Assembly (NCBI GenBank): GCA_963814375.1
Contig: CAWFCQ010000007.1
Location: forward strand, 224,001 to 288,000
DNA: 64,000 nt
Direction of reading: 5' to 3'
From: an uncultured Chloroflexia bacterium
GTDB lineage: Bacteria; Chloroflexota; Limnocylindria; QHBO01
Part shown: in pieces, positions 1 through 64,000 of the stretch
How the letters are laid out: each line of letters begins with the position of its first letter
Position numbering within the stretch: position 1 is the first letter of the stretch
Notes under the pieces: model-generated
What the model was told of the DNA's origin: nothing
Databases searched by the model: none
Seen by the model: the letters and a program-made list of their open reading frames with translations, nothing else
Position numbers and translations under genes: made by a program

Positions 1-175
1 GCCGGTGGTATTCGTCCCAGAAGAAGCGGTCCGCCTCCTCCCACGCGGCGTGCATCTCCTCCTCCGTGAGCTCCCGGCCGTCCGCCGCGAGGACTGCGGA
101 GAGCGCATCGGCCAGGGTGCGGCGCGGCGTCAGGAGCGTGAAGCCCGCATCGAGCAGGAGGAGTCGGTAGGCCAT
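1..175 (-). CDS. HAD-superfamily hydrolase, N-terminal part (runs off window edge)
   Basis: Manual translation from ATG at 175: MAYRLLLLDAGFTLLTPRRTLADALSAVLAADGRELTEEEMHAAWEEADRFFWDEYHR; hydrophobic strand + DAGFTL resembles HAD motif I. Confidence 0.65.
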   Translation of the reverse strand, partial: MAYRLLLLDAGFTLLTPRRTLADALSAVLAADGRELTEEEMHAAWEEADRFFWDEYHR

Positions 176-238
176 CGCCCGGAACGGTACTGCACTTGCG
201 ACGGCCGGGGCGCGCGGCCGGCTGGTACGCTCGCGACG

Positions 239-1132
239 ATGACCTTGATCGCCGGCGATGTCCGCGCCGCGGTCCTTGACTGGTATGCGGGCGAGGCCAG
301 GGACTTCCCCTGGCGACGCACGCGCGACCCGTACGCGGTGCTCGTCAGCGAGGTGATGCTGCAGCAGACCCAGGCGGCTCGCGTGGTGGATCGGTTTCCG
401 CGATTCATGGCTCGCTTTCCGACCACCGGCACGCTGGCTGCCGCGAGCGAGGCCGCAGTGGTCGCGGCGTGGAGCGGGCTCGGGTACAACCGCCGCGCGC
501 TGGCACTTCGCTCCGCGGCCGCGATCGTCGAACGGGATGGCTGGCCAACCGATGTGGCGGCGCTCGAGCGGCTCCCCGGCGTCGGCCCGTACACGGCCCG
601 AGCCGTGGCCTCGCTCGCCTTCGACGTCCCGGCCGGCGTGGTCGACACCAACGTGCGACGCTGGCTCCTGCGACGATTCGGCGGCCCGGACAATCCGCGG
701 CAGCTCCAGGACCTGGCCGATGCACTGGCTGCGACGGATCGCGCCGCGGACGTGGCCACCTGGACGCACGCCAGCATGGAGTTCGGCGCCGCGGTGTGCC
801 GAGGACGCGCCCCACGGTGCAGCTCCTGCCCCATCGCCGAGGGCTGCCCGTCCCGCGATGCCCCGGTGGCGATCCGCGTGCCTTCGCAGCCACCGCTGCG
901 CGGGTCGGACCGGGCCTACCGCGGGGCAATCGTCGCGCGCCTGTCGCGGACCCGCCGCCACGAGCTGAGCGCAAGCGCGACGCGACGCGCGTTGGCCGCC
1001 GACGCCGAGCGGCTCGGTCCGGCGCTCGATGACGAGGGCTGGGAGCGCGTTGTCGCCGGCCTCGAGCGCGACGGCCTCGCCCATCGGCGCGCCGGTCGGC
1101 TGCGACTGGGCGCGGCTACAATCCGGCCGTGA
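239..1132 (+). CDS. mutY: A/G-specific adenine DNA glycosylase (HhH-GPD, 4Fe-4S)
   Basis: RDFPWR, VSEVMLQQTQ, WSGLGYNRRA, LPGVGPYTA, VDTNVRR, C-x6-C-x2-C-x5-C; start at ATG 239 behind TACGCT. Confidence 0.9.
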   Translation: MTLIAGDVRAAVLDWYAGEARDFPWRRTRDPYAVLVSEVMLQQTQAARVVDRFPRFMARFPTTGTLAAASEAAVVAAWSGLGYNRRALALRSAAAIVERDGWPTDVAALERLPGVGPYTARAVASLAFDVPAGVVDTNVRRWLLRRFGGPDNPRQLQDLADALAATDRAADVATWTHASMEFGAAVCRGRAPRCSSCPIAEGCPSRDAPVAIRVPSQPPLRGSDRAYRGAIVARLSRTRRHELSASATRRALAADAERLGPALDDEGWERVVAGLERDGLAHRRAGRLRLGAATIRP

Positions 1133-1647
1133 CCATCTCGCTCAGCGTCGGCGACCAGCTGCCATCGGTCGGACTGCGCGCAACCGACGGGTACCTGCTG
1201 AACCTGCGCAGCTTCGTCACGAAGCAGCCCGCCCTCCTGCTCTTCTTCGGGGCGCCGACGCTGACCGGCACGGCCCGCCAGCGGGGACTCGATGCCGTCG
1301 GCGCGCTCGTCGACGGGCACGAACGGCTGCGCGAGGCAGGCATCGCGGTGGCCGGCATCAGCACCGACTCGGAGGAGCAGCAGGCGCAGTTCCTGGAGTC
1401 CGAGGAGCTGCCGTTCCTCCTGCTCAGCGACGAGCGACGATCCGCGGTCGAGGTCCTCGGCGTCGACACCGTCGCGAAGGGCGCCAACGTGAACGTGGCA
1501 CGCCCGATCGCCATCGCTGTGGATCGCGAGGGAACGGTGCGCGAGATCATCGATCCGGTCGAGCCACGGGCGCTCGTCGACCAGGCGGTCCGCGCGCTAT
1601 CGGAGCCGATCCCGGCCGTGACCGAGGACGCCTCGACCGGGTCCTGA
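1129..1647 (+). CDS. Peroxiredoxin-like (AhpC/TSA/BCP-fold) protein without cysteine
   Basis: VGDQLP, LLFFGAP, GISTDS, LPFLLLSD, AVDREGTV are typical redoxin motifs; GTGA overlap with mutY. Confidence 0.75.
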   Translation: MTISLSVGDQLPSVGLRATDGYLLNLRSFVTKQPALLLFFGAPTLTGTARQRGLDAVGALVDGHERLREAGIAVAGISTDSEEQQAQFLESEELPFLLLSDERRSAVEVLGVDTVAKGANVNVARPIAIAVDREGTVREIIDPVEPRALVDQAVRALSEPIPAVTEDASTGS

Positions 1648-1650
1648 TCC

Positions 1651-2689
1651 ATGCGCGCGGTGCGGCTGATCGCGCCGCGTGAGGCGCTCCAGGTCGTCGA
1701 CATCCCGTCGCCCGAGCCGCTCGGCACCGAGGTCCTCGTTCGCGTGGCCGCCTGCGGCGTGTGCCACACCGATCTCCACATCGTCGATGGCAGCCAGGCC
1801 CGCGTCGACCTTCCGCTCACCCTCGGCCACGAGGTCGGCCGGCTGGGTGGATGCCGTCGGCCCGGACGCGGACGCGCCGCTGCGCGAGGCTGGCATGGCC
1901 ATCGGCGACCCGGTGCTCGTGTACGGCGGCTGGGGCTGCGGCACCTGCGATGAATGTGCCGACGGCGACGAGCAGAGGTGCGCGGACGGCCGTTCGCCCG
2001 GGTTCCAGGCCGATGGCGGGTACGCCGAGCTCATGCTCGTCCCTCATCCTCGTCACCTGGTCGCGCTCGGGACGCTGGATCCCATCGAGGCCGCACCGCT
2101 CGCAGATGCCGGCCTCACCCCGTACCGGGCCGTTCGACGCGCTCGCCCGTGGCTGGTGGCGGGCGCGCGCGTGCTGGTCATCGGGGGCGGCGGCCTCGGC
2201 CAGTTCGCCGTCCAGTACCTGCGCATCGTGCCCGACGCCGGTCGGACGCTGGTGATTACCGTCAGCGAGCCCTCGCCCGTCAGGCAGGAGCGAGTGACCG
2301 AGCTCGCCGCTGACCACGTAATGCCGCGGCTAAACGGTCTCGAAGACCGCAGCCGGCTGGGCGGCGCCGCCGACGTGGTGCTCGACTTCGTCGGCAGCGA
2401 CGAGACACTGGCTCAGGCCGCCGCGGTCGTCGCGCCGGGCGGACTGATCATGCTGGTAGGGGAGGCCGGCGGTCGGCTCGCATTCGGCTTCGACCAGCCG
2501 GCGGTGGAGGCCTGGCTGACCACGACGGCGTGGGGATCGGTCGAAGAGCTCCGCGAGGTTGTCGACCTGGCGAGCCAGGGAGCCCTCCGCTGGAGCGTCG
2601 ACCGAACGGACCTGGCCGATGCCGCGGCGGCGCACGATCGGCTCCGAGCAGGCGACGTTGTCGGCCGGCTGGTGGTGATTCCCGGCTGA
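1651..2689 (+). CDS. Zn-dependent alcohol dehydrogenase (one frameshift near 1837)
   Basis: ACGVCHTD and GHE in ORF 1651; CGTCDEC-x7-C, DAGLTPY and GGGGLG in ORF 1679; joined by removing one G. Confidence 0.85.
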
Positions 2690-2690
2690 C

Positions 2691-3431
2691 TCAGCCCCCG
2701 AAGATGCGACCGAGCAGGCTCTTCGACTCGTGGCGGCGGACGAAGAAGGGCGCCGCCGTCGCGTTGTAGATCTCCAGCAGCGCCGGCGCGCGCAGGTCGG
2801 TGACAACGAGCAGGCGGCGGGAGCCGAGGTGCTCGGTGGCAACGGCATGCAGCCGGTTGCGGACCGCGTCGAAGTCGCCCAGCAACGCATCGGGCGTGAG
2901 CTGGATGCCCGCCGACCAGCCGCTGCCGGCACGCAGCAGCCAGGCACGATCCACCTGCTTGAGCTCCTCCAGCGCCGTCAGCAGCTCGCGGCCGAACGGG
3001 TCGGGGACCTGCTCCGGGGCCTCGAGCGGCGGGAGCTCGCCGAGCGGCCGTCGGGCACGCAGCGCGTCCGGACGATTCGGATCGATGCCGGCCGCCAGGA
3101 ACGGCAGGACTCCGACCGAAATCTCCACCTGGCCGGGGGCGCCCGGGTCCACGACGATCCTCTCCTTGGCCGCGTCGGCACGCTCGAACAGCTCGCGAGC
3201 CGGGACGCGGACGTGGTCGCTTCCAGGCGGTCCGAAGTCCCGCAGGACGTCCGGGGAGGTGAAGGCGGCGATGAAGCGCTCGCCGGCGTCGTCGGTCCCG
3301 TGCCGGTAGGCATCGATCGAGAGCCGGGTGGCGTCCGGCATCTCGCCCGACGACGACCGGATCGGAACGAGCAGATCGACATCGAGCAGGTCGTCGAGCC
3401 TTGGCGCGTCCCGCCCCGGCGACTCGGTCAT
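2691..3431 (-). CDS. SseB-family protein (N- and C-terminal domains)
   Basis: LLVP...FIAAFTSPD...IVVDPG pattern; C-terminal VDRAWL; coupled to gltX stop. Confidence 0.6.
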   Translation of the reverse strand: MTESPGRDAPRLDDLLDVDLLVPIRSSSGEMPDATRLSIDAYRHGTDDAGERFIAAFTSPDVLRDFGPPGSDHVRVPARELFERADAAKERIVVDPGAPGQVEISVGVLPFLAAGIDPNRPDALRARRPLGELPPLEAPEQVPDPFGRELLTALEELKQVDRAWLLRAGSGWSAGIQLTPDALLGDFDAVRNRLHAVATEHLGSRRLLVVTDLRAPALLEIYNATAAPFFVRRHESKSLLGRIFGG

Positions 3432-4909
3432 GCCGCTTCCTCCGTCAGCTTGCCGATGGCGGCGTCGATGCGGGGAAGCGATCGCTCGCGACCTAGCAGC
3501 TCCAGCGAGGCGAAGAGGGGAGGTGACACCGTGCGACCCGTGACCGCCACCCGCAGAGGCGTGAAGAAGTCGCCGGCCTTCATGCCGGCCTCGTCGGCCG
3601 CGGCGCGGCAGATCTGCTCGAGGTGCTCGGCGTTGAAGTCGGGCTCTGCGACCCCGGCCAGGACCCGGCGGGCAGCGCTCAAGGCGGTTCGTGCCTCATC
3701 CGGACCTCCCTTCCGAGGATGGAGGAGCTCCGGCCCGTACCAGCTCGCGACCACCTCGTCCGGCTCCCACGCGAAGCCCACCAGCTCGGTGACGTCGCCG
3801 AGCCGGGTCAGGCGCTCCTTGACGATCGGGACCATGCGCAGCAGGTCGGCATCGGCGATCGCCTCGGGCACCCACGGCCGGAGGCGGAGGGCGAGCTGCT
3901 CATCGGTGAGAGAGCGGATGTAGACACCGTTGAGGTGGTCGAGCCGATCCCTGTCGAAGATGGCGCCGCCCTTGTGCACGCGCTCGACCTCGAATCGCTG
4001 CGCGAGCTCGTCGAGCGTGAAGATCTCCTCCTCCGTCCCCGGCGACCAGCCGAGGAAGGCCAGGAAGTTGACGAGCGCCTCCGGCAGGTAGCCCTGCTCG
4101 CGGTAGCTGGTGATCGCCATCTGGCTCTTGCGCTTGCTCATCTTCGATCGGTCGGCGTTGAGGATGAGCGGGATGTGCCCGAATCGCGGCTCGCGATAGC
4201 CAAGCGCCCGGATCAGGGCGATGTGCTTGGGCGTGTTCGACAGGTGGTCCTCGCCGCGGATCACCTCGGTGATCTCCATCGCCTCGTCGTCGACGACGAC
4301 CACGAAGTGATACAGCGGCACGCCGTCATTGCGGACGATCACGAAGTCGCCGAGCAGCGCGTTGTCGAACTCCACCTCGCCGCGGACGAGATCGTCGAAT
4401 CGGATCACATCGGGCTCGACCTTGAAGCGGATCACCGATCTTCGGCCCTCGGCCTCGAAGGCGGCACGCTCCGCATCGGTCAGGTTCAGGCAGCGCCGGT
4501 TGTAGCGCGGCGGCTCCTTGGCCGCCACCTGCTCCCGTCGTACCGCCTCCAGCTCCTCCGGGCTGCACCAGCACCGATACGCCGCACCCGCAGCGACCAG
4601 CCGATCCGCTTCCCGCGCGTAGAGCTCCATCCGTGCGCTCTGGCGATAGGGCCCAAACGGGCCGATCTCGTCCCCGCCGGCGACCTGCGGTCCCTCGTCC
4701 CAGCTGATGCCGAGCCAGTGGAGGTTGTCGATGATGTCGCGCTCGAACTCCTCGGTGGAGCGCGCCGAATCGGTGTCCTCGATGCGCAGGATGTAGGTCC
4801 CGCCACCATGACGAGCGGCGAGGTAGTTGTAGAGGCTCGTGCGCGCGGTCCCGATGTGAAGCGGGCCGGTGGGGCTGGGAGCCATGCGCACGCGCATCGG
4901 GCGATCCAT
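3428..4909 (-). CDS. gltX: Glutamate--tRNA ligase
   Basis: APSPTGPLHIGTAR (HIGH), LRIEDTD, IRGEDH, KMSKR. Confidence 0.97.
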   Translation of the reverse strand: MDRPMRVRMAPSPTGPLHIGTARTSLYNYLAARHGGGTYILRIEDTDSARSTEEFERDIIDNLHWLGISWDEGPQVAGGDEIGPFGPYRQSARMELYAREADRLVAAGAAYRCWCSPEELEAVRREQVAAKEPPRYNRRCLNLTDAERAAFEAEGRRSVIRFKVEPDVIRFDDLVRGEVEFDNALLGDFVIVRNDGVPLYHFVVVVDDEAMEITEVIRGEDHLSNTPKHIALIRALGYREPRFGHIPLILNADRSKMSKRKSQMAITSYREQGYLPEALVNFLAFLGWSPGTEEEIFTLDELAQRFEVERVHKGGAIFDRDRLDHLNGVYIRSLTDEQLALRLRPWVPEAIADADLLRMVPIVKERLTRLGDVTELVGFAWEPDEVVASWYGPELLHPRKGGPDEARTALSAARRVLAGVAEPDFNAEHLEQICRAAADEAGMKAGDFFTPLRVAVTGRTVSPPLFASLELLGRERSLPRIDAAIGKLTEEAA

Positions 4910-5009
4910 GATCCGATGCTAGCAGCCGTCCCCGGCGGGCTGGCGGTCGGCCGCTATGCAGCCCGCCGGCGCACCGATACGATCGCGACTCCACAGTATG
5001 GAGGCGATC

Positions 5010-5406
5010 ATGAGCACGGATTGAGCGCGCAGGATCAGACCGACGAGGCAACTGGCGTTCTGTCGACAATGGAGGAAGATTGAGAAAGGTCCGTCCGCAC
5101 AAGCGACAGATGGACAGCGCCGGCACGGGTCCGAAGGCCATCCACGATGCTCTACGAGCCGATTGCTTGAGATGTACAACGACGGCGATCTCCACGCGAC
5201 GCGCCGGGACGAAGGTCACGAGCCACCATCATCAATCACGAGCTCGGGCTCCGGAAGAAGATCATCCGAATTACGGATCGACCTGCGACGGCGATGGGAA
5301 CATCGAACTCGACGTTCGACCAAGCAGCCCCGCCGACGATGGTCCGGAAGCGATCGGCTACAGGCTGAAGGGCGTGACGACTGAGAACCTCCGATCGTGG
5401 GTCTAG
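5010..5406 (+). pseudogene. Multiply frameshifted small hypothetical gene, paralog of the next gene
   Basis: GGAGG at 5000, ATG at 5010; the frame at 5231 reads INHELGLRKKIIR, matching INHDATLAKKIIR of the downstream gene; no continuous ORF. Confidence 0.4.
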
Positions 5407-5461
5407 GCACCGGCAGTCGCGCAGGCATATGATCCGAGGCCCTGCACCCTGCGGAGGCGAC

Positions 5462-5876
5462 ATGTACGACGACCAGGATGAGGAGGGGACATACGACGGA
5501 GGCAGGCCCTACGACCCGCCTTCGGTCTTCAAGCCGTATCCGGATGAGCCGGGCGGGTTCAACCAGTGGAGGCCGGTCGAGAGCCTCTTCCCGGAGGGAG
5601 ACGACGAGAGCCCTCCCGCGTGTGTATGCGGCGAAGTTCAAGAGCAGCTCGCGCCAGGCGGAGATCTTCATCCACGATCCGATCTCGGCCCTCGTGGGCG
5701 ACGACGAGAGCATCACGGGGATTCCCGGCATGGGCCGCGACGATCTCCCGGCCCACGTGACCACCTTCGTGATCAATCACGACGCGACGCTGGCGAAGAA
5801 GATCATCCGCGTGGCCGCGACCGTTGGCCCTGACTCGGTGGGCATCACGGTTCACAAGGAGGGTGAGGGCTCATAG
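5462..5876 (+). CDS. Acidic hypothetical protein (probable frameshift near 5610)
   Basis: GGAGG then ATG 5462 (MYDDQDEEG...), switching to the frame of ORF 5478 (...YAAKFK...INHDATLAKKIIRVAATVG). Confidence 0.45.
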
Positions 5877-5893
5877 GGGCCGCCTCCCGGTCC

Positions 5894-8800
5894 ATGCCCT
5901 GCGAGTCGTGCGGCTTCGTTAACGATGAGGCCGCGCGCTTCTGCGGGAGCTGCGGCTCTCCGCTGAGCGCCACCTGCGCGAACTGCCAGGCCCCGCTCAC
6001 GGCAGGGCTCCGCTTCTGCACCTCCTGCGGCGAGCCGGCCTCACCCGCCGCAGAGACCGATGCGGTGGCGGAGCCGAGTCCGGCCGAGCGACGCCGAATC
6101 TCGGTCCTGTTCGTGGACCTCGAGAATTTCACGTCGCTGGCCGAGACCCTCGATCCCGAGGAGGTGCGCGGCGTCCAGTCGCGCTACTTCGAGGTGGCCC
6201 GATCCATCGTGGCGAGCCACGGCGGGACGATCGAGAAGTTCATCGGTGATGCCGTCATGGCGGTGTGGGGAGCCCCGCTCGCCCACGAGGACGACCCGGA
6301 GCGGGCGGTGCGCGCCGCGATGGCCATCGTGGACGGGGTTGGACGCCTCGGAGGCGCAGCCTCCGGAGCGAACCTCGCGGCTCGAGCAGCCGTCACGACC
6401 GGCGAGGCGGCGGTCACGCTCGGCGCCGACGGGCAGGGCATGGTTGCCGGCGACCTGGTCAACGTCGCCGCACGGCTTCAGGGTGAGGCGGAGCCCGGCG
6501 GGGTGCTGGTCGATTCGGCGACTCGCGAGCTCGCCCCGCAGGCGGCCGATTACGAGGCTGCCGGCACGATCACCCTCAAGGGCCGCTCAGCGTCGCTGGT
6601 CGCGCATCGTGCGTCCCCGCGAGCGGCCGGGATCGGGCGGGAGGGCGGTGCGCACGCCGGCGCCTTCGTCGGTCGTGAGCGAGAGCTGCGCGAGCTCGTC
6701 GGTCTCTTCGACAGCGTCGCCGCGGATCGCCTCAGCAGGCTGGTGTCGATCACCGGAATCGCGGGGATCGGGAAGAGCCGGTTGGCGTGGGAGTTCGGCG
6801 AGCACATCGACGCCATGAGCGAGGTCGTGGCCTGGCACGCCGGCCGGGCGCCGGCCTACGGCGAGGGGATCACCTTCGCGGCGGTGGCCGAGATGGTGAG
6901 GCGACGCATCCGCGTCTCCGACGACGCGAGCCCGACGATCGCCCGGCGACAGCTCTCCGCCGCGCTGGACGAGATCGTCCGCGACGAGGGCGAGCGGCGC
7001 TGGATGGAACCTCGGATCGCCACCCTCCTCGGTGGAGACACAGGGCCTCCCTTCGAGCGGGACGAGCTCTTCGCCGCTTGGCGCCGCTTCTTCGAACGCG
7101 TGGCCGATCGGTCACCGGTCGTGCTCGTATTCGAGGATCTCCAATGGGCCGAGCCGGCACTGCTCGACTTCGTTGAGCACCTCGCAACGTGGACTCGCGA
7201 GCATCCCGTCCTGGTGATCGCCCTGGCTCGTCCGGAGCTCATGGACCAACGCCCGGCGTGGGGCGCCAGTGCCGCCCGATTTACGGCGATCCACCTCGAG
7301 CGGCTGCCCGAGGCGGCGATGCGCGAGCTGCTCCTTGAGCGGGCATCAGACCTCCCGCCCTCCCTGACCCGGACCATCCTCGAGCGTGCCGGTGGGGTCC
7401 CGCTGTACGCGGTGGAAGTCGCGCGCATCCTCGCCGATCGAGCGACGCCTGCCGGCGACGACGCTCATGTCGCGGGCGCCGCGGATGCGGTCGAGGTTCC
7501 CGACTCTCTCCACGGTGTGATCGCGGCGCGGATCGACGCCCTATCGGCCGCCCGAGCGGCGCCTGCTGCTCTCCGCCGCGGTCCTCGGTCGGCGCTTCCG
7601 CCCCGAGGCCCTCGTCGCCGTCGCCGGCGGCGACCCCGCAGCGGTGCGCGAGATCACCGATGCCCTGATTCGACGCGAGCTGTTCACCATCGACGAGGAC
7701 CTGATCTCGCCGGGGGTCGGCCAGCTCACCTTCGTGCAGGATCTCGTCCGCGAGGTCGCCTACAGCACCCTGGCCCGCGGGGCGCGACGGAGCCTCCACC
7801 TCGCCGCCGCTCGGTATCTCGAGTCGCGAACCGAGGACGATGTCGCCGAGGCCCTGGCGGCGCATCTGACCGAGGCGCACCGCCTCGCGCCGGAGCATCC
7901 CGACGCCGTCCGCATCGCCCGCCGGGCCGTGGCTGCGCTACGGCGCGCTGCGCGCGAGAGCCTCCGCCTCCATCTTTCTGAACGGGCTTCCGCACACCTG
8001 AGGGAGGCCCTCCGCCTCGTCGACACGGACGAGCAGAGATCGGCACTGCTCGAGGAGGCGGCCGCTGCGGCGCGAGCCGCTGCCCACCTGGACGTCGCCG
8101 AGGACGACCTGCGCGCACTGGTCGATTTGCGCGCCGGCTCGGGTGACCGCGCGGGGGCGGTTCGTGCAAGAGCGCAGCTCGCGAGCGTGCTGTTGATGGC
8201 TCAGCGCAACGAGCCAGCGCTCGTCGAGCTCGAGTCCGCTGCGGCGGCCCTTGGCCGCCTCGGGGACGACCCCGCCGGCGTCGAGGTCACGGCTCAGCTC
8301 GCCCGCGCCAGGACGCTCGTCGGCGACGATCGCGCGGGGCTGGAGTGGGCTGAGCGCGGCCTTCGTGCTGCCGAGAAGCTCGGTCTCGAGGCAGTCGGCA
8401 CTGATCTCCTCGTCACTCGCGGGACGGCACGCATCCGGTTGGGCGACGTCGAGGAAGGGCTTGCCGATCTGCGCCGGGCGATCACAGACGCCGAGGCTGG
8501 CGGATTCCTCGGCATCGAGCTTCGAGCGCGGAACAATCTCGCCTGGCTGGTCGTGGCCGACGACCCACGCACGACGCTCGAGACCGCCCGAGAGGGGTTC
8601 AGCCTGGCAACGACGATGGGCATTGGGGACCTCGCGGCGCAGCTCGCCGAAGTGGCCTGCACCGGCGCGCTCGACACCGGCGAATGGGGATGGGCGCTCG
8701 AGACGATCGACGAGCTGGTCCAGGGTCCGATGCCGGAGGCGAACCGCATCAACCTGCTCGTGATCGGCGCCGTGATCGGCGCACTGACCGGCCGTGCGGA

Positions 8801-9455
8801 GCCGATCCGCGCCTTCGAGGCTATTCAGCCGCTCCCCGAGGACACGGACAGCCAGATCGTGTCAGGGGTGATTCACGCACGTGCCTGGCGCGCATTCGTC
8901 GACGGCGACTTCGAGGCCGCGCAACGGCTCGCGCTGGAGGCCGCGGCCGCGAGCCTCGGCGCCGAGCAGGGTCAGCAGCTGACGCTCGCGGCGCGCGCCG
9001 GGCTCTGGCTCGGCGATCGCGCCGGAGCCGCCGAGGCGGTCGAGCGACTGGATTCGCTCCGCCTCGCCGGCCGCGCATTCGACGCGACAGAGCAGACGCT
9101 GCTGGCGGGCATCGCGGCGACGGACGGTGACCCCGGGGCGCCCAAAGCGTTCCGACAGGCGGCGGAGGGTTGGCGCACCCTCGACCTGCCGATCCACCTC
9201 GCGCTCTGCCTGCTCGACGCCTCCCGACTTCTTGGACCGGAGGTGGCGCCGCCCGATGAAGCGATCGCGCTCCTCGACGATCTGGGCGCCGACGGCCTCC
9301 GTCGCATGGCGGAAGGGGCGGCGGGCGGGATCAGCCGCGGAGAAGCTCCTCCACGACCGGCGCGATCGCGTCGACCCAGCGCCGATACTGCTCGCCCGAA
9401 GGGTGCAGGCCGTCATCGGCGACCAGCGTCGGATCGTCCTGCGCCTCCCGGCTGA
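5894..9455 (+). CDS. Double zinc ribbon + class III adenylate/guanylate cyclase + STAND-type ATPase + TPR-like helical protein (frameshift near 7546)
   Basis: Four CxxC pairs; LFVDLENFT, EKFIGDAVM, GDLVNVAARLQ; Walker A GIAGIGKS, Walker B LVFEDLQW; Ala-rich helical C-terminus in ORF 7644. Confidence 0.88.
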
Positions 9456-10024
9456 TCGCGAACGTCTCGGGCACGAACGGGATTCCCCGTGCCTCGCACG
9501 CCTCTCGGAAGATCGCATTGAACTCCGCGATCCGCGCGCTCTGCCGGTCCGGGTCGCCGTACGCCGCTCCCTGCGGCGTGACGGTGTAGTCCGGCGTGGC
9601 GATGCAGATGATCCGGTCGGGTGGCAGCCGCCCGAGGAGCTCCTCGAGGATGATCACGACGTTGCCCGCGTACCGCGCGTCCTCGACGCCCTGGACGACG
9701 TCGTTGACGCCGATAAGGACCGTCACGAGCTCGGCGGCGAGGCCGTCGAGGGCCGGGAGCTCCTCCTCGATGAGGTTCGTCGGATGTGTAGCCGTTGACC
9801 GCCGGATTGCCGACGAGCTCGAGGCCGGGAATGCGCGCCGCGAGCTGATTCGGCCAACGCTCATCCTCGGAGACCGATGTGCCGATGGTGTACGAGTCAC
9901 CCAGCGCGACGAAGCGCACCGTCACCTCCTGATCAAGCGCCGATGACGTCGTTGCCGCGGGGCTCGCGCAGGCGGCAAGTCCGATCGCGGTGATGGCCCA
10001 GAGGGCGGCGCGGCGCCGTCGCAT
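9331..10024 (-). CDS. SGNH/GDSL hydrolase lipoprotein (frameshift near 9782)
   Basis: LAAC lipobox; ALGDSYT, IGVND and DGLHP blocks split over two frames. Confidence 0.85.
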
Positions 10025-10045
10025 CGCGATGGGTACCCTACACGC

Positions 10046-11080
10046 ATGGGACGTGCCCGCCGCGCCGCCATGGCTCTCGCGACCACGCTCGTCGCCACCG
10101 CGTGCGCGGCACCATCCCCGACCGAGACATCGGGCGGCTCAGCCTCGCCGGAAGCAAGCGTGACGGAGCCCCGATCGCAGGGAGCGAGCCCGGCCGGCAG
10201 CGTCGGCGGCGAGACCGCTGCCTGGGAGCGGATCGCCGATGCCCCGTTCGCCCGCCTCGAGATGGCGACGGCCGCACATGGCGGCAGGATCTGGCTGGCC
10301 GGGGGCCTCTCCCCACTCGGCGAGGCGCTGACCGACGTCGAGGTCCTCGATCCGGCGACCGGCGAGTGGAGTGACGGTCCGTCACTGCCATCGGGCGTTC
10401 ACCACGCCGCACTCGTGTCAGATGGGTCTCGGCTCCTCCTCATCGGCGGCTACCTCGGCTCGTCCTTCAGCCTCCCGACCGAGATCGTGCTCGTCCTGGC
10501 CGACGGTGACGACACGTGGCGTGAAGGTCCACCGCTGCCCGACCAACGCGCCGCGGGCGCGGCCGCGTTTGACGGCGATCGCGTCGTGTACGGCGGCGGC
10601 GTCGGGGTGGGCGGCGTGGCTGGCGACATCTACGCCCTCGATGGGGACGCCTGGGATCGCATCGGCGGCATGCGGGTGGCTCGCGAGCACCTGGCCGCCA
10701 CCAGCGACGAAGCTGGCCGTACCTGGCTGCTGGGCGGCCGGGTCGGCGGCCTGGAGGGCAACCTCGCCACGGTCGAGCTGGTGGAGGGCGACTCCATCAC
10801 CGAGCTCGAGAGCCTGCCGACCCCTCGCGGTGGCGTGGCGGCCTTCTACGACGCCGATCTCGGCGCATGCCTGACCGGCGGCGAGGCACCGGATCGCGCC
10901 TACACCACGGTCGAGTGCATCGGCGCGGGTGGCGCTCCGACGACGCTTGCGGAGCTCAACGAGCCGCACCACGGCCACGGTGCCGCCGTGGTCGACGGCG
11001 TGGCCTACGTCCTCCTCGGCGGTCCGCAGCCGACCCTCAGCGCCGGTCCTGTCATCGAGACGCTGGACCTCGGCTCCTGA
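10046..11080 (+). CDS. Kelch-repeat beta-propeller lipoprotein
   Basis: Signal peptide ending ATAC; repeated GG...W units (IWLAGG, LLIGG, WLLGG, YVLLGG). Confidence 0.8.
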   Translation: MGRARRAAMALATTLVATACAAPSPTETSGGSASPEASVTEPRSQGASPAGSVGGETAAWERIADAPFARLEMATAAHGGRIWLAGGLSPLGEALTDVEVLDPATGEWSDGPSLPSGVHHAALVSDGSRLLLIGGYLGSSFSLPTEIVLVLADGDDTWREGPPLPDQRAAGAAAFDGDRVVYGGGVGVGGVAGDIYALDGDAWDRIGGMRVAREHLAATSDEAGRTWLLGGRVGGLEGNLATVELVEGDSITELESLPTPRGGVAAFYDADLGACLTGGEAPDRAYTTVECIGAGGAPTTLAELNEPHHGHGAAVVDGVAYVLLGGPQPTLSAGPVIETLDLGS

Positions 11081-11090
11081 GAGCGACCAG

Positions 11091-12191
11091 CTAGGACGCC
11101 CGCGCCAGCCTGAGCGTCGATCGCACCGTGCCGGAGCTGGCCCCACGTGGATCGACGATGGGCGGGGAGGCGTACTCGGCCAGCGCCACGGGCAGCGGAT
11201 CCCCCGCCAGCCCCAGCTGCCGGATGATGGCGATGGCGGTCACGTCGCCCGCCCGGCGCGCCAGGTTGCCGTCCTCGATCTTGGCCGCGATTCCCATCGG
11301 CCCGGCGCCGAACGGGCCGGGAGGCTTGACCGCTCCAGGCGGCAGCGCCAGCGCCAGGACGCCCTCGGCCCCTCCCTTGCTCACGATGCGCTTCGGAAAC
11401 GCTCTCATCAGGGCCGTGTCGATGCGACGACGCTCGCCGGCCACCAGCTCCGGATGCTCCATCATCGCGTCACGGATCCGAGTCAGCGCCGAGCGGAGGG
11501 GAGGGTCGGCCACCGCCGACGGATCGGCCAGCCGCGCGAAGGCGGTGGCCAGGCCGCGAAGCGGCATGCCGAAGGTCACGACCCCGCAACCATCCACGGC
11601 GGTGGCGACCTCCTCGATCGGGACGTCGGACAGCGCCGAGACGGTCTCGAGCGCGAGTCGCTGCACCGGGTGGTCGGGGTCCCAGTACGTATCGATCGGC
11701 CAGCCGGAGGCCTTCGCGAACAGCACCATCCCGGCGTGCTTGCCCGAGCAGTTGCCCCGAAGGGCGTTCGGCTTCTCGCCGTCGCGCAGCAGCCGCTGGG
11801 CCGTCTCCGCGTCGTAGGGCGCGTGGACCTGGTTCTGGAGGACCGCGCTCGTCAGGCCGGCGCCGCGCAGGATCTCCTGGACGAGGCGCACATGCCGATC
11901 CTCCCCGTTGTGGCTGGCCGACATGATCGCCAGCGCATCGGTGCCGAGCCGATACTCGTCGAAGCGTCCGGAGGCCACGAACGGTGCGAGCTGAAAGGGC
12001 TTCGCGCTGGATCGGATGAAGATGAACTGGTCGGGGTCACCGACCGACGCCATCAGTTCGCCATCGGCCGCGACCACGGCCACCGATCCACGATGGACGG
12101 ACTCGACGCGTTCGCCCCGCGTGACCTCGACGAGGATCGGTGGCGCGGACGCTGGGCGACGCGAGGAACGGGCCGGTCGGGCGTCGGCCAC
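11091..12191 (-). CDS. L-asparaginase II family (rhizobial AnsA type)
   Basis: RGERVESVHRG, RSSAKPFQ, SASHNGE, NCSGKHAGM, DGCG, KGGAEG, KIEDG. Confidence 0.88.
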   Translation of the reverse strand: MADARPARSSRRPASAPPILVEVTRGERVESVHRGSVAVVAADGELMASVGDPDQFIFIRSSAKPFQLAPFVASGRFDEYRLGTDALAIMSASHNGEDRHVRLVQEILRGAGLTSAVLQNQVHAPYDAETAQRLLRDGEKPNALRGNCSGKHAGMVLFAKASGWPIDTYWDPDHPVQRLALETVSALSDVPIEEVATAVDGCGVVTFGMPLRGLATAFARLADPSAVADPPLRSALTRIRDAMMEHPELVAGERRRIDTALMRAFPKRIVSKGGAEGVLALALPPGAVKPPGPFGAGPMGIAAKIEDGNLARRAGDVTAIAIIRQLGLAGDPLPVALAEYASPPIVDPRGASSGTVRSTLRLARAS

Positions 12192-12218
12192 CGAATGAGG
12201 TCTGAGGTCGGACCTGGC

Positions 12219-12869
12219 TCAGCCGCCCTGGCCGGCCGGCTGGCCCTCGCGCTGCTCAGCTCCGGCCGCGGCGCCTTCTGCGTCGCCGCCCTCGCCCTTG
12301 CCGAAGATGCTGCCAGCCGCGTTGCCGGCGGATCCACCGCTGGCGTTGCCGCCCTGGCGCTGCGCCGGCTGACCGGGCTGCGGGGCTGCGGGGGCCGTCG
12401 GTCGTGCGCCGGGCTCGCGGGTCATGGTCACGCCGCCCTCCCAGTGGGCGCCTTCCTTCACGACCAGGACCTGGGTCTTGATGCTGCCCTTGACGCGACC
12501 GGTCGAGCCGATCTCGAAGCGGCCACCGCAGTCGACATCACCCTCGTAGTCGCCGTTGACGATGACGTTATGCGCGGTGATGGCGCTGCGGACGCGCGCC
12601 TGCGGGCTGATGATCAGGGTGCCCTGGCACTCGATCTCGCCCTGCGCCTCGCCCTCGATCCGCAGGTCGCGGTCGCTGACGTACTTCCCGTTGAATCGGG
12701 CGTGGGGATCGATGACCGACTCGTTGCCGCGGTCCGAACCGCGCGGGAATTCGCTGGCTGGCTGTGCCACGTCCACCTCACTCGTCAGGCTATCCGGATA
12801 CAGGTTCCCGACGACGTCCTCGCGCGAAAGGCTGTCCGGCTTGGTTTCTCGTTTCGATCCGAAGACCAT
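12219..12869 (-). CDS. Bactofilin (polymer-forming cytoskeletal protein)
   Basis: Beta-helix pattern SVID...LRIEG...GEI...VIVNG...GDV...EIGSTGRVKGSI...LVVKEGA; low-complexity tails. Confidence 0.88.
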   Translation of the reverse strand: MVFGSKRETKPDSLSREDVVGNLYPDSLTSEVDVAQPASEFPRGSDRGNESVIDPHARFNGKYVSDRDLRIEGEAQGEIECQGTLIISPQARVRSAITAHNVIVNGDYEGDVDCGGRFEIGSTGRVKGSIKTQVLVVKEGAHWEGGVTMTREPGARPTAPAAPQPGQPAQRQGGNASGGSAGNAAGSIFGKGEGGDAEGAAAGAEQREGQPAGQGG

Positions 12870-13210
12870 GCTCTCCTAACCTCCTGGAATACGGTCCGGC
12901 GACGGGCTGGGCACGGTCCGTGGCGCGCTGGTGCGTACAGGGACCGATAGCCTAGCAGCATGTCGGCGATGGAGGTAGATCCACCCCAGACCACCGCACG
13001 CCGCATACCACCGTCGTCCGCCGCCGCGCGATCTCGTGGTCACGACACTTCGCGATCGATTCACCGGACGGCGTTCTCAGGCAGCGTTGCCGCGATTTAT
13101 CGAGGGCGGCCACGCCAGAGCAGCACCCCGAGGTGCGGTTCGTGCGGGCTGGGTCGCGATGAATCCCGAGAACCGCACCTGCAGTGGCCTTCAGGCGCTT
13201 TCGCCGCGAT

Positions 13211-13978
13211 CTATCCCGACGCGGCCTGAATTGCGCGGGCTACTGCCGTGGCAAGCGCCTCGACCCGGTCCAGGGGAAGCGGATCGTCCCGATCACCCCG
13301 CCGCAGCGCGAGCGCGTGCGTGACGAGCGCCGCATCGGCTCCTTTCTCGATGGCCCAGGCGGCTGCCTCGGCCTTTGACGACCAGCGGCCGGTCGCGGCC
13401 CAGCGCCAAGCCCGACAGTCGTTGAGGACACGGTTCGGGGCGAGCGGCTCGTTCGCGGCATACCACGCCTGGGCAGCCGTGAGCGCGGCGAGGACGTCGG
13501 CACGGGCAACATGGCCGAAGAGCTCCGCTCCACGCGGTCCCGTCAGCGTCACCGATGCGTGCGCCGCGGCGGCCAGATCGAGCACGAACCAGAACGCAGG
13601 CTCGTTCGCCGGATCGGTGGTCAGGTGGTCATCCATTGCCGGCCCGGTGTTCAGGTTCAGCTCGAATGCCGGCCGCGGGCCAGGATCGGCGACCGCGGCC
13701 CTGCGGTAAACGACCAGCTCGAGCTTCGAAGCCGGGCACGGCAGGCTGCCGTGACGGACGGCGCCGGCAAGAGCCGCCTTCCGCTCGGCTGACATAGGGC
13801 TCGCGACCACCAGCACCACATCGATGTCGCTCCGGCCGGCCAGGTAGTCGTCTCGCGCGCCGGAGTTGACGACGTAGGCGCCGACGAGCTCATCGCCGAG
13901 GACCCCGCGCGCCCGCGCCACAAGGCGCTCGAGGTAGCTCGCGGTGGGAGAGTCATCCAGCGCCTGCATGCCGCCCAT
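13211..13978 (-). CDS. Nucleotidyltransferase with DUF4111-like (AadA C-terminal-like) domain
   Basis: [10 protein letters not shown]...SDIDV pol-beta motif; VLNDCRAW and [10 protein letters not shown]. Confidence 0.7.
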
Positions 13979-14010
13979 TGTCGGCCTGCCCGACGACTAT
14001 GATTCCGCCG

Positions 14011-14718
14011 ATGTCCGCCCACGTCAGCACGCATCCGCTCGTCGCACACAAGCTGGCAATCCTCCGCGATCGGACGACCGAGCCGAAGCGGTTCAGAGAG
14101 CTGGTCCGTGAGCTGACCTGGCTGCTCGGGTACGAGGCGATGGCCGACCTCGCCACGCGCGATCGCGAGGTCGAGACCCCTCTCGAGACGGTCACCGGCG
14201 CCGAGGTCGAGCCGCGCGTCGGGCTGGTGCCGGTCCTGCGCGCCGGCCTCGGCATGGTCGAGGCGATGCTCGAGCTGATCCCGACGGCCGAGGTCTGGCA
14301 CATCGGTCTCTACCGCGACGAGCGGACCCTGAAGCCGGTCGAGTATTACAACAAGCTGCCGGATGCCGCGACCGTCCAGCTCTGCCTCATCCTCGATCCG
14401 ATGCTCGCCACCGGGGGCTCGGCGGCCGCCACGGTCGACATCCTCAAGGCGTGGGGCGCGGCGCGGGTCAAGCAGGTCTCGCTCATCGCCGCACCCGAGG
14501 GCGTCTCGACGCTCTCGAACGCCCACCCCGACGTCGACATCCACGTCGCAGCGCTCGACTCGCACCTCAACGAGCGCGGGTACATCGTTCCCGGACTCGG
14601 CGATGCCGGCGATCGCCAGTTCGGCACTTTCGCCGGTCCCGGCTCGGAGCCCGGCCATGGACCCGACGACGAGACCGCCGAGGTGGTCCGCCGCCTTCAG
14701 CGCGACCTCGAGGGCTGA
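14011..14718 (+). CDS. upp: Uracil phosphoribosyltransferase
   Basis: [40 protein letters not shown]. Confidence 0.96.
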
Positions 14719-14873
14719 CGCGGGGCACAGAAATGTCCCGAAGGAACCGCCGCCGGACCATTGATGCAATCTCTGGTGCCGTTGGCTGCCCCTTCGGGAC
14801 GACCGAAGGATATCGGCGCCGACGAGGTCCCCGCAATCCCGGTTCTCCACGAGCTTCCGAGGGCGGCGGTGGC

Positions 14874-14893
14874 TTATCCACAGGTTATCCACA
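14874..14893 (+). promoter_or_regulatory. Two tandem perfect DnaA boxes
   Basis: TTATCCACA at 14874-14882 and 14885-14893; weaker TTCTCCACG at 14843. Confidence 0.7.
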
Positions 14894-14955
14894 GACGTGG
14901 ACATTGATCAGGCATTGACAGTGGGAGCCGAGCCGGCCGCTGATACGCTGCCTGC

Positions 14956-15459
14956 ATGAGCCTGACCGTCCCAGTTTGTCCCCGCTGCGCGACCACTGGG
15001 GAGCAGCCCCTGGTCTGCGATCGTTGCTCGTGGCGCTGGTACGCCAACCCCAAGCCGGCCGCCGCGGTGCTGCTCGAGCGCACCGAGGATGACGAGGCTG
15101 AGCCATCGATCCTGCTGCTGCGGCGGGCGGTCGAGCCCGGCCTCGGGGATTGGGACCTGCCCGCCGGCTACCTCGACCCGGGAGAGTCGTTCGAGATGGC
15201 GGCCCGGCGCGAGACACGCGAGGAGGCGGGGGTCGACGTCGAGCTCGTCGGACTGGCTGGCCTGTATCACTCGCCGATGGCCAACGCGGTCACCGCGGTC
15301 TTCCGCGCCCGCGCCGTGGACGCCGACGCGCAGATCGCGGTGGACTTCGAGTCGAGCGACCACGCGTGGGTCGCTCGCTCCGACGTGGCGGCGTGGCTGC
15401 CCAGGCTCGCCTTCCCGTCGATGGCCGCCGCAGTCGCGGACTGGGCCGACGCGGGCTGA
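14956..15459 (+). CDS. NUDIX hydrolase with N-terminal zinc ribbon
   Basis: CPRC...CDRC, YANPKP, Nudix box GYLDPGESFEMAARRETREEAG. Confidence 0.9.
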   Translation: MSLTVPVCPRCATTGEQPLVCDRCSWRWYANPKPAAAVLLERTEDDEAEPSILLLRRAVEPGLGDWDLPAGYLDPGESFEMAARRETREEAGVDVELVGLAGLYHSPMANAVTAVFRARAVDADAQIAVDFESSDHAWVARSDVAAWLPRLAFPSMAAAVADWADAG

Positions 15460-15525
15460 TCGCGCGCGCCTGACGGCCCGGCACGCTGCGCTACACTCGC
15501 TCGCGATTCACTTCGCAGGAGACCG

Positions 15526-16522
15526 ATGCCCGACTCCACCGTCCGGGTCGCGGTGACCGGCGCCGCCGGTCAGATCGGCTACGCGCTGCTCTTCCGGATC
15601 GCGTCGGGCCAGGCTTTCGGCCCTGATACCCCGGTCGCCCTCCAGCTCCTGGAGCTCGAGGCGGCGCTGCCCGCGCTCGATGGCGTCCGGATGGAGCTGG
15701 ACGACTGCGCCTTTCCCCTCCTCACCGATGTGGTCGCGACCTCCGACACCGATGAGGCGTTCAGCGGTGCGAACTGGGCGCTCCTGGTCGGGGCCGTCCC
15801 GCGTCGCGAGGGGATGGAGCGCAAGGACCTGCTGACGATCAATGGCGGCATCTTCACCGGTCAGGGGGAGGCGATCGCTCGAAACGCCGCCGATGACTGC
15901 CGCGTGCTCGTCGTGGGCAACCCCTGCAATACCAACGCGCTGATCGGATCCACGGCCGCCGCCCGCCACGGCATGCCGTCCGACCGATGGTTCGCGATGA
16001 CGATGCTCGACGAGAGCCGGGCCCGCACCCAGCTGGCGGCGAAGGCCCGGGTGCCAGTCGCCGAGGTCACCGACCTCGCCATCTGGGGCAACCACTCGTC
16101 GACCCAGTTTCCCGACGCATGGCACGCGTCGATCGGCGGTCGGCCCGCTCCGGAGGTGATCGACGACGAGGAGTGGCTGCGCGGCGAGTTCATCGCCACC
16201 GTCCAGCAGCGCGGCGCTGCCATCATCAAGGCGCGCGGCCAGTCGAGTGCCGCCAGCGCGGCCAATGCGGTCATCGACACCGTGCGCAACGTGGCGCGCC
16301 CGACGGGCCAGACCTTCTCATCGGCGATTCCCGGCGCCGGCCAGCGGCGGCTACGACGTGCCAGAGGGGCTGGTGTTCGGCTATCCCCTTCGGGCCACCG
16401 CCCCGGGGAGCGTCGAGATCGTGCAGGGCGTCGAGCACGGCGAGTTCGCCCGCGGCAAGCTCGATGCGACCACGACCGAGCTCCTCGAGGAGCGGGCCGC
16501 GGTCGAGGAGCTCGTGGCATGA
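15526..16522 (+). CDS. mdh: Malate dehydrogenase (frameshift near 16335)
   Basis: [39 protein letters not shown]; C-terminus [12 protein letters not shown]...EELVA in ORF 16247. Confidence 0.93.
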
Positions 16523-17826
16523 CGGCGAACTCACCCACCCGCACCGAGGCCGCCACGCTCCGCATCGGCAACCGGGAGGTCGACCTTCCCCTGGTGCGCG
16601 GCAGCGAGGGCGACGACGCTATCGACATCGGCAGGCTGCGCGCCGAGACGGGGCTCATCACGCTGGACCCCGGCTACGGAAACACCGGGGCGGCGACCAG
16701 CGCCATCACCTTCCTCGATGGTGAGGAGGGCATCCTCCGTTATCGCGGCTATCCCATCGAGCAGCTGGCCGAGCACTCGACCTTCCTCGAGGTCGCCTAC
16801 CTGCTCATCTGGGGCGAGCTGCCGACCCGCCAGCAGCTCGATCGGTTCAGTACCGAGGTGACGCACCACACACTCATCCGCGAGGAGATGCGCCACTTCT
16901 TCGACTCCTTCCCGGCCGATGCGCACCCGATGGCGGTGCTCGCCTCGGGCGTGGTCGGGATGAGCACGTTCTATCCGGACAGCCAGAACATCTTCGATCC
17001 GGACTCGGTCGAGGTGACCATCAATCGGCTCATCGCCAAGCTCCCGACGCTGGCGGCCTGGTCGTTCAAGAAGGCGATCGGCCAGCCGTACGTGTACCCG
17101 CGCAACGATCTGGGCTATTCGGCGAACCTGCTGCACATGATGTTCGCGGTCCCGTCGGAGTCTTACGAGGTCGACCCACAGGTTGCGAAGGCGCTTGACC
17201 TGCTCCTGATCCTCCACGCCGATCACGAGCAGAACGCATCGGCCTCGACGGTGCGGCTCGTGGGCAGCACGCACGTCAACCTGTACGCCTCGATCAGCGC
17301 CGGGATCAGCGCGCTGTGGGGGCCGCTGCACGGCGGGGCGAACGAGGCGGTCATCAACACCCTCGAGCGGATCGTGGCCGACGGGGGCAACGTCCAGAAG
17401 TGGGTCGACCGCGCCAAGGACCCGAACGACAGCTTCCGCCTCGCGGGGTTCGGCCATCGCGTGTACAAGAGCTTCGACCCGCGCGCCACGATCATCAAGG
17501 CGGCTGCGGACCGCGTGCTCGCGGCCACAGGCGCCGATGAGGCCCTGTTCGAGGTGGCCCAGCGGCTCGAGGAGGTCGCCCTGCACGACGAGTACTTTGT
17601 CAGCCGCAAGCTCTATCCCAACGTGGACTTCTACTCCGGGCTCATCTACCGCGCCATCGGCTTCCCCAAGAACATGTTCACGAACTGCTTCGCGATCGGC
17701 CGACTGCCGGGCTGGATCGCTCAATGGCAGGAGATGATGTCGGCGGCCGAGACCAAGATCGGGCGGCCGCGCCAGGTGTACGTCGGCCCGGGAATCCGGG
17801 ACTACGTTGCGATCGAGCAGCGCTGA
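16519..17826 (+). CDS. gltA: Citrate synthase (type II)
   Basis: [49 protein letters not shown]; ATGA overlap with mdh. Confidence 0.96.
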
Positions 17827-18591
17827 ATGCGCCTGACGATCATGGGCCGATCCCCGGCTTCGCCCAACCCGGGCGAGGCCTGCGCCGGCTACCTCGTGGA
17901 GGGCGGCGGGGCGCGCGTCCTGGTCGACATCGGCCCCGGGGTGGTTGCCCAGCTCGTGAAGCGCCACCATCCCGACGAGCTCGACGCGGTGGTCATCAGC
18001 CACATGCACGCCGACCACATGCTCGACCTCGTCACGTTGCGCTACGTGTATCCCTGGCGCGCGAGGCCCAAGGACCAGCGCCTGCGCGTGATCATGCCGC
18101 CGGGGTCTGCGGACCAGATTCTCGACCTGGCCAAGGGCGTCGGCAGCGCCGACCACTTCGAAGCCTGCTTCCGGCTCTCCGAGCACGACGGCACCTCGGA
18201 GATGAGCTTCGGCAGCATGTCCCTGACGCCGGTCCAGACCCAGCACTACATCCCGTGCTGGGGCTTCCGCATCGAGGCCGATGGCCGCCGTCTCGCCTAC
18301 ACAGCCGACACCGCTCCCTGCGGCGGCCTCACCGATCTCGCCGATGGTCCGGACCTGCTCCTGGCGGAGGCGACGCTGCGCTCGCTCGACGAGGATGCGG
18401 CACCGCCGGAGCCCCGTGGCCACATCACGCCCGAGGAAGCCGGCATCGCCGGTCGTGAAGGCGCCGCACGCCGGCTGATGCTCACCCACCTTCCGGTCAA
18501 CGGCGACGGCGCCTGGGCCCGGACCAGCGCATCGGAGGCGTTCGGCTCCGACGTAGAGATCGCCGAGCCGTCCCGCACCTACGAGGTCTGA
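17827..18591 (+). CDS. MBL-fold metallo-hydrolase (RNase Z/BN-like or cyclic-nucleotide phosphodiesterase-like)
   Basis: SHMHADH, YTADT, LLAEAT, GHIT, LTHL. Confidence 0.85.
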   Translation: MRLTIMGRSPASPNPGEACAGYLVEGGGARVLVDIGPGVVAQLVKRHHPDELDAVVISHMHADHMLDLVTLRYVYPWRARPKDQRLRVIMPPGSADQILDLAKGVGSADHFEACFRLSEHDGTSEMSFGSMSLTPVQTQHYIPCWGFRIEADGRRLAYTADTAPCGGLTDLADGPDLLLAEATLRSLDEDAAPPEPRGHITPEEAGIAGREGAARRLMLTHLPVNGDGAWARTSASEAFGSDVEIAEPSRTYEV

Positions 18592-18668
18592 TCGCTCTCC
18601 AGCAGGGTGACCAGCTCTTCGAGCTCCTCGGTCCAGCCTGATCGTCGCGATTGACAGCCGCGATACCC

Positions 18669-18692
18669 TACCAATCAAACGTTCGTTTGGTA
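18669..18692. promoter_or_regulatory. TetR-type operator palindrome upstream of the beta-oxidation operon
   Basis: CAAACG-TT-CGTTTG (18676-18689) within TACCAA...TTGGTA; TTGACA at 18651. Confidence 0.7.
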
Positions 18693-18711
18693 ACTGAGCC
18701 CAGCCCGTCGC

Positions 18712-19292
18712 ATGACCACCTCGCTCCCAGCCCGCCCTCGCGAAGCGGAGCTCCACGCCACCGCAACCCGCCTCTTCCGGGAGCGCGGCTATCACGCGAC
18801 CTCGATGCAGGACCTCGGCGAGGCGCTCGGCATGAACCGGGGCAGCATCTACCACTACATCACCGGCAAGGACGAGCTGCTCTGGGCCATCCTCAACCGC
18901 GCGCTCGACCTGCTGGAGGCCCGCGTGCACCCGGTGCTCGAGGCCGACGCTTCACCGGTCGACCGCCTGACCGGAGCGATCCGCGAGCACCTGCAGGTCG
19001 CCGCCGACCACGCGGATGAGCTCTCGCTGATCCAGATCGAGCTCCGGGCCCTCAGCCGCGAGCGACAGCACGAGATCATCGCGCGCCGCAACGCCTACGA
19101 GAACCGATGGCGGGCCACCCTTGAGGCCGGAATCGCCGATGGCAGCCTGCGGAGCTTCGACGTGCGCCTCGCGGGCATCGGCATCCTCTCGGCCTGCAAC
19201 TGGTTCACGCAGTGGTACCGCCCGTCGGGACCGATGGACGTCGATGAGATCGCCGACGCGTTCTCGGAGCTCTTCCTCGGCGGCCTGCGCTC

Positions 19293-19296
<4 letters not shown>
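18712..19296 (+). CDS. TetR-family regulator (KstR2/PaaR-like)
   Basis: ATRLFRERGYHATSMQDLGEALGMNRGSIYHY; C-terminal NWFTQWYRPSG. Confidence 0.9.
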
Positions 19297-21575
<2,279 letters not shown>

Positions 21576-21593
21576 GATGCCATGAATGGACCG

Positions 21594-22833
21594 ATGAAAC
21601 CAACTGCGCGACGCCGTCATCGTCTCGGCCGCCCGCACCGCCGTCGGCAAGGCGCCTCGTGGCAGCCTGCGCGAGACGCCGCCCTCCGAGCTGGCCATGG
21701 TCGCCGTGCGCGAGGCGCTGGCGCGCGCGCCGGGCCTCGACCCGGAAGAGATCGAGGATCTCGTCCTCGGCTGCGCCATGCCCGAGGGCGCCCAGGGCCT
21801 GAACATGGCGCGCCAGGTCGCGCTCGGCGCCGGCATCAGCGAGCGCGCATCGGCGATGACCATCAACCGGTTCTGCGCCTCGGGCCTCCAGGCGCTGGCG
21901 CTGGCGACGCAGGCGGTCCAGACCGGCGTGCACGATGTCGTCGTCGCCGGCGGGATGGAGTCGATGAGCTACGTGCCGATGATCGGACACCGCTTCAGCC
22001 CCGATCCGACCATGGCCGACGACCGGCCGCAGGTCTATCTCAGCATGGGCCTGACCGCCGAGAACGTGGCCGAGCGCTTCGACGTCGGCCGCGACGCCCA
22101 GGACGCGTGGGGCCTGCGCTCGCACCAGCGCGCATCGGCCGCGCAGCGCGAGGGACGCTTCTTCGACGAGGTGGTGCCGGTGCCCGCGTCGTTGACGGAC
22201 GTCGATGCCGACGGCCGCCCGACCACCCGCGAGGTCGCGTTCGACGCCGACGAGGGCATCCGCCACGACGCCGATGCCGCCCAGATGGCCGGGCTCAAGC
22301 CAGTGTTCGCCGCCGGCGGCAGCGTCACCGCCGGCAACTCATCCCAGATGAGCGACGGCGCCGCGGCCCTGGTCGTGATGGCCGGTGAACGCGCCGCCGC
22401 CCTGGGGCTCAGCCCGCTGGGGCGGCTCGTCAGCTTCGCGACCGCCGGAGTCGATCCGGCGATCATGGGCATCGGGCCGGTCGACGCGGTCCCCAAGGCC
22501 CTCGCCAAGGCGGGGATCTCGCTCGACGACATCGCCGTGACCGAGCTCAACGAGGCGTTCGCCGCGCAGGTCGTCGCCGTCGTGCGCGCAATCGGCCTGG
22601 ACCCCGAGACGACGAACGTCAACGGCGGCGCCATCGCCCTCGGCCACCCGCTCGGCGCCACCGGGGCGAAGCTCTCGGTCCAGATGCTCTCCGAGCTCGC
22701 GCGGCGCGACGCGCGGTACGGGCTGGTCACGATGTGCGTTGGCGGCGGCCAGGGTGCCGCCGGCGTCATCGAATGGCTCGGCGGACGACAGCCGGCGCGC
22801 GCGGCATCGGTGGAGAAGGAGCGAGCCGCATGA
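21594..22833 (+). CDS. fadA: Acetyl-CoA acyltransferase (thiolase); 1-nt insertion just after the start
   Basis: Frame reads QLRDAVIVSAARTAVGK from 21601; NRFCASG, NEAFA, GHPLGATG, MCVGGGQG; ATG 21594 is off by one A. Confidence 0.9.
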
Positions 22834-24599
22834 CCGCCACCGCGCCCCGCACCGCGGTACTGCCGGGTGGCAGCTTCATGATCGGTCCGGTCGAGCCCGG
22901 ATCCGTCTACACGCCCGAGCAGCTGAGCGACGAGCACCGCGCCATCCGCGCCGCGGTCACCGCCTTCGTGGAGAAGGAGGTCACACCGCGGCACGAAGCG
23001 GTCGAGGGCCGCGACCACGCGACGCACCGCGCGCTGCTGGAGCGACTGGGGCGCGACGGCTATCTCGGGATCGACGTGCCGGAGGCGTATGGCGGCGCGG
23101 GGCTCGACCGTATCAGCAGCCTCGTGGTCAGCGAGGCGATCGCCGCTTCGGGATCCTTCGCCGTCACCCACGCCGCGCACACCGGCATCGGCACGCTGCC
23201 CGTCGCCTTCTTCGGCACGGATGCGCAGAAGCGCCGATACCTGCCCGGTCTCGCCGACGGGACGCGGGTCGGGGCGTACTGCCTCACCGAGCCTGCCGCG
23301 GGCTCCGACGCGATGGGAATCCGCACCCGGGCAACCCGAGAGCCGGACGGCCGATGGCGGCTCGACGGAACGAAGCAGTTCATCACCAACGCCGGCTTCG
23401 CCGACCTCTTCACCGTCTACGCCAAGATCGATGGCGAGGCCTTCTCCGCCTTTTTGGTCGAGCGCGACACGCCCGGCCTGGTGATCGGCGCCGAGGAGGA
23501 GAAGATGGGCATGCACGGCGCCTCGACCTGCTCAGTCACGCTGGATCGGGCAGTCATCGCCGAGGACGCGCTGCTCGGGGAGGCGGGCAAGGGCCATCGC
23601 ATCGCCTTCAACGTCCTGAATGTGGGCCGCTTCAAGCTCGGCGCCGCCTGCATGGGCGGGATGCGACCGGCCCTCGGTATCGCGACGCGTTACGCGTCCG
23701 AGCGCACCGCCTTCGGGCGGCGGCTGGCAGACTTCCCACTCATCGGCGCCAAGCTGGCGGCCATCGCCGCGCGGACGTACGCGGTCGAGTCGAGCGTGTA
23801 CCGCATCGGCGGCCTGCTGGAGGGCAGCCTGGCGGTGGCGGAGGATACGACCAGTCCGGAGGCGATCCGCGTGGCGCTCGAGGAGTACGCGATCGAGTGC
23901 TCGATTGCCAAGGTCCTCGCCAGCGAGGAGCTCGACTTCATCGTTGACGAGCTGGTCCAGATTCATGGTGGGTATGGCTACATCGAGGAGTACCCGGCCG
24001 CCGGCTTCTACCGCGACGCTCGCATCCACCGCATATGGGAGGGGACCAACGAGATCAACCGGCTGCTCGTGCCCGGCACGCTGCTCAAGCGTGCCATGAA
24101 GGGACGCCTCGATCTGCTCGGCCCGGCGCAGCGCGCGACCGATGCCCTGCTCGGTGGCGACCTGCCCGAGTTCGACGGACCGTTCGCGACCGAGGACGCC
24201 GCCGTCGCGAATGCGCGCACCGCCACCCTTCTGTTGGCCGGCGCCGCCGTCCAGCGCCACGGCACCGCCATCGAGGAGGAGCAGGAGCTCCTGGCCGGGT
24301 TGGCCGACCTGGCGATCGACCTGTTCGCGATGGAGTCATCTCTCGAGCGCGCACGGGCGGCGGGCGCTGGCGCGGACGCATCGGTGCATGCCGACCTCGC
24401 GCGCCTGGTGGTGGCCGACCGCGCTTCGGCGGTCGAAGCCCGCGCCAAGGCACTGGGCGCTTCGCTGGCGACCGGTGACGAGGCACGCACGCTCGTGGCC
24501 GGCCTTCGCCGTATCCTGCGTGGCGAGCCGGTGGATCGGATCGCCCTGGGCCGCCGGGTGGCGGCGTCCGTCATGGCCCACGGTGGGTATCCCGTATGA
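22830..24599 (+). CDS. Acyl-CoA dehydrogenase (long type)
   Basis: YCLTEPAAGSDA, KQFITNAG, EEKMG, QIHGGYGY, RIWEGTNEI. Confidence 0.93.
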   Translation: MTATAPRTAVLPGGSFMIGPVEPGSVYTPEQLSDEHRAIRAAVTAFVEKEVTPRHEAVEGRDHATHRALLERLGRDGYLGIDVPEAYGGAGLDRISSLVVSEAIAASGSFAVTHAAHTGIGTLPVAFFGTDAQKRRYLPGLADGTRVGAYCLTEPAAGSDAMGIRTRATREPDGRWRLDGTKQFITNAGFADLFTVYAKIDGEAFSAFLVERDTPGLVIGAEEEKMGMHGASTCSVTLDRAVIAEDALLGEAGKGHRIAFNVLNVGRFKLGAACMGGMRPALGIATRYASERTAFGRRLADFPLIGAKLAAIAARTYAVESSVYRIGGLLEGSLAVAEDTTSPEAIRVALEEYAIECSIAKVLASEELDFIVDELVQIHGGYGYIEEYPAAGFYRDARIHRIWEGTNEINRLLVPGTLLKRAMKGRLDLLGPAQRATDALLGGDLPEFDGPFATEDAAVANARTATLLLAGAAVQRHGTAIEEEQELLAGLADLAIDLFAMESSLERARAAGAGADASVHADLARLVVADRASAVEARAKALGASLATGDEARTLVAGLRRILRGEPVDRIALGRRVAASVMAHGGYPV

Positions 24600-24621
24600 G
24601 GAGATGGGAGGAGCCAGACCG

Positions 24622-26328
24622 ATGACCACGCTCGATCGACCCCCGGCCGCGATCGGTTCCGACCGTCCCTGGATCGCCCACTACGAGGCCGGTGTGCCGG
24701 CCGAGGTCGAGCTGCCCGACGTGCCGGTCGACCAGCTCCTGCGCCGCACGGCCCAGCGACAGCCGGACCGGACGGCATTGATCTTCTTCGGGCGCAGGAC
24801 CTCGTTCGCCGAGCTCGACCGGGCCGCCGATCGGTTCGCCAACGTGCTCGCCGGGGAGGGCGTCGGCAAGGGCGACCGCGTCAGCCTGCATCTTCCGACC
24901 AGCCCCGCCTTCGTTATCGCCTTCATGGGCGCGATGCGGGCCGGCGCCATCGCCGTGCCGATGAACCCGCTCTACGTCGAGCGCGAGCTGGGCGTGCTGT
25001 TCGAGCAGGTGAAGCCCAAGGTGTCGGTCACCATCGACCTCCTCCTCCCGCGCCTCGACAAGGTCCGAGCAGCCGACGGCGGACAGCCGGGCCGCTACAT
25101 CACGACCGGCATCCAGGACTCGCTGCCGGTGCCCATCAAGTGGCTCTATCCGATCAAGGCACGGCGCGAGGGCCGCTGGAATCCGGCCAAGCACACCGAC
25201 GCCACGCCGAACCTCTTCCGCCTCCTTGCCGATGCGCCCGGCGCGCGCTTCGAGTCGCTGGCTGCACCCGACGACATCGCGGTGCTCCAGCCGACCGGAG
25301 GCACGACCGGCATCCCGAAATGCGCGATGCTCACCCATCGCAATCTCGTCGCCAACGCGCACCAGGTTGCCGCCTGGTTCCCGAGCATGGCCGATACGGA
25401 CGAGCCGGCGTCGATCCTCTGCCCGCTGCCCCTCTTCCACATCTACGGGCTGACCGTCGACATGAACTACGCCATGCTCGTCGGAGGCACGCTGATCCTC
25501 ATTCCCCGCTTCGATCCCGAGATGGTCCTCAAGGCCACGAAGCACCGGCCGCGGCTCTTCCCCGGCGCGCCGATCATGTACCAGACGCTGGCCCACCACC
25601 CCGAGGTCGGCAAGTTCGACCTCTCCAGCATCGAGGCCTGCATCAGCGGCGCGGCACCCCTGCCGCCGGAGGTGCAGCGCGACTTCGAGGAGGTCACCGG
25701 CGGCCGCGTGGTCGAGGGCTACGGCCTGACCGAGGCCTCGCCGGTCACGCACTGCAACCCGGTGCACGGCGAGCGGCGCAACGGCACGATCGGGCTGCCC
25801 TTCCCCTCGACCGATGCGCGAGTCGTCGACCCGGATACTGGCGCGGCCCTCCCCGTCGGCGAGGTCGGCGAGCTTGCCATCAAGGGGCCGCAGGTGATGG
25901 CCGGGTACTGGGAGCGCCCCGAGGAGACCGCCGTGGCGCTGCGCGACGGATGGCTCCACACCGGCGACATGGCCCAGATGAGCGATGACGGCTTCTTCAC
26001 GATCGTCGACCGCGCCAAGGACCTCGTCATCGTCGGCGGCATCAACGTTTACCCGCGCGAGGTCGAGGAGGTGCTGCTCACCCATCCGGCCGTCGCCGAT
26101 GCCGCGGTCATCGGCGTCCCCGATGAGCGGCGCGGCGAGGTCCCGTACGCGTTCGTCGTGCTGGAGGCGGACGCATCGGCCAGCGAGGAGGAGCTGCTGG
26201 ACCACTGTCGCGAGAACCTGGCCCGGTTCAAGGTGCCGTGCAACGTCGAGTTCCGTGACGAGCTGCCGAAGACGATGATCGGCAAGGTCCTGCGCAAGGA
26301 CCTGCGCGCCGAGCTGGAGTCGCGCTAG
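24622..26328 (+). CDS. fadD: Long-chain-fatty-acid--CoA ligase
   Basis: TGGTTGIPK, EGYGLTEASP, WLHTGD, DRAKD, LPKTMIGK. Confidence 0.92.
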   Translation: MTTLDRPPAAIGSDRPWIAHYEAGVPAEVELPDVPVDQLLRRTAQRQPDRTALIFFGRRTSFAELDRAADRFANVLAGEGVGKGDRVSLHLPTSPAFVIAFMGAMRAGAIAVPMNPLYVERELGVLFEQVKPKVSVTIDLLLPRLDKVRAADGGQPGRYITTGIQDSLPVPIKWLYPIKARREGRWNPAKHTDATPNLFRLLADAPGARFESLAAPDDIAVLQPTGGTTGIPKCAMLTHRNLVANAHQVAAWFPSMADTDEPASILCPLPLFHIYGLTVDMNYAMLVGGTLILIPRFDPEMVLKATKHRPRLFPGAPIMYQTLAHHPEVGKFDLSSIEACISGAAPLPPEVQRDFEEVTGGRVVEGYGLTEASPVTHCNPVHGERRNGTIGLPFPSTDARVVDPDTGAALPVGEVGELAIKGPQVMAGYWERPEETAVALRDGWLHTGDMAQMSDDGFFTIVDRAKDLVIVGGINVYPREVEEVLLTHPAVADAAVIGVPDERRGEVPYAFVVLEADASASEEELLDHCRENLARFKVPCNVEFRDELPKTMIGKVLRKDLRAELESR

Positions 26329-26846
26329 CCGTCCTCGGCGACGCGAGCCCGAGCGATCCAGCGATCGGCGGCCCACGTGGCGAGCGCCCATACCTGGCTC
26401 ACCACGAGGGCCGAGGCTGCCATGAACGCGACCGCCGGCAGCGCGCGGAAGCCGATCATCGCGCCGGCCATGACGAGCGTCGAGGCGAAGATCAGGAACA
26501 GGATCGCGCCGAGCATGACGAGCGCGATCTTCGCGGCCGTCAGCATGAACCATGCGAGCGAGTGGTTCTGGGCACGTCCCGCGAGCCACAGGACGCACGG
26601 CCCGGAGGCCCCCGCCAGCGACGTGTAGATCCCGAAGCCCCCGAACAGAGCGCCGGCCCCGAGGCGCTCGCCGGTGGCGAACCAGATGAAGAGCCACGCC
26701 GCCAACAGCGTCGAGAGCGCACCGACCCCGATCAGCCAGATGAGCAGCAGCGTGGCCGTGCCGCCGGAGAGGCGCTCGACGAGCTCGCCGTCCTCGGTCT
26801 CGACCAGCTCGGTCGGGCCGTCCTCGCGAGGATGCTCGTCAGTCAC
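26325..26846 (-). CDS. Hypothetical membrane protein (about 4 TM)
   Basis: Several hydrophobic segments; GTG start overlapping the upstream gene stop. Confidence 0.65.
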   Translation of the reverse strand: MTDEHPREDGPTELVETEDGELVERLSGGTATLLLIWLIGVGALSTLLAAWLFIWFATGERLGAGALFGGFGIYTSLAGASGPCVLWLAGRAQNHSLAWFMLTAAKIALVMLGAILFLIFASTLVMAGAMIGFRALPAVAFMAASALVVSQVWALATWAADRWIARARVAEDG

Positions 26847-27996
26847 CGCTGATTGACGCGAAGGCCGATGCGAGATCCGCCTGGAGATCGTCGACCGACT
26901 CGATCCCGACCGAGAGTCGCACCAGCGACGGCGATACCGCCAGGGGCGAGTCTGCGACCGAGGCATGCGTCATCGGCGCCGGCAACTCGATCAGCGACTC
27001 GACCGCGCCGAGCGATTCGGCCAGCGTGAAGAGGCGCGTGGCACCCACGAAACGGCGCGCTGCCGCTTCGTCGCCGCGCAGCTCGACGCTCAGCATGGCG
27101 CCGGGAAGCCGCATCTGGCGCGCGACGAGATCCGCGGCCGGATGGTCGGGCAGCCCGGGATAGTTGACGGTCGCCACCTCGGGACGCTCGCACAGCCACA
27201 GGGCCAGGATCAGCGCATTCGCCGATGCGCGCTCCATGCGCAGCGCCAGCGTGCGCAGGCCGCGCAGCACCAGGAAGCAGTCGAACGGGCTCGGCACGGC
27301 ACCGGCCGCGTTCTGGTGGAAGCGCAGGCGCTCGGCGAGTGCGTCGGAGCGCGTGGCGATCAGCCCACCGATGACGTCGGAATGGCCGCCGAGATACTTC
27401 GTCGCCGAGTGCAGGACGAGATCGGCGCCAAGCTCCAGCGGCCGCTGGAGGTAGGGCGTCGCGAACGTGTTGTCGACAACCGTCGTCGCGCCGGCCGTGG
27501 CCGCCAGGCGGGCCACCGCGCTGATGTCGATGACCTTCATCAATGGGTTGGACGGCGTCTCGATCCAGACCACCTTCGGCGGGCGATCGCCGCCGAAGGC
27601 GGTTGCCACTGCGTCGAGGTCGCGCAGGTCGATCGCATCGGTCTCGATCCCGTAGCGGCGCCAGACCTTGTCCGCCAGGCGCCACGTGCCGCCGTAGACG
27701 TCGTCGCTCATGAGGAGGCGGTCACCCGGCTCGAGCAGGAAGCCGATGCCCTGGGTGGCCGCCAGGCCGGACGCGAAGGCGACGCCGTGGGTCGCATTCT
27801 CGAGCGTCGCGATCGCCTCCTCGAGGGCGGCGCGTGTCGGATTGCCGCTGCGCCCGTACTCGAAGCCGCCGCGCAGGCCACCCACGCCATCCTGCTTGAA
27901 GGTGGTGCTCATCTGGATGGCCGGGACCACGGCGCCGGTGTGCGGGTCCGGCTCGCCCCCGGCGTGGACGGCGAGCGTCTCGAATCGGTCGGTCAT
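26839..27996 (-). CDS. Cystathionine gamma-synthase/lyase (PLP-dependent)
   Basis: YGRSGNPT, FASGLAA, WIETPSNP, VDNTFATP, HSATKYLGGHSD, LAESLG, RLSVGIE. Confidence 0.93.
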   Translation of the reverse strand: MTDRFETLAVHAGGEPDPHTGAVVPAIQMSTTFKQDGVGGLRGGFEYGRSGNPTRAALEEAIATLENATHGVAFASGLAATQGIGFLLEPGDRLLMSDDVYGGTWRLADKVWRRYGIETDAIDLRDLDAVATAFGGDRPPKVVWIETPSNPLMKVIDISAVARLAATAGATTVVDNTFATPYLQRPLELGADLVLHSATKYLGGHSDVIGGLIATRSDALAERLRFHQNAAGAVPSPFDCFLVLRGLRTLALRMERASANALILALWLCERPEVATVNYPGLPDHPAADLVARQMRLPGAMLSVELRGDEAAARRFVGATRLFTLAESLGAVESLIELPAPMTHASVADSPLAVSPSLVRLSVGIESVDDLQADLASAFASISGD

Positions 27997-28056
27997 GGGC
28001 GCCCATTCTTGCACGGTCGCGCCGGACGGCTTGCTGGCCGTGGCATGATCGCGGCC

Positions 28057-28707
28057 ATGACCGCACGCGCCGAGCCTCGCTTCGCCAGCGGCCTGCTGAT
28101 GCTGGCCGATATCAGCGGCTACACGTCCTTTCTGCAGGGCGTGACGGAGGCACACCCCGAGCTGACGAGCGGCGTGGAGCCGGTGCCACCGGCGTACGAC
28201 TTCATGGTCACCCTGCTCGACCTCGTCGCGGACGAGATGCAGCCAATGTTCACGCCGGTGCAGACCGAGGGTGACGCCCTCTTCGCGGTGGCCGATGCCG
28301 ACGCAGTGACGAACCGCGGCAGCGAGGTGCTCGGCACGATCGGAGCGACCTACACCTCATATCACGCCCGCATCGAGGAGCAGCAGCGAATGCAGGGCCA
28401 CGATTGCACCGCCTGCGTGCTTCTCACGTCGCTGGAGCTGAAGTTCATCGTCCACGCCGGCACCTATGTCGTTCAGCCACTGGCGACGCGGACGCACCTG
28501 GCCGGCCCAGCCGTCATCCTCGCGCACCGGCTGCTCAAGAACCGGGTGACCGATGAGACGGGGTTGCGGGGCTACGTCCTGATCACCGACGCCGCCCGGG
28601 AGCTGCTCGGCATGGATGCCGCGGCGGGCGCCAGTCACATCGAGGCGTATGACGACTCCGGCTCCGTGAGCGGCATCGTGCTCGGCCTCCCGACGCCGGT
28701 GAGCTGA
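28057..28707 (+). CDS. DUF2652-like protein (class III nucleotide-cyclase-like fold)
   Basis: ADISGYTSF, EGDALF, CTAC, LKFIVHAG, AHRLLKN. Confidence 0.75.
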   Translation: MTARAEPRFASGLLMLADISGYTSFLQGVTEAHPELTSGVEPVPPAYDFMVTLLDLVADEMQPMFTPVQTEGDALFAVADADAVTNRGSEVLGTIGATYTSYHARIEEQQRMQGHDCTACVLLTSLELKFIVHAGTYVVQPLATRTHLAGPAVILAHRLLKNRVTDETGLRGYVLITDAARELLGMDAAAGASHIEAYDDSGSVSGIVLGLPTPVS

Positions 28708-28711
28708 GAGC

Positions 28712-29143
28712 TCAGCCGGCCGGCGCCTCGGGCACGACCGGTTCCTGCTCGGATGCCTGGGGCTGGTCGTCTGTCTGGAAGCGGCGCCACGCATCAATGG
28801 CCAGCCAGATCGCGATGAGCAGCACGATGAACCCGTTCACCGGGTGCAGCGCGGCGATCGCCGGAACCGAGTCGCGCTGGAAGACCAGCACCGACTGCAG
28901 GATGAACTGGCCGAACATGACCGCCGCCGCGATCACCTCCCAGCGGCCGAAGCCGCCGACGATGCCGGTGACGATCAGCACGAACGGCAGCAAGGTCAGC
29001 AGGTAACCGAAGTCGCGGTGCGTGGTGAAGCTGGACGGGGTGTCGAAGACGCCCATGCCCGCCAGGAAGACCTGGACGAACAGGCCGAAGACGAGGAGCC
29101 AGGCGACGACGAGGTGGATCGGGCGCGCGATGCGTCTGGCCAT
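28712..29143 (-). CDS. Small 4-TM membrane protein (DUF6220-like)
   Basis: QVFLAG, HRDFG, AALHPVNG. Confidence 0.7.
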   Translation of the reverse strand: MARRIARPIHLVVAWLLVFGLFVQVFLAGMGVFDTPSSFTTHRDFGYLLTLLPFVLIVTGIVGGFGRWEVIAAAVMFGQFILQSVLVFQRDSVPAIAALHPVNGFIVLLIAIWLAIDAWRRFQTDDQPQASEQEPVVPEAPAG

Positions 29144-29171
29144 CGGGGTCCCTCCGTGATTGTGCGGCGGA

Positions 29172-29187
29172 GTATATACGTATATAC
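29172..29187. promoter_or_regulatory. Perfect 16-bp palindromic operator-like site
   Basis: GTATATACGTATATAC, about 30 bp upstream of the membrane gene. Confidence 0.6.
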
Positions 29188-29203
29188 GTTCGCGCCGTGA
29201 CTG

Positions 29204-30748
29204 CTATCGGGTCCGCGGGAACCCCAGGTCCACTGACGAGGTCCCGGGGTCGGGCCAGCGCGCGGTAACGACCTTGCCACGGGTATAGAACTGGATGCCT
29301 TCCGGCCCGTACATGTGCAGATCGCCGAAGAGCGACGCCTTCCAGCCGCCGAAGCTGTAGTAGGCCACCGGCACCGGGATCGGCACGTTGATGCCGACCA
29401 TGCCGACGTTGACGTCGAACTGGTATTGGCGCGCCGCACCACCATCGCGGGTGAAGATCGCGGTGCCGTTGCCGTACTGGTTGTCGTTGACGATCTTCAG
29501 CGCCTCGGGATAGTCGTGTGTGCGGACGACCTCGAGCACCGGGCCGAAGATCTCGTTCTGGTAGCACTCCATGTCGGGCGTGACGTGGTCGAGGAGGCTG
29601 ACGCCAAGGAAGAAGCCGTCGCTCTCGCCGTACAGGACGTGCTGGCGCCCATCGGCGCGGACGGTGGCGCCGTGGCTGGCGGCATGCTCGACGTAGGAGG
29701 CGACCTTGTCGCGGTGCTCCTTCGTGATGAGCGGACCCATCTCGGAGCCCTCTTCGTTGCCCGGGCCGATCTTGATCTTCGGCAGCCGCTCCTCGATGGC
29801 GCTGACCAGCGGATCGGCCACGTCGCCCACCGCGACGACCACCGAGATCGCCATGCAGCGCTCGCCGGCGGAGCCGTACGCGGCGGAGACGGCGGCATCG
29901 GCGGCCATGTCGATGTCGGCGTCCGGCAGCACGATCATGTGGTTCTTCGCGCCGCCCAGCGCCTGGACGCGCTTGCCGTGCGCGGTTCCCGTCTCGTAGA
30001 TGTACTTCGCGATCGGGGTCGAGCCGACGAAGCTGACGGCGGCGATGTCGGGGTGCTCGAGGATGCGGTCGACCGCGACCTTGTCGCCGTGGACGACGTT
30101 GAAGACGCCGTCCGGCAGCCCCGCCTCCTTGAGCAGCTCGGCGAGATAGACCGATGCGGACGGGTCCTTCTCGGAGGGCTTCAGGATGAACGTGTTCCCG
30201 CAGGCGATGGCGTTGGCGAACATCCACATCGGCACCATGGCCGGGAAGTTGAATGGCGTGATGCCTGCCGCCACGCCGAGCGGCTGGCGGATCTGGTACA
30301 CGTCGATGCCGCTCGAGACCTGCTCGCTGAAGCCACCCTTGAGCAGGTGCGGGATGCCGGTCGCGAACTCGAGGTTCTCGAGGCCGCGGGCGACCTCGCC
30401 CAGCGCATCGGTTCTGACCTTTCCGTGCTCCCGGGTCAGGTGCGCCGCGATCTCCTCGCGATGCTGCTCGACCAGGTTCCGGATGCGGAAGAGGATCTCG
30501 GTGCGCTTGCTGATGCTGGTGGCGCGCCATCCCGTGAACGCCTCATGGGCGACCTTGACGGCAGCGTCGACCTCCTCGGCCGATGCGAAGTCGACCTGTC
30601 GCGCGACCTGGCCGGTGGCCGGGTTGTAGACCGGTCCGCTGCGGCCACTCGAGCCCGCGACCCGCTGCCCGTTGATCCAGTGGTTGACCCGCTCCAGCCC
30701 GGCCTCGTCGCCCCGCTCGGCGGCCGGCGGCTCCGCGACGTGCGTCAT
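29204..30748 (-). CDS. mmsA: CoA-acylating (methyl)malonate-semialdehyde dehydrogenase
   Basis: GITPFNFPAM, LKPSEKDP, FVGSTP, GGAKNH, GERCMA, EIFGPV, GINVPIPVP. Confidence 0.93.
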   Translation of the reverse strand: MTHVAEPPAAERGDEAGLERVNHWINGQRVAGSSGRSGPVYNPATGQVARQVDFASAEEVDAAVKVAHEAFTGWRATSISKRTEILFRIRNLVEQHREEIAAHLTREHGKVRTDALGEVARGLENLEFATGIPHLLKGGFSEQVSSGIDVYQIRQPLGVAAGITPFNFPAMVPMWMFANAIACGNTFILKPSEKDPSASVYLAELLKEAGLPDGVFNVVHGDKVAVDRILEHPDIAAVSFVGSTPIAKYIYETGTAHGKRVQALGGAKNHMIVLPDADIDMAADAAVSAAYGSAGERCMAISVVVAVGDVADPLVSAIEERLPKIKIGPGNEEGSEMGPLITKEHRDKVASYVEHAASHGATVRADGRQHVLYGESDGFFLGVSLLDHVTPDMECYQNEIFGPVLEVVRTHDYPEALKIVNDNQYGNGTAIFTRDGGAARQYQFDVNVGMVGINVPIPVPVAYYSFGGWKASLFGDLHMYGPEGIQFYTRGKVVTARWPDPGTSSVDLGFPRTR

Positions 30749-31038
30749 GTGCTCCTCGATTGCGTGCGTCGGTGTCAGCTCTTCAGCGCCCAACGATACT
30801 CCCCATGCCCACGAGCGCGTCAGCGTACCGCGGTTGGGTGGACACGCCAGCACGGCCGCGCGAGCTCTTCGCGACGATCCGATCGGAGACGCTGACGCGG
30901 CGCTATGGATGGAGGCGGCCGACGGGTCAGCCGGCGGTCGCGCACGCCGGCGGACGCGACTCAGACGGGACCGAGGCGCTACGCACCGCGATCGCTGGGT
31001 GTCCGGCGGACGCAGCGACGCCGGCAGCGATCGGAGGC

Positions 31039-32079
31039 TCAGCCGGCCGACGTCCGCGGGATCCGGTCACCGCGCAGCACGACGTCGGCGCGGGTCGACC
31101 GCCAGTCGTAGTCGGCGGCGCCCTCGTCGGCGCCGAGAAGGCCCTGGGATCGCAGCCATTCGTCGCTGTACAGCTTGCCGACGTAGTTCCGGCCCGAGTC
31201 CGGCATGAGGACCACCATGAGCGACTCGGGATCGTCGAGGTCCCGCGCGAGCTGGAGCGCCGCCCACAGCGCCGTCCCGCACGACTCCCCCATCAGGATG
31301 CCCTCGCGCGCGGTGGCGACCCGCGCGGTGAGCATCGAGTCGCGATCGGAGACGCGGATGACGACGTCGCAGATGCCGGCGTCGTAGGTGACCGGCCAGA
31401 AGTCCTCGCCGATGCCCTCGGTCAGGTACGGCTTCGGCGAGTCACCGGAGTAGACCGATCCGGCCGGATCGGCGCCGACGACCTGGACCGCCGGGTTGCG
31501 CTCCTTGAGGTATCGGCCGGTGCCGGAGACGGTCCCACCCGTTCCGAGCGCCACGACGAAGTGCGTGACGCGACCGCCGGTCGCCTCCCAGATCTCCGGC
31601 CCGGTGGTGAGGTAATGGGCCTCGGGATTGGCCGGGTTCGAATACTGATCGGGCTTCCACGCGCCGGGCGTCTCCCGCGCGATGCGGTCCGAGACGCGGT
31701 AGTAGGAGCGCTCGTCGTCGGGCGCGACGTCGGTGGGGCAGACCACCACCTCGGCGCCGTAGGCGCGCAGCAGGGCGCGCTTCTCCTCCGACTGCTTGTC
31801 GGCCATGACGAAGATGCACCGATAGCCCTTCACGGCGGCCGCCTGAGCCAGCCCGACGCCGGTGTTGCCCGAGGTCGGCTCGACGATGACGCCGCCCGGC
31901 TTCAAGAGGCCCGCCCGCTCCGCCGCCTCGATCATCGGCAGCGCGATCCGGTCCTTCACCGATCCGCCGGGGTTGAGGTGCTCCAGCTTGGCGACGATGC
32001 GCGGTCGGACGTCAGCGGCCAGTCGGTCGAGTGCGACGAGCGGAGTGCGGCCCACCGCGGCGGTCACATCGGGCAGCAT
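31039..32079 (-). CDS. Cystathionine beta-synthase / cysteine synthase family
   Basis: KLEHLNPGGSVKDR, EPTSGNTG, DQYSNPAN, GTGGT, EGIGEDF, DSGRNY. Confidence 0.9.
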   Translation of the reverse strand: MLPDVTAAVGRTPLVALDRLAADVRPRIVAKLEHLNPGGSVKDRIALPMIEAAERAGLLKPGGVIVEPTSGNTGVGLAQAAAVKGYRCIFVMADKQSEEKRALLRAYGAEVVVCPTDVAPDDERSYYRVSDRIARETPGAWKPDQYSNPANPEAHYLTTGPEIWEATGGRVTHFVVALGTGGTVSGTGRYLKERNPAVQVVGADPAGSVYSGDSPKPYLTEGIGEDFWPVTYDAGICDVVIRVSDRDSMLTARVATAREGILMGESCGTALWAALQLARDLDDPESLMVVLMPDSGRNYVGKLYSDEWLRSQGLLGADEGAADYDWRSTRADVVLRGDRIPRTSAG

Positions 32080-32089
32080 GCCCGGCCGG

Positions 32090-32989
32090 TCAGCCAGCGG
32101 AGGGCTCCGCCTGCGGCTGTGGCGCGGGCGCATCGGTCTCGCGCTCCTCGACGGGCCGAATCAGCGGTGAGCCCCATCCTCGGCGATGGCGAATGATGAG
32201 CCAGGCGGCGGCCACGACGAAGGCCAGGATGCCGACCCACATCGCGGTCGGGATGCCAAGGATCGTCCAGTTGTTGACGCGGTAGGTCTCGAGCAGCGTG
32301 CGCACGCCGCCGTACCACATGAGATACATGAGGACGATGTCCCCGGCGAAGAGACGCGGACCGAAGCGCTTGATGATGAACAGAAGCAGCAGCATGCCGA
32401 TGAAGTTGAGGACCATCTCGTAGGCGAAGAGCGGCACGAACTGCGTCGTCTCGACCGGGAACGTCACCGCGTCCCACGGAGTGCCCGTCCGGTTCTCGGC
32501 CGCGATCGTGATGCCCCACGGCAGGCACGGCGGGAAGCCGTCACCGCACTGCGAGATGGGCGGACCGTACAGCTCCTGGTTCACGTAGTTGCCAAGCCTG
32601 CCGATGACCTGGCCGAGCAACAGCGCCGGCGCGAAGATGTCCATCCAGCGCGCGGTGTTGAGGCCCTTGCTACGCGTGTAGATGAAGATCCCCAGGGCGC
32701 CACCCGCCACGCCTCCGGGGATGCCGAGGCCGCCGTTCCAGATCTGCGGGATCAGGACCGGGTTCGCGACGTAGTACTCCGACATGTGGATGACGTGGTA
32801 GAGCCGCGCTCCGATGATCGCGAAGACGATGACGAGCAGCAGCATCGACCAGCCATCGTCGGGATCCTCGTTCAGCCAGCGCGCGACGCGGGTGCCGAGC
32901 ATGCCGGCCACCAGGACGGCGGCGGCGATGATGATCCCGTACCAATGCAGCTGGACGGGACCGATCTCGAGTGCAACTGGGTCGATCAC
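32090..32989 (-). CDS. lgt: Prolipoprotein diacylglyceryl transferase
   Basis: HWYG, GARLYHV, IWNGGL, IGRLGNYVNQELYG, LFAYE. Confidence 0.93.
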   Translation of the reverse strand: MIDPVALEIGPVQLHWYGIIIAAAVLVAGMLGTRVARWLNEDPDDGWSMLLLVIVFAIIGARLYHVIHMSEYYVANPVLIPQIWNGGLGIPGGVAGGALGIFIYTRSKGLNTARWMDIFAPALLLGQVIGRLGNYVNQELYGPPISQCGDGFPPCLPWGITIAAENRTGTPWDAVTFPVETTQFVPLFAYEMVLNFIGMLLLLFIIKRFGPRLFAGDIVLMYLMWYGGVRTLLETYRVNNWTILGIPTAMWVGILAFVVAAAWLIIRHRRGWGSPLIRPVEERETDAPAPQPQAEPSAG

Positions 32990-32998
32990 CCGGCGATT

Positions 32999-34279
32999 CT
33001 AGCCGCGATCGGCCGATTGCTCCGGAGGGACCGCAGAGCCGGGTTGGTCCGCATGGGGGAATCGGTCGAGCGTCCAGAGCGACGGGAAGAGGCGGGTCCA
33101 GGTCGCCGCCACCACCAGCGTCGCCGCGCCGCCGATGACGACAGATCGCACCACCCCGAACCAGGCCGCGGTGACGCCGGACTCGAACTCGCCGAGCTCG
33201 TTTGATGCGCCGATGAAGACCGAGTTGACGGCACTGACGCGACCTCGGATCGCATCGGGCGTCTCGAGCTGGACGAGGAGGTGCCGGATGTAGACGCTGA
33301 TCATGTCGGCGGCGCCCATGACCACGAGCGCGATGAGGCTCAGCACCACGCTGGTGGAGACCCCGAATACGATCGTCGCGACGCCGAAGGTCGCGACGCC
33401 GCCGAACATCCACCGTCCGACGTGGCGGTGGATCGGGCGAATCGCGACCACGGCGGCCAGGACGGCGGCGCCGACGGCCGGTGCGGCACGCATCACCCCG
33501 AGCCCGACCGGCCCAACCCCCAGGATGTCGCCGGCGTAGATCGGGAGCAGCGCCTCCGCGCCACCGAAGAGGACGGCGAACAGGTCGAGGGAGATCGATC
33601 CCAGCACCACCGGCCGCGATCGGACGAAGGTGACACCCGAGAGCAGCGTCTCCCACGAGATCGGCTCGCGACCGGACTCATCGCGTCCCCCACCGCGCAG
33701 GCCGGCCAGGAGCACCACCGCGACGACGAGCAGCGCCAGCGCCAGGGCGTAGGCGACCTGGACGCCGAGCACGACCAGCGCGCCGCCGAGCGCGGGCCCC
33801 GCGATGGTGGCCACCTGTCCCAGCGACGAGTTGACGGCCACCGCGCGCGGAAAGAGCTCGATCGGCGCGAGATTCGGCAGCAGAGCCTGTCCGGTGGGCT
33901 GGTTGAAGGCTCGAGCGATCCCGAACAACACCATCACGCCGAAGACCGGCGCGGTGTCGGTGATGCCGGCGAGGGAGATCCCGAGCAGCGCCGCCGAGCA
34001 GCCGGTGAGCAGGAGGTAGGTCGCCAGCTGGACCCGACGCCGGTCATACGTGTCGGCGACGTGGCCGGCGGGCAGGATCAGCAGGATGAAGGGCAGGAAC
34101 TGCGAGAGCGCCAACAGCCCGAGGTCGAACGGGTCGCCGGTCGCGACGAAGATCTGCCAGCCCACCGCGACCGTCTGGACCTGCGTGGCGACCGCGGCGA
34201 TGAACCGCGCCGACAGGTAGCGGCGCAGATCGGGATGGCGGAAAACCGCACCGCGGTCGCCGCCTTCGGCAGATGACAT
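32999..34279 (-). CDS. MFS transporter (DHA3/EntS-like)
   Basis: About 12 TM; GHVADTYDRRR, LDLFAVLFGG, RGRVSAVNSVFIGASNELG. Confidence 0.88.
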   Translation of the reverse strand: MSSAEGGDRGAVFRHPDLRRYLSARFIAAVATQVQTVAVGWQIFVATGDPFDLGLLALSQFLPFILLILPAGHVADTYDRRRVQLATYLLLTGCSAALLGISLAGITDTAPVFGVMVLFGIARAFNQPTGQALLPNLAPIELFPRAVAVNSSLGQVATIAGPALGGALVVLGVQVAYALALALLVVAVVLLAGLRGGGRDESGREPISWETLLSGVTFVRSRPVVLGSISLDLFAVLFGGAEALLPIYAGDILGVGPVGLGVMRAAPAVGAAVLAAVVAIRPIHRHVGRWMFGGVATFGVATIVFGVSTSVVLSLIALVVMGAADMISVYIRHLLVQLETPDAIRGRVSAVNSVFIGASNELGEFESGVTAAWFGVVRSVVIGGAATLVVAATWTRLFPSLWTLDRFPHADQPGSAVPPEQSADRG

Positions 34280-34400
34280 CGAGCGCGGAGCGTAGCGGAG
34301 GATCCCTCGCCGCATTCTGCCCGCAGTCCCGCGGCGGATACTGGCGGTGGCACGCTCCAATCGCGCTACATTTCCGCAGCAGACGTGACGGAAGGGACCG

Positions 34401-35732
34401 ATGACCGAGCCGCAGCACCCCGATTCCAAGTCCGTACTGCCGCTGTGGCAGCTCGTGACCCTGTCCGTCTACTGGTTCGGGATCGTCATCATCTGGGGCG
34501 GGCTGAACAAGATCATCCTGCCGGCGATGATCGAGGACCAGCCCGGCGGGTCCGAGAACCTCGGCATCCTGCTCGCGATCCTGGTAACGGTCGGGGTGAT
34601 CGCGCCGATCGTCATTCAGCCGACGGTCGGGATGATCAGCGACTACACGGTGACGCGCTGGGGCCGGCGCAAGCCGTACATCTTCGTCGGCGCCCTGCTG
34701 GATGTCGTATTCCTGCTCGGGATCGCCACCAGCCAGACGTACCTGGCGCTGGTCGCCTTCTACTTCCTGCTCCAGCTCAGCTCGAACTTCGCCCAGGGCC
34801 CGTTCCAGGGCTACGTGCCCGACCTCGTGCCGAAGCGGCAGGTCGGCCTGGCGAGCGGGCTGATGGGCACGATGATCGTGCTCGGGACGATCGCCGGCGT
34901 CGGGATCGCGACCTTCGGCGTCAACAGCGGCAACCTCTTCGTCGCCACCGTCGCATTGGGCGTGGTCGAGGTCGTGACGATGATCGTCCTGGTCACGACG
35001 GTCCGCGAGGGCACGGCCGCGCCCCGGCGCACCCAGTCGTGGCTCGGTGTCGCTCGCTCGGCATGGGCGACCGACATCCTGCACGAGTCGAGCGTGCTGT
35101 GGCTGCTGCTCGTCCGCCTGCTCTTCCTGGGCGCCTACGCCGCCACCTCGCTGGCCCTTCCCTACTTTCAGCGAGCGCACGGAATGACCGAGTCCGAGGC
35201 GAGCACCACGGTCTTCATCGGCACAGCGATCGTCGGCGTGATGACCGCGATCGCGGCCATCCCCGGTGCCAAGATCTCCGACCGGGTGGGGCGAAAGCCG
35301 GTCATCTGGGCCGCGGCGGTCATCGCGGGGATCGGCCTCCTCGGCGTGGGCCTGGCGCCGACGCCCACGATCGCGATCGCCGCGTTCGTGCCGTTCGGCA
35401 TCGGGATGGGCGCCTTCTTGTCGGTTGACTGGGCGCTGATGACCGATGTCATCCCAAAGCACACTTCGGGCCGCTACATGGGCATCCTCAACGCCGGCAC
35501 CGCCATGGCCGAGCCGGTCTTCCTGATCGTCGCTGGGCCGCTCGCGCTGGACCTCATGGGGCGCATCTTCGGCGAGCCCTTTGGTGCCCGCTCGACGATG
35601 ATCGTCGCGGTGCTCTTCCTCGTCGGCGCCGGGCTGGCGCTCTTCCGCGTGGATGCGCGTCGACGCGAGCGCGAGGACCTCGAGATCCAGCCCGGACACG
35701 AGCCTGCCGTGACCACCACGGCATCGGCCTGA
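34401..35732 (+). CDS. MFS transporter (SLC45/MFS_1-like)
   Basis: QPTVGMISD, WGRRKPY, SDRVGRK, VDWALMTD; about 12 TM. Confidence 0.88.
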   Translation: MTEPQHPDSKSVLPLWQLVTLSVYWFGIVIIWGGLNKIILPAMIEDQPGGSENLGILLAILVTVGVIAPIVIQPTVGMISDYTVTRWGRRKPYIFVGALLDVVFLLGIATSQTYLALVAFYFLLQLSSNFAQGPFQGYVPDLVPKRQVGLASGLMGTMIVLGTIAGVGIATFGVNSGNLFVATVALGVVEVVTMIVLVTTVREGTAAPRRTQSWLGVARSAWATDILHESSVLWLLLVRLLFLGAYAATSLALPYFQRAHGMTESEASTTVFIGTAIVGVMTAIAAIPGAKISDRVGRKPVIWAAAVIAGIGLLGVGLAPTPTIAIAAFVPFGIGMGAFLSVDWALMTDVIPKHTSGRYMGILNAGTAMAEPVFLIVAGPLALDLMGRIFGEPFGARSTMIVAVLFLVGAGLALFRVDARRREREDLEIQPGHEPAVTTTASA

Positions 35733-36463
35733 TGGCAGTCGGCGAGCGCGCCCGACGCACCGGGCCGCGCGAGCTGAGTGTCGAGGTGACCCCGCGCTAT
35801 CGGCTCATGTGGGGGTTCGTTCGCCTCGTCGTCAGGGGTCTCTTCGACGTCCGCGTCAGCGGGCTGGAGCACTGGCCGCCGCCACCCTTCCAGATCGTGG
35901 CCAACCATCACAACGGGTTCGATCCGCTGCTCGTGATCGCCACGGTCCCGGTGGAGCCGCGGATCACGTGGTTCGGGCCACGAGAGGCGGACTTCGGCCA
36001 CGGCTTCAAGAACCGGGTCATGGCCTTCTTCGGCGGGATGATCCCCTACAACCCGGAGAAGACGACGCTCACCAGCGCGGTGCGCGCCGTCCGGCGCGTC
36101 TTCGAGGCCGATGGCGTGCTGGGGATCTTCGCCGAGGGGCGGATCGGCTTCCGGGAGAACGAGCTGCTGCCGTTCGAGGAGGGTGCCGCCGCCTTCGCGG
36201 CCATGTCGGAGGTGCCGGTCGTGCCCTGCGCCGTGGTCGGCAGCACCGATCTGTGGTTCCGGCGCCGCATCGAGGTGCGGTTCGGCAAGCCCATCGCCAC
36301 CGACGGCGCGCGGGGTCGCGAGGGCCGGGCGGACCTCGAGCGGCGCATCCGTCTCGGCGTCGAGGCGCTGCTGCCCGCCGATGAGCCCAGGCTGCCGCGC
36401 CGGCGACCGCTTGCTTTCCTGACCGACGTGCTCAACGGAGCCGATGACATCGCTCGGCGCTAG
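35732..36463 (+). CDS. 1-acyl-sn-glycerol-3-phosphate acyltransferase (PlsC family)
   Basis: NHHNGFD (HX4D), IFAEG, VPVVP. Confidence 0.88.
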   Translation: MAVGERARRTGPRELSVEVTPRYRLMWGFVRLVVRGLFDVRVSGLEHWPPPPFQIVANHHNGFDPLLVIATVPVEPRITWFGPREADFGHGFKNRVMAFFGGMIPYNPEKTTLTSAVRAVRRVFEADGVLGIFAEGRIGFRENELLPFEEGAAAFAAMSEVPVVPCAVVGSTDLWFRRRIEVRFGKPIATDGARGREGRADLERRIRLGVEALLPADEPRLPRRRPLAFLTDVLNGADDIARR

Positions 36464-36475
36464 CATCGGGCAGGC

Positions 36476-36748
36476 ATGCTTCCCGTCATCTGGACGCTCT
36501 TCGTGGTGCTCGCCGTCGGCGGGTTCCTCATGATCGCCGCCTACTGGCTCGACGTGCAGGAGCGTCCCGACCTGGGTGTCCGCAGCCGAATCGGCTGGTC
36601 CGCGGCGGTCCTCGTCTTCCCGATCTCGATCCCCGCCTACGCCTTCGCCGGGGGGCCCGGCTGGCCCCTGGCGCTACGGATCGGCAGCATCGTCCCGGCG
36701 CTTGCGGTGATCCTGTTCGCCGGCTTCGTCAGCGGCGCATTCTCCTAG
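36476..36748 (+). CDS. Small membrane protein (3 TM)
   Basis: Hydrophobic 90-aa ORF with TAGCAT upstream. Confidence 0.65.
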   Translation: MLPVIWTLFVVLAVGGFLMIAAYWLDVQERPDLGVRSRIGWSAAVLVFPISIPAYAFAGGPGWPLALRIGSIVPALAVILFAGFVSGAFS

Positions 36749-37341
36749 TTCACCGCCGGCGGGTCTCGGCGGTCTCGACGGAAGGCGATGAATGAGACGC
36801 CGATGAGGGCAAGCACTCCGAGTCCTCCAGTGACCACCGGGCCCGGCACGTCGAAACCTGACTCCGAGCCCGCCGGGCTCGCGATCGGCTCGACGGGCAA
36901 AAGCGCCAACACCTCGTCCGCGCCGTCAGCGCCGAGCTGGTCCATGCGAATGTTCCCGTTGCACAACCAGGTGGTCAGTGCGGCGTCGCCGGGTGCCGCG
37001 GCCGCACTCACGAACCACCGCTCGCCGACGCCGAACGTGAACCCGCACGATGCACCACCACCGTCATCCAGGGCCTCGACATGGACCACATCACTGGATA
37101 TCGGCGCAGATGCTCGCTCGACATCGAATGCGTACCGCACCATCGGGGCGCCGGGGCCGAACGGCCCATCTCCCACCTCTTCCGCGTTGACCACCGTCCC
37201 TATGAACGCGAGCTCGGCCGCCTCGATGATCTGGGCCGGTCCGCCGGGATCCATGCAGCTGCAGGCCCTGGCAATGGAAAGAGGCACTGCGCTGAGGCCG
37301 ATTGCCAGCACCAGGGCGGCAAGCACACGGGCGATGATCAT
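36745..37341 (-). CDS. TIMP/NTR-like exported protein with C-terminal membrane anchor
   Basis: Signal peptide ARA|CSC, AFIGTV, ASCG, WLC, C-terminal TM followed by RRDRR. Confidence 0.65.
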   Translation of the reverse strand: MIIARVLAALVLAIGLSAVPLSIARACSCMDPGGPAQIIEAAELAFIGTVVNAEEVGDGPFGPGAPMVRYAFDVERASAPISSDVVHVEALDDGGGASCGFTFGVGERWFVSAAAAPGDAALTTWLCNGNIRMDQLGADGADEVLALLPVEPIASPAGSESGFDVPGPVVTGGLGVLALIGVSFIAFRRDRRDPPAVN

Positions 37342-37940
37342 GGAGTCCGCTCGCGGCCGAAGGCCCAGACGGACATGAAGACGAGGAGCCCGACGCCGAG
37401 GACGATCGGCGCGAGCTGACCGACCAAGGCGAGGAGTCCGTCACTCGCGGCGGGCGCGTCGGCAGGGGCGACCATTAGCGAGACCACCGCGTCGACCTCC
37501 GGGTCCACCCCATCGATCACCCTATTCGGCATGCAGCCGTTCGTCGCGAGCATGCCCCCCTCGAGTGTCGCCACCACCAGCCAGCGCTGGTCGGCGGTGA
37601 ACGTCATCCCGCAGTTCGCACCGTCATCCTGCGCGGCGGCGACGTTGAGCGTGGCTGGGGTCTCTGCGTCCCGCGACCGCTCCACCTGCCAGGCGTAGAC
37701 CACCGGCTCCCCGAGCACGTCGGGCCGTCCCACGCCTTTGGCATCCTCGGCCGGGAGTGGCGCGGGTTCGGTCCCCACCTCGACGAGGGTCCCCACGAAC
37801 GCGGCGTCCGCCGCCGCGACTGCCTCCGCCAGCGGCATCTCCGCGCAGCTGCATGCCGCAACACGCTCGATCGGGACAGCAAGCAGAACGAGCGCGAGGG
37901 AAAGGCCGGCGACCGCGCGGACCACGAGTCGGCCGATCAT
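37338..37940 (-). CDS. TIMP/NTR-like exported protein, tandem paralog
   Basis: Signal peptide VAA|CSC, AFVGTL, ANCG, NGC, C-terminal TM; ATGA overlap with the next copy. Confidence 0.65.
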   Translation of the reverse strand: MIGRLVVRAVAGLSLALVLLAVPIERVAACSCAEMPLAEAVAAADAAFVGTLVEVGTEPAPLPAEDAKGVGRPDVLGEPVVYAWQVERSRDAETPATLNVAAAQDDGANCGMTFTADQRWLVVATLEGGMLATNGCMPNRVIDGVDPEVDAVVSLMVAPADAPAASDGLLALVGQLAPIVLGVGLLVFMSVWAFGRERTP

Positions 37941-38035
37941 CTGCAAGGGTTTGCGTCGCGATTGATCGGCATGCCGCCGGGACGCCGCGGAGGCCTCCAA
38001 GGTTGCATCGGCCACATTCCCCTAACATCCGCGCA

Positions 38036-39472
38036 ATGACCAGTCAGACCGAAACCGCCCGCCTCACGGATGCGGCGATCTCCCATCTTCGCGCCAACGA
38101 GGCCGATCACCTCGCTCAGCTCGACGAGTTCCTGTCGATCGAGAGCGTCAGCGCCGACCACGAGCGTGCCTCCGAGGTTCGGCGCACGGCGGAGTGGATC
38201 GTCGACGAGATGACCCGCATCGGGATCGAGGATGCGACGCTTCACGAGACGTCCCACCACCCGATCGTGACCGGCGAGTGGATGAAGGCCGGTGAAAACG
38301 CTCCGACCGTGCTGGTCTATTGCCATTACGACGTGCAGCCCACGGACCCGCTCGACGAGTGGATCCGGCCGCCATTCGAGCCGAGGCACGAGGACGGGCG
38401 CATCTTCGCCCGCGGTGCCGGCGACGACAAGGGCCAGCTCTTCATGCACCTCAAGGTGGCCGAGTCGTGGCTGGCGACCGCCGGGCGCCTGCCTCTCAAC
38501 CTGCGCTTCTTCTTCGAGGGCGACGAGGAGGTCGGCTCAGAGCCGATCGAGGCGTTCATCGACGAGCATGCCGAGCTGCTGCGCGCCGACGTCTGCGTCG
38601 TCTCCGACGGCGACACGTTCGACGACGACGGCACCCCCGCCATCGGCTATGGGCTGCGCGGAATCGCCTACTGGGAGGTGCGCGTCCAGGGCCCCCGCCA
38701 CGACGTGCACTCCGGGCAGTACGGCGGCGGCATCGACAACCCGGCCAACGTGCTCGTTCGGATGCTGGCCTCTCTGACCGACGACGACGGGCGCTTCGCC
38801 GTCCCGGGCTTCTACGACCGTGTCCGCGACCTGACCGAGGACGAGCACGCGGCATACGCCAGCCTGCCGTTCGACGAGCGGGCGTGGACGGACGAGACCG
38901 GCGTGCCGGCACCGATGGAGGGGGAGCGCGGCCACACGTTGCTCGAGCGGCTTTCTGCGCGGCCGACGTTCGATATCAACGGCATCTGGGGCGGCTACAC
39001 GGGCGAGGGCGCCAAGACGATCATTCCCGCCTGGGCTTCGGCCAAGATCTCGACCCGCCTGGTCCCCGACCAGGACTACCGCGAGGTCGAGCAGCTGGTG
39101 AAGTCCCATTTCGAATCGATCGCTCCGCCGACCGTCAGCGTCGAGGTTCGGATCATCCATGGCGGCGCGCCGGCCATCACACCTCTCGACCATCCGGGCA
39201 TCGGCCCGGCGTCGCGGGCGCTCGAGCTCGGATTCGGCAAGCCTCCGCTCTTCCAGCGCTCGGGTGGATCGGTGCCGGTGGTCGCTGCGCTCGACGCCCA
39301 CCTCGGGCTCACGACGCTGATGGTCGGGTTCGCCAACCCGACCGGCAACTTCCACGCGCCGAACGAGTGGATGAGCCTCAGCAATATTCGCGACGGCATG
39401 GCCTCGCTGGTCCACCTCTGGTCCGAGCTGGGAGCGATGAGCTCGGCCGAGCTCCGCGGCGAGGACGCCTGA
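38036..39472 (+). CDS. M20-family dipeptidase
   Basis: HYDVQP, RGAGDDKGQ, EGDEEVGS, HSGQYGG, GGSVP, HAPNE. Confidence 0.92.
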   Translation: MTSQTETARLTDAAISHLRANEADHLAQLDEFLSIESVSADHERASEVRRTAEWIVDEMTRIGIEDATLHETSHHPIVTGEWMKAGENAPTVLVYCHYDVQPTDPLDEWIRPPFEPRHEDGRIFARGAGDDKGQLFMHLKVAESWLATAGRLPLNLRFFFEGDEEVGSEPIEAFIDEHAELLRADVCVVSDGDTFDDDGTPAIGYGLRGIAYWEVRVQGPRHDVHSGQYGGGIDNPANVLVRMLASLTDDDGRFAVPGFYDRVRDLTEDEHAAYASLPFDERAWTDETGVPAPMEGERGHTLLERLSARPTFDINGIWGGYTGEGAKTIIPAWASAKISTRLVPDQDYREVEQLVKSHFESIAPPTVSVEVRIIHGGAPAITPLDHPGIGPASRALELGFGKPPLFQRSGGSVPVVAALDAHLGLTTLMVGFANPTGNFHAPNEWMSLSNIRDGMASLVHLWSELGAMSSAELRGEDA

Positions 39473-39482
39473 CCGAATCGGA

Positions 39483-40145
39483 ATGGCCCCCCGCGCGACC
39501 CCTCCACCCGCACACGATCCGGACGACCCGTGGCTCGCGCTGGGCGCGGCTTCGCGCCTCGTCGGGGTCGGCCCGGACACGATGCGGCGCTGGGCGGACA
39601 CCGGAACGGTGACGAGCTACCAGACCCCGGGCGGCCATCGGCGCTTCCTGCGCTCGAGCCTCGAGGCCATGATCAACGCCCCGCGCAGGCAGCGGTATGG
39701 CGTCGAGCAGCTGCCGAGCTCGACGCAGACCATGGCCGGCGAGCTGCATCGGCGCATGGAGCGAACCGGCTACGCCGGTCAGCCGTGGCAGGCCAGGCTG
39801 TCTGCCCAGCAGCGCGACGAGTTTCGTCGATGGGGTCAGCGCACCTTCACGCTGGTGATCGACTATGTCGCGGCCTCGAAGCGTGCCGAGCGCCAGCTGC
39901 TGCTCGAGGAGGCGGAGAAGATGGGCAGCCTGTATGGCGCGGAGGCATCGCGAGCCGGCCTCTCGCTGGCCGAGACGGTCGAGGCGTTTCTCTTCTTCCG
40001 CTCGCCGGTGCTCGACGCGATCGTCGGTCACCTGCGGCGCCGCTCGGCCGATGTCGCGGATGTGACCGCCGCCTTCCACGAGGCGAACGCCGCGATCGAC
40101 CAGGTGCTGACCGCCCTCGTCAGCTCCCACCGAGACAGTCGCTAG
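39483..40145 (+). CDS. MerR/excisionase-like HTH regulator with helical C-terminal domain
   Basis: WLALGAASRLVGVGPDTMRRWADTG...TPGGHRRF. Confidence 0.8.
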   Translation: MAPRATPPPAHDPDDPWLALGAASRLVGVGPDTMRRWADTGTVTSYQTPGGHRRFLRSSLEAMINAPRRQRYGVEQLPSSTQTMAGELHRRMERTGYAGQPWQARLSAQQRDEFRRWGQRTFTLVIDYVAASKRAERQLLLEEAEKMGSLYGAEASRAGLSLAETVEAFLFFRSPVLDAIVGHLRRRSADVADVTAAFHEANAAIDQVLTALVSSHRDSR

Positions 40146-40148
40146 GGA

Positions 40149-41261
40149 TTACTCGACGATGTACAGCTCTGTGCTGGTGGTGTTGAGACGCTCGCCGCCC
40201 GACTCGGTGCAGATGACGATGTCCTCGATGCGCGCGCCCCACGTGTCGCGGATGTATATCCCCGGCTCGATGCTGAAGGCGTTGCCCGCGACCAGCGGCT
40301 CCGGATTCGAGGCGACGATGTACGGCTCCTCGTGGGTCTCGAGGCCGATGCCGTGACCGGTGCGATGCAGGAAGGCTTCGCCGTACCCGGCCTCGCTGAT
40401 GATGTCGCGCGCCACCGCATCGAGGTCGGCGGCCGTGATCCCCGGTCGCACCGCTTCGCACGCCGCGGTCTGGGCATCTCGCAGGACCGCGTACAGCGCG
40501 GAGAAGTCGGGCGGCGGCTCGCCGACGAAGGCCGTTCGCGACGTGTCGCTGGCATAGCCGGCCCGAGATCCGCCGATGTCGAGGACGAGGGCATCCCCGG
40601 CATCGATCGTGCGGTCGCCGGGCTCGTGATGCGGACTGGCGGCGTTTGGACCGGAGGCGACGATCGCGAAGCCCGCATCGTCATGTCCGGCATCGAGCAG
40701 CAGCTCGCGAATCCGCCGGCCGACTTGCGCCTCGGTCCGCCCCGTGAAGCTCTCGGCGGTGATCGCCAGCATCGCCTCGTCGGCGGCAGCCGCAGCGGCG
40801 CGGAGCCGCTCGATCTCCTCCGGAGACTTCACGCTCCGAAGCTGCGCCATCGTCGGGCCGGCCGGGATCATCTCGGCGGGGTCCAGCGCGGCCCGCAGCC
40901 GGAGCGCGAACCGCGCCCACATCTGATCCTGCACGGCCACGCGCAGGACCGAGCCGACCAGCGCCTGGACGACGCGGATCGGGTCCTCGGTCTCGTCCCA
41001 GGCGATGATCTCGAGCTCGCGCGCCATCTCGCCCAGCGCATGGCGGGCCAGCGGCTCCTCGAGCCGCGGCAGCACGATCGCCGGCGCACCGTCGGACGGA
41101 ATGACAAGGCACGTGAGCCGCTCGAGCGCCGGGGCGTGATAGCCGAGCAGGTAGGCGTAGTCGGGAGAGGGCGTGATCAGCAGAGCGTCGACCCCTCGCT
41201 CGCCCGCGGCGGCGGCGGCGGCGCGCAGTCTCCCGAGGTGGACCGATGGCGGGAAGCTCAT
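40149..41261 (-). CDS. Xaa-Pro dipeptidase (M24B)
   Basis: VKSPEEI, SPHH, LDIG, YASDTSRT, HRTGHGIG, SIEPGIY, GARIED. Confidence 0.92.
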   Translation of the reverse strand: MSFPPSVHLGRLRAAAAAAGERGVDALLITPSPDYAYLLGYHAPALERLTCLVIPSDGAPAIVLPRLEEPLARHALGEMARELEIIAWDETEDPIRVVQALVGSVLRVAVQDQMWARFALRLRAALDPAEMIPAGPTMAQLRSVKSPEEIERLRAAAAAADEAMLAITAESFTGRTEAQVGRRIRELLLDAGHDDAGFAIVASGPNAASPHHEPGDRTIDAGDALVLDIGGSRAGYASDTSRTAFVGEPPPDFSALYAVLRDAQTAACEAVRPGITAADLDAVARDIISEAGYGEAFLHRTGHGIGLETHEEPYIVASNPEPLVAGNAFSIEPGIYIRDTWGARIEDIVICTESGGERLNTTSTELYIVE

Positions 41262-41383
41262 CGGTTGGAGCCTAGTCCATCGGTTCGAGGCGCGCAGCAG
41301 CGAAGGAGCCATCGCCGCCGCTCGCGGGCGCGGGTACACTGCTCGCTGCGATTCGTCCTACGTCGTCATACACGGAGCAACCG

Positions 41384-44300
41384 TTGCGATCGAGCCGATT
41401 GACGGGTCGACTGGCGATCGTCGCCCTCGCGATCCTCATGGTCTGCAGCACCCTCGCGCTGCCCCGCGAGACGGTGGCCGCCGATCCTGCCGCGCAGGCC
41501 GCAGCCGAGCTGGCCGCGGAGCACGGCGGCGCCGCGTCCGATTACACCCTCGTCTACGAGCGCGACGCTGCGGTTCGCGGCAGCGACGAAACGCTGTGGG
41601 TCGGCAAGCTGGCTGACGCGAATGGCAACCTGTTCACCGTCTACCGCGATGCGGGCGGGCGCATGGGCGACACCGCGCTCTTCGACGATCGCGTGCGCCA
41701 TCAGAGCGAATCGCTTCCACCCCTGACCGCCAAGGCCGATGACGCCCTTCGCTCGCGTATCGCCGGCTCTGAGGCGGACGAATCGGTTCCGGTCGCGGTA
41801 TGGATGACCGCGGACGCGAGCGCCGCCGTGGCCGCCGTGGCGGCCGCCCATCCCGAGGTTCAGTGGATCGAGGGCAGCCCGGTCGTGCCCGATCTCGAGA
41901 CGGCCCGGGCGCTGCGCGGCGAGCTGTACGAGGCGCGCGCTTCGGTCTATCGGGCCGCCGCGGATGCGCTGCGGCCCGAGATCGAACGGCTCGGAGGAAC
42001 CGTGGCGTACGCGAGCCCGTCGGCACCGATCGCCTTTGTAGACCTCCCCGCCGGCGCGACCGATGAGCTGGCCGCGCTCCCGGGCATCGAGACGCTCGGC
42101 CTCGAGCGCACGTGGACGCCGGTGATGTCGACGGCTGGACCGACGGTGGACGCGAACTGGACCTCCGGCAGCGGGGACCAGGGAAGCGGCGTGCGCGTCG
42201 CCGTTGTCGAGTATCACAACGTCCGCGAGACCGGGAACCTGGCCGGGAAGGTCGTCGCGGCGCACAGCGCCACCGGCACGCTCGCGTATACCGGCGGCGG
42301 GACCTTCGATCATCCGACCTGGGTTGCGGGCGCCATCGCGGGCAGCGGCTCGTATCCCGGCGTCGCGCCAGGCTCGCGGATCGTCAGCGCCGGGACTGGT
42401 GGAGGGGCGGCCGGGCTGACCCGCGACCGCCGGGTCATCGCCACGACCGACTGGGCAATCTCGCCCAGCGGCGGCGACGCCGACATCGTGAGCCTGAGCC
42501 TCATCCAGGACACGACCACGGGGGCGGAGGAGGCGCGTCGCTACTTCGACTCGGTCGTCGACGAGGACCTGCGCCTCGTGGTGGCCGCTTCGGGCAACCT
42601 CTCCGCCGCCGGGACATGGAGCGTCGGCTCCCCCGGGACCGGCTGGAACGTTCTGACCGTCGGCGGGAACGACGACCGCAACACCGCGAGCCGCCACGAC
42701 GACCGAATCTGGTACGTGCCCGGCAGCAACGGAAGCTCGTACGTCGACCCGCCCGGAACGAGCTGGAATGCGCATGGCGACTTCAACAAGCCGAACCTGT
42801 CCGCGCCGGCGGTCGGCGTGCGCACCTCGAACGGGCTCGCCGCCACCGGCACCAGCGTGGCGACGCCGATCGTGAGCGGCATCGCGGCGCAGCTGCTGGC
42901 GCGCGTGCCCGGGCTCGCCGCCTGGCCGGAAGCGACGCGCGCCATCCTCATGGCCGGGGCCATCTACCACTTCCGCATGCCGAACGGCGGCTACAGCGCC
43001 GACCACGAGGGAACCGGCTCAGCATCGGCGCTCTGGTCGAACCGCCTCCTCGTTGCCGGTGACGGGACGTACGGCGGATATCGGCTCGGCTCGATGGGCG
43101 GGACGTTCAGCCAGGCCATCCAGGTCCGGAGCGGCCAACGGGTGCGCGTGGCGGTGAGCTGGAACAGCCGGACCAGCGGTTCGAGCAACCTCGCCAAGAC
43201 GGACACCCTGGCGTCCGACCTCGACCTTCGTCTACGCCTCCCGAACGGATCGGTCGTCGGATCGTTCACCTTCGACAACACGTACGAGGTGGTCGACATC
43301 GTCTCGCCGACTTCCGGGACGGCGACGATCGAGGTGGTCGGCACTCGCGTCGCCAGCGGCGGCGAGCGCTATGGGCTGGCGTGGGCCAAGATCGGCGGCG
43401 ACATCGCCCCGCCCCGCGTCGTCTATCGGGCGCCCGAGTCCGGGGAGCCGTTCGCAGCCTCCACGGTCCACCCGACCATCACATTCTCCGAACAGGTCAC
43501 CGGGATCACACCCGCCAACGTGAGCCTGACGTCACTCAGCGGGGGCCCGCAGATTCCGGCAGTGCTTGCCTACTCGTCTGCATCTCGCCGGGTGACCGTC
43601 ACGCCAAACAACCCCTTGCCGCCCGGCCAGTACCGCCTCGCGCTCTCGAGCGGCATTCGTGACCTCGCGACCAACGCGCTGGGCGCGCAGAGCTGGACCT
43701 TCCGAGTGATTACCAGCGCGGGCCCCTGGTCGACCGTCCTCTCGCCGGCTCGTCGGGTCAGCTTCGCCGCCGGAACGCACACCGGCTATCGATTCGGTGC
43801 CGATGGCGACGTCGTGGGGAGCCGCACCCTCACGCTTGGGGCGGCCTCGGGAGCCAACGCCGACAGGCGCGCGCTGATCGCCGAGCAGCCGGGCCGTTGG
43901 CTGCGCATCACGAACGGCGCCTGGGCCGGCTACTGGATTCGCGAGTCGACGCGGGCGCGCATCGGGGGGTCGGTCGCGAGCCAGGCGCTGGCCGCCACTA
44001 CCCGGGTGACCTTCACCTCAGGAACGCACACGGGCTATCGCTTCAACTCCGCCGGCGGGATCGTGCGCAGGCTGACCGTGACGCTGGCGAGCACGTCCGG
44101 CGCGAACACCTCGGCGCGCGCCGTGATCAACGGCGTTTACTACCACTACATGACGAACGGGCTGTGGGCGGGCTACTGGATGCCGGAAACGGCGAGCTCC
44201 TACGTCGCCGGCGTGCGCGACCACCGCGACCTCGATGGCGCAATCGTCCGCTTCTCTGCCGGATCCCACAGCGGCCGAAGGTTCGCCACGAGCGGAGCGA

Positions 44301-44452
44301 TCCTCGCAACTCGGACGGGCTCCCTATCCAGCGCGTCCTCAGCACCGGCGATCGCGTGGGCGGTGGTGAACGGCGCGCCACGTTTCCTCATCGGATCCGG
44401 GTACTGGTCCGGCACCTGGGTAACGGAATCCTCTGCAGTCCGATCTCCCTGA
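41384..44452 (+). CDS. Secreted S8 subtilase with Ig-like domain and three C-terminal repeats
   Basis: Signal peptide; DHPTWVAG, ASGN, NKPNLSAP, GTSVATP; DLDL; ITFSE Ig-like segment. Confidence 0.85.
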   Translation: MRSSRLTGRLAIVALAILMVCSTLALPRETVAADPAAQAAAELAAEHGGAASDYTLVYERDAAVRGSDETLWVGKLADANGNLFTVYRDAGGRMGDTALFDDRVRHQSESLPPLTAKADDALRSRIAGSEADESVPVAVWMTADASAAVAAVAAAHPEVQWIEGSPVVPDLETARALRGELYEARASVYRAAADALRPEIERLGGTVAYASPSAPIAFVDLPAGATDELAALPGIETLGLERTWTPVMSTAGPTVDANWTSGSGDQGSGVRVAVVEYHNVRETGNLAGKVVAAHSATGTLAYTGGGTFDHPTWVAGAIAGSGSYPGVAPGSRIVSAGTGGGAAGLTRDRRVIATTDWAISPSGGDADIVSLSLIQDTTTGAEEARRYFDSVVDEDLRLVVAASGNLSAAGTWSVGSPGTGWNVLTVGGNDDRNTASRHDDRIWYVPGSNGSSYVDPPGTSWNAHGDFNKPNLSAPAVGVRTSNGLAATGTSVATPIVSGIAAQLLARVPGLAAWPEATRAILMAGAIYHFRMPNGGYSADHEGTGSASALWSNRLLVAGDGTYGGYRLGSMGGTFSQAIQVRSGQRVRVAVSWNSRTSGSSNLAKTDTLASDLDLRLRLPNGSVVGSFTFDNTYEVVDIVSPTSGTATIEVVGTRVASGGERYGLAWAKIGGDIAPPRVVYRAPESGEPFAASTVHPTITFSEQVTGITPANVSLTSLSGGPQIPAVLAYSSASRRVTVTPNNPLPPGQYRLALSSGIRDLATNALGAQSWTFRVITSAGPWSTVLSPARRVSFAAGTHTGYRFGADGDVVGSRTLTLGAASGANADRRALIAEQPGRWLRITNGAWAGYWIRESTRARIGGSVASQALAATTRVTFTSGTHTGYRFNSAGGIVRRLTVTLASTSGANTSARAVINGVYYHYMTNGLWAGYWMPETASSYVAGVRDHRDLDGAIVRFSAGSHSGRRFATSGAILATRTGSLSSASSAPAIAWAVVNGAPRFLIGSGYWSGTWVTESSAVRSP
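43751..44431 (+). repeat. Three roughly 65-aa protein-level repeats in the subtilase tail
   Basis: Pattern V-x-F-x-x-G-[TS]-H-[TS]-G-x-R-F...G-x-W-[AS]-G-x-W-x-x-E-[ST] starting near 43751, 44000 and 44240. Confidence 0.85.
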
Positions 44453-44456
44453 GCCG

Positions 44457-45122
44457 ATGAGGGCGAGTCGATCCGCTGTCATCGGCGTGGCGCTTCTGCT
44501 CGCGGCCTGCTCGCTGCCGTCTCCGGACGAATCAGCCACGAGCGGAGAAACCGGCGACCCATCGGCGACCGGGAGCGGAGCCACTTCCCTGCCAGAGGCA
44601 GGTCAGCCGTACTCGGGCGCCGAGATCCTCGACGCCATGCGGGACTCGCGGCGACCGGGCGGCGTGCCGGATGAGCTCGAGACCGACGCCGTCGCATCGG
44701 CCATCGCCGATGCCATCTGGACGTTCGACGGGCAGCCATGGTCGGCGATGGCCATCGGCGCATCCTGCGGCGCGCCGAGCTGCTCGGTGGAGGTGGTGGG
44801 GACTCGGGACGACGCCAGCGGCGAGGATGTCTGGACCTTCGAGGCCGTCCCCGACGAGGAGGACGTCGAGCTCATCGCCAGCGACCTCACCGCGACGCCC
44901 GACGACGTCGTCACGGAGCTCGATCGCGTTGCGCGGCAGCTGGTGCCGATCGGCACGCTCGATGACCTGGCGCTTGCATCGACCCGATGGCTCGCGCCGC
45001 CGGACAACGGCGCCTTCGTGCTCGCCTACCGATCCGGGAACGAGGAACTCTCGTGCGCGGTGGACATCGCGCTGGATCCCATCGCGCCTCGCATCGTCTC
45101 GAGCGAAGCGACCGACTGCTGA
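44457..45122 (+). CDS. Hypothetical lipoprotein
   Basis: LLLAAC lipobox; four further Cys; acidic composition. Confidence 0.7.
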   Translation: MRASRSAVIGVALLLAACSLPSPDESATSGETGDPSATGSGATSLPEAGQPYSGAEILDAMRDSRRPGGVPDELETDAVASAIADAIWTFDGQPWSAMAIGASCGAPSCSVEVVGTRDDASGEDVWTFEAVPDEEDVELIASDLTATPDDVVTELDRVARQLVPIGTLDDLALASTRWLAPPDNGAFVLAYRSGNEELSCAVDIALDPIAPRIVSSEATDC

Positions 45123-45541
45123 GGCGGCCCGGGGCTGACCTCGAGCCGGAGCTCGCGGGATTCGCCGGCTTCGACCGACCAGGCTCGTAGGCGGGTCTCG
45201 CGGATTCCTCCGGCGAGCGTGGCGATCAGCTGGGGCACCGGGTAGCGAGCCTCGCGACGATCGGTCGCCGAAGGGACCGCATCGGTGACGGGGTGCGAGT
45301 GGAAGGTGGCGACCAGCTCGTCGCCGGCGGCCTCGATCTCGTGGAGGTGCCGGACGAGGTCCTCGGGGTGGAGATCGAAGCGATACGGACTCCGCACCGC
45401 GTTGCGTGCTGGATGGAAGGTCCGCCCGATCCCGCCGCGCCCCGAGACCAACCCGCAGGCCTCGTTCGGAAGCTCGCCGAGCGCGTGATCGAGCGCCGCG
45501 GTCACAACCGTATCGAGGAGACGGAAAGGGTCGTCGCTCAC
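45026..45541 (-). CDS. JAMM/MPN+ (M67, Mec-like) metalloprotease
   Basis: NEACG and HSHPVTDAVPSATD JAMM motif; 3' end uncertain (97-nt overlap with the convergent gene). Confidence 0.85.
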   Translation of the reverse strand: MSDDPFRLLDTVVTAALDHALGELPNEACGLVSGRGGIGRTFHPARNAVRSPYRFDLHPEDLVRHLHEIEAAGDELVATFHSHPVTDAVPSATDRREARYPVPQLIATLAGGIRETRLRAWSVEAGESRELRLEVSPGPPQQSVASLETMRGAMGSSAMSTAHESSSFPDR

Positions 45542-46620
45542 TGCGTACCGACCAAGGATCCACATGCGGGGCACGCCGGGTCGCGCTCGGCGCTCACCTC
45601 GTCGAAGGTCATCGCCCGCGCGTCGACGAGCAGCTGCCGACCGACGAGCGTGCCCTCGATCCCGAGAAGCAGCTTGAGGACCTCGGTCGCCTGGAGCGTG
45701 CCGATCAGGCCCGGAAGCACGCCCATCACGCCGGCCACATCGCAGGCGGGCACGAGCTCGTCGGGCGGCTGCTGCGGGTGCAGGCAGCGATAGCACGGAC
45801 CGACGAACGGGACGATCGTCGTCAGCTGGCCTTCCCAGCGGTAGACGGACGCATGCACCAGCGGCGTGCGGCGCCGGACCGCCGCGTCGTTGAGCGCGTA
45901 CCGCGCATCGAGATTGTCCGTGCCGTCGACGACGACGTCCCAGCCGGCGATCAGCCGATCGGCGCTGGCGGCGTCGAGGCGCTCCGCCGACGAGAGGACC
46001 CGCGTCGCGGGGTTCAGCCCGGCGAGTGCCTGCGCGGCGGAGTCGACCTTGCGCATCCCGACGCGATCCGCGTGGTGCAGCACCTGGCGGTGAAGGTTCG
46101 ACTCCTCGACCAGGTCGTCGTCGATGATGCCGATCGTCCCGACGCCGGCAGCAGCAAGGTAGATCGCGACCGGCGACCCGAGGCCGCCCGCGCCGACCAC
46201 GAGCACCTTCGCGTCAAGGAGGCGCTGCTGACCCTCCACGCCGACCTCGGGCAGGAGGATCTGGCGCGCGTATCGCCGCTCGTCGGCGGGGTCGAGCACG
46301 GGCGCCGGCTCCTCCCATGCGCCGCCCTGCGCCCTCCAATCGGTGAGCATCGCGTCGAGGTTCGCGATGGCGGTAAAGCCCTGAGCGGCCAGGTACTCCG
46401 CGACGCGCGATGAGCGGGCGCCGAAGCGGCAGTAGAGCAGCAGCGGCGCGTCGTGCGCGGGGAGATCGGCCAGCCGCGTGGGAATCTCCGCCAGGGGAAT
46501 GTGAGCGGCGCCGGCAATGTGGCCGGCCTGCCACTCGACCGGCTCACGAACGTCGATCACGGTGACGCCCGCGTCGCGCATGCTTATCGCCTCCGCCACG
46601 CCGACCTGTCGGAAGGTCAC
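45538..46620 (-). CDS. moeB: Rhodanese + ThiF/MoeB adenylyltransferase (MoeZ-like E1)
   Basis: IDVREPVEW, LYCRFGARS; RYARQI, GAGGLG, SNLHRQ, CYRC, PACDVAG, CPAC. Confidence 0.9.
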   Translation of the reverse strand: MTFRQVGVAEAISMRDAGVTVIDVREPVEWQAGHIAGAAHIPLAEIPTRLADLPAHDAPLLLYCRFGARSSRVAEYLAAQGFTAIANLDAMLTDWRAQGGAWEEPAPVLDPADERRYARQILLPEVGVEGQQRLLDAKVLVVGAGGLGSPVAIYLAAAGVGTIGIIDDDLVEESNLHRQVLHHADRVGMRKVDSAAQALAGLNPATRVLSSAERLDAASADRLIAGWDVVVDGTDNLDARYALNDAAVRRRTPLVHASVYRWEGQLTTIVPFVGPCYRCLHPQQPPDELVPACDVAGVMGVLPGLIGTLQATEVLKLLLGIEGTLVGRQLLVDARAMTFDEVSAERDPACPACGSLVGTQ

Positions 46621-47048
46621 GGCGCCGACCCTCCGGTGGTCGCTCCCAGCACCTCCGCCTCCTCCGGCCACTGTGCCGCCCCGCCGATGAGGGCGCCCTG
46701 GAGCACCTTGTAGACGAGGAGGGCGCACTTGAGGCGCGCCGGGCCGATCGGGACGCCGAGGCCCGCGACCACGGATCGTGGATCGAGCTCCCTCAGCTCT
46801 TCGAGGCTCCGACCCCGGAGCTCGTCGGTCATGATCGAGGCCGATGCCTGGCTGATGGCACACCCGCGCCCGTCGAATGCGACGTCAGCCACTCGCCGGC
46901 CCGTGTCGTCGAGCCGAAGCGTCAACGACATCTCGTCGCCGCAGGTCGGGTTCGCATCGGCGAATCGGAGGTCGGATGGCTCGAGGACGCCGCGGTTGTG
47001 CGGCTCGCGGTAGTGCTCGAGGATGAAGTCGCGGTAGAGGTTGTCCAT
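46617..47048 (-). CDS. sufU: SUF sulfur-transfer / NifU-like protein
   Basis: ILEHYREPHNRG, NPTCGD, GCAISQASAS, RLKCALL. Confidence 0.92.
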   Translation of the reverse strand: MDNLYRDFILEHYREPHNRGVLEPSDLRFADANPTCGDEMSLTLRLDDTGRRVADVAFDGRGCAISQASASIMTDELRGRSLEELRELDPRSVVAGLGVPIGPARLKCALLVYKVLQGALIGGAAQWPEEAEVLGATTGGSAP

Positions 47049-47054
47049 CGGCGC

Positions 47055-48311
47055 TCAGGCGGTGCCGAACAGCCGCTGGGCGGCGAGCACACCGGCTACG
47101 AGGCGGTCGACGTCTTCCGTGTCGTTGTAGACGCCGAAGCTTGCGCGCGTCGTGGCCGGCAGGTCGTAGCGCAGCATCACCGGCTGCGCGCAGTGATGAC
47201 CGGCGCGGACCGCGATTCCCTGGCTGTCGAGGACGGTGGCGACGTCGTGCGGGTGGATGCCCTCGACCGTGAAGCTGATCACGCCAGCGTGCTCGTGGGT
47301 CGAGGCGGGGCCCAGCAGGCCCACGCCGGGCAGGTTGCCGAGGGCCGTCCAGGCGTGCTCGAAGAGGCGTCGCTCGTGGTCCGTCACGGCGTCCATGCCG
47401 ATACCCTCGAGGAAGGCCACGGCAGCACCCAACCCGACCGCCTCGGCGATGGCCGGCGTGCCCGCCTCGAACTTCCACGGAACCTCGTTCCACTCTGCCC
47501 CGTCGAGCGTGACCCGCGTGATCATGCTGCCGCCCGTCAGGAACGGTGGCATCGCGTCCAGCAGCTCGCGGCGACCCCACAACGCGCCGATGCCGGACGG
47601 GCCGAGCATCTTGTGGCCGGAGAGGGCGGCGAAGTCGACGTCGAGCTCGGCGACATTCACCGGCAGATGGGGAACGCTCTGCGCCGCGTCGAGTACGACG
47701 AGTGCTCCTGCCGCGTGAGCGAGCCGTGTGATCTCGCGCACCGGGTTGATCGTGCCGAGCGCGTTGCTGACGTGCGTCAGCGCGACCAGCCGCGGCCCAC
47801 GCGCGATGCGCTTGCGCAGGTCGTCCATCTCGAGCCGGCCGTCATCGGTGAGCCGGACGTACTCGATCCGTGCGCCCGTCGCGCGCGCCAGCTCCTGCCA
47901 TGGGACGAGGTTGGCGTGGTGCTCCATCTCGGTGGTGAGAACCAGGTCGCCGGCACGAAGATTCGCGCGACCCCAGCTGTATGCGACGAGGTTGAGCGCC
48001 TCGGTGGCGTTGCGAACGAAGACGATCTCACGTGCCGATGGCGCGCCGATGAAACGCGCGAGCGCGGTGCGCGCGCCCTCGTACCGAGCGTCGGCGTCGA
48101 CGCTCAGCTCGTAGATGCCGCGATGGACGTTGGCGTAATGGTGAGCGTAGGTATCGGCCAGCGCGTCGATCACGACCCGTGGCTTCTGCGAGGAGGACGC
48201 CGAGTCGAGGTAGGCAAGCCGGTTCCCCGACGCCGTCGGGCGGTCGAAAACAGGGAACTGGTCCCGGAGGGCGGCGCCGTCGAGGAGCGCTGGAGCCTGG
48301 CCGACCGCCAT
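47055..48311 (-). CDS. sufS: Cysteine desulfurase
   Basis: YLDSASSSQKP, NVHRG, EHHAN, SGHKMLGP, FEAGTP, RAGHHCAQP. Confidence 0.95.
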   Translation of the reverse strand: MAVGQAPALLDGAALRDQFPVFDRPTASGNRLAYLDSASSSQKPRVVIDALADTYAHHYANVHRGIYELSVDADARYEGARTALARFIGAPSAREIVFVRNATEALNLVAYSWGRANLRAGDLVLTTEMEHHANLVPWQELARATGARIEYVRLTDDGRLEMDDLRKRIARGPRLVALTHVSNALGTINPVREITRLAHAAGALVVLDAAQSVPHLPVNVAELDVDFAALSGHKMLGPSGIGALWGRRELLDAMPPFLTGGSMITRVTLDGAEWNEVPWKFEAGTPAIAEAVGLGAAVAFLEGIGMDAVTDHERRLFEHAWTALGNLPGVGLLGPASTHEHAGVISFTVEGIHPHDVATVLDSQGIAVRAGHHCAQPVMLRYDLPATTRASFGVYNDTEDVDRLVAGVLAAQRLFGTA

Positions 48312-48324
48312 CTGCCGAGGGCGC

Positions 48325-49185
48325 CTAGTGCTGGCCGACCGGTTCCGGAGCTGAGGCCTCGTCGCCGATTCCGGCCGGCAGGCCGACCTGCTCTCGAACC
48401 CAGTCGTAGCCGTTCGCCTCCAGGCGATGCGAGAGCTCCTCGCCGCCCGACATCACCACCCGGCCGTCGAGGAGGACATGGACGAACTGCGGCTTCACGT
48501 AGTTCAGCATGCGCTGGTAGTGCGTGATCATCAGCACACCCATCTCGGGCGATAGGGTGGCGTTGATCCCGTCGGCGACGTTCCTGAGCGCGTCGATGTC
48601 GAGGCCGGAGTCGGTCTCGTCGAGGATCGCCATCGAGGGGCTGAGCACAGCCATCTGGAGCATCTCGAGGCGCTTCTTCTCGCCGCCGGAGAACCCGTCG
48701 TTGACATAGCGGGCGGCGAACCCGGGATCCATGTGGAGGAGCGCCATCTTCTCCTCCATCAGCTTGCGGAACTTCGCCAGCGGGATGCCGGTGTACTTGA
48801 TCGAGGTCTCGCCGGTCTCGTCGGCGGCCTTCGGATGATGGACGGCGTTGTAGATGTTGCGCAGGAAGCTGGCGACCGTCACGCCCGGAATCGCGCTCGG
48901 GTACTGGAACGCCAGGAACAGGCCCAGCCGGGCGCGCTTGTCGGGCGACATGCCCAGCGCGGTGGGACCGGCGAGCAGGTCGTGACCGGCCCAGGTGATG
49001 CTGCCGGCATCCACGATGTAGTCGGGATGACCCATGAGCGCGTAGGCGAGGCTGGTCTTGCCGGAGCCGTTCGGGCCCATCAGCGCATGGACCTCACCCT
49101 GACGCACCGTCAGGTCCAGGCCCTTGAGGATCTTCTTGGCTCCGATGCTCACCTCGAGCCCGGAGATGATGAGTTCGTCGGTCAT
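48325..49185 (-). CDS. sufC: Fe-S assembly ATPase
   Basis: GPNGSGKT, FQYP, GFSGGEKKR, LDETDSGLDID, ITHYQR. Confidence 0.95.
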   Translation of the reverse strand: MTDELIISGLEVSIGAKKILKGLDLTVRQGEVHALMGPNGSGKTSLAYALMGHPDYIVDAGSITWAGHDLLAGPTALGMSPDKRARLGLFLAFQYPSAIPGVTVASFLRNIYNAVHHPKAADETGETSIKYTGIPLAKFRKLMEEKMALLHMDPGFAARYVNDGFSGGEKKRLEMLQMAVLSPSMAILDETDSGLDIDALRNVADGINATLSPEMGVLMITHYQRMLNYVKPQFVHVLLDGRVVMSGGEELSHRLEANGYDWVREQVGLPAGIGDEASAPEPVGQH

Positions 49186-49676
49186 GCGTTCCTTGCTTCC
49201 TGAGCTGGCTGCGTCGCGCCCTGCGCGGCACGTCGGCGGCGCACGGCGGGCGGATAGGGTGGGCCTCCGGCGGTCTCCACCACCTCGGCCAGGTTGGTGG
49301 TCCCGAGCGAGAGGGAGAGCGACTCGTAGACGCGCTGGAAGACCTCGTGCACGCTGCATGGCTCGGGCCGGTCGCAATGCTCGAGGTCGCCGACACCGGC
49401 GCACGGCATCTCGAGCAGCGGTCCCTCGAGGGCACGGACCGCATCGGTCATCGCGATCTCGGCCGCCGGGCGGCCGAGGCGGTAGCCGCCGGCCTGGCCA
49501 CGGGTGGAGGCGACGAGCCCGGCCCGGCGCAGGTCCGCGACGAGATGCTCCAGGTAGGCATGCGGCAGCTTCTCGCGGCGCGCGATCTCGGCGAGCGACA
49601 GCGGACCGTCGACATCGGTCCTGGCCAGCGTGATGAGAACGCGGATGCCGTACTCGGTGCGCGTGCTGATCTTCAT
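49182..49676 (-). CDS. Rrf2-family regulator with three Cys (IscR-like)
   Basis: STRTEYG, YLEHL, STRGQAGGY, C-x8-C-x5-C. Confidence 0.92.
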   Translation of the reverse strand: MKISTRTEYGIRVLITLARTDVDGPLSLAEIARREKLPHAYLEHLVADLRRAGLVASTRGQAGGYRLGRPAAEIAMTDAVRALEGPLLEMPCAGVGDLEHCDRPEPCSVHEVFQRVYESLSLSLGTTNLAEVVETAGGPPYPPAVRRRRAAQGATQPAQEARNA

Positions 49677-50017
49677 GAACCCGGCTCCAGCGAAACCCGG
49701 ACCTCATCGCCCTCGACGACGGTCTCGTATGCGGTCACCGGCCGCACGGGCGGGAGGGCCAGAACACGCCCGCTGAACAGGTCGAAGCGGCCGCCGTGCC
49801 TGGGGCACTCGACCGCCGTGTCGTCGAGCTCCCCCTCGCCGAGCGTACCGCCATCGTGGGTGCAGACATTGTCGATGGCGCCCCACTCGCCGTCCTCGGT
49901 GAGGCCGATGCACAGCGAGCGTCCGTCGAGCTCCACCACGCGGACCGTGCCCGGCTCGACGTCCCCCACCCGGGCAACGGTGACGAATCCTGTCGCCGTC
50001 TGCTCGAGCGCCGTCAT
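49673..50017 (-). CDS. Rieske-type ferredoxin
   Basis: CTH...CPRH Rieske motif. Confidence 0.92.
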
Positions 50018-51258
50018 GCCGCGAGGTCCCCCGTCGCACCGATGCGTTCCGCGAGCGCGCCGAGCACCTCTGCCCGGATCGTCTCGTCCTCGACCTTGGA
50101 CACGACCTGCTCGAAGAAGCCGCGCACGATCATCCGCTCCGCGGCGTCCGGGTCGAGCCCGCGCGACTGGGCGTAGAAGAGCTGGGTCGGGTCGATGGCG
50201 CCCGCAGTCGCACCATGCCCGCAGCGCAGGATGTCGTTCGCCTCGATCTCGAGCACCGGGATCGGCTCGGCTCCGGCATCCGGGCTGAGGAGCAGGTTGC
50301 GGCACTCCTGGTAGCTGCTCGTCTGTCGGGTGCCCTTGCGAACGTTCGTCACGCCGTAGAAGGAGGCGTGAGCGCGGTCGTAGAGGGCGGAGAGGTAGAG
50401 CAGGTCGCTGGTCGTGTGGTCGGCGGCCAGGTCCTGGATGGTGTTGATGTCGATCTTCTGGTCGTCGCCGGCGGCGAGGATGCCGAGCACCTTCGATGTG
50501 CCGCCTGGACCGGCCATCTGGACGTCGAGCCCAACCTTCGTGACGCCCGAGCCGACCTCGGCGTTCAGCGTCGTGACGCTGGCATCCTGGCCGACCACGA
50601 CGCGCTGGGCGCCGACGTTCCAGACGCCGTCGCCGAGCCGCTGGAGGTTCGCATAGCGCACCTCCGCGCCGCGCTCGGTCCGAATATCGACGATCCCGCC
50701 GAACCAGCCGGCCACGCCATCCGGCGAGGACACCTCTTCGAGGAGCGTGATCGCGCTCCCCTCGTCCGCAACGATGAGCGAGAGTGGTAGGTACGTCGCA
50801 CCGGCGTCGCGCAGCGTCGTGCGCGCCACGAGCGTGCCGTCGACCGAGACGCCCCTTGGGACGTAGCAGAAGAGCCCGCCCGTCCACGCGGCCTGCGCGA
50901 GCGCCCAGAAGTGGGCATGGGAGGCTTGGCCGTCACTGGGATCCAGGAGGCGGCGCACGAGGTCGGGGTGCTCCCGGATGGCCGTGCGCAGGTCGCTGAG
51001 GATCACGCCATCGGGTAGTCCTCCCGGAACGATGACCTCGAGCTGGGGAGCGTCCGTGAGGAGCTCACCGTCGCGCGGCAGCCCGGCGAGATCGGTCCGG
51101 CGCCATTCCTCCTCCTGCCCGGTGGGCGGCGGCGTCGCCTCGGCGCGCGCCCACCACTCGGCGCGGAGGTTCCTCAGCCAGTCGGGATCGTCAAGGTGAT
51201 CGCTGATCCGCCCGATCGCGTCGGCGTCGAGCCCGGCGGCGGTGGTGGCCGTCGTCAA
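50014..51258 (-). CDS. sufD: Fe-S assembly protein SufD
   Basis: [37 protein letters not shown]; TTG start overlapping the sufB stop. Confidence 0.9.
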
Positions 51259-52665
51259 CCGACGGCGCCTTCCATCTGGAGCTGGATGAGGCGGTTCATC
51301 TCGACCGCGTACTCCATCGGCAGCTCCTTCACGATCGGCTCGATGAAGCCGTTCACGATCATCGCCGCTCGCCTCCGCCTCGGACAGGCCGCGGCTCATG
51401 AGGTAGAAGAGCTGCTCCGAGCCGACCTTGCTGACGGTCGCCTCGTGGCCGATGGTGACATCCTCCTCGTCGATCTCCATGTACGGGTACGTGTCGGACC
51501 GCGCCTCCTCGTCGAGGATGAGGGCGTCGCAGCGCACGGTCGACTTCGACTTCTCGCAGCCGGGGTAGACCTTGATCAGGCCACGGTACGAGGTGCGGCC
51601 GGTCCCCTTGCTGATCGACTTGGACGTGATGAGCGAGGTCGTGTTCGGAGCGGCGTGGATGATCTTCCCGCCTGCGTCCTGGTGCTGCTCGTCACCCGCG
51701 AAGGCGATGCTCAGCACCTCCCCGTGGGCGCGCTCGCCGACCAGGTAGATGGACGGATACTTCATCGTCACCTTGGAACCGAGGTTGCCGTCGACCCACT
51801 CCATCACCGCATCCTCGTGCGCGACAGCGCGCTTGGTGACGAGGTTGTAGACGTTGTGGCTCCAGTTCTGGATGGTCGTGTAGCGCACCCGGGCGCCCTT
51901 CTTGACGACGATCTCCACCACGGCGCTGTGGAGTGACGCAGTCGAGTAGGTCGGCGCGGTGCACCCTTCGACGTAGTGAACCGACGAGCCCTCGTCGGCG
52001 ATGATGAGCGTCCGCTCGAACTGGCCCATGTTCTCGGTGTTGATCCGGAAGTAGGCCTGCAGCGGCAGCTCGACATGGACGCCCTTCGGCACGTAGATGA
52101 AGCTTCCGCCGCTCCAGACGGCCGTGTTGAGCGCCGCGAGCTTGTTGTCGTTGGCGGGGATGACCGTGCCGAAATGCTCGCGGAACAGCTCGGGGTGAGT
52201 CTTGAGTGCCTCATCGGTCCCGAGGAAGATCACGCCCTGCTTCTCGAGATCCTCGCGGATGTTGTGGTACACGACTTCGGAGTCGTATTGGCCACCGACG
52301 CCGGCGAGGTACTTCTTCTCCGCCTCGGGGATGCCGAGCTTGTCGTACGTGCGACGGATGTAGTCGGGCACATCGTCCCAGGACTGCATGGCCTTGTCGG
52401 TCCCGGTGACGTAGTAGTAGATGTCCTGGAAGTCGATCCCGTCCAGGTCCGCGCCCCACTTCGGCATCGGGCGCGCCTCGAAGTGCCGAAATGCCTTGAG
52501 GCGCATCTTTGTCATCCACTCCGGCTCGCCCTTGATGCGGCTGATCTCGGCGACGATCTCGGAGTTGATGCCCTTCGGAAACGTGGTCCGGGGCTGCTCG
52601 GGATCGTTCCAGCCATACCGGTAGCCGCCGGGAACCTGGGTCAGGGCGGGGTTGGGGAGGGCCAT
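51255..52665 (-). CDS. sufB: Fe-S assembly protein SufB (frameshift near 51367)
   Basis: [38 protein letters not shown]; tail [35 protein letters not shown] lies in the shifted frame. Confidence 0.95.
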
Positions 52666-52695
52666 TGTTCCTCGATTCTTGCTCGCGTCGGTGAA

Positions 52696-52716
52696 TCCCG
52701 ACTGGATTGGTCGGGA
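52696..52716. promoter_or_regulatory. Inverted repeat upstream of sufB, candidate Rrf2 operator
   Basis: TCCCGAC-N7-GTCGGGA, 30 bp upstream of the sufB ATG. Confidence 0.6.
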
Positions 52717-52784
52717 ATCGCGCTCATTGTCGCGCCTAGTAGCGGGGTGGTCAAACTCTCCGACGGCGGGTGTAGAGTCGCGAG

Positions 52785-53357
52785 GTGACCGTCGCGGGCG
52801 CAACGGCGCCTCATCCGGTGCCCGATCGAGGTCGCCTCGCGTGGGCGCTGGCGCTCGGCGCGCTCGTTGCGCTGTCGCTGGGGGTCTATGGAGCGGTTCA
52901 CGATCCGACCGGGCGCAGCCTCGTCACGCTCTTCTTCACGGCCACCATCAACGCCAAGGTGTGGCTGGCCACGTTCGCGGCCGTGCTCGCTTTGGTCCAG
53001 GTCCTGTCGGCGGCGCGCCTCTACGGCAAGCTCGGGCGCGGGAGCGCGCCGCGCTGGCTGGGCCGGCTGCACCGGGCAACCGGGGCGCTCGCGTTTCTGC
53101 TCACCATCCCGGTGGCGTACCACTGCCTCTGGGCTCTCGGGTTCGAGGCGGCCGTGGATCTTCGGGCAGTGGCGCACGGGCTCCTGGGCTGCCTCTTCTT
53201 CGGAGCGCTGGCGGCCAAGGTGCTGCTCGTGCGCTCGCCGGGCCTGCCCGGTTGGGCGCTCCCGATGGCGGGCGGCCTGGTGTTCACCAGCCTCATCGGC
53301 GTGTGGCTGACGAGCTCGTTCTGGTTCTTCACCAGCGTTTCCTTCCCGGGAGTCTGA
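52785..53357 (+). CDS. DUF6529-like membrane protein (possibly heme-binding)
   Basis: About 5 TM; KVWLAT, LHRATG, AYHC, VAHG, WLTSS. Confidence 0.7.
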
Positions 53358-53363
53358 GGCGAC

Positions 53364-53483
53364 ATGTCACGCAGGACCTACAACCGGATCATCGGCATCG
53401 TCCTGGCGGCGGGCGCAGCGCTGTTCGTTCTCCTTCTGGCTGGCGTCGGGTCGAGCCTGATCAGCCGGCCGCCGACGCCATGA
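53364..53483 (+). CDS. 39-aa single-TM small protein (below the ORF track cut-off)
   Basis: MSRRTYNRIIGIVLAAGAALFVLLLAGVGSSLISRPPTP; starts 6 nt after the upstream stop. Confidence 0.5.
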   Translation: MSRRTYNRIIGIVLAAGAALFVLLLAGVGSSLISRPPTP

Positions 53484-54654
53484 GGCCATCCAGGCGATCG
53501 AGCTCGGCGGCGCGCGGCCGCCGCTCGACGAAGTCACGCGCCTCCTCGACGCGGATGGCCGCGTTGACGATCGCCACCTGCGCGATGCGTCCTTCGACGA
53601 AGTAGGCAACCGCGAACCGATCGGCCGCGGGATCGCCGAGGATGCGCGTCTCGTCCCACGCCGGAGCCAGCCCGACCACGTCGATCTGTCGCCCCGCCAC
53701 CTCGCTGAAGACCCACGGCGCCCGCACCGGCACCGGCGGCTCGCCGAGCATTGCCCGGGCGGCACGCTCCCCCGCCTCGCGCGCCGCGTGCCAGTGCTCG
53801 ACCCGCTGCTCGCCGAGGCGCGCCACGTCGCCGGCGGCCCATACCGAGCCATGGGTGCTGCGCTGCGCCGCGTCGACCACGATGCCATCGTCGACCCTGA
53901 GGCCCGCGGCCTCCGCGACCGAGGTCCGGGGCACGACACCGATCCCGGCGAGGCAGAAGGCATGCTCGAGCCCTTCATCGCCGATCCACGCTCGGTCCGC
54001 CCCGAGCCGGGTGACGGCGACGCCGGTGCGGATCCTGACGCCCGCGTCGACCAGCCGCTCACGCGCCCACGTGTCGAGATCGTCGCCGAGCGATCCGCCC
54101 CAGAGGCGGTCGGTCATCTCGATGACCGTCGGGCGCAGACCGAGGGCCGCCAGGCCGGAGGCGACCTCGACGCCGATGAAGCCGCCCCCGACGATCGTCA
54201 CCGGCGCGTCGCGGCCGGCGGCGATGGCCATCGCGCGGAGACGTCGGGCCTCGGGCAGGGTGCGCAGCAGAAGCGCGTGCTCCCCACCGGGCATCCGAAG
54301 GGCCCGCGGCTCGGCCCCGGTCGCGAGCAGGCAGCGCTCGAAGGCGACGCGAGTGCCATCGACGAGCAGTGCCGAGCCACCGCTAGGATCCAGCTCGAGG
54401 ACCTCGGTTCCGAGCCGGAGCTCGACCGCGCGCCGCTCGTACCACGAGGCGGGCTCCGCCATCACCAGGTCGTCGGGGAGCTCGTCGCGAAGCAGCTCCT
54501 TGCTCAGCGGCGGCCGGTTGTAGGGCAGAGTCGGCTCCGACGAGACGATGAGGATCCGACCGTTGTATCCCAGCTTGCGGAGCGTGCGCGCGCAACGAAC
54601 CGACGCCACGCCGCCGCCGACGAGGAGGGTGCCGACACGCTCGACCCTGTCCAC
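53461..54654 (-). CDS. FAD-dependent NAD(P)H ferredoxin reductase-like oxidoreductase
   Basis: GGGVAS, PYNRPPLSK, LLATG, GGGFIGVE, WAAGDVA, VEHW. Confidence 0.9.
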   Translation of the reverse strand: MDRVERVGTLLVGGGVASVRCARTLRKLGYNGRILIVSSEPTLPYNRPPLSKELLRDELPDDLVMAEPASWYERRAVELRLGTEVLELDPSGGSALLVDGTRVAFERCLLATGAEPRALRMPGGEHALLLRTLPEARRLRAMAIAAGRDAPVTIVGGGFIGVEVASGLAALGLRPTVIEMTDRLWGGSLGDDLDTWARERLVDAGVRIRTGVAVTRLGADRAWIGDEGLEHAFCLAGIGVVPRTSVAEAAGLRVDDGIVVDAAQRSTHGSVWAAGDVARLGEQRVEHWHAAREAGERAARAMLGEPPVPVRAPWVFSEVAGRQIDVVGLAPAWDETRILGDPAADRFAVAYFVEGRIAQVAIVNAAIRVEEARDFVERRPRAAELDRLDGLMASAAG

Positions 54655-54689
54655 GCGAGCATGCTACCGGCGCCGGTAGACTCCGCTCG

Positions 54690-55637
54690 ATGTCGCCACC
54701 CGTCGACGCCGGGGAACCGCAGCCCAACGCGACGCGTGGGCTCGTCCTGCGTGCCCGGTCCGGCTTCTACACGATCGCCACGACGGAAGGTGACCTCGTG
54801 GAGGCACGGATACGGGGCCGCGTGAAGCGCGAGCGACAGACCTCGGACCTCGCCGTCATCGGCGATCGCGTCCTCCTCGAGCGGCTCCCCGACGGGACCG
54901 GGGCCATCTCCGAGGTCGAGCCGCGGCGTCGGCGCTTCAGCCGACGCCAGCCCGGACCTCGAGGCGCCTGGCGGGAGGACATCCTCGTCGCCAATCCCGA
55001 TCTCGTGGCCGTCGTCTTCTCATGTGATCGGCCACCGCCCAACCCTCGGCTCGTCGACCGCTTCCTCGTCAACGCCGAGTACAACGAGGTCCCGGCGCTG
55101 CTGGTCGCCAACAAGGTCGACCTCGTCGGCGCGGAGGCGGCGCGCAGCCAGTTCGGGACCTACGAGGCCATCGGATACGACGTCGTGTACGCCAGCGCGA
55201 AGGCAGCCATCGGTCTCGATCAGCTGCGAGAGCGGCTCGCTGGCAGGCTCTCCATCGTCGCCGGACCGTCGGGGGTGGGAAAGTCGACGCTGCTCAACGC
55301 GATCCAGCCGGGACTCCAGATCACGACCGCCGAGGTCTCGGAGGCGCTGCACAAGGGACGCCACACGACGACGCTGGCCGAGCTTCACCCACTCGACGGC
55401 CCCGATGGCGGCTACGTGGCGGACACGCCGGGCATCCGTGAGCTCGGGCTGTGGGAGATCCCATCCACCGAGCTGGCGTCGTGCTTCCCCGAGTTCCGCG
55501 ACCACCTCGGTGCGTGCGCCTTCAACGATTGCTCGCACCTGCACGAGCCGCGCTGCGGGCTCCGAGCGGCGGTCGCGGCCGGGCTCGTCAGCGAGGACCG
55601 CTACGACTCGTACCGGCGGATGCTCGCCGGCGGGTGA
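54690..55637 (+). CDS. rsgA: Ribosome small subunit-dependent GTPase A
   Basis: NKVD, GPSGVGKS, GRHTT, DTPG, C-x4-C-x-H-x5-C. Confidence 0.95.
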   Translation: MSPPVDAGEPQPNATRGLVLRARSGFYTIATTEGDLVEARIRGRVKRERQTSDLAVIGDRVLLERLPDGTGAISEVEPRRRRFSRRQPGPRGAWREDILVANPDLVAVVFSCDRPPPNPRLVDRFLVNAEYNEVPALLVANKVDLVGAEAARSQFGTYEAIGYDVVYASAKAAIGLDQLRERLAGRLSIVAGPSGVGKSTLLNAIQPGLQITTAEVSEALHKGRHTTTLAELHPLDGPDGGYVADTPGIRELGLWEIPSTELASCFPEFRDHLGACAFNDCSHLHEPRCGLRAAVAAGLVSEDRYDSYRRMLAGG

Positions 55638-55656
55638 CCTCTACAATCCGCCCACC

Positions 55657-56343
55657 ATGGAGATCGCGCCGGCCGTTCACCAGGTGCGGATGCTCGGTGC
55701 CGACGCCTTCCTCATCGCCGAGGAGCGTCTGACGCTGATCGATGCCGGCATGGTCGGCTCGCGGCTGATGCTCGAGCGCTACCTGCGCCGCATCGGCCGT
55801 CGGATGGACGAGCTGGAGCGGATCATCTGCACGCACGGCCACCCCGATCACATCGGCGGGCTGCGCGAGCTCGTCCGCGACCGCGGCGACGTGGCGGTCC
55901 TCATCCATCCCGACGACCTCGCCGGGCTGAGGCTTCCGCTCCGGGACGCCCTCGCGCGCACCGATGATCGTGCGGTACGACGGGGGCGGCTCATCCAGTA
56001 CCTGACCCGCGCTCCGTCCGATCCAACACCCATCGTCGACGGCGAGCTGATCCCGGTGCTCGGAGGGCTGCGCGTGGTCCACACGCCCGGCCACACGCCG
56101 GGAAGCGTCTGCCTCTACGCCGAGCAATCGCGCATCCTCTTCACCGGTGACGTGCTCCAGGTCGAGCGCGGCCACCTCGCCTTCGCCAGCGCCTTCTTCA
56201 GCCACGACCATGCCGGCGCGCGCGCGTCGGTCGAGCGCCTCGCCATGCTGGACGTCGAGAAGATCGCGTTCTCCCACTACCCGCCGTGGACCGTGGACGC
56301 GACAGCCGCGCTGCGCGACCTGGCGGCGGCCGCCGCATCGTGA
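55657..56343 (+). CDS. MBL-fold metallo-hydrolase
   Basis: THGHPDHIGG, TPGHTPG, FTGD. Confidence 0.88.
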   Translation: MEIAPAVHQVRMLGADAFLIAEERLTLIDAGMVGSRLMLERYLRRIGRRMDELERIICTHGHPDHIGGLRELVRDRGDVAVLIHPDDLAGLRLPLRDALARTDDRAVRRGRLIQYLTRAPSDPTPIVDGELIPVLGGLRVVHTPGHTPGSVCLYAEQSRILFTGDVLQVERGHLAFASAFFSHDHAGARASVERLAMLDVEKIAFSHYPPWTVDATAALRDLAAAAAS

Positions 56344-56371
56344 CCGCTGGTCGACGCGGCCGCGCTCTGAC

Positions 56372-57760
56372 TCACCGCGTCGCGATGATGGCGTAGGTCA
56401 CCGCGAAGGTCGCCTCCGCGAAGAGCGCGACGCGATCAAGGTCGACGTTGCCGATGTCATCGCAGGCGAGGTGATAGCACGCGTCCGGCGCCGGCCCGCC
56501 CCCACCGGCTCCGGGCTGGGCAGCCGAGCCGGTCTCGCTGGCGCCGGCGAAGAGGCCGCCGGTCGGGATGCCGGCGGCGGCAAAGCCGAAGTGATCCGAC
56601 GACCCGCCGAGGTCGACCGACTCGAACTCCTCCCCGCGCTCGGTGAGCCAAGCCTCGTAGCTCGAGGTGATCGCTGCCGAGCCCTCGGGCGCGCTCGGCT
56701 CGTCGTACACGAGGGTCGCCCCGTCGAGCGATCCTGCCATGTCGATGTTGAGGTAGGCGGCGGGGTCGTCCTCCAGCGACTCGACGTAGGCGCGCGATCC
56801 GATCGTGCCGAGCTCCTCGGCTCCCCACAGTCCGATGCGGACCGCCGAACCGTCCGGGACGCCGCCCTCGGAGAGGCCGCGCGCGATCTCGAGCATCGCC
56901 GCGACGCCGCTGCCGTTGTCATTCAACCCGGGCCCATCCAGCACCGAGTCGAGATGGGCGCCGAGCATGACCACATCCTCGCCGTCTCCCAGCTGGGCCA
57001 CGACGTTGCGAAGCGTCGCCGGCGCACGCTCGGTCTCGATGACCAGTCGGACCGGCTCGTCACCCATGGCCCCCAGCGCCTCCACCGCCTCGCCGGTGAC
57101 GCTGACGACCGGGAGCTCGATGCCTTCCGGCTCGATGAGCGTGGGGCGGAAGATCTCCCCGGGTCCGCGGTCCGGATAGCCGACGAGCAGCGCCGCGGCG
57201 CCGGCCTGTGCTGCGTTGAGGGCCTGCTGACGCCTGAAGCAGCCACCCTGGACCGTGAGCGCGATCTCGCCATCCTCGACCGCCGAGAAGTGCTCGGGCT
57301 CGCACCCGCTCTCGTCGAGCAATCGGACCCGTCCGGTGACGTCGCCGCCAGGCGAGTAGATGAGGGCGTGCAGCTCGTCCGGTGCGAGGAAGGCGCGCTC
57401 GCCGACCTCGAGCCGGCCGCCGGGGAGCTCACGGAACCCGGTAAACGACACCTCGGGGGTTGACACCTCGAAGCCGAGATCGCGCAGCGCATCGGCCGCG
57501 TAGTCCACCGATGCCTCATACCCGGCGGTCCCGGCGAATCGGATCCCCTCGTTAGCGTCCGCGATGGCCTGGAGCGCCTCGAGGTGCTCACGGAGCCGGT
57601 CGACGTCGGCGACGAAAGACGGAGACGCGGGAAGGCTCGCATCGACGTTGCTGGCAGCTGGTGCGTCCGGGCTCGCGGGTGAGGTCGAGGGTGCCTGGAT
57701 CCCGCAGGCGGCGAGGAGCAGCGCGAAGAGCGCCGGGGCGACGCGCCGTGATCGGTTCAT
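56372..57760 (-). CDS. M28 aminopeptidase lipoprotein with PA domain
   Basis: LLAACG lipobox; GAHLDSV, NDNGSG, WGAEE, YLNIDM, SDH, YH. Confidence 0.9.
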   Translation of the reverse strand: MNRSRRVAPALFALLLAACGIQAPSTSPASPDAPAASNVDASLPASPSFVADVDRLREHLEALQAIADANEGIRFAGTAGYEASVDYAADALRDLGFEVSTPEVSFTGFRELPGGRLEVGERAFLAPDELHALIYSPGGDVTGRVRLLDESGCEPEHFSAVEDGEIALTVQGGCFRRQQALNAAQAGAAALLVGYPDRGPGEIFRPTLIEPEGIELPVVSVTGEAVEALGAMGDEPVRLVIETERAPATLRNVVAQLGDGEDVVMLGAHLDSVLDGPGLNDNGSGVAAMLEIARGLSEGGVPDGSAVRIGLWGAEELGTIGSRAYVESLEDDPAAYLNIDMAGSLDGATLVYDEPSAPEGSAAITSSYEAWLTERGEEFESVDLGGSSDHFGFAAAGIPTGGLFAGASETGSAAQPGAGGGGPAPDACYHLACDDIGNVDLDRVALFAEATFAVTYAIIATR

Positions 57761-57794
57761 CTGCACACCGATACCCCGCCGAGCGGCGGACGGT

Positions 57795-59420
57795 TCATGT
57801 CCGGGACAGCGCTCCGCGGTACAGGTCGAGCAGCCGCGTGCTCAGTCCAGGCCCCGACGAGACCAGCTCACGGAACTCGTCGGCCTCGAGGGCCAGGAGG
57901 CGCGTCTCGCCGACGGCGGTCACCGATGCGGTGCGAGGCGAGTGACGGAGCAGCCCGATCTCACCGAAGAGGTCACCAGGGCCGAGATCGCGCAGGTGAA
58001 GGCCGGCCGGCCCCTGCGTGACCCGGACCGTCCCCTCCTCGATGAGATAGAACCGATCCGACGCGTCCCCCTCGCGCACCACGACCGTGCCGGCAACGGC
58101 CTCCATCGGCCGCAGCTGGCGAGCGGCCGTCTCGAGCCGGGCAGCGGGCAGCCCGGCGAAGATGGGGTGCTCGAGGAGGCGGGCACGCGCCGGATCGAGG
58201 GGCTCCGGCTCACCGCGGCCACCGGACAGGGCGAGCGCCGCGAGAACGCCACCCACCGAGACGACCGCGCAGCCGATCAGCACCTGGGCCACGCCGATCG
58301 CGCCGGCGAGCACCGGGACGATCAACGAGCCGAGGCTGTAGAGGATGGCGGAGGTGGTCTGCAGAACACCCATCGCGCGGCCGCGAAGGGCGTCGGGCAC
58401 GATCCGCTGGATGAGCGTGGTGTTGACCACGTCGAGCAGGAGGAGACCGGCAACCGCGATCGCCATCGCCACCATCGCCGCCGGCAGATTTCCGGCGAAC
58501 GCCAGCCAGGCGAGCCCGATGCCTCCCACGATCCCGCCGATGAGCAGCGGCACGCTGAGGCGGCGGGCCAGCAGCGCCCCGCCGGCGATGCCCGCCACCA
58601 CACCCCCGACGCCCGTCGCCGCGTTGAGGTACCCAGTGCCGGCCTCCCCCGCATCCAGGACGTCGAGGGCGATCACGACCGTCAGCACGCCCAGCCCGCC
58701 GCCCACCAGGCTGGTCGCCGAGTCGAGGACGAACGGGCCCGACAGCGGACCGACCAGCGATCGCCAACCGGGCGGCGCGGGAGCTTCGACAGCGTCGCCG
58801 GCCAATTCCTCGCCTGGCGCTGTCGAGGACGACGGGACCTTCAGTCGCCAGAGCACCACGGCGACGACACCGAACGACACGGCGTTGAGCAGGAATGCCC
58901 CGGCGAGATAGCCGGTGGCGAGGAGGATGCCGGCCAAAGCGGGACCGACGATGAAGGCGACGTTGTCGAGCGTGGCCCATGCGCTGTTGGCCGGCCCGAG
59001 GTCGCGCTCGTCGACCAGCATCGGCAGCAACGAGGCGATCGCCGGCCCGAAGAAGGTCGAGAAGCAGGCGGCCAGGATCGAGAGCGCCACGATCACGATG
59101 GTCGGCGCGCCCGCGACGACCGCCGCGGCCAGGGCGAGCATGATCACGCCACGCGCGACATCGGTGACGAGAAGGACCATGCGACGGTCGTATCGGTCAG
59201 CGACGATCCCCGCCGGCACGGACAGCAGGACGTACGGGAGGATGCGGGCGGCACCCACGATCCCGAGCAGGACCGGTGAGCTGCTCTCGGCGTAGACGAC
59301 CACGAGGACGGCGACGAGGTAGAGCCAATCGCCGATGCCGGAGATGAACTCGCCGATCAGCAGGCGCGCCAGCGCGCCGTTGCGGCGGAAGAGGTCGATG
59401 TAGGTCCCGAAGAGGCTCAC
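57795..59420 (-). CDS. MFS transporter fused to a C-terminal cyclic-nucleotide-binding domain
   Basis: About 12 TM with GIVADRYDRR; C-terminal VVREGD...FYLIEEG...LGPGDLFGEIGLL...RTASV. Confidence 0.9.
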   Translation of the reverse strand: MSLFGTYIDLFRRNGALARLLIGEFISGIGDWLYLVAVLVVVYAESSSPVLLGIVGAARILPYVLLSVPAGIVADRYDRRMVLLVTDVARGVIMLALAAAVVAGAPTIVIVALSILAACFSTFFGPAIASLLPMLVDERDLGPANSAWATLDNVAFIVGPALAGILLATGYLAGAFLLNAVSFGVVAVVLWRLKVPSSSTAPGEELAGDAVEAPAPPGWRSLVGPLSGPFVLDSATSLVGGGLGVLTVVIALDVLDAGEAGTGYLNAATGVGGVVAGIAGGALLARRLSVPLLIGGIVGGIGLAWLAFAGNLPAAMVAMAIAVAGLLLLDVVNTTLIQRIVPDALRGRAMGVLQTTSAILYSLGSLIVPVLAGAIGVAQVLIGCAVVSVGGVLAALALSGGRGEPEPLDPARARLLEHPIFAGLPAARLETAARQLRPMEAVAGTVVVREGDASDRFYLIEEGTVRVTQGPAGLHLRDLGPGDLFGEIGLLRHSPRTASVTAVGETRLLALEADEFRELVSSGPGLSTRLLDLYRGALSRT

Positions 59421-60265
59421 TCCGCCGAGCCGGCCCGGTGGCGCCACGGATGTCGGCGGCCCGGATTGTCGGCCACGCTGGTCAGCACCGCCTTGACCTC
59501 GAACGGGCTGAGGCCGGGATGCTTCGAGAGGATCAGGGCCACCAGGCCCGCGATGTGCGGCGCCGCGAAGCTATTGCCCGTGGCCACCGTCGAGCCGCCA
59601 TCCTTCCAGGCGATCGGGACGTCCACCCCCCAGGCGCCGAACTCGACCGGAGGGGACGGGTTGTAGTAGATCCGCCACGGATCGGGCTCGGGATGGGCGG
59701 CAACCGAGAAGACCGATGAGAAGAGCGATGGATAGCTCGGCGCCGGCACGTTGTTCGCGGCGCTGACCAGGGCCATCGACTGGAAGTAGGCGCGATCGGC
59801 CAGATCGTGGAAGACCGGATACAGCGACTCGCTCTTCGAGGAGAGACTTAGGTTGCAGACCTCGAGCCCCTGCTCGATCGCCCACTCCAGCCCCGCCGCG
59901 AAGGCCGTCCCCTTGCCGCGCAGGTCGGCGCCGAGGACGCGGATCGAGACCAGCTCGACCTCCGGCGCCATCGACAGGATGATGCCGCCGCACGCCGTGC
60001 CGTGGCCGAACATGTCGACGCCCTCGTCGGGAACGACGACGGGCCCATCGTCGGTCATCTCGACGGTGACGTTCTGGACGACGCGGCCGGCGAGACGTGG
60101 GTGGTCGTTCTCGAGCCCCGAGTCGATGATCCCGACCCGCACCCCGGCCCCCGTCGCGCCGCCCCAGGCCCAGTCGCGCGTGAGGCCGCGCAGGCGAAGC
60201 CGCCGACGCAGCTCGCGACGGGGATTGGCGAACGGCTCAGACCATGCCGGCAGCTCCGGCGTCAT
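59417..60265 (-). CDS. Small cytoplasmic S8 (subtilisin-like) serine peptidase
   Basis: IIDSG, GHGTAC, SAANN, GNSFAAP; no signal peptide. Confidence 0.92.
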   Translation of the reverse strand: MTPELPAWSEPFANPRRELRRRLRLRGLTRDWAWGGATGAGVRVGIIDSGLENDHPRLAGRVVQNVTVEMTDDGPVVVPDEGVDMFGHGTACGGIILSMAPEVELVSIRVLGADLRGKGTAFAAGLEWAIEQGLEVCNLSLSSKSESLYPVFHDLADRAYFQSMALVSAANNVPAPSYPSLFSSVFSVAAHPEPDPWRIYYNPSPPVEFGAWGVDVPIAWKDGGSTVATGNSFAAPHIAGLVALILSKHPGLSPFEVKAVLTSVADNPGRRHPWRHRAGSAE

Positions 60266-61041
60266 CGGCGCATGGAGCTGCGCTGGCCACGCTCAGCATG
60301 ACCGGCGACGACCTCGAGAATATCGGCCACCAGGTCGAGCTCCCGGTCGCTGAGCCCGCGGAGCCGCGCGACCTGGTCGACGAGCCGCCAGAAGGGCGCA
60401 TCCTCGTCAGCGTCGAGGCCCGCCGTCGCCGTCGAGACCGCCGCCTCGACCTCGGCATCGGTCAGCTCGCCGCCGAGCTCGCGAAGCACGGTGCCGATCA
60501 GCCGCGTCGTGTCGCGTTGCACCTTGGCCGCCCCGATGGCAACCGTTGCCTGGCCGGCGAAGACGCCGAGCAGCTCCATGTCTCGCAGCGAGAAGGTGGC
60601 CGATGAATGCTTGTCGAGGACCTGGAGGACGCCGACCACGGCGTCCTCGCCGGTCAGTGGCGCAGCGGCGATCGAGCGCGGGACATAGCCCGTCTGCTCG
60701 GCGGCGTCGCGATTGAAACGTGGATCGCTGGCGACGTCCGAGAGGGCGAGTGCCTGACCGGTGGAATACACGAAGCCAACGATGCCCTGCGTGGGCGGCA
60801 CAGAGAGGCCGATCGCGCCCGCGCCCTTCTCACCGGCGGCGACGCGAAAAACGAGCCGGTCCGGATCCGGCTCGAAAAGAGCGATGGAGGCGGCCTCGGC
60901 ATCGAAGAGGCGCACCGTGGCGTCGACGATGCTCTGGAGAAGCCTCGTCTCGATGTCGCCCTGGAGCCGCCGACCGACGGCGGAACGCCGCGACGCCGCA
61001 ACGAGTGCGGCGATCGCGGCATCCACCGGAGGGTCTGCCAC
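60262..61041 (-). CDS. Stand-alone GAF-domain protein
   Basis: DAEAASIAL, LVFRVAAG, GIVGFV, DVASDPRF, TGYVPRSIAAAPL, GVLQVLDK, FSLRD. Confidence 0.88.
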   Translation of the reverse strand: MADPPVDAAIAALVAASRRSAVGRRLQGDIETRLLQSIVDATVRLFDAEAASIALFEPDPDRLVFRVAAGEKGAGAIGLSVPPTQGIVGFVYSTGQALALSDVASDPRFNRDAAEQTGYVPRSIAAAPLTGEDAVVGVLQVLDKHSSATFSLRDMELLGVFAGQATVAIGAAKVQRDTTRLIGTVLRELGGELTDAEVEAAVSTATAGLDADEDAPFWRLVDQVARLRGLSDRELDLVADILEVVAGHAERGQRSSMRR

Positions 61042-61057
61042 CGGCGTGGCTACCGGT

Positions 61058-61502
61058 TCAGCGCTTCAGGGTCCCGTGACCCTCGGTGTCGTCTTCCTCG
61101 GCGCGGCGGCTCAGCCCGCCGATGTGGCCCTCAACGTCGTCCTCGTCGGCACGCTTGAGGACGCCGTGGCCCTCCGTGTCGTCCCTCAGCGCGCTTGAGC
61201 ACGCCGTGACCCTCGACGTCGTCTTCGTCGGCACGCTTGAGGACGCCGTGGCCCTCCGTGTCGTCCTCGTCAGCGCGCTTGAGCACGCCGTGACCCTCTG
61301 TGTCGTCCTCATCGGCGCGCTTGAGCACGCCGTGACCCTCGGTGTCGTCGTCAGTCGCGCGGAAGCCCGACTGACCGCCTTCCTGGATTCTCTCGTCGTC
61401 CATCATGTGACCCTCCACTGAATCGTCATCGTGTGCCTCCCCGCCGAGCGAACCCGGTCGGGAGAAGCCCTCCATCGGCGGACGCCGCCGGTAGTTGTCC
61501 AT
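61058..61502 (-). CDS. Tandem-repeat acidic peptide precursor-like protein (about 148 aa after repairing a 2-nt deletion near 61184)
   Basis: ORFs 61131-61502 and 61058-61312 join into one repeat protein; AAGGA RBS; synonymous differences between units. Confidence 0.8.
61061..61355 (-). repeat. Seven roughly 42-bp coding tandem repeats (ADEDD[T/V]EGHGVLKR and variants)
   Basis: Five units end GVLKR, one IGGLSRR, one GTLKR; an eighth degenerate DDDSVEGH lies upstream. Confidence 0.92.
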
Positions 61503-61562
61503 GCGATCCTTCGCCTCCTAGCTGGCAGCGTACTCGCATCCAATGTCACGAATCCTAGGCCC

Positions 61563-61627
61563 GGTGATGACTTTCGCAGCATCGCTGACCGGACAGATCC
61601 GATGTCGGTTACGCGACAGTGTTCACC
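61563..61627. promoter_or_regulatory. Two candidate CRP-family binding sites
   Basis: GGTGA-N6-TCGCA (61563-61578, 8/10 match to TGTGA-N6-TCACA) and CGCGA-N6-TCACC (61612-61627, 7/10). Confidence 0.5.
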
Positions 61628-62318
61628 GCGCTCCGTGCCGCTCGAGCTCCGCGAGATCGTGGATCACGAGCGTGTCACGTTCGATGCTGATGAGTCCGTC
61701 GTCGACCAAACCGCTCAGAAGCTTGTTCACGCTCTGGCGCGTTCCGCCGATCATGGCGGCCAGGTCGGACTGAGTGTAGGGCCAGTCGAGCTCGACCCGG
61801 CCGGTGGCCTGCGGCGAGGCGTCCCGAGCCACGCGCACGAGGCGCATCGAGAGGCGGCCCGCAAGGTCCAGGAAGTGCAGCTCCTCGACGTGACCGGTGA
61901 GGCGCCGCAGCTCCTCTGCCAGGGCGTGGAGGAGGGCGGTCACGAGATGCGGATCATCCCTGAGCAGGTTGAGGAACGGCTCGCGCGGCAGGGCCAACGT
62001 CTCGGTCGGCTCGATCGCCGTAGCCGTGGTTGACCTGGGCGAGCTGTCGAGCAGCGCGAGCTCGCCGAAGAAGTCCCCCGGCTTGAGGCTGGCGATGATC
62101 GCCTCCTCGCCCTCCGTCGACGGCAGGACGATCTTGACGCCGCCGGCCGCCACCACCTGGAGCGAATCGCCGATGTCACCCTGGTGGAAGATCACCTCGT
62201 TGCGCCGGAAGCGCCGCCTGCGCATCTGCGCCGCGATCGCGCGGAGGGCCTCGTCGGTGACGTGCGCAAAGAGGGCGCACCGCCGAAGGCTGTCGACCGC
62301 CAGGGATTCGTCCAGCAC
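61623..62318 (-). CDS. Crp/Fnr-family regulator (cAMP-receptor type)
   Basis: IFHQGD, PGDFFGELALLD..PRS, HTH TQSDLAAMIGGTRQSVNK. Confidence 0.93.
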   Translation of the reverse strand: MLDESLAVDSLRRCALFAHVTDEALRAIAAQMRRRRFRRNEVIFHQGDIGDSLQVVAAGGVKIVLPSTEGEEAIIASLKPGDFFGELALLDSSPRSTTATAIEPTETLALPREPFLNLLRDDPHLVTALLHALAEELRRLTGHVEELHFLDLAGRLSMRLVRVARDASPQATGRVELDWPYTQSDLAAMIGGTRQSVNKLLSGLVDDGLISIERDTLVIHDLAELERHGAR

Positions 62319-62571
62319 GCGTGATCCTCAGACTCGGGCGAATGAGCAGGGCAGTGCGGACACTCTCGTGGTGTGCCTCTCCGCCGTCAAGGGGTCACCA
62401 ACGCGTTTTCCCCAGGTGTCATGCGGCCGACACGAGGAGCGCCGCGGACGGACATCACGCCCATCGGGACGTTGACGACCCGGCTGTCGCCCGCTTGCTC
62501 ACGAGGACGGGCACAGCGGCGGGAGGATGGCACCAGGCAAACGAGCCCACAACGCTCGAAGGAGGAATCCG

Positions 62572-62847
62572 ATGCTCGGCCCGAACCACCACACATTCCA
62601 CCTGGCGAATGAGGCATATGACAAGCGGGTCCAGCATGCGGCTCGGATCCAGGCGATCAAGCAGGATCGCGAGGACGGCACGCAGCCGGTCAACCTCGAG
62701 GGCCATCGCTTCATCACCGCTCGGCGACTGGCCGCCGCTGGCATTGCCGGCTTCGTCCTCACCGCCGCGATCGCTGCCGGAGGGGCCGGCATCGCCGCCG
62801 CCTCGCCGAACCACGCTTCCGGTGGAGGCGCGATCCAGATTCGCTGA
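62572..62847 (+). CDS. Small hypothetical protein with a C-terminal hydrophobic segment
   Basis: GGAGG at 62561, ATG at 62572, 91 aa, followed by a hairpin. Confidence 0.65.
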   Translation: MLGPNHHTFHLANEAYDKRVQHAARIQAIKQDREDGTQPVNLEGHRFITARRLAAAGIAGFVLTAAIAAGGAGIAAASPNHASGGGAIQIR

Positions 62848-62871
62848 CACCCCCAAACACGACGATCAACC

Positions 62872-62903
62872 ACCGACGCCGGGACCTACCCCTCGGCGTC
62901 GGT
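62872..62903 (+). terminator. GC-rich hairpin, probable terminator
   Basis: ACCGACGCCG-N12-CGGCGTCGGT; weak U tail. Confidence 0.6.
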
Positions 62904-62945
62904 TCCGCGTTCGGCGGCCTTTGCTAGAATCACGCCCCGTCACCG

Positions 62946-63021
62946 GCGGGAGTAGCTCAGCTGGCAGAGCGCGACCTTCCCAAGGTTGAGGCCGCGGGTT
63001 CGATCCCCGTCTCCCGCTCCA
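62946..63021 (+). tRNA. tRNA-Gly (CCC)
   Basis: Acceptor stem GCGGGAG/CTCCCGC, anticodon arm CGACC-TTCCCAA-GGTTG, GGTTCGATCC T-loop, encoded CCA; 76 nt. Confidence 0.96.
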
Positions 63022-63070
63022 AACCATCCGCGCCGTCATACACGCCCGACACCTCAGGAGCGATGCACCG

Positions 63071-63445
63071 ATGCAGCACGGCGACTTCACCCATATCGAG
63101 ATCCCCGCCGACGACCCCGCCCGAGCGAAGGGGTTCTACGGCGACGTGTTCGGATGGAACTTCCCGCCCGAGATCCCGGGATTCGAGGGTTACCACATGT
63201 TCAGCACGCCGGTGGGCCAGGACGGCTTCGGTGGAGCGATCGGCAAGCGTGGTGAGCTGGCGCCGGACAAGGTCCGGACCTACATCCACGTCGACTCTAT
63301 CGAGGCCACGCTCCCGAAGATCTCCGAGCTCGGCGGCGCGGTCGTCGAGCCCAGGCGCGAGGTGCCGGGCCAGGGTTGGTACGCCGTCTTCACCGATACC
63401 GAGGGCAACGAGCTCGCTCTGTGGGAGACCGGCGACCAGGGCTGA
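63071..63445 (+). CDS. VOC/glyoxalase-family protein
   Basis: HIEIPADD...FYGDVFGW...YIHVDSI...DTEGN. Confidence 0.9.
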   Translation: MQHGDFTHIEIPADDPARAKGFYGDVFGWNFPPEIPGFEGYHMFSTPVGQDGFGGAIGKRGELAPDKVRTYIHVDSIEATLPKISELGGAVVEPRREVPGQGWYAVFTDTEGNELALWETGDQG

Positions 63446-63471
63446 TCGCCCGCGCCCGTATCCTCTCCCGC

Positions 63472-64000
63472 ATGCGGCACCGCCTCGCGCTCGTCACCGG
63501 GGCGGCCGTTCTGCTCGCCGCCTGCTCGTCGGCGCCGCCCACGACGCCCTCCGCGTCAGCGACACCACCCGGGCCTACGACCACGACATCGCCGAGCGCC
63601 GAGGCAGAGGTCAGCGCCACCGCCAGCCCGTCGGCCGATCCGGTGCCGCTGGCCTGGGACGCGCTCGAGGTCGGCGTCGGACCAGCGGCGCGCGAGGACC
63701 ACACCTGGACCGTGGGTGACGACGGCCAGACCGCGTACCTGTTCGGAGGCCGGGATGGCGCGCAGGCATACGCCGATCTCTGGGCCTTCGATCTCGGCAG
63801 CGACACCTGGAGCCAGCTCCAGCCGGGCGCAGGGCCCGCTGCCCGCTTCGGCCACGAGGCGGCATGGGTCACCGGAGTCGGGCTCGTGGTGTTCGCCGGC
63901 CAGGCGGGCACCACGTTCTTCAACGATCTGTGGGCATTCGATCCGGAAGCGGGCAGCTGGCGTCAGCTTCCGTCGGGCCCCACGAGGCCGGTGGCGCGGT
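63472..64000 (+). CDS. Kelch-repeat lipoprotein (3'-truncated)
   Basis: Manual translation MRHRLALVTGAAVLLAAC...AREDH...YLFGG...DLWAFD...ARFGH...FAG...NDLWAFD. Confidence 0.8.
   Translation, partial: MRHRLALVTGAAVLLAACSSAPPTTPSASATPPGPTTTTSPSAEAEVSATASPSADPVPLAWDALEVGVGPAAREDHTWTVGDDGQTAYLFGGRDGAQAYADLWAFDLGSDTWSQLQPGAGPAARFGHEAAWVTGVGLVVFAGQAGTTFFNDLWAFDPEAGSWRQLPSGPTRPVAR

Follow-up and report, generated by a model that had tools for sequence, protein, structure and literature searches.

In yeast alpha-factor and the fungal Kex2-processed repeat proteins, a multi-copy precursor, the last copy of which lies at the stop codon, is processed by an S8 protease; these Kex2 systems belong to the secretory pathway, their precursors bearing signal peptides and their convertases a P-domain, and their dibasic sites are obligatory. 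The cyanobactin precursor PatE carries several units per molecule, with each hypervariable stretch set between short conserved recognition sequences, and is cut by the subtilisin-fold proteases PatA and PatG. The Phr peptides of Bacillus are short and strain-variable, and are freed from their precursors by subtilisin-type proteases. QhpE is described as a cytoplasmic subtilisin-like protease encoded beside a small substrate and a transporter, the substrate being cut before export (PMC7876137). The ISPs of Bacillus and Planococcus are S8 proteases reported to have neither a signal peptide nor a classical prodomain; a short extension, which is conserved, precedes the catalytic domain at the N-terminus (PMC6220982).

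The gene cluster described here is conserved and previously undescribed. It is located in a 64,000-nucleotide stretch of DNA (the window) from the MAG of an uncultured soil Candidatus Limnocylindria (Chloroflexota). Five genes, encoding a Crp regulator, a repeat protein (REP), a GAF protein, an S8 subtilase, and an MFS exporter with a cNMP domain, are all carried by the minus strand (Table 1). Their co-orientation, as well as the presence of cNMP-binding domains on both the transporter and the regulator, had been stated in the original prediction and was borne out, the domains being confirmed by Pfam. The regulator belongs to the Crp/Fnr family, since it has a Crp-type HTH behind its cNMP_binding domain, and it is 77–92% identical among the same-genus loci; it is not a CRP equivalog, scoring 96 bits vs. 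the NCBIfam cut-off of 266 for CRP proper. The predicted 16-nt gap between the stop of REP frame B (61058) and the GAF start (61041) and the predicted 4-nt overlap between the GAF and S8 genes (60262–60265) agree with the coordinates. The 4-nt overlap also claimed for S8 and MFS holds if the MFS gene starts at the GTG at 59420, whereas it amounts to 31 nt from the earliest possible start (59447); since many orthologue matches begin at this GTG (query residue 10), it is probably the start.

Table 1. Coordinates of the cassette genes and neighboring sequence features in the window.
Feature	Positions	Strand	Description
MFS transporter (MFS_1/MFS_3, EntS-like) with C-terminal cNMP-binding domain	57795..59447	-	Pfam, NCBIfam
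S8 subtilase, predicted cytoplasmic, catalytic domain only	59417..60265	-	282 aa (Pfam)
GAF-domain protein	60262..61041	-	259 aa; GAF at residues 33-169 and C-terminal helical region (Pfam)
REP frame B	61058..61192	-	Last three units and stop codon
REP frame A	61131..61502	-	123 aa; N-terminal region conserved (M..YRRRPPMEGFSRPGSLGGEA.DDDSVEGH.M), followed by four units before the frame is lost
GGG run, +1 shift of the repeat frame	61183..61185	-	Probable single-base insertion (assembly) or real mutation
TAGGAT, -10-like hexamer	61552..61557	-	About 54 nt downstream of palindrome center
Perfect palindrome TGTCG-N6-CGACA	61603..61618		Between Crp stop and repeat gene; candidate operator
Crp/Fnr-family regulator	61623..62318	-	231 aa; cNMP_binding E 1e-25 and HTH_Crp_2 E 1.5e-14 (Pfam)
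One-mismatch palindrome copy	62417..62432		About 100 nt upstream of Crp start

The cassette shares with the QhpE/QhpC/QhpF system, involved in the maturation of the gamma subunit of quinohemoprotein amine dehydrogenase, a subtilase gene located beside those of a small putative substrate and a transporter. It differs from this system in that QhpC, the radical-SAM protein QhpD, QhpG, and the dehydrogenase subunits are absent from the cassette and the scanned flanks, the exporter belongs to the MFS whereas that of Qhp is an ABC transporter, REP is a tandem-repeat protein devoid of Cys cross-link sites, and three putative cNMP sensors are added. QhpE (NF049966) is nevertheless the best NCBIfam match of the S8 protein, but this identity was rejected at 110.9 bits vs. 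a cut-off of 165. With the cyanobactins (PatE, PatA, PatG), the likeness consists of a multi-unit protein, short conserved sequences around hypervariable stretches, and a subtilisin-fold protease; the cassette has neither heterocyclase nor macrocyclase domains, however, and only one protease, its spacers are very variable in length, the host is not a cyanobacterium, and the match to the PatA/PatG protease (TIGR03895) amounts to 15.2 bits (E 0.0068) vs. a cut-off of 421. Like alpha-factor, REP is a multi-copy protein with a terminal copy at the stop codon, associated with an S8 protease, but signal peptide, P-domain, and conserved dibasic site are all missing. The short variable peptides proposed here, which would derive from a precursor cut by a subtilisin-type protease, would resemble those of Bacillus Phr, the precursors of which are, however, secreted first and cut extracellularly, each having a Rap receptor; none of this was seen here. 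As in the ISPs, the S8 protein is a catalytic domain with a short conserved N-terminal extension and neither signal peptide nor classical prodomain, but LPAWSEPF is present in this clade instead of the LIPY/F motif, and the ISPs are general proteases of the stationary phase, associated with neither a GAF protein nor a repeat substrate. Lastly, the cassette is not a RiPP biosynthetic cluster: only Crp, GAF, S8, and MFS genes accompany REP, no modification enzyme was found among them, and the flanks, which vary between loci, are also devoid of known RiPP enzymes, as anticipated in the original prediction.

The S8 protein matches Peptidase_S8 (PF00082) over residues 39–267 with 91.9 bits (cut-off 21.8). 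Its D-H-S triad is intact, as had been claimed: D48, H88, and S232, along with the oxyanion residues N171/N172, are invariant in 30 orthologues. The nearest PDB chain is subtilisin BPN', and the neighbors in terms of both sequence and fold are true subtilisins. Since the S1 loop is six residues shorter than in BPN', the specificity cannot be read from homology. The conserved residues R/K116 and K118 occupy the positions of BPN' S101 and Q103 in the cleft wall, where subtilisin residues contact substrate P3/P5. The N-terminal extension, in which LPAWSEPF is nearly invariant, was modeled with a pLDDT of about 50. A type VII secretion mycosin (TIGR03921) was rejected, the score being 110.2 bits vs. 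278.75 and the sequence showing no C-terminal hydrophobic anchor. Neither the S8 protein nor REP shows a hydrophobic N-terminus when read from the sequence, which is consistent with the claim that both lack a signal peptide; on this view the two may share a compartment.

REP is a disordered, strongly acidic multi-unit protein at the center of the module. The seven tandem units previously reported in the window correspond to a real repeat (period 42, 6.8 copies, score 310; period 84, score 362; Tandem Repeats Finder), but do not form a single ORF, being split over two frames by a +1 shift through which the original prediction had read. Frame A loses register at gctgaGGGacgac (61181–61190), and the removal of one G would restore a continuous unit. 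Since relatives have intact single ORFs, the extra G near 61183–61185 is probably an assembly error; the public contigs aligned at this site break at 61186, and broken repeat genes together with broken neighboring genes also occur in other few-contig assemblies (L038, L042, and L043). The intact orthologues in relatives are 112–162 aa long and their ORFs are preceded by a ribosome-binding site; no Pfam or NCBIfam family was matched by REP. That the small ORF is a real gene, as the original prediction assumed, is supported by the conservation of a multi-unit protein in relatives. In a soil metatranscriptome, REP is covered by contigs with 0–1 mismatches, and the junction from the stop of REP to the start of GAF is spanned by one contig of 200 nt, DNA carry-over being possible in both cases.

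Among 915 cores from 221 proteins, the residues at positions -7 to 0 are D (53%), D (71%), D (78%), D (86%), V (54%) or T (44%), E (99%), G (100%), and H (100%), and those following the H are variable. The conserved part of REP is the acidic core D-D-D-[V/T]-E-G-H, while the basic spacers are hypervariable and evolve far faster than the remainder: between the window and locus L025, the spacers differ (GVLKRA vs. INKLRGIA), although S8 is 94% and GAF 89% identical and the first 32 residues of REP have 31 in common. The KR or RR endings pointed out previously are present in all seven units of this genome but are not conserved across orthologues, in which spacers without a dibasic end include GGKFQAT, RFQAA, AGRLQAT, and RSPLKAT. 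The spacers range from 4 to more than 30 aa in length and frequently contain sub-repeats (GVHTS, GKLQ, ARSAAKDI); in this they resemble a linker under weak constraint no less than a bioactive peptide. In 175 of the 221 proteins, the end lies 2–12 aa (mostly 4–6) past the last EGH, and the final residue is K or R in 94 of these 175, which often close with a shortened version of their own spacer (GGKFQ, RMLK, or KRTR, for example). Some members extend past the last core with helical tails of 42–43 aa of the type MNPILARELSRARERD..., and others with tails of 12–13 aa ending in SPSSRGE; such extensions are at odds with a plain succession of cut units. The EF-hand loop consensus, D-x-[DNS]-x-[DNS]-G, also calls for a hydrophobic position 8 and an acidic position 12. 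An EF-hand or DxDxDG calcium loop was rejected, as the core reads D-x-D-x-E-G-H with variable positions after the H, and no Pfam calcium-binding family was matched.

The order Crp-REP-GAF-S8-MFS is identical in all 20 same-genus loci (14 with all five genes and six cut by contig ends), and the cassette does constitute the conserved unit that was expected. The GAF gene adjoins the S8 gene in every locus examined, including 20/20 loci from other genera belonging to two families. The suggested search for repeat ORFs next to homologues gave a REP-like ORF with at least two cores in 16 of these 20 loci and a single core in one; within the stretch fetched, the motif ORF was missing from three, and an MFS match was missing from five. 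In family f3, REP does not keep a fixed place among the other genes but still lies within a few kb of S8, and a heavy-metal P-type ATPase is present a few kb away in four loci, three with an HMA domain and two with a cupredoxin domain. In a second class (that of G316, labeled Acidimicrobiales), S8 orthologues, which are about 50% identical, were found in 6 of 301 genomes, and REP is much shorter; the L117 locus, for example, reads Crp, a 41-aa ORF with two DDTEGH cores, GAF, MFS+cNMP, and S8. A motif ORF is present in three of these six loci and in none of the other three (12.5–14.7 kb fetched per locus). At least two same-strand motif matches were found in 92/131 S8-positive vs. 13/170 S8-negative genomes, counts which include the unpublished genomes G144, G312, G109, G266, G256, and G089 and which overstate the co-occurrence, since kin are not independent and a single assembly gap removes both adjacent genes. 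In the five of those 13 S8-negative genomes that were checked, the matches are scattered and do not form arrays, and arrays are lacking in all eight S8-negative members of the window's own genus.

The perfect palindrome is one of only three occurrences in the 2.5-Mb genome (none for the reversed-pattern control), and both half-sites are invariant in 11/11 aligned same-genus intergenic regions. Among 35 loci anchored on the repeat gene, it lies about 110 nt upstream of this gene in 24, and 15 carry a perfect copy at the corresponding position in front of Crp. These data fit a candidate operator of the adjacent Crp-family regulator, and autoregulation of Crp via the upstream copy is possible. 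TA.GAT is conserved in the intergenic alignment, which suggests that TAGGAT may serve as a promoter element; a sigma-70 consensus scan detected no full promoter.

The nearest solved sequences to the GAF protein are those of PDE2A GAF-B, CyaB2, PDE10A, and PDE5 (E 1e-12 to 1e-9), along with the GAF of an HD phosphohydrolase. The cNMP-binding members among these suggest a putative cyclic-nucleotide ligand here and, together with the Crp and MFS domains, are in line with the cyclic-nucleotide wiring originally proposed. In the AF2 model, the pLDDT of the GAF core is about 90 and that of the tail is lower. Two clean cases of GAF-S8 fusion proteins were found (P0230 and P0234). Peptide export is not a classical role of MFS transporters, and the match of the present one to a ryptide exporter is weak (E 8e-4).

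The observed gene order, conservation, co-occurrence, motif anatomy, and operator-like site lead us to infer, with a probability of roughly 45%, that the cassette is a cNMP-controlled module for the cytoplasmic processing and export of REP. The adjacent Crp-family regulator would bind TGTCG-N6-CGACA and drive REP and, in other lineages, its own gene and that of the exporter as well. The GAF protein, presumably coupled translationally to S8 and fused with it in some lineages, would sense a cyclic nucleotide and gate the cytoplasmic subtilase. The latter would recognize the D-D-D-[V/T]-E-G-H core of each unit and cut REP into short peptides, which would exit via the cNMP-gated MFS. In the preferred register, [V/T]-E-G-H would occupy P4-P1, the run of Asp residues likewise lying on the P side, and the unit boundary would fall after the basic residue closing each spacer. 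As for the useful product, it might be the basic stretch, which is variable, or the acidic/His peptide, which is conserved. The GAF-S8 fusions, the basic residues of the cleft wall, the rapid evolution of the spacers, the constant end phase, and the RNA contigs also speak for this reading; the wide range of spacer lengths with their sub-repeats, the C-terminal extensions, the loci devoid of a motif ORF or an MFS match, and the type of transporter speak against it.

An alternative to which we grant some weight, although it is unlikely, is that REP works whole, as a disordered polyanionic protein binding cations or metals or as a regulatory decoy, the level of which GAF-S8 sets by signal-dependent degradation. 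The composition of REP (median pI 4.5, net charge about -0.15 per residue, Cys in 3/192 proteins), the linker-like spacers with their sub-repeats, the fact that the conserved element is the acidic/His core, readable as a D-x-D-x-E-G loop plus one His per unit, rather than the spacer, and the conserved C-terminal helix of some members, which suggests a function at protein level, all speak in its favor, as do the f3 ATPases in the case of metals. The motif matched no calcium- or metal-binding Pfam family, however, the ATPases lie near the cassette in a single family, perhaps through inheritance of the gene order, a dedicated exporter accompanies the cassette in most lineages, and the constant end phase just past a basic residue would be needless in a storage protein. 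It is distinctly less probable that REP, a stress hydrophilin for instance, is simply co-regulated with GAF-S8 and MFS in one Crp regulon, with no enzyme-substrate relation: although the sole direct link is the gene neighborhood with the shared operator-like site, and REP shifts its place in f3, the REP arrays are almost confined to genomes with an S8 orthologue, the pairing recurs in the second class with so divergent an S8 and so short a REP, and even where shifted REP stays close to S8.

The kexin-like convertase logic of the original prediction, with cuts after KR/RR in the style of alpha-factor, did not survive the comparison between orthologues and is now very improbable. The seven dibasic ends in this genome and the frequency of K or R 10–11 residues ahead of the core His throughout the family are compatible with it, but at this place many orthologues have just one such residue (K, R, or Q) or lack them altogether, and conserved sites of the kexin/furin type are missing from them; in addition, the S8 protein (282 aa, Peptidase_S8 only) has no P-domain, which sets it apart from the S8B convertases, and groups with true subtilisins. 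That the repeat is non-coding tandem DNA, or a pseudogene in this genome, is more improbable still, in spite of the broken frame in the window: across two classes the protein motif is maintained while its codons vary synonymously, relatives hold intact ORFs with a ribosome-binding site, and contigs from RNA libraries cover REP.

The processing and export reading can be put in a more far-reaching form, which we consider tentative and rather doubtful: that of a second-messenger-gated "polyprotein dicer" in soil Chloroflexota and Acidimicrobiia, in which a cAMP or cGMP signal would lead to cuts in the cytoplasmic repeat protein at the invariant D-D-D-[V/T]-E-G-H and to the export of species-specific peptides via a nucleotide-gated MFS. 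If this is true, the exported peptides would serve either as a cell-cell signal that diversifies or, once secreted, to bind metals, and would represent a new class among bacterial peptide products, unmodified and multi-copy, for which a single messenger would control transcription, processing, and export.

The cassette is an undescribed, conserved and cyclic-nucleotide-wired module which spans at least two bacterial classes. In the window, where its DNA contains ~70% G+C, it consists of five co-oriented genes encoding a Crp regulator, a small acidic repeat protein (REP), a GAF protein, an S8 subtilase, and an MFS exporter, all on the minus strand. All the domains announced in the original prediction were confirmed by Pfam, including the cNMP-binding domains of the regulator and the transporter. 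The tight linkage it described also holds: 16 nt separate the stop of the last REP frame from the GAF start, a 4-nt overlap joins the GAF and S8 genes, and another of 4 nt joins the S8 and MFS genes provided that the MFS gene begins with the GTG at 59420, where many of the matches with MFS orthologues begin. Neither S8 nor REP has a hydrophobic N-terminus, as read from the sequence, in agreement with the proposed absence of signal peptides, and the S8 triad reported as intact (D48, H88, and S232) is invariant in 30 orthologues, along with the oxyanion Asn.

Features of the cassette in the window
Feature	Position	Strand	Basis or location
Crp/Fnr-family regulator gene	61623-62318	-	Pfam domains
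Perfect palindrome TGTCG-N6-CGACA	61603-61618		Between Crp stop and REP start
Small repeat ORF (REP)	61058-61502	-	ORF reading and tandem repeat
GAF-domain protein gene	60262-61041	-	Pfam
S8 subtilase gene	59417-60265	-	Pfam
MFS transporter gene, C-terminal cNMP-binding domain	57795-59447	-	Pfam

The cassette family is placed in Candidatus Limnocylindria (Chloroflexota) by source names. The order Crp-REP-GAF-S8-MFS is identical in 20 same-genus loci, 14 of which carry all five genes while the other six are cut by contig ends, and the flanks vary from locus to locus. A tRNA-Gly(CCC) gene (62946-63021, plus strand) is located ~630 nt upstream of the Crp gene in the window; since this tRNA is nearby and the cassette is absent from 8 of the 33 same-genus genomes sampled, an accessory island beside tRNA-Gly(CCC) is conceivable. 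Immediately downstream of the MFS gene, an M28/PA-domain aminopeptidase with a lipoprotein-like signal (MQMNRSRRVAPALFALLLAACG) is encoded at 56372-57766 (minus strand). It is present next to the cassette in the same-genus loci L025, L029, and L041 and absent in L028, L037, and L039, and is therefore a variable flank; extracellular trimming by this enzyme is pure speculation.

Across the class, an S8 orthologue (55-94% identity) was found in 131 of the 301 genomes sampled: when the window's own genome is excluded, it occurs in 78/103 genomes of family f1, 52/91 of family f3, and 0/92 of family f2. At 20 loci from other genera, the GAF gene always adjoins S8, a Crp gene is present in 17, and the MFS match is strong in 11, weak in four (including L094, where Pfam confirmed the MFS and cNMP domains) and absent in five. 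The original prediction implied that homologues of S8 and GAF should have a repeat ORF as a neighbor, and a REP-like ORF with two or more cores does occur at 16 of these 20 loci, one core being present at a further locus and none at three. Motif arrays track S8, at least two same-strand matches with the core pattern being detected in 92 of the 131 S8-positive vs. 13 of the 170 S8-negative genomes, counts in which related genomes are not independent, a single assembly gap can remove both adjacent genes, and unpublished genomes (G144, G312, G109, G266, G256, and G089) are included. In all five genomes inspected among these 13 S8-negative ones, the matches are scattered over contigs.

In f3, the cassette is rearranged and two REP genes are frequent, one type ending in ...SPSSRGE and located between the MFS and S8 genes, the other located upstream of Crp and carrying a conserved C-terminal helix of ~42 aa, MNP[IV]LAR[ED]L[AS]RA+ERD[IV]QR... 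(loci L089, L092, and L093; proteins P0123-P0125 and P0149). As far as could be seen, neither tail matched a known family. A heavy-metal P-type ATPase is encoded a few kb from the cassette in the f3 loci L089, L093, L094, and L096, with an HMA domain in three cases and a cupredoxin domain in two; this neighborhood could reflect a metal link or merely an inherited gene order. Also in the vicinity are an Ogt-like methyltransferase domain (L089 and L094) and an M24 peptidase (L089, L092, and L096), and a class III cyclase-STAND ATPase lies next to the cassette in L094 (L094:9550-12999).

In a second class, that of genome G316, which is tied to Acidimicrobiales by the record title of the locus leading to it, an S8 profile search detected orthologues in 6 of 301 genomes (E 1e-86 to 1e-96). 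GAF, MFS with its cNMP domain, and Crp are all present at L117, L119, and L121, GAF and MFS at L122, GAF only at L118, and none of the three at L120. The order in L117 is Crp, a 41-aa ORF with two DDTEGH cores, GAF, MFS+cNMP, and S8; degenerate motif ORFs occur at two further loci, and none was found at three loci within the 12.5-14.7 kb fetched. Next to the L117 cassette, a 1626-aa hybrid histidine kinase with about six GAF and two receiver domains is encoded (L117:2156-7036). Feature-level look-alikes in Actinomycetota (0.89-0.90) were obtained from the protein atlas as a lead only.

The long S8 homologues mainly form two groups, Ser/Thr kinase fusions and GAF fusions, so that this S8 clade is regularly tied to a signaling domain. 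The partner is GAF in Limnocylindria, and in the homologues with ~50% identity, which amount to about 35 clusters (including P0262), it is a C-terminal Ser/Thr protein kinase domain, a subtilase-kinase architecture which to our knowledge has not been described. Acidimicrobiales-type source names are attached to three long homologues, two of which have the kinase domain, and a full-length kinase-S8 query gave no match in 101 genomes of the second class. Among the six GAF-S8 fusions inspected, P0230 and P0234 are clean; P0229, P0231, and P0236, with frameshift-like Arg/Pro-rich stretches, and P0277, which is scrambled, look like frameshift artefacts. Open frames of ~545-557 aa were also considered as GAF-S8 fusions and rejected, since none of the 12 loci checked carried them in one stop-free frame.

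REP matched no family in Pfam or NCBIfam, and its public entries are all named "hypothetical protein". Members of other genera and two of the same genus lack the genus-level N-terminal region (PPMEGFSRPGSLGGEA); the cores are therefore the universal part of the protein. In 915 cores from 221 proteins, the sequence up to the His reads D, D, D, D, V/T (54/44%), E (99%), G (100%), and H (100%); two positions ahead of the Asp run, an A or T is frequent, often with K or R immediately before this A or T, and the residues downstream of the His are variable. The spacers between cores, which are basic, 4 to >30 aa long and often contain sub-repeats, diverge far more quickly than all the other parts: between the window and L025, S8 agrees at 94%, GAF at 89%, and 31 of the first 32 REP residues are common, whereas the spacers read GVLKRA and INKLRGIA, respectively. 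In 175 of the 221 proteins, REP stops 2-12 aa (mostly 4-6) after the last His, with K or R as the final residue in 94 of these 175, and the tail is often a shortened copy of the protein's own spacer. A constant C-terminal phase of this kind is expected of multi-copy precursors in which cutting at the C-terminus of the final copy is unnecessary; alternatively, it could be a legacy of the array structure.

The half-sites of the palindrome ahead of REP are invariant in 11/11 aligned same-genus intergenic regions, and a conserved TAGGAT is located ~54 nt downstream of its center, followed by a GGAGG ribosome-binding site. The sigma-70 scan found no promoter, and the terminator scan gave a single hairpin-like candidate, at chance level, inside the GAF gene. 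With its 5-6-5 geometry, the palindrome has the layout of Crp/Fnr sites, and judging from the sequence, a Crp-family protein would bind there. Only three perfect palindromes occur in the window's genome, and the reversed-pattern control gave none; a one-mismatch copy at 62417-62432 lies ~100 nt upstream of the Crp gene. In 35 REP-anchored loci, a perfect site was found ~110 nt upstream of REP in 24 cases and upstream of Crp in 15; the palindrome also precedes the MFS gene in L085 and L089 and a small REP in L095. The two other perfect sites in the window's genome (G000) are G000:C3:226285-226300, between atpA and atpG (ATP synthase alpha and gamma), and G000:C4:328416-328431, which adjoins a cupin-domain gene neighboring that of a TPR/STAND protein. 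These two sites, the neighbors of which gave no functional lead, may be extra regulator targets or chance matches.

As regards biochemical function, we infer that the cassette is best read as a module for the cNMP-controlled processing and export of REP, with a probability of roughly 0.45. Crp would switch REP on, the GAF protein would sense a cyclic nucleotide and gate the subtilase, the latter would read the invariant acidic core and cut REP into short peptides, and the nucleotide-gated MFS would let these out. If the product is the hypervariable basic stretch, it would suit a diversifying signal; if it is the conserved acidic/His peptide, it would suit a metal-binding role. S8 is a bare catalytic domain of 282 aa with true subtilisins as its nearest solved relatives, both by sequence and by fold, and those of the GAF protein are cNMP-binding GAFs. 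Subtilisins usually prefer hydrophobic, any, small, and large residues at P4-P1. The fit of the core with this order, the sharp end of conservation after the His, and the conserved basic residues R/K116 and K118, at BPN' S101 and Q103 in the cleft wall and presumably well placed to meet the Glu and Asp run, point at [V/T]-E-G-H as the P-side register of the cut; a second boundary, following the basic residue of the spacer, is suggested by the constant C-terminal phase.

The layout of REP resembles the logic of the cyanobactin PatE precursor, but the match of S8 with cyanobactin proteases is negligible. As originally noted, the cassette contains no modification enzyme and therefore does not qualify as a conventional RiPP cluster. 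The curated family nearest to S8 is QhpE, with a score under the cut-off; QhpE is a cytoplasmic subtilisin-like protease which cuts a co-encoded small protein ahead of export (PMC7876137), and unlike the QhpE context, the cassette lacks the remainder of the qhp operon. S8 shares its cytoplasmic location and short N-terminal extension with ISPs, whose extension carries a LIPY/F motif (PMC6220982); in S8, this motif is replaced by LPAWSEPF. The latter is nearly invariant at residues 4-12 (window ~60230-60256), is kept in the linkers of the natural fusions P0230 and P0234, has a pLDDT of ~50 in the S8 model, and may be an ISP-like autoinhibitory extension. Full-text searches on the core motif, the cassette, Limnocylindria subtilisin/repeat/peptide, and multi-core precursors with subtilisin-like proteases uncovered no description of the motif or cassette, subscription journals being outside their scope.

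Other readings fit parts of these data. REP, with its median pI of 4.5 and near absence of Cys, might act whole, either binding metals or cations or serving as a regulatory decoy, GAF-S8 merely setting its level; this is unlikely, given the C-terminal phase. Complex predictions for S8 or GAF with REP 1-105 (ipSAE 0.07 and 0.01; mark 0.32) count neither way. That the genes are merely co-regulated, with no enzyme-substrate relation, would suit the palindromes ahead of several of them and is quite improbable in view of the joint occurrence of motif arrays and S8. The original prediction, right in outline, had S8 cut REP like a kexin at the KR/RR ends of its units. Such ends do exist in the window's genome and are particular to it, other species having a single K, R, or Q there; S8 also lacks the P-domain of kexins, and this dibasic mechanism, which we regard as wrong, is very improbable.

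Finally, the REP ORF might be a non-gene or a pseudogene, the least probable reading of all. The seven-unit tandem repeat originally observed is real (period 42, 6.8 copies, score 310), apart from a frame break which was overlooked: in this assembly (a 2.5-Mb MAG with 8 contigs and a completeness of 89%), the units are split over two frames, frame A carrying the N-terminal region and four units and going off register at the GGG run 61183-61185, and frame B the last three units up to the stop. Removing one G from this run gives a continuous unit. Since relatives have unbroken single REP ORFs (112-162 aa, 4-8 cores), and neighboring genes are broken along with REP in other few-contig assemblies (L038, L042, and L043), the frameshift is probably an assembly error. 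The many frame breaks in S8, MFS, RsgA, and REP of the latter (genomes G020, G021, and G022, respectively) point to indel-rich assemblies, in which frameshifts are a poor guide to biology. Short public contigs break at 61186 with no indel row reported in the run comparison, and a lack of coverage of cassette parts in public runs carries no meaning. In a soil metatranscriptome run, contigs match parts of REP with 0-1 mismatches, and one of 200 nt spans the REP stop and GAF start; as RNA libraries can contain DNA and contig depth is unfit for ranking genes, these contigs hint only weakly at transcription and at REP-GAF co-transcription.

If processing and export of REP are confirmed, the cassette would be a bacterial counterpart of eukaryotic multi-copy prohormone processing built from different parts, namely a plain subtilisin, a GAF sensor, and a nucleotide-gated MFS, with an acidic mark in place of dibasic sites. 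It would also provide a first function for cNMP-domain MFS transporters and for a clade of cytoplasmic subtilases always tied to signaling domains. All the parts except the transporter are small and soluble, and the key claims are therefore directly testable in E. coli and in vitro. As the Limnocylindria are uncultured bacteria which abound in soils, a metallophore or peptide signal produced by them would be of ecological relevance.
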